A stretch of DNA of 2,564 nucleotides from the sequence record PZ049725.1; one strand, given 5' to 3'. This DNA is from a phage. Positions within the stretch are counted from its first letter, which is position 1, and each line of letters starts with the position of its first letter. The notes under the pieces are model-generated. The model did not search any database. It was given only the letters and a program-made list of their open reading frames with translations, and had not been told where the DNA came from. Shown in pieces: positions 1 through 2,564 of this stretch. Position numbers and translations under genes: made by a program.

Positions 1-64
1 TAAATTCAGAATAATCAATTTGTTGTGGGACTTCCACTTCTTCGACTATTGAAGCACTTCGCAG

Positions 65-961
65 TTAAGCTCCAGCTTCAACTTTAGGCTTCAATACTGC
101 GAAAGCTCCATCTTTTATTGGCAAGTGAGCTAATCTCATAGTTGCTTTTATAGCTATCATGTCATTTTCAGCCAATGAAAGTGGTTTACCATCTCCCATA
201 GTTACTGATTGTAACGTAGCTTCTTTTAATATTTCAAACTCGATACCCTCTCTTATCCCAACTATAGATTTTGACCAATCACCGCATAATAACTCTGCTT
301 TAGTTTTATCAAATGCACCATTTCTAACAAAAGTTAAAGGTAAATCATATAAAGAATTTTCTTTCATACCCATAACCGCTAATTGATTTCCATTTGCATC
401 TCTTAAGTTTCTTAATTCCCTCTTCAATCCGTAATGTCCAGCAAATCCGTTTGGATCTAAGTTTTTATCTTCTATTTCAGCCATAACATCAGATATATCT
501 AAATCTAAAGATTGTGTATTTCTTGTTATTACATTTCCTGCGTCTGTAGCTGATTTTAATACATTTCCTGTGAATGGAGAGTCAACTCCAAATAAACAAG
601 CTTTATCTATTGTTGTATAGAAAGCTTCGGCTATTTGAGGTTTTAATTCTGAAAATACATCTATAGTAGTATCATTTAATTTTTCTCTAGTAACAGGTAT
701 TATTACAGCTATTTTTTTAGCTTGCATTTCTGGGAATATCCAAGAAGCTTTAGAAGTGTTTATTCTTTCAGATTCTCCAACCCAGTAAGCACCTGGCTTA
801 TCTGCCCATACTTGGAATTTCATAGTATCAGACTTCATAGGCTTAACATCTGATAACTGTAATATCGATGAACCTCTTGCTATTTCATCCATTATCCCAG
901 GAGCAACCTCAACTGGAACAAACCCTTTTAAATTATCCTTTAAGTATTTAGTATCCGCCAT
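65..961 (-). CDS. Phage major capsid protein, HK97-fold type (298 aa), no N-terminal delta/scaffold domain
   Basis: Complete ORF from ATG at 959-961 to TAA at 65-67. Purine-rich RBS (AAAGGATGG, complement of ~971-980) lies about 9 nt upstream. It sits immediately downstream of a coiled-coil scaffold-like gene, the canonical scaffold-then-capsid order. The translation (MADTKYLKDNLKGFVPVEVAPGI...) has the length and composition typical of HK97-family capsid proteins of Firmicutes siphophages. Family assignment is from recognition, not from a search. Confidence 0.8.
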   Translation of the reverse strand: MADTKYLKDNLKGFVPVEVAPGIMDEIARGSSILQLSDVKPMKSDTMKFQVWADKPGAYWVGESERINTSKASWIFPEMQAKKIAVIIPVTREKLNDTTIDVFSELKPQIAEAFYTTIDKACLFGVDSPFTGNVLKSATDAGNVITRNTQSLDLDISDVMAEIEDKNLDPNGFAGHYGLKRELRNLRDANGNQLAVMGMKENSLYDLPLTFVRNGAFDKTKAELLCGDWSKSIVGIREGIEFEILKEATLQSVTMGDGKPLSLAENDMIAIKATMRLAHLPIKDGAFAVLKPKVEAGA

Positions 962-970
962 ATTTAAGCA

Positions 971-980
971 CCATCCTTTT
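971..980 (-). promoter_or_regulatory. Purine-rich Shine-Dalgarno-like site for the major capsid gene
   Basis: Minus strand reads AAAAGGATGG in the 19-nt gap between the scaffold stop (981-983) and the capsid ATG (959-961). Confidence 0.45.
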
Positions 981-1547
981 TTATTTTCTTAATGAATTAT
1001 TTCTGATAGCATCCATGAAAGTTGATTGACTATCATTGCCATCTGATTTGTTATTATTTCTAGCAAAATTTCCTACCCCTCCTGTATCTTGAGGAGTGTT
1101 ATCTTCAAATAGATATTTTTTACTTTCTTTTAGAGAACTTATTTGTTCTTCTAATCCTACTATTTTTCCATCTTCTAACTTCAAGTTTTCTTTTGTTAAG
1201 TACACCTCCAAAGCTTTACTATCTATACACCCAGCTTCTTTCAATGCATCTCTTAATGAATAGCTAAAGTCCTTATCTTCTGCTTCTTTTTTAAGTTTCT
1301 CTATAGTCTTTTCATGTTCTCCAATAGTACTTTGAAGAGTTTGGTTGTCAGAGTTATTCTTCTTTAAAGTTTCTATTGTTTTGCTAGATGTTTTCAATTG
1401 AGTTTCTAATTCTTTTTTCTGATCATTAACTTTATCGAATCTAGCTTTAGGTATAAAGTTTCCATCATCAACCATTATCTTTTTATCTCCAAGTTTTTCT
1501 ACAACTTGGTTATAAAGTTCTTCGCCTAATAATTGTTTTAAATCCAT
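981..1547 (-). CDS. Phage scaffolding protein (coiled-coil; Phage_GP20/DUF4355-like), 188 aa
   Basis: Complete ORF from ATG at 1545-1547 to TAA at 981-983. GGAGG (complement of 1557-1561) lies 9 nt upstream of the ATG. N-terminus MDLKQLLGEELYNQVVEKLGDKK...FIPKARFDKVN followed by a long E/K-rich heptad-like region and an N/S/D-rich C-terminal tail, which is typical of phage scaffold proteins. Position directly upstream of the capsid gene supports the call. Confidence 0.7.
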   Translation of the reverse strand: MDLKQLLGEELYNQVVEKLGDKKIMVDDGNFIPKARFDKVNDQKKELETQLKTSSKTIETLKKNNSDNQTLQSTIGEHEKTIEKLKKEAEDKDFSYSLRDALKEAGCIDSKALEVYLTKENLKLEDGKIVGLEEQISSLKESKKYLFEDNTPQDTGGVGNFARNNNKSDGNDSQSTFMDAIRNNSLRK

Positions 1548-1732
1548 TACTTAGCACCTCCATCTATTTTTATCTTCCCTAGCTTAACTATTATTTCATT
1601 GTCACTATTTATTTCAGCTATAGGATTTTCATATTTTTCAATATCGAGCTTCACAGAAATAGTTGGAGTACTTGGAGTATTTGTAAACCAAAGTGTATTA
1701 TTTGGATTAAAATCAATTTTAATATCTTTCAT
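1547..1732 (-). CDS. Small hypothetical protein (61 aa) in the head module; start reassigned to an internal ATG
   Basis: The track ORF 1547..1771 begins at an ATG with no Shine-Dalgarno sequence. The in-frame ATG at 1730-1732 (MKDIKIDFNPNN...) is preceded by a perfect GGAGG (complement of 1739-1743) with a 6-nt spacer. Its TAA stop (1547-1549) overlaps the scaffold ATG (1545-1547) as TAATG, suggesting translational coupling. No recognisable domain by eye. Confidence 0.55.
   Translation of the reverse strand: MKDIKIDFNPNNTLWFTNTPSTPTISVKLDIEKYENPIAEINSDNEIIVKLGKIKIDGGAK
1557..1561 (-). promoter_or_regulatory. Shine-Dalgarno site (GGAGG) for the scaffold gene, embedded in the 3' end of the upstream small ORF
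   Basis: Plus strand reads cctcc at 1557-1561, so GGAGG on the minus strand, 9 nt upstream of the scaffold ATG at 1545-1547. Confidence 0.6.
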
Positions 1733-1738
1733 TTGTAT

Positions 1739-1743
1739 CCTCC
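1739..1743 (-). promoter_or_regulatory. Shine-Dalgarno site (GGAGG) for the 61-aa ORF
   Basis: Plus strand reads cctcc at 1739-1743, so GGAGG on the minus strand, 6 nt upstream of the ATG at 1730-1732. Confidence 0.7.
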
Positions 1744-1787
1744 ATACGTTTTTTAGTTGTAACGACAACATAGATTAAGCTTGATTT

Positions 1788-1836
1788 GTTCTTTTACGCC
1801 TGCAATAGAAGCTAAAAAGGCGCATAAAAAAAGAAC
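1788..1836. repeat. Bipartite imperfect inverted repeat (8-bp outer arms plus 5-bp inner arms)
   Basis: gttctttt (1788-1795) pairs with aaaagaac (1829-1836), and cgcct (1797-1801) pairs with aggcg (1818-1822), around a 16-nt loop with an asymmetric internal bulge. It lies immediately downstream (in minus-strand sense) of the stop of the orphan frame and about 55 nt upstream of the small-ORF RBS. Confidence 0.3.
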
Positions 1837-1941
1837 TTATAAAAAGTCCTTACCGTATTCTTTAAACCATTTATCTAGTTTTGCATTGCTTTCACCGTCT
1901 ATCCAATTTCTAAGTTCCTCGCCTATTTGGTCGAGTTCTTT
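1837..1941 (-). other. Start-less protein-like open frame (34 codons plus stop): candidate 3' exon or C-terminal remnant of an upstream gene
   Basis: Minus-strand frame translates to KELDQIGEELRNWIDGESNAKLDKWFKEYGKDFL and ends at TAA (1837-1839). It is bounded upstream by an in-frame TGA (1942-1944). It contains no in-frame ATG, GTG or TTG. Its composition (G, E, D, W, R) is less AT-biased than the surrounding spacer. It is on the same strand as every other gene and in a different frame from the HNH ORF. Confidence 0.3.
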
Positions 1942-1960
1942 TCAAGCACTGGTATAGTAG

Positions 1961-1992
1961 TACATATAATAAAAGCACCTAATTAAAGGTGC
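1961..1992 (-). terminator. Candidate intrinsic terminator or structured RNA element at the 3' end of the HNH gene
   Basis: Minus-strand RNA forms a 6-bp stem (GCACCU, loop UUAAUU, AGGUGC; plus coordinates 1975-1992) followed directly by a U-rich tract UUUUAUUAUAU (complement of 1964-1974). The HNH stop codon (1983-1985) sits in the loop. The stem is short with 4 GC pairs, so this is marginal. Confidence 0.35.
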
Positions 1993-2564
1993 ATATCCGA
2001 TAAATATTTATAAAATTGTTTTCTAGTTGTTTTTTCACCTTTATATTTGTTGTGAAATTTATTATGACAACTTACACAAAGAGTTACTCCATTGTCTAAA
2101 TCTAATCTTAAATCTTTATGATCATAGCTATCCAGATGGTGTGCCACTAAATTGTATCCATCATCTTTGGTTTTACCACATATCTTGCAAGTATAATCAT
2201 CTCTTTCTCTAACACTTTTACTCCAAGACTTATATCCAAATATTCCACGATTTTCAATTCTATGATTTTCGGATATATTGTTATCATATCTTCCATTGTT
2301 TTTACCACTATTAGCTTTAGATATTTTCCTTTTATACTCTTTCGTCTGCATTACTTTTCTAAGATTATCCCTGCTTTCAGTAGAGTTTAAATAAGTATTG
2401 GCTATGTTTTTAGAATTATTTACAAATGCTTCTCTGTCGGATTTATCTGTATTCTTCCACCAATTATCAAAAGCTTCTTTTCTGCTTCTTGTATTAATTC
2501 CTAATTTTCTTAATTGTCTTGATAAATTTCCACTATCACAATTAAGTTCTTTAGATATCATAGG
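1983..2564 (-). CDS. HNH-family (beta-beta-alpha-Me) endonuclease, likely homing-type; 5' end may lie beyond the window edge
   Basis: ORF open to the right edge of the window; first in-window ATG at 2559-2561; stop TAA at 1983-1985. The C-terminal region (aa 125-170 of the in-window ORF, about nt 2052-2189) contains the HNH signature: C-K-I-C ... N-L-V-A-H-H-L-D ... N-G-V-T-L-C-V-S-C-H-N-K-F-H, i.e. two CxxC pairs, catalytic His and a conserved Asn. The N-terminus (ISKELNCDSGNLSRQLRKLGI) resembles a short helix-turn-helix DNA-binding motif seen in phage homing endonucleases, followed by a basic K/R/N-rich linker. Confidence 0.85.
   Translation of the reverse strand, partial: PMISKELNCDSGNLSRQLRKLGINTRSRKEAFDNWWKNTDKSDREAFVNNSKNIANTYLNSTESRDNLRKVMQTKEYKRKISKANSGKNNGRYDNNISENHRIENRGIFGYKSWSKSVRERDDYTCKICGKTKDDGYNLVAHHLDSYDHKDLRLDLDNGVTLCVSCHNKFHNKYKGEKTTRKQFYKYLSDMHL

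Follow-up and report, generated by a model that had tools for sequence, protein, structure and literature searches.

A Small, Probably Dispensable Gene Placed between a GP20-b-like Leader and the Scaffold Gene of a Phage Late Operon

The short open reading frame (ORF) that stands directly before the scaffold gene in phage record PZ049725.1 very likely is a real gene, carried on a dispensable cassette which would borrow the Shine-Dalgarno (SD) sequence of the scaffold leader and rebuild one for the gene that follows. This joint reading of gene, cassette and expression mechanism comes from comparing the window (the whole stretch of 2,564 nucleotides that was analyzed) with related loci, which are metagenome or Logan contigs throughout and are designated below by L numbers. 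We give about an even chance to the complete statement, namely that a real small protein is encoded, that its gene is optional cargo expressed through the leader SD, and that its function is an accessory one in counter-defence or host interaction.

According to the mechanism that we propose, translation of the cassette would start from the GGAGG of the leader, and its final codons would rebuild an SD and an overlapping stop/start for the next gene, which is the scaffold gene here and an Acb4 gene in some relatives. Because the cassette borrows the leader SD and rebuilds one, the small protein would be made late, from the scaffold/capsid message and presumably at a scaffold-like level, leaving scaffold translation undisturbed. 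It would then act as an oligomer or by adding a beta-strand to a partner, and not as a core part of head assembly.

Organization of the Window

Every gene in the window lies on the minus strand, and the order of transcription is HNH gene, MuF-like remnant, non-coding leader, 61-codon ORF, scaffold gene and capsid gene. The features are as follows.

1983..2564, minus strand: HNH homing-endonuclease gene (NUMOD3 + HNH, PF01844; Pfam scan)
1992..1975, minus strand: terminator hairpin of the HNH gene (terminator scan)
1837..1965, minus strand: duplicated 3' remnant of a MuF-like minor head gene, ~130 nt, behind the HNH cassette
1826..1849, minus strand: terminator-like hairpin (GGACUU/AAGUUC) and U7 run where the MuF-gene remnant ends, read from the sequence
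1836..1733, minus strand: non-coding leader, ~105 nt
1745..1813, minus strand: GP20-b-like structured leader (RF03003), candidate cis-regulatory RNA of PF06810 "GP20" scaffold genes
1739..1743, minus strand: SD sequence GGAGG of the small ORF, with a 6-nt spacer (ATACAA) to the ATG
1547..1732, minus strand: small ORF, 61 aa by translation (ATG 1732..1730, TAA 1549..1547)
1545..1561, minus strand: junction module GGAGGTGCTAAGTAATG, with the scaffold SD in Gly-Gly codons, then Ala-Lys, TAA and the overlapping scaffold ATG
981..1547, minus strand: scaffold protein gene, 188 aa, PF06810 (Pfam 1.4e-35; PHROGs phrog_194)
65..961, minus strand: major capsid protein gene, 298 aa, HK97-type PF05065 (Pfam 2e-34)

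The HNH gene is truncated at its 5' end by the edge of the window, its full product being 227 aa long. We discarded a group I intron around this gene, as Rfam gave no match and the HNH gene of L029 stands by itself and has its own promoter. The MuF-like remnant is frameshifted by a 1-nt deletion. The terminator-like hairpin at its end was missed by the consensus terminator scan; a compensating variant, GAAGC/GCUUC, is found in L011, and the U7 run is predicted to pair with the GUAAAAGAA of the leader as well. The interval between the MuF and scaffold genes also accepts HNH cassettes (in the window, L029 and L035) and an unknown gene of 146 aa (L011). The closest characterized relative of the scaffold protein is SPP1 gp11 (gene 11), at 41% identity.

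Ribosome-Binding Sites and Gene Junction

The coordinates and the translation bear out the anatomy given in the earlier note on this DNA, which had described an ORF of 61 aa, by the sequence that it quoted, preceded by GGAGG at a 6-nt spacing and overlapping the scaffold start by one nucleotide. The scaffold ATG occupies 1547..1545 and forms TAATG with the stop of the small ORF, the common nucleotide being A1547. The same note had called the GGAGG the best ribosome-binding site (RBS) in the window. It is a strong site, but its rank is tied: the last codons of the small ORF read GGA GGT GCT AAG TAA, and the Gly-Gly codons make a second SD, GGAGGTG (1561..1555), which serves the scaffold gene and is of at least equal strength. 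We found no significant RNA structure sequestering GGAGGTG (z = -0.78), and a structure that hides this site to enforce coupling was rejected on that ground. The scaffold gene has an SD of its own, which is predicted to be exposed, and it would therefore not rely on coupling alone.

A 74-aa version of the ORF, starting from the ATG at 1771, was also rejected. This start is unlikely because the ATG is contained in a leader hairpin, is not preceded by an SD, and is kept in a relative that lacks the ORF. By consensus scan there is neither a promoter nor a terminator inside the small-ORF cassette, and no sigma-70 promoter in the leader. The GC content of the cassette (27% vs. 29-34% in its neighbours) gives no compositional mark of foreign origin. 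The co-expression with the scaffold gene that the earlier note had argued for is supported by the anatomy of the sequence. The junction module recurs at the boundary between the scaffold gene and the next gene in L002, as the 17-nt GGAGGTGCTAARTAATG with one synonymous difference.

Conservation of the Small ORF

Judged by its pattern of substitutions, the 61-codon ORF codes for a conserved protein and is under purifying selection. An index of 5.8 billion proteins held only the identical protein (11 contigs examined) and a single 75% homologue. A HMMER scan of 1.84 billion representatives, followed by a profile search, then gave about 12 clusters, which form a small family of proteins 53-123 aa long; the member with a name is a Paraclostridium bifermentans hypothetical protein. 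A C-terminal block of ~35 aa, roughly V.V..E.YE.PI.E.N.DNEVVVK.GK.KIGG.K, is common to all members and reaches the C-terminus; the N-terminal part is hypervariable in both length and sequence. In the conserved block of 33 codons, three divergent alleles gave pS values of 0.6-0.96 (saturated) vs. pN values of 0.27-0.31, and codon position 2 is depleted among the substitutions. The 61- and 67-aa alleles differ by indels of 6 and 12 nt, each of them in frame. The view that the ORF is real, already taken in the earlier note, is upheld by this conservation of the family, by the in-frame indels and by the distance between pS and pN.

Scans of Pfam, PHROGs, NCBIfam and PADLOC with the ORF and all 12 family members returned nothing above noise. 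Similarly, 50,697 phage records searched by tblastn contained no match to the 61-aa protein or to a member of 123 aa, and no relative was confirmed when GTDB genomes and IMG/VR were scanned by back-translated patterns and the family profile; a leader-pattern scan of IMG/VR found one family member, L039. The family lacks annotation, with no copy from an isolated phage (50,697 records), none in the GTDB representatives and one in IMG/VR. The hosts would be Peptostreptococcaceae, to judge from a single NCBI protein name and an HNH homologue encoded in a Romboutsia MAG.

Origin of the Ribosome-Binding Site

The RBS of the small ORF appears to be that of the scaffold leader, the ORF sitting between this SD and the scaffold ATG. 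We draw this conclusion because relatives that lack the ORF place the same leader SD directly before the scaffold ATG. GP20-a and GP20-b have been described as candidate cis-regulatory RNAs directly upstream of "GP20" (PF06810) genes (PMC10690425). In the window, the GP20-b-like element stops one nucleotide short of the GGAGG. It matches RF03003 over model positions 1-62 of 62 with 25.9 bits (E 0.009 over the whole window, 7e-4 locally), which is below the gathering threshold of 36.2 bits. This sub-threshold element nevertheless resembles GP20-b in covering the full model, in aligning with accepted members and in its covarying stems: it aligns column for column with the 38.8-bit GP20-b of L022-L027 (IMG/VR), and six leaders have two common stems, with five pairs showing compensatory changes.

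The window differs from these relatives in that the leader precedes the small ORF and lies 190 nt before the GP20 ATG, being parted from the GP20 gene by a protein-coding cassette of 186 nt. In L019, L020 and L022-L027, the leader is directly upstream of the PF06810 gene, and in relatives without the ORF its SD serves the scaffold gene. In L022-L027, for example, the canonical GP20-b and the scaffold ATG are about 10 nt apart, and there is no ORF in this gap. L019, whose scaffold is 90% identical and whose leader is nearly identical to those of the window, reads ...CGTATGGAGGATATTGAAATG(scaffold), and both L019 and L020, with near-identical leaders, have a distance of 7 nt from the SD to the scaffold ATG.

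Occupancy of the Slot among Relatives

A scripted survey of fetched loci, completed by further look-ups, revealed four states of the slot between the leader SD and the scaffold ATG. One of the occupants is a PF13876 gene (70.7 and 71.2 bits), a family identified as the anti-CBASS sponge Acb4 (bioRxiv 10.1101/2024.12.30.630793).

Empty: L019, L020, L022-L027 (survey) and L028 (read separately)
Small-ORF family alone: the window, L002-L014, L031, L032, L035-L037 and L039
Small-ORF family, then an 88-aa PF13876 gene: L015, L016, L033 and L034
PF13876 alone: L029

By sequence, the small ORF is dispensable in close relatives. For the direction of change, filling by insertion or emptying by deletion, we go by the more distant relatives with an empty slot. 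The alleles of the cassette are saturated at synonymous sites and their flanks are nearly identical, a pattern of old alleles shuffled by recombination.

The earlier note had also read the RBS and the TAATG overlap as arguments for a role in head assembly. This argument is not supported by the content of the slot, which holds Acb4 in L029 and, in four contigs (L015, L016, L033 and L034), a family homologue that is stop/start-coupled to Acb4 and not to the scaffold gene. In L015 and L033/L034 the stop of the homologue overlaps the Acb4 ATG (ATGA; GGAGGGTGTAAGCAATGA), so that the coupling is generic. On the strength of this coupling to Acb4 and of the reuse of GGAGGTGCTAARTAATG at another gene boundary, the overlap and the "GG-x-K" tail look like a portable device for ribosome hand-over and not like a sign of partnership with the scaffold.

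Predicted Structure and Candidate Function

AlphaFold2, run on an alignment of 12 sequences, predicted one long amphipathic beta-hairpin with strands at residues 28-41 and 47-57 and a pLDDT of 92-95 for residues 31-50, residues 1-20 being disordered. The predicted layout is thus a disordered N-terminal part of ~20 aa, a conserved hairpin at residues ~25-57 and a GGAK tail. A hairpin of this kind cannot stand alone and therefore may oligomerize or add a strand to a partner. A profile search of PDB sequences gave only a marginal ribosomal-protein match (E 0.055), and Foldseek of the model against PDB and BFVD gave nothing at E <= 0.001, which is expected because the model is a bare hairpin. The statement of the earlier note that the protein has no recognizable motif agrees with these searches and with those of Pfam, PHROGs and NCBIfam, none of which matched a known family or fold. 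Members of 53-67 aa are scarcely more than one hairpin and are small for a ligand pocket. Most family members are acidic to neutral, the overall pI being mostly 5-6.7, a value that speaks neither for nor against the positively charged pockets with which sponge homo-oligomers bind a nucleotide signal.

As to function, we tentatively favour counter-defence or host interaction, with a confidence somewhat short of even, on the basis of association. Known sponges are short homo-oligomers (bioRxiv 10.1101/2025.07.12.664507). The small ORF encodes a short (53-123 aa in the family), phage-borne protein that adjoins or alternates with PF13876, and a Tad2-like gene (79 bits) lies in the operon, between the portal and MuF genes of the same phage group. 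A precomputed PF24729 (Acb2_Tad1_hairpin) label on a gene of that region was not reproduced by our own scan. Counter-defence was judged the likeliest function because the family shares the slot with Acb4 or adjoins it, because other sponge genes lie in the operon, and because the protein is small and needs to oligomerize. This judgment is weakened by the absence of similarity to Acb4, Tad2, Lockin or PDB chains, by the tiny size of the smallest members and by the acidic to neutral character of most members. In hhalign, comparisons of the family with Acb4, with the Tad2-like protein, with a 128-aa post-portal gene and with a 5-sequence Lockin profile all gave probabilities below 1%, and Sequestin (PF21825) was not matched in the Pfam scans of the small ORF and its family. 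Also, the association with anti-defence genes is drawn from a handful of related metagenome contigs of one group, and common descent, not function, may account for it because these contigs are few and related.

Alternative Explanations

The small ORF probably does not belong to the machinery of head assembly, which is where the earlier note had placed it, with the remark that small proteins at this position in other phages include head-assembly cofactors and decoration-like proteins. Absence from otherwise syntenic relatives, the observation which that note had itself named as decisive against the idea, is what we found: the ORF is missing from 10 of 10 IMG/VR scaffold relatives, L019 with its 90%-identical scaffold and nine more, where the leader SD leads directly to the scaffold ATG. 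Profile searches and structure prediction for homology to head, scaffold or decoration proteins gave no match either (Pfam, PHROGs, NCBIfam, PDB, Foldseek against PDB and BFVD). A weaker form of the idea is a non-essential accessory of head assembly, whose hairpin would bind the portal or the conserved first ~165 aa of the scaffold and which coupled translation would keep in proportion to the scaffold, tuning procapsid nucleation or scaffold availability. We regard this form as unlikely. The small-ORF family always adjoins the start of the scaffold operon, at the head of the scaffold-capsid block, and never lies elsewhere (20+ contigs); as a scaffold-related role would also predict this constant place, it counts against the accessory reading that we prefer. 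Most alleles are indeed stop/start-coupled to the scaffold gene, but Acb4 is the coupled gene in four contigs, and relatives do without the ORF altogether. The lone amphipathic hairpin needs a partner, and a candidate exists in the scaffold, whose first ~165 residues are constant and whose capsid-binding C-terminal tail varies with the type of capsid. The identical 61-aa protein is found with both PF03864 and PF05065 capsids, a 102-aa allele with PF20036, PF03864 and PF05065 capsids, and each of the two occurs with three length variants of the MuF gene. The gene thus follows neither the capsid fold nor the MuF variant, which counts in favour of an accessory role. A weak local likeness to scaffold residues 13-29 (8/17 identical, E 0.028) is insignificant in profile comparison (hhalign probability 0.5%), and the hypervariable N-terminal part of the family speaks against an assembly accessory too.

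Two further explanations would deprive the peptide itself of a function. In one of them, which we hold to be highly improbable, the ORF is a leader or upstream ORF, and the act of its translation relays the regulation by the GP20-b leader to the scaffold gene. The exact place of the ORF, flanked by a candidate cis-regulatory RNA and by the gene that this RNA would regulate, fits this explanation, as does a tail dictated by the downstream ribosome-binding site. However, purifying selection acts at the amino-acid level over ~33 codons whose synonymous sites are saturated, the confidently predicted hairpin is kept across alleles of 34-54% identity, relatives manage without the ORF, and the scaffold gene has its own exposed SD. 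In the other, the ORF has arisen by chance in AT-rich non-coding DNA. Length alone is weak evidence here, because antisense ORFs of 55-75 aa are present within the neighbouring genes of this window of 31% GC. Nevertheless, the strong SD, a reading frame preserved despite 18 nt of in-frame indels, a family whose substitutions follow a coding pattern and an excess of long ATG ORFs (61 aa or more; 5 observed vs. 0.75 expected from shuffles) leave chance a negligible probability.

Comparison with Known Systems and Significance

Returning to the reading of the small ORF as optional cargo, we compared it with several known systems. Acb4 (PF13876, Phage_gp49_66) is the nearest in place, since it occupies the same SD-ATG slot (L029) or directly follows the homologue (L015, L016, L033, L034), and both are short proteins expressed from a structural operon. 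The two differ in sequence and profile, which show no similarity, and the small ORF is predicted to form a single long beta-hairpin with a disordered N-terminus. The Lockin anti-Thoeris sponges are short, beta-rich, hexameric and absent from model phages (bioRxiv 10.1101/2025.07.12.664507). They resemble the small protein as short, elongated phage proteins, predicted mostly beta and without annotation, but the profile-profile probability is 0.3%, and the motifs GWMKSTK and VQVTTQQ are missing from the small-ORF family. Small ORFs also lie between gp7/MuF-like and scaffold genes in SPP1 (genes 8-10), 80alpha (gp45) and phiCT453A (gp28-32). The likeness is limited to the interval, which is the same one in an SPP1-like head module; all these positional analogues are annotated as hypothetical and are unrelated to the small ORF, and 80alpha gp45, considered as a homologue, was rejected as it does not align with it.

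Morons and accessory-gene hotspots of late operons are a concept from lambda and HK97, and a classical moron comes with a promoter and a terminator of its own. The slot described here resembles them by presence or absence of the cargo and by the variety of cargos that a single site holds when collinear genomes are compared, and by its dispensability for core function. It differs in that the cassette has no promoter or terminator of its own, and no deviant base composition; it would borrow the SD of the gene that it displaces and rebuild one. Optional cargo genes of late operons are a known kind of thing, and the docking between SD and ATG behind a structured leader is a variant and not a new category.

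Should the small protein prove to be an assembly accessory, it would be a dispensable partner of the scaffold, a result of narrower interest. The boldest form of the cargo reading, which we consider less likely than not, holds that the beta-hairpin family is a new kind of counter-defence protein, an oligomeric sponge or inhibitor, riding on the scaffold leader. The gap between SD and ATG would then be a docking slot where phages of Peptostreptococcaceae swap anti-immunity cargo (the beta-hairpin family, Acb4 or both), leaving scaffold expression undisturbed.

If the cargo reading is true, a structural role cannot be read from translational coupling and a strong RBS within a structural operon, because an identical junction couples the homologue to an anti-CBASS gene. 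It would also mean that cargo can enter an essential late operon precisely between SD and ATG, its own Gly-Gly codons rebuilding the SD, and this may explain "GP20 leader" RNAs that are not adjacent to GP20. The gap between GP20-type leaders and scaffold starts would then offer a search rule for more cargo, and an unannotated small family of Paraclostridium/Romboutsia-type phages would be nominated for anti-defence screens.

Structured leader and small-ORF family

The small ORF, a 61-aa gene, lies between a structured leader and the scaffold gene. This leader is related to GP20-b, the Rfam candidate cis-regulatory RNA found upstream of PF06810 scaffold genes:

1745..1836, minus strand: GP20-b-related structured leader (Rfam)

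In its long stem, a conserved GGCGUAAAAGAA core is paired with the U7 run of an upstream terminator-like hairpin, and the stem is followed by a second hairpin, GUUGU/ACAAC. Comparison of six leaders revealed compensatory changes at 5 pairs. The leader could act as a terminator/anti-terminator or as a translational operator of the scaffold gene.

A further member of the small-ORF family was detected behind the same leader in a related contig:

L039 (IMGVR_UViG_2663763516_000002) 2087..2267: small-ORF family member

It resembles the family member P0015, with a 10-aa insertion. In the stored sequence, an apparent 1-nt deletion ahead of the GG tail gives the ending …VVKLGKLR*, where the locus also stops. 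The allele could be frameshifted, or the assembly could be in error.

Junction of the small ORF and resemblance to the scaffold

A 17-nt junction, GGAGGTGCTAA(G/A)TAATG, which encodes Gly-Gly-Ala-Lys-stop/Met, is common to two different gene boundaries, and gives the same "GGAK" C-terminus to unrelated proteins:

Window 1545..1561: junction copy
L002 (related locus) 10085..10101: junction copy

Also, residues 45-59 of the small ORF locally resemble residues 13-29 of the scaffold (window 1553..1600 versus 1461..1511). Of 17 aligned positions, 8 are identical between NEIIVKLG--KIKIDGG in the small ORF and NQVVEKLGDKKIMVDDG in the scaffold (pairwise E 0.028), and the probability given by hhalign was 0.5%. 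The resemblance is probably due to compositional chance; less probably, the 5′ end of the scaffold gene was partially duplicated.

HNH cassette and MuF-like gene

Upstream of the leader, the window contains a partial MuF-like gene and an HNH gene, the latter found complete in the related contig L029:

1837..1965, minus strand: duplicated 3′ end (last ~40 codons) of the MuF-like minor head gene, non-functional
1983..2564, minus strand: HNH gene (NUMOD3 + HNH), cut at the window edge
L029 2755..3495: complete HNH gene, 227 aa, starting with GTG after AGGAGG

The ATG at 2561 of the window is internal to the HNH gene. In L029, this gene has its own promoter (TTGAAT-17-TATAAT-like), and a similar HNH gene occupies the same place in L035. 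The HNH gene is a free-standing homing-type cassette. The MuF duplicate in the window lacks 1 nt from an A run, by comparison with L008, L019 and L029. L029 carries an intact MuF-like gene upstream of the cassette and this duplicate downstream of it; movement of the HNH element together with flanking donor DNA would produce such an arrangement.

The MuF-like minor head gene itself exists in two forms of 274 and 310 aa (L004 ~2440..2485, L007 and L020 1463..2287 versus L008, L011 and L019). In the 274-aa form, which ends in ...DFALQYPY*, a 1-nt deletion removes the last ~36 residues. Its recurrence in independent contigs indicates that this form is probably real, and the C-terminal tail of the protein seems dispensable.

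Anti-defence-type genes

In related contigs, the portal gene is separated from the MuF gene by anti-defence-type genes, frequently in stop/start overlap with the portal gene:

L013 4525..4980
L002 7913..8299
L012 4373..4759

Two kinds occur: one is Tad2-like (PF11195, 79 bits), and the other encodes 128 aa. The latter carries the precomputed label Acb2_Tad1_hairpin, which was not reproduced by a Pfam scan at E <= 0.01. L012 also carries a tRNA gene upstream of the terminase genes (225..290, Rfam 44.7 bits).

Modularity of the scaffold

Residues 1 to ~165 of the scaffold share 80-83% identity between phages of different capsid fold (PF05065 versus PF03864), whereas its last 25-35 residues vary with capsid type (window 981..1060 versus L002 9995..10099 and L012). 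The scaffold is a modular protein, and its sequence is consistent with a putative capsid-binding C-terminal tail that would be exchanged along with the capsid gene.

Follow-up and report, generated by a model that had tools for sequence, protein, structure and literature searches.

In phages of Gram-positive bacteria, group I introns that carry HNH open reading frames are represented by the I-HmuI type of SPO1 and SP82. The free-standing homing endonucleases of the T-even phages, seg and mob, usually reside between genes and leave no duplicated gene end behind. In the mobile endonuclease ORFs (mORFs) of fungal mitochondria, described for atp6 of Allomyces macrogynus and for atp6, atp9, cox2 and nad3 of Glomus, a foreign C-terminus has been brought into the gene and the native C-terminus is left downstream; in Glomus atp6 and cox2, this native copy is unexpressed (PMC3630166). 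In phage T4, the HNH element MobA puts a diverged homologous sequence of its own (HomR) in place of the target region, and a non-coding insert, which the ribosome must bypass, disrupts the endonuclease target and confers protection from self-cleavage; some genomes keep the insert after the endonuclease has been lost (bioRxiv 10.1101/2022.08.31.505936). Intron-less homing with co-conversion of the flanks is treated elsewhere (see also PMC10055350). As for the hopping of ribosomes over an in-frame stop codon, a 2016 review knew of no natural occurrences (PMC5009743).

Here, a 34-codon frame that lacks a start codon is considered in the window, i.e., the whole stretch of phage DNA that was analysed (2,564 nt; record PZ049725.1), the features of which are collected in Table 1. 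An earlier, sequence-only reading had proposed, as a hypothesis, that the frame is an exon or the 3' part of a gene severed by an insertion. The frame is very probably the native 3' end, about 42 codons long (1964..1837), of a minor head gene, displaced by a free-standing HNH homing-endonuclease cassette, and the fragment is most likely a redundant relic rather than the missing part of a broken gene.

Table 1. Features of the window and, below them, the interruption of the minor head gene in relatives (names in L)
Feature	Position	Strand	Sequence	Basis
HNH endonuclease gene with NUMOD3 motif; last 192 codons and stop, cut by the window edge	2564..1983	minus		Pfam and homology
Terminator-like hairpin (1992..1975) and T-tract (1974..1965)	1992..1965	minus	GCACCTTTAATTAGGTGC, TTTTATTATA	terminator scan
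Further 8 codons of the probable remnant (CTTIPVLE)	1964..1942	minus	TGT ACT ACT ATA CCA GTG CTT GA	DNA alignments with L003, L013 and L015
34-codon frame, probable tail of an L003-type minor head allele (...YGKDFL, stop)	1941..1840	minus		translation and homology
Putative native stop of the displaced gene end	1839..1837	minus	TAA	alignment with L003
GP20-b-like RNA motif 5' of the scaffold module; context, not relic	1813..1745	minus		Rfam RF03003
61-codon ORF	1732..1547	minus		
Scaffold gene (PF06810)	1547..981	minus		
HK97-type capsid gene (PF05065)	961..65	minus		
Interruption, L020 to L025			CAT CCG TAA CCT AAT GG	
Interruption, L191			CAT CCT TGA CCT AAT GG	
Interruption, L026 and L193 group			CAT CCG TGA CCA/CCG TTA GG	
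Interruption, L016			CAT CCG TAG TGA AG CCA AAT GG	
Interruption, L015			CAT CCC TAA CGG G	
Interruption, L013 and L199			GA-CAC CC (1-nt deletion)	

The frame matches the end of a minor head protein

The frame translates as KELDQIGEELRNWIDGESNAKLDKWFKEYGKDFL and is bounded by a TGA (1944-1942) on its 5' side and by the TAA of Table 1 on its 3' side; as the sequence-only reading had stated, it contains no in-frame ATG, GTG or TTG. No SD-like sequence was found for it, and an exact 30-mer of the frame has no counterpart in IMG/VR. The frame had been called noticeably less AT-biased than its surroundings, which is true in direction but slight in extent: 35.3% GC vs 32% in both flanking spacers, with 28% in the HNH gene and 31% in the whole window. 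The accompanying caution, that an open stretch of this length can arise by chance, proved apt. Shuffling of the 211-nt spacer (1772-1982) yields at least 34 open codons in 85% of cases, and the length is therefore no evidence for the frame; furthermore, its codon-usage score of -0.12 bits/codon is intermediate between real genes read in frame (+0.45 +/- 0.18) and out of frame (-0.80 +/- 0.28), and the antisense frame scores equally. Such sequence statistics alone are insufficient for the claim of a gene end; it is homology that marks the frame as non-random.

L003, a related viral contig reached via its scaffold protein (90% identical), encodes an uninterrupted minor head protein of 310 aa, and 31 of the 34 residues are identical at its C-terminus; tblastn gives 91% identity to residues 277-310 of P0033. 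A comparison of the peptide with phage proteins had been suggested beforehand with the expectation of a C-terminal match, and the partner turned out to be the C-terminus of a minor head protein of the SPP1 gp7/Mu F-like kind. The 34 residues also find the head morphogenesis genes of Clostridium phages phiCD24-1, phiCDKH01 and phiCT19406A by tblastn (E = 1e-7 to 6e-6). The proteins of phiCD24-1 and phiCT19406A are longer, and since extra C-terminal domains follow the matching segment (at about residues 277-310), it is internal there; the longer members of the family, 435-506 aa, have C-terminal extensions and no internal inserts. The L003 protein, which terminates in ...LPLDHPNGMCTTVPVLEKELEQIGEELRSWIDGESNTKLDKWFKEYGKDFL, belongs to phrog_1657 over residues 6-309 (E = 5e-88) and matches Pfam Phage_Mu_F (PF04233) over residues 158-265 with 27.1 bits, slightly below the cut-off of 29.6, and most of its homologues have a precomputed PF04233 match. 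It is 99% identical to a protein of Paraclostridium bifermentans, and among the matches listed there are more than 100 homologues of 310-311 aa with the same ending.

The chance that the frame is nothing but an accidental opening in an AT-rich spacer, with no protein ancestry, is thus vanishingly small, in spite of the shuffles and the equivocal codon score, in view of the identity to the end of a minor head protein at the syntenic position, the tblastn E-values and the substitutions that separate the remnant from L003 (four synonymous, three non-synonymous). The scaffold and capsid genes lie directly downstream in the window, and in L003, L013, L015, L016, L020 and L193 the minor head gene follows a portal gene directly or closely. 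What the window holds is a fragment of a family member and not a gene, since no more than the last ~42 of ~310 codons remain, with no start codon and with a frameshift in a run of A residues.

Megablast of the window against phage records gave no match, exact look-ups of its scaffold, capsid and HNH proteins returned no identical record, and distant blastn matched capsid genes of Staphylococcus only. The GP20-b-like motif scores 25.9 bits (E = 0.009), under the gathering score of 36.2, and is matched in L013 and L015 too.

Boundaries and decay of the remnant

DNA homology to L003 begins at about 1964 (TGTACTACT...), 8 codons 5' of the frame; on the alignments, the start of the homologous segment is to be corrected from 1941 to ~1964. 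These 8 codons are out of frame with the rest as a result of a 1-nt deletion in the A-run at 1942-1939, which reads AAAA in the window and AAAAA in L003, L013, L015 and L199, and the deletion produces the TGA that opens the 34-codon frame. The frameshift is specific to the window; in the remnants of L013 and L015, the 8 extra codons share the frame of the rest. The deletion could be a homopolymer sequencing error, and given AAAAA the remnant would be open and in the HNH frame across the TAA, like those of L013 and L015. On the other side, the intergenic DNA 3' of the native TAA has 1 mismatch in ~125 nt to L003, which has no HNH gene.

The left edge of the remnant, at ~1964-1967, is the junction with the HNH cassette. 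A terminator-like hairpin and T-tract (Table 1) overlap the HNH stop codon (1985-1983) and end precisely where the remnant homology starts; one such site is found in 1500-2564, where shuffles give 0.2. Compared with L013, the window has 4 differences within the 128-nt remnant, three transitions and the 1-nt deletion, and 2 in the other 680 aligned nt (Fisher p = 0.007), an excess that is consistent with relaxed constraint and that is carried by 4 events.

With no start codon, no ribosome-binding site, a position directly behind a terminator and one A lost, the relic is most likely untranslated and decaying, and peptides containing ELDQIGEELRNWIDGESNAK or EYGKDFL would not be expected. In principle, the fragment could still be expressed, either added to the C-terminus of the HNH protein if ribosomes read through the TAA (...SDMHL-x-LGAFIICTTIPV...) or as a small peptide made from a non-canonical start. 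In L013 and L015 the remnant does share the frame of the HNH gene, the TAA and 6 sense codons lying between them, but a common frame is a 1-in-3 coincidence and the remnant of L199 is outside the HNH frame; in the window, the deletion puts a TGA in the path, the terminator hairpin overlaps the HNH stop, and a peptide of its own would have neither a start codon nor an SD-like sequence to begin from. Continued expression thus appears improbable in the extreme.

The HNH gene

The gene that precedes the remnant matches Pfam HNH (E = 8e-9) and NUMOD3 (E = 1.6e-4), and its best PHROG matches are HNH endonucleases. The encoded protein is 99-99.6% identical to P0001, a 227-aa protein of contig L013, which places the first 35 codons beyond the window edge; full-length P0001 has a weak N-terminal match to a helix-turn-helix-like domain (TnsD, E = 2e-4). 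Close relatives were not found in IMG/VR, and a tblastn search with P0001 of 50,697 phage records (E <= 1e-10) gave only HNH genes of Staphylococcus, Bacillus and Sporosarcina phages at 33-44% identity. Profile scans of genome and metagenome contigs with the HNH alignment yielded almost exclusively distant HNH domains in unrelated contexts, with L111 as the only useful contig.

The product is read as a free-standing homing endonuclease. The gene occupies one site in seven lineages, at 53-99% identity to the window copy, and is absent from this site in L003, L004 to L012 and L200. A packaging-type HNH protein was judged unlikely, on our reasoning, for a protein of 227 aa with NUMOD3, a sporadic distribution and its own promoter and terminator. 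An intein was rejected, since the HNH gene forms an ORF apart, closed by a stop of its own, and family members of greater length are extended at the C-terminus, not internally. Two independent remnants, the window type and that of L199, begin within 3 nt of the same codon, and we infer that the enzyme would cleave its target near ...AATGGAATG^TGTACT..., with the break (marked ^) expected within CATCCAAATGGAATG^TGTACT.

In several respects the arrangement recalls the seg and mob endonucleases of T-even phages: the gene stands alone, has a terminator and (in relatives) a promoter of its own, it is distributed sporadically, and mosaic breakpoints are found at the presumed target. In contrast to these, the HNH gene is located inside another gene and a duplicated gene end remains.

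Duplicate gene ends in relatives

The HNH gene separates the C-terminal segment from the rest of the gene's place, which bears out the idea of a gene severed by an insertion. The window stops inside the HNH gene, and the upstream gene with its replacement 3' end lies beyond base 2564; from L013, L014 and L015, we infer that the window's own upstream region probably resembles that of L013. In L013 and L015, the latter with an HNH protein 79% identical to that of the window, the order is portal, small ORF, minor head gene, HNH, remnant, GP20-b-like motif, gp49_66-like gene and scaffold. There, the minor head gene closes with a divergent 3' end of its own, ~45 codons and a stop, the tails being NGLCTTIPVLEKNLDEIGQELKDWVNGKQSPKLDSWFEKYGKYFI in L013 and NGLCTTIPVITKSFDEIGEELNMWINGEPNKTLDNWFKEYGEYFI in L015; the segment in the window is consequently a second copy, of the native type. 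The upstream copy is also seen in L014, a short contig with an HNH gene as in L013. The remnant ends in DFL before the stop, as do the alleles without HNH, whereas the HNH-linked copies end in YFI or HFI. L199, in which the HNH protein is 58% identical, has a different remnant allele, TTIPVLEKELDQIGEELKSWIGGESNSKLDNWFDKYGSEFL followed by a stop, directly 3' of its terminator.

L004 has no HNH gene, and its allele switches at TATGG^TAAGGAC from the L013 upstream copy to a remnant-type tail, as would be expected if the HNH gene had been lost via recombination between the two repeats. In L013, a frameshift at the DHP codons affects the upstream gene as well, so that its replacement tail, too, may go untranslated.

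The parallel to the fungal mORFs is close: a 5' gene part, an inserted divergent C-terminus, an endonuclease ORF and a duplicate of the native C-terminus follow each other in both (PMC3630166). In both, the native copy is much nearer to the endonuclease-free relative than to the inserted copy; here, in L013 and L015, the remnant is 91% identical (aa) to the L003 type and 57-59% to the upstream copy, and the window shows the native copy only. The differences are that the gene invaded is a phage structural gene, that the endonuclease is of the HNH and not of the LAGLIDADG or GIY-YIG type, and that it is not fused to the gene in frame.

The duplication also bears on the possibility that the frame is exon 2 of the minor head gene, behind a self-splicing group I intron that contains the HNH ORF. 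In Gram-positive phages, HNH proteins are often intron-encoded, the insertion is in the most conserved motif of the gene, and a frame without a start codon would be natural for an exon; as in introns of the I-HmuI type, an HNH gene interrupts an essential phage gene at a conserved site and is flanked by parts of that gene. Yet no intron RNA core was detected: searches with Rfam RF00028 and related group I models gave no match for the window (E <= 10) or for L013, L014 and L015 (E <= 1), and there is no room for a core in the ~18 nt between the HNH stop and the start of homology or the ~60 nt between the upstream stop and the HNH start. The upstream gene of L013 and L015, the nearest relatives, already has a complete 3' end, which the remnant duplicates, so that the gene parts overlap instead of abutting as they do around I-HmuI-type introns; the remnant lacks the HPNG codons, and splicing would remove conserved residues; finally, the remnant in the window is frameshifted. 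The exon half of the sequence-only reading is abandoned on these grounds, and splicing at this locus is highly unlikely.

A displaced gene end is accounted for by the following mechanism. The cassette would comprise a replacement 3' gene end, a promoter, the HNH gene and its terminator, and an L003-type genome would have received a copy of it at the conserved ...LPLDHPNG(M/L)C^TT... motif. Homologous recombination to the left would have taken place within the gene, which would thereby have acquired the tail of the cassette as its end; on the right side, the HNH terminator would be joined directly to the broken recipient gene at the Cys codon, and the old tail of the recipient would persist as a direct, diverged repeat. 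Upstream of 2564, this predicts a TTGAAT-N17-TATAAT promoter with a CCTAATGG...TGT spacer, preceded by a gene with an ending of the ...YFI type.

Interruption of the minor head gene in relatives

Outside the window, the minor head gene is interrupted exactly at the LPLDHP^NG codons in all seven HNH lineages (Table 1); the inserts are of 1-11 nt, mostly of 6 nt corresponding to Pro-stop-Pro. Among the loci without HNH that were reached via the scaffold gene, nine are uninterrupted and one (L004) has the deletion variant. Downstream of the interruption, the pooled pS and pN are 0.71 and 0.23 in the gene's own frame, vs 0.36/0.30 and 0.24/0.33 in the wrong frames, and pairwise dN/dS is 0.05-0.38, the same as in uninterrupted alleles. 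By these substitution patterns, the codons 3' of the interruption are judged to be under purifying selection.

In pattern scans of IMG/VR, DHP-stop-P turned up in about 23 contigs, many of them without HNH. One tight group contains 17 contigs with CCG TGA CCN and 11 with a single Pro codon, and none with a sense codon between two Pro codons. Alleles with a stop have a hairpin in the 36 nt 5' of the first Pro codon, GGTCAAGG...CCTTGACC, which also occurs in a compensatory form, GGTCGAG...CTCGACC; its energy is -6 to -14 kcal/mol vs 0 to -4.3 in uninterrupted alleles, in sequences that are related and hence not independent observations. L200, which is interrupted and has no HNH gene, is a mosaic: the 48 nt 5' of its insert are 90% identical to an HNH-bearing allele vs 62% to L006, and the sequence 3' of the insert is 92% identical to an HNH-less allele vs 66% to L020, which identifies the interruption site as a recombination breakpoint.

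Reassignment of stop codons was discarded: each of TAA, TAG and TGA serves as the stop of ordinary genes on these contigs, and the stretches fetched from these relatives contain no tRNA genes. An independent start of the downstream part was judged unlikely, the L193 type, which is the commonest group, having no in-frame ATG, GTG or TTG in the codons after the TGA. For the 1-nt-deletion variant (L013, L199 and L004), no slippery site, adjacent stop or hairpin and no plausible decoding mechanism were found.

It is possible, although it falls short of probable, that the HNH cassette is a second, independent counterpart of T4 mobA/gene 60 and that these relatives hold the first natural 'stop-hops'. 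The peptidyl-tRNA-Pro would detach from the first Pro codon and pair again with the second, so that DHPNG(L/M)C is restored; the candidate sites are CCG TAA CCT, CCT TGA CCT, CCG TGA CCA/CCG, the 11-nt CCG TAG TGA AG CCA, and CCC_UAA_C. In the site segment GGTCAAGGATTTACCCCTTGACCATCCGTAACCTAATGG, a hop would give DHPNGLC and readthrough DHPxPNGLC. The insert would, at the same time, shield the DNA from the HNH enzyme. Alternatively, ribosomes may read through the stop, a truncated protein may be tolerated, or recombination may have replaced the tail repeatedly.

The likeness to T4 MobA and gene 60 is at the sequence level and concerns the relatives of the window: an HNH cassette at one conserved site of an essential gene, a HomR-like replacement, and an insert in the coding sequence at or near the target that some genomes without the endonuclease retain. 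Matched Pro codons flank the stop, as in the 'stop-hop' signature; together with the purifying selection 3' of the insert and the hairpin 5' of the site, they would indirectly favour a bypass. Unlike MobA, to which no sequence relation is seen, the element has a different target gene, which has not been divided into two ORFs, each with a new tail; unlike in T4 gene 60, the inserts are 1-11 nt and not 50 nt, and the parental 3' end is kept as a relic rather than deleted. The cassette, if a real counterpart, would be an analogue of MobA/gene 60 and not a member of that system.

The relic, while untranslated, might be useful to the selfish element, by providing 3' homology of the recipient type that aids spread of the cassette into L003-type genomes or its loss. 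The remnant and the DNA downstream of it are 91-99% identical to L003, L004 shows recombination between the copies, and the breakpoint in L200 falls exactly at the target site. A remnant is nevertheless not required, being missing from four of the seven HNH lineages (L016 and L020, and L026 and L191, which have no match 3' of the HNH gene), and a benefit of this kind is unlikely; it adds to the explanation of the frame as a relic and does not replace it.

Implications

The relic itself is an ordinary by-product of invasion by a homing endonuclease, and in the records searched it is the first mORF-like relic found for a phage head gene. In annotation, such fragments are to be treated as gene remnants, not as exons or as evidence of introns. 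The remnant marks the point at which an endonuclease inserted, and probably its cleavage site, in a phage head gene. More broadly, the conserved DHPNG-C codon block of the SPP1 gp7-like gene acts in these loci as a recombination hot spot at which the ends of head genes are shuffled in phages of Peptostreptococcaceae and Clostridia, with alleles that represent gain (L013), loss (L004) and conversion only (L200).

The recoding-like interruption in relatives is a more interesting lead than the relic. In dozens of public contigs, an essential gene has a conserved stop that is flanked by Pro codons and linked to this HNH family. If these stops are decoded by hopping, they would constitute a short, simple and widespread natural bypass system, and this would be a second case of a homing endonuclease that travels with a recoding 'immunity' insert.

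Interruption of the minor head gene

In every HNH-linked relative, the DHP/NG codons of the minor head gene, the presumed HNH target, are interrupted. The usual interruption is a short insert bearing a stop codon, mostly CCN-stop-CCN with matched Pro codons; one 11-nt version and one CCC_TAA_C also occur. The roughly 45 codons 3' of the interruption remain under purifying selection (pS 0.71 versus pN 0.23). A stable hairpin, GGTCAAGG...CCTTGACC, abuts the first Pro codon on its 5' side and is found in stop-interrupted alleles only: energies run from -6 to -14 kcal/mol in these and from 0 to -4.3 where the gene is uninterrupted. The L193 group carries a compensatory form, GGTCGAG...CTCGACC. The hairpin arrives within a patch of about 10 codons (RFKVEDI versus KFDKNKV), by which the interrupted alleles of one group of closely related phages can be told from the uninterrupted ones. 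The stop-bearing inserts are candidates for a natural stop-hop or another recoding event, with T4 gene 60/mobA as the analogue.

A second interruption affects the same codons: one nucleotide is absent (CCG TTG GA-CAC CC), with no neighbouring stop, slippery motif or hairpin. Despite these absences, dN/dS between L013 and L199 is 0.05 for the codons 3' of the deletion. This variant is scarce, being represented by one IMG/VR contig.

Positions of the features in the window and in related viral contigs
Feature	Sequence	Position	Strand	Remark
Stop-bearing interruption	L020	4786-4800		
Stop-bearing interruption	L191	2290-2304		
Stop-bearing interruption	L193	2271-2285		
Stop-bearing interruption	L016	4786-4806		
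Stop-bearing interruption	L015	3121-3133		
Stop-bearing interruption	L200	2431-2445		
1-nt-deletion interruption	L013	2605-2620		
1-nt-deletion interruption	L199	about 330-345		
1-nt-deletion interruption	L004	about 9745-9760		L227 1487-1511 is the same contig
Hairpin	L020	4745-4779		
Hairpin	L193	2232-2262		
Hairpin	L200	2390-2424		
Promoter	L013	2757-2785		
Promoter	L015	3270-3298		
Promoter	L016	4952-4980		
Promoter	L020	4936-4966		
Promoter	L191, L199	equivalent positions		
Mosaic allele	L200	2380-2580		compared with L006 and L020
Fused allele	L004	9700-9900		
Distant HNH gene	L030	2080-2520		
61-codon ORF (MKDIKIDFNPNN...)	window	1547-1732	-	
GP20-b-like RNA motif (Rfam)	window	1745-1813	-	sub-threshold match

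Interrupted alleles without HNH

L200 lacks HNH, carries a Pro-TGA-Pro insert and is a mosaic: the 48 nt 5' of the insert are 90% identical to HNH-bearing L020, and the 135 nt 3' of it are 92% identical to HNH-less L006. Judged from these identities, the pattern looks like a gene-conversion tract ending at the presumed cleavage site, so that the insert would have been gained without the endonuclease. In L004, an HNH-less prophage-like contig, the minor head gene joins the L013 upstream copy to a remnant-type tail (…EKYGK/DFL-stop) and retains the 1-nt deletion; this fusion is consistent with HNH loss via recombination between the duplicated gene ends.

Elements upstream of the scaffold gene

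The GP20-b match in the window scores 25.9 bits (E = 0.009), under the gathering score of 36.2, and lies 5' of the scaffold (PF06810) module, the context given in the motif's title. L013 and L015 carry the identical sequence, and L003 departs from it at a single base; L016 and L020 contain similar TTGCAGGCGTAAAAGAA cores. The 61-codon ORF, for which Pfam and PHROG give no match, occupies the stretch from the shared ribosome-binding site (GGAGGATA) to the scaffold start, where stop and start codons overlap as TAATG. L013 and L015 fill the equivalent slot with an 88-aa gp49_66-like gene, and in L003 it is empty: it is a variable "moron" slot.

HNH proteins and their promoters

At about 2122 and 2299 (minus strand), the window HNH differs from the 99%-identical L013 protein by one substitution and one codon fewer, the latter immediately past the HH of the HNH motif (SYDHKD versus SYDTHKD). 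A more distant HNH in L030, 48% identical to protein P0010, has a different, zinc-finger-like N-terminus and follows an uninterrupted minor head gene with the motif DHPSGMC, which together suggest that the enzyme recognises another target or that this variant of the target requires no insert.

In the relatives, outside the window, a sigma-70-like promoter, TTGAAT/TTGTAT-N17(19)-TATAAT, lies a short distance 5' of each HNH gene. The spacer of this promoter, CCTAATGGATTGTGTNN, repeats the PNGLC-coding target sequence without interruption, and this copy is kept while the spacer around it varies. Autorepression through an operator has been described for I-TevI; similarly, the target copy may be an operator for HNH autorepression, or it may be a remnant of the left-hand target.

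Follow-up and report, generated by a model that had tools for sequence, protein, structure and literature searches.

Why should a phage carry a gene for an HNH endonuclease among its head genes? The window analysed here, the whole stretch of 2,564 nucleotides of phage DNA (sequence record PZ049725.1), raises this question, and the original prediction had allowed for either a homing endonuclease or a packaging factor. The setting is that of pac-type siphophages of gut Peptostreptococcaceae-like hosts; the name of one homologue of the HNH protein, P0007, points to Romboutsia timonensis, a hint as to the host. Exact look-ups with the capsid and scaffold proteins of the window gave no identical protein, a 40-mer from the window was not found in viral or metagenome collections, and a megablast search against phage records gave no match.

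The HNH protein and its modules

The gene product is, as judged from its translation, an HNH endonuclease whose zinc-binding [CxxC]2 core is C-terminal. Its reading frame (1983..2564, minus strand; 193 codons and a stop) is open to the window edge at 2564 and ends in a TAA at 1983-1985, so that the 3' end of the gene is at 1983 rather than at 2052, where it had been placed. The homologue P0001 has 227 amino acids and is 99% identical to the 193 translated residues; 33 N-terminal residues of the window protein must therefore lie beyond base 2564, as had been suspected, and the first 33 codons and the promoter are outside the window. An HMM search, the check named in the original prediction, detects the HNH domain: Pfam HNH (PF01844) matches residues 126-173 with 35.9 bits (cut-off 21.4; E 8e-9) and matches all 13 members of the family, and PHROG HNH families match the protein at E 1e-15. 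The motif reads C126-x2-C129, H142-H143, N158 and C163-x2-C166-H167, as first described. These catalytic and zinc-binding columns are invariant in the family alignment, which has 39 invariant columns and shows the HNH core to be strongly conserved. The nearest solved structure to this core, with its two CxxC pairs (2046..2189, minus strand; PF01844 match and motif), is the GVE2 HNH endonuclease 5H0M (profile E 2e-7; top Foldseek match), in a match that spans only residues 121-203 of the profile built for the window protein's own family. The protein matched none of the anti-phage defence families, and a scan of representative genomes for homologues returned a distant Blastocatellia HNH as its sole result.

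The N-terminal stretch of the window protein, ISKELNCDSGNLSRQLRKLGI, had been read as a helix-turn-helix (HTH), and it takes that fold in an AlphaFold2 model of a full-length homologue (helices 33-40 and 44-53, local pLDDT 85-93), in which the 33 extra N-terminal residues of P0001 form two further helices. The HTH-like part within the window consists of residues 1-20 (2505..2564, minus strand), equivalent to residues 34-53 of P0001. At the level of families, the same reading found sub-threshold matches only: to MarR in six of the 13 members and to AraC in five, as well as to HTH_34 and TnsD. Foldseek matches between the model and the DNA-binding domains of DeoR/SorC were weak, and when the complete model was compared with the PDB all matches were weak (best E 0.05), as the flexibility of this chain of several domains (pTM 0.40) explains. 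We consider the four-helix N-terminal module to be HTH-like on the basis of the predicted fold and the sub-threshold matches. What had been called a basic linker is probably a NUMOD3-type segment, given that NUMOD3 matches window residues 73-90 (2295..2348, minus strand), in a helical and basic stretch, with 21.9 bits (cut-off 20.4); the match is borderline, at 17.8 bits in P0001, and reaches E<=0.1 in 10 of the 13 family members.

I-HmuI is the intron-encoded monomeric HNH nicking endonuclease of Bacillus phage SPO1. The window protein resembles it in combining HNH with helical, putatively DNA-binding modules, one of them HTH-like; NUMOD-type motifs occur in the class, and the borderline segment here may be one. 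As the original prediction had recognised, the order of the domains is reversed: here the HTH-like module and the NUMOD3-type linker come first and the catalytic domain is C-terminal, whereas I-HmuI has an N-terminal HNH_3-type domain with its DNA-binding modules C-terminal to it. Moreover, the core here is of the PF01844 type with two CxxC zinc pairs and has no HNH_3 match at E<=1, and the gene is not intron-encoded. The window protein also lacks one codon that all 12 homologues have (Thr in SYD-T-HKD), in a loop of variable length; this copy could be weakened.

An optional cassette in a variable slot

The gene order in all of the relatives' contexts is terS-terL-portal-gp7-[HNH]-scaffold, with the HNH gene between a minor head gene of the SPP1-gp7/Mu-F type (gp7) and the scaffold gene. 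A terminase gene had been thought a possible immediate neighbour; in every relative the HNH gene is two genes away from it. The relatives' modules combine Terminase_2, Terminase_3 or Terminase_6N with an SPP1 portal and are not of the HK97-type cos kind; by these matches, the packaging modules are pac-type. The HNH gene is absent from L017 and from 38 of the 53 distinct gp7 loci. In L017, gp7 is 97% identical and is followed by the same leader, and the flanks are 97% and 83-88% identical to those of L001, the HNH-carrying closest relative of the window. In other relatives, the place of the HNH gene is taken by a 48-aa ORF, a Rha-like gene or a gp49_66-like gene. The HNH gene is a self-contained optional cassette in a variable slot, and close relatives lack it.

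Only about 35 nt and about 30 nt of the cassette lie outside the reading frame. On the 3' side, an intrinsic terminator overlaps the HNH stop codon (1965..1992, minus strand; GCACCTTTAATTAGGTGC then TTTTATTATA); it is the single site returned by a terminator scan of the window, against 0.2 expected, and the element is also present in L001 and L003. On the 5' side, a promoter-like site, TTGAAT-17-TATAAT, is kept upstream of the HNH gene in nine of the 10 HNH-carrying loci examined, although promoter-like sites in the HNH loci are no commoner than in shuffled sequence. Its spacer, ATCCTAATGGATTGTGTAC, mimics the gp7 site described below: the score in L001 was reached by none of 500 shuffles, and the same core is matched in nine of the 10 loci.

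Immediately downstream of the terminator, the end of the gp7/Mu-F-like gene is present a second time, as a displaced 3' copy that is not translated (1837..1964, minus strand; CTTIPVLEKELDQIGEELRNWIDGESNAKLDKWFKEYGKDFL*), recognised by alignment with L017 and L001. Its frame is broken by a 1-nt deletion relative to L001 and L003, and its 5' edge at 1964 is the right junction of the HNH cassette and coincides with a recombination breakpoint seen in the relatives. Further on, a conserved leader resembling the GP20-b RNA motif precedes the scaffold module (1745..1813, minus strand); Rfam RF03003 scores 25.9 bits here (E 0.009), under the gathering score of 36.2, and 38.8 bits at the homologous position of L025, over it. 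This leader block is kept in L017, L001, L003 and L064 and bounds the variable cargo slot on the right. Since a gp7 end beyond the HNH gene made gp7 look split, we considered an intron-encoded endonuclease. An Rfam scan of the window and L001 for introns found no group I intron, only some 30-35 nt lie outside the reading frame, and a complete gp7 end is also present upstream; we rejected this explanation.

Interruption of gp7 beside the HNH gene

The gp7 gene and its interrupted site are outside the window, and what follows on the interruption comes from relatives. All eight HNH lineages that are at least 51% identical to the window protein (P0001, P0002, P0003, P0005, P0007, P0008, P0009 and P0010) adjoin a gp7 gene whose frame is broken, and no HNH gene at this level of identity adjoins an intact gp7 site. 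The break falls in all eight exactly between His-Pro and Asn/Leu-Gly-x-Cys, and it takes the form of a stop between two Pro codons, an 11-nt insert, one additional nucleotide or one nucleotide fewer. Every in-frame stop has a Pro codon on both sides, with CCN-stop-CCN in L008, L012, L064 and L079; in the allele with the 11-nt insert, CCA restores the frame; and the +1 allele (L003) has the site CCC_TAA_C. L001, L017 and L078 have a deletion of one nucleotide; no shift site, stop or start accounts for how the C-terminal part would be translated in them. A separate start for the C-terminal piece is present only in L004 (GTG overlapping TAG) and L078 (ATG); the in-frame stop alleles have none. 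A search for a conserved RNA or take-off hairpin at the interruption found no consistent one. The different types of interruption may share one ancestor rather than represent independent events. A changed genetic code was rejected as an explanation: TAA, TGA and TAG occur at the same gp7 site in different phages, the same stops terminate genes nearby, and there is one allele in which the frame changes.

The reading frame beyond the break is conserved. The 42-45 codons 3' of the interruption are open in all interrupted alleles. Synonymous changes in them are at or near saturation, whereas dN is 0.2-0.3 between lineages of the NG.C group and 0.04-0.2 within the LGRC group, values similar to those of uninterrupted alleles. 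The downstream frame is thus under purifying selection, which lends indirect support to the putative bypass of the interruption by ribosomes.

Three recombination junctions lie within about 15 nt of the gp7 site. One is a crossover in L023 between AATGG and TGTAC, some 10 nt or less from the site. A second is the point of gp7 at which, in the window lineage, the duplicated gp7 end has its 5' edge. The third is a divergent block of about 100 nt that has the site at its centre and is linked with the interruption, in the manner of a co-conversion tract.

The association also has to be read from the side of gp7, in counts of loci that were sampled partly through the HNH gene itself and are not phylogenetically independent. 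Among 26 distinct uninterrupted alleles, 24 are without an HNH gene; the two exceptions (the L068 type and the similar L066/L067) adjoin the most distant HNH homologues and have Ser in place of Asn at the codon concerned. Interrupted alleles, by comparison, are about as common without an HNH gene (14 distinct) as with one (13), and the interruption may therefore have another purpose. It could be unrelated to the HNH gene, either as a programmed device by which readthrough or frameshifting yields gp7 in two lengths at a fixed ratio, or as a truncation of a protein whose C-terminus is dispensable. A Pro codon followed by a stop and then C is a leaky context, and phage structural genes often yield two products by recoding (PMC5009743). 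We nevertheless think this unlikely. The gp7 genes of the close relatives L025 and L023 differ, that of L025 being uninterrupted, so a ratio of short to long gp7 is not a conserved need, and interruption accompanies every close HNH lineage. Furthermore, the break divides a CxxC...H...C motif and leaves the last Cys on its downstream side, a second Pro codon follows every in-frame stop, and readthrough cannot read the 11-nt allele.

Proposed homing, immunity and recoding

We propose that the protein is probably a free-standing, site-specific homing endonuclease that targets the gp7 site, and that the indels of carriers confer immunity to it, as with MobA and gene 60 of phage T4. The proposal is drawn from sequence comparison and a structural model. 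The four-helix HTH module and the NUMOD3-type linker would read the DNA, and the zinc-stabilised HNH core would nick or cut it. The predicted target is the site in HNH-less genomes that encodes His-Pro-Asn-Gly-x-Cys in gp7, some 130-230 bp upstream of the cassette; repair from a carrier genome would then copy the cassette across. The gp7 remnant at 1837-1964 would then come from the recipient, whose own gp7 end stayed behind at the break. The carrier's own gp7 would be protected by the stop with its duplicated Pro codon, the 11-nt insert, or the gain or loss of one nucleotide. Ribosomes would then have to pass the interruption; the simplest way would be for the peptidyl-tRNA-Pro to re-pair on the next CCN, by a short 'stop-hop' or a +1 slip, restoring His-Pro-Asn-Gly-x-Cys.

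Much of this would also suit a nuclease 'moron' that serves as a weapon, cutting the gp7 of rival or superinfecting phages, or host or foreign DNA, in the absence of homing. The slot carries unrelated accessory genes in relatives, the gene has its own promoter-like site and terminator, and resistant-looking gp7 alleles are widespread even where there is no HNH gene. However, the HNH gene is found in one and the same slot even where its proteins are now only 51-79% identical between lineages, the junctions of recombination are clustered at the adjoining gp7 site, and a duplicated gp7 end flanks the cassette, all of them signs of copying through repair. Exclusion is compatible with homing, and we regard a weapon without homing as distinctly unlikely. 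It is more doubtful still that the window copy is decaying or domesticated, as an inactive homing relic or as a DNA-binding regulator that no longer cuts. Its missing codon, the decay of the flanking gp7 remnant through a 1-nt deletion and the occurrence of shortened members in the P0009 cluster are consistent with a relic, and a promoter spacer that mimics the target would suit a repressor. Against this, the reading frame is intact to its stop, with all catalytic and zinc residues present, the HNH core is strongly conserved, and the deleted residue falls in a loop that varies in length.

The packaging-factor half of the original prediction, which would make the protein a terminase-accessory (cos-site) nuclease of the HK97 gp74/GVE2 type, needed for genome maturation and packaging, draws on the position among head and packaging genes, on a [CxxC]2 zinc site of the kind that characterises such enzymes (PMC3592412) and on the terminase-linked 5H0M as nearest structure, and is very improbable: the portal and gp7 genes separate HNH from terL in every context, Terminase_2 plus Terminase_3/6N with SPP1 portal and gp7 make up pac-type modules, and L017 and 24 further distinct gp7 alleles are without the gene, which is not conserved across the group. 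The same zinc-bound core is shared with the GVE2 and HK97 gp74 proteins, whereas the window family has about 120 additional N-terminal residues, with HTH-like and NUMOD3-type modules for DNA recognition in a protein roughly double the small cos-site enzymes in size, and is found away from terminase, outside any cos-type module and as a dispensable gene in relatives. The homing half of that prediction fits an optional cassette.

The closest functional parallel to the proposed homing endonuclease is found in T4, where MobA and the bypass insert of gene 60 form a mobile cassette; the insert blocks cleavage by MobA, is present in all carriers and also in some genomes that lack the endonuclease, and so outlasts its loss (bioRxiv 10.1101/2022.08.31.505936). 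In both systems a free-standing HNH-family gene adjoins the essential gene that it targets (a predicted target in our case), and here too a frame-interrupting indel appears beside all close HNH lineages and is kept in some HNH-less genomes. The two are analogous rather than homologous, with no sequence relationship. T4 targets a topoisomerase gene with a 50-nt insert, Gly GGA as take-off and landing codons, a take-off stem-loop and a nascent-peptide signal, whereas the gene here encodes a minor head protein, is not split into two genes, and has inserts of 1, 6 or 11 nt (or a 1-nt deletion), putative Pro CCN codons and no evident take-off hairpin. Free-standing HNH genes of the T4 MobE type and exchange-boundary nucleases (PMC2790892, PMC10448857) are likewise optional intergenic cassettes with their own expression signals, present or absent between near-identical genomes with breakpoints adjoining. 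The present cassette differs in its order of HTH, NUMOD3-type linker and HNH, in belonging to phages of low-GC gut Firmicutes and, in the window lineage, in having beside it part of the 3' end of the predicted target gene in duplicate.

It is possible, although we put this forward only tentatively, that the HNH gene and the gp7 interruption travel as one mobile unit, a second independent invention of the MobA/gene 60 principle with natural in-frame stop-hops. The variants in that reading (CCN-TGA-CCN, CCN-TAA-CCN, an 11-nt gap and a +1 slip) might then be the first such natural in-frame sites, a candidacy that we consider uncertain. A 2016 review stated that natural in-frame stop-hops were not known; in synthetic 'stop-hops', matched codons flank the stop as they do in CCN-stop-CCN. 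The CCC_UGA sites of Listeria phages PSA, A118 and A500, at which +1 shifts occur (PMC5009743), similarly have a stop immediately after a Pro codon, and likewise in structural genes of phages of low-GC Firmicutes, but there the shift yields a second product with a C-terminal extension, whereas recoding here would restore a single conserved motif.

For annotation, position in a head module alone is no ground for calling an HNH gene a packaging factor; here the gene is optional cargo. For the study of mobile elements, the family offers putatively site-specific nucleases whose target can be predicted narrowly, to about 30 bp of a conserved head gene, and for which predicted resistant and sensitive gp7 alleles already exist in nature. 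If the interrupted gp7 is decoded as we infer, these phages would provide short natural bypass sites in several directly comparable forms. If the proposal as a whole is true, an endonuclease coupled to a recoded immunity indel would be a recurring solution, not an oddity of T4.

The HNH gene and its protein

All genes in the window lie on the minus strand. The HNH gene originally predicted at 2052-2564 is confirmed, but its 3' end requires correction: the open reading frame enters at the window edge (2564) and terminates with a TAA at 1983-1985. Its 193-residue product matches Pfam HNH over residues 126-173 (PF01844; E 8e-9, 35.9 bits, cut-off 21.4). The catalytic motif reads as predicted (C126-x2-C129, H142-H143, N158, C163-x2-C166-H167). 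A NUMOD3 match to residues 73-90 barely exceeds its cut-off (21.9 versus 20.4 bits), and the top PHROG families are generic 'HNH endonuclease'; the window protein has no Pfam match to HNH_3, and no defence-system family matches it. Among 5.8 billion proteins searched, 12 full-length relatives emerged, 225-260 aa in length; P0001 (227 aa) is the closest, at 99% identity. Given the length of P0001, the window protein lacks 33 N-terminal residues, and its real N-terminus therefore lies outside the window, as had been suspected. One codon that all 12 homologues share, P0001 included, is missing from the window gene: the Thr of SYD-T-HKD. The missing codon maps to about 2127-2135 (minus strand; residues 140-143 of the window protein), and there is one further Asn/Ser difference from P0001.

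An AlphaFold2 model of P0001, built from a 13-sequence alignment (mean pLDDT 81.6, pTM 0.40), has four N-terminal helices, a helical linker and a C-terminal beta-beta-alpha HNH core. The proposed N-terminal helix-turn-helix-like module is borne out in part: 'ISKELN...LRKLGI' forms predicted helices 33-40 and 44-53, but matches to helix-turn-helix families are all sub-threshold (MarR in six and AraC in five of the 13 family members; also HTH_34 and TnsD). Foldseek searches with the model gave weak matches to DeoR/SorC DNA-binding domains; the top match was the GVE2 HNH endonuclease 5H0M, and profile searching likewise recovered 5H0M as the only solved relative, over residues 121-203 (E 2e-7). 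In an exhaustive profile search, roughly 50 representative proteins reached E≤1e-30, and many of them match nearly the whole profile; more than 13,000 reached E≤1e-10. Among the best 150 matches listed, most of those weaker than E 1e-30 cover the C-terminal half alone. Since many representatives match almost the full profile, the domain order, though less usual, is not unique. We did not detect a close homologue in isolated phage records, where the best matches have 33-47% identity in the C-terminal part.

An optional cassette among head genes

The HNH gene occupies one common slot in the contigs encoding P0001, P0002, P0003, P0005 and P0007-P0012, with the order small terminase (Terminase_2), large terminase (Terminase_3/6N), SPP1-type portal, Mu-F-like protein, HNH, a small gene, scaffold and major capsid; for the short contigs L078, L079 and L068, this covers only the genes directly flanking HNH. 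The Mu-F-like protein (hereafter gp7) scores 36.9 bits against the TIGR01641 SPP1 gp7 domain, under the cut-off of 39.65. In the window, a 61-aa ORF preceded by a GGAGGA ribosome-binding site (1547-1732, minus strand; no family match), a scaffold gene (981-1547, minus strand; Phage_scaffold, E 1e-35) and an HK97-fold capsid gene (65-961, minus strand; Phage_capsid, E 2e-34) follow. A 74-aa ORF listed at 1547-1771 is over-extended: judging by the ribosome-binding site, translation would begin at the ATG at 1732. The small gene has been swapped between relatives: at this position L001, the closest relative of the window, and L003 have an 88-aa Phage_gp49_66 gene (L001 3749-4015), and the mosaic boundary is exactly the start codon, with 89-99% identity on either side. 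Upstream of the scaffold module is a conserved GP20-b-like leader (1745-1813, minus strand) that scores 25.9 bits in Rfam, below the gathering score of 36.2; the L025 leader (3967-4037) matches the GP20-b cis-regulatory RNA above it, at 38.8 bits. The window leader directly precedes the 61-aa ORF rather than the scaffold gene.

HNH proteins near packaging genes can be terminase accessory factors, and the original prediction left open whether this one is such a factor or a homing endonuclease. The window protein shares a zinc-bound core with terminase-linked HNH enzymes (PMC3592412), but differs from them in position, size and indispensability. In the related contigs, the gene immediately upstream is gp7 rather than a terminase subunit gene. 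A search with the L001 gp7-like protein found L017, whose gp7 is 97% identical and is followed by 213 nt and then the scaffold gene, with HNH absent. In a broader set of 46 viral contigs, the interval from the gp7 stop to the leader is either empty or occupied by a 48-aa ORF, a Rha-like gene, gp49_66-like genes or HNH. The HNH cassette ends in its own intrinsic terminator (1965-1992, minus strand; one found versus 0.2 expected), and a TTGAAT-17-TATAAT-like site lies upstream of HNH in nine of the 10 HNH-containing loci examined, although promoter-like matches in general occur no more often than in shuffled sequence. Together, the gene's optional presence, the pac-type modules and its separation from terminase speak against a function in packaging. 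From this genomic context, we conclude that the gene encodes a putative free-standing homing endonuclease, a known kind of element, and not a packaging factor.

Related phages carry other endonuclease and intron traces. L037 has a group I intron within its major capsid gene (4906-5143; Rfam RF00028, 112.8 bits), and the capsid ORFs are split likewise in several relatives, including L035 and L041. In L012 (5414-7586) and L013 (5963-7586), the large terminase gene is divided into Terminase_3 and Terminase_3C pieces, separated in L012 by an HNH_3 endonuclease gene and in L013-L016 by an ORF-less gap of about 390 nt. The two arrangements resemble an intron that has its endonuclease and one that lacks it; in L012, no Rfam intron was detected at the gathering score. 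L008 (15034-19092) and L009 (9516-13574) have a 366-aa HNH-domain ORF where L010 (5285-7795) has an intact 836-aa tape-measure gene, suggesting another endonuclease insertion, in the tail module.

Interruption of the neighbouring gp7 gene

Uninterrupted gp7-like genes (299-311 aa) read through ...CxxC...LPLD-HP-(N/L)G-x-C-T... to their end. By contrast, the gp7 frame is broken exactly after His-Pro beside every HNH gene whose product shares 51% or more identity with the window protein. Beside the most distant homologues, P0011 and P0012 (46-49% identity), gp7 is intact and the Asn codon is changed to Ser. Among distinct site regions, interrupted sites number 13 with HNH and 14 without, and uninterrupted sites two with HNH and 24 without; because the loci are related and were sampled partly through HNH itself, this association is a pattern rather than a clean test.

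The break takes several forms. In-frame stops occur in L064 (CAT CCT TGA CCT AAT), L079 (CAC CCG TGA CCG AAT), L008 (CAT CCG TAA CCT AAT), and L012 and its relatives (CAT CCG TGA CCA TTA), always with a second Pro codon after the stop. L004 has a frame change (CAT CCG TAGTGAAG CCA AAT), L003 a +1 allele (CAT CCC T AAC, with the site CCC_TAA_C), and L001, L017 and L078, representing two distant lineages (L001/L017 and L078), a 1-nt deletion (GAC-AC CCN). CCA restores the frame in the 11-nt allele. We looked for a hairpin common to the interrupted sites and found none. A single event fits the in-frame stop, 11-nt and +1 alleles: peptidyl-tRNA-Pro would leave CCN at the stop and re-pair on the next CCN, exactly restoring His-Pro-Asn-Gly-x-Cys. 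The 1-nt deletion alleles do not fit Pro re-pairing. Their deletion lies just before the His codon (L001 2599-2650, L017 5778-5830, L078 about 330-400), so that the conserved C-terminal frame is shifted out of phase and no shift site can be recognised; in L078, an in-frame ATG lies at the deletion point.

In all interrupted alleles, 42-45 codons past the break are open. Over these codons, synonymous changes between NG.C-group lineages are at or near saturation, with dN of 0.2-0.3, and dS and dN are both lower within the LGRC group (dN/dS 0.06-0.67), a substitution pattern much like that of uninterrupted gp7 genes. Genes neighbouring gp7 terminate with ordinary TAA, TAG and TGA codons.

An apparent link between the gp7 site and the nuclease

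Three independent junctions lie within about 15 nt of the gp7 site. Most interrupted alleles of the large LGRC group share 98-100% identity with one another from about -60 to +40 around the site (L047, at 90-92%, is the exception), but over this block interrupted and uninterrupted alleles are only 60-76% identical; sequence further upstream is freely mosaic. L023, which is interrupted but lacks HNH, matches the HNH-containing L079 (86-100%) up to the site and the uninterrupted L025 (90-100%) from about +20, which places a crossover between AATGG and TGTAC. When L017 was aligned with the HNH flanks of L001, a stretch of about 128 nt from the gp7 3' end proved to be duplicated in L001, L003 and the window lineage, with one copy at the end of gp7 and the other, which starts at the same TGTAC, directly after the HNH terminator. 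In the window, this second copy (1837-1964, minus strand) encodes CTTIPVLEKELDQ...KDFL* and has a frame-breaking 1-nt deletion relative to L001 and L003, as would be expected of untranslated DNA. The KDFL* ending of the second copy is shared with HNH-less gp7 genes, whereas in carriers the functional copy, which lies upstream of HNH, has YFI* or HFI* at its end; the displaced copy thus resembles the gp7 end that the recipient originally had.

The HNH promoter spacer mimics the gp7 site (ATCCnAATGGAnTGTGTAC). The alignment score for L001 was reached by none of 500 shuffles, the same core is matched in nine of 10 loci, and the L012 mimic follows the Leu-Gly-Arg-Cys variant of its own lineage. 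The mimic may be what remains of the insertion site, or may act as an operator. In L001, the gp7 coding sequence around the interruption (2606-2635) is itself promoter-like (TGGACA-18-TACAAT, 10/12 matches) and resembles the region of the actual HNH promoter, which lies 150 nt further downstream.

The closest analogue of the HNH/interrupted-gp7 pair is T4 MobA with the gene 60 bypass. MobA is an HNH homing endonuclease adjoining its target, gene 60, where an in-frame insert blocks self-cleavage and is bypassed by ribosomes; the insert is found in every carrier and is kept in some genomes that have lost the endonuclease (bioRxiv 10.1101/2022.08.31.505936; PMC5009743). The two cases are not homologous: target, codons and signals differ, and the gap is 1-11 nt at gp7 versus 50 nt in gene 60. 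Listeria phages use +1 shifts at CCC_UGA (PMC5009743). Stop-hops with matched flanking codons have been shown in synthetic constructs, and no natural in-frame examples were known at the time, according to a 2016 review. For the phages described here, we infer cleavage specificity, immunity and recoding from comparative sequence. The main interest lies mostly just outside the window, where the HNH gene appears to be coupled to a putatively recoded break in the adjacent head gene; the displaced gp7 end is the window's one physical trace of this coupling.
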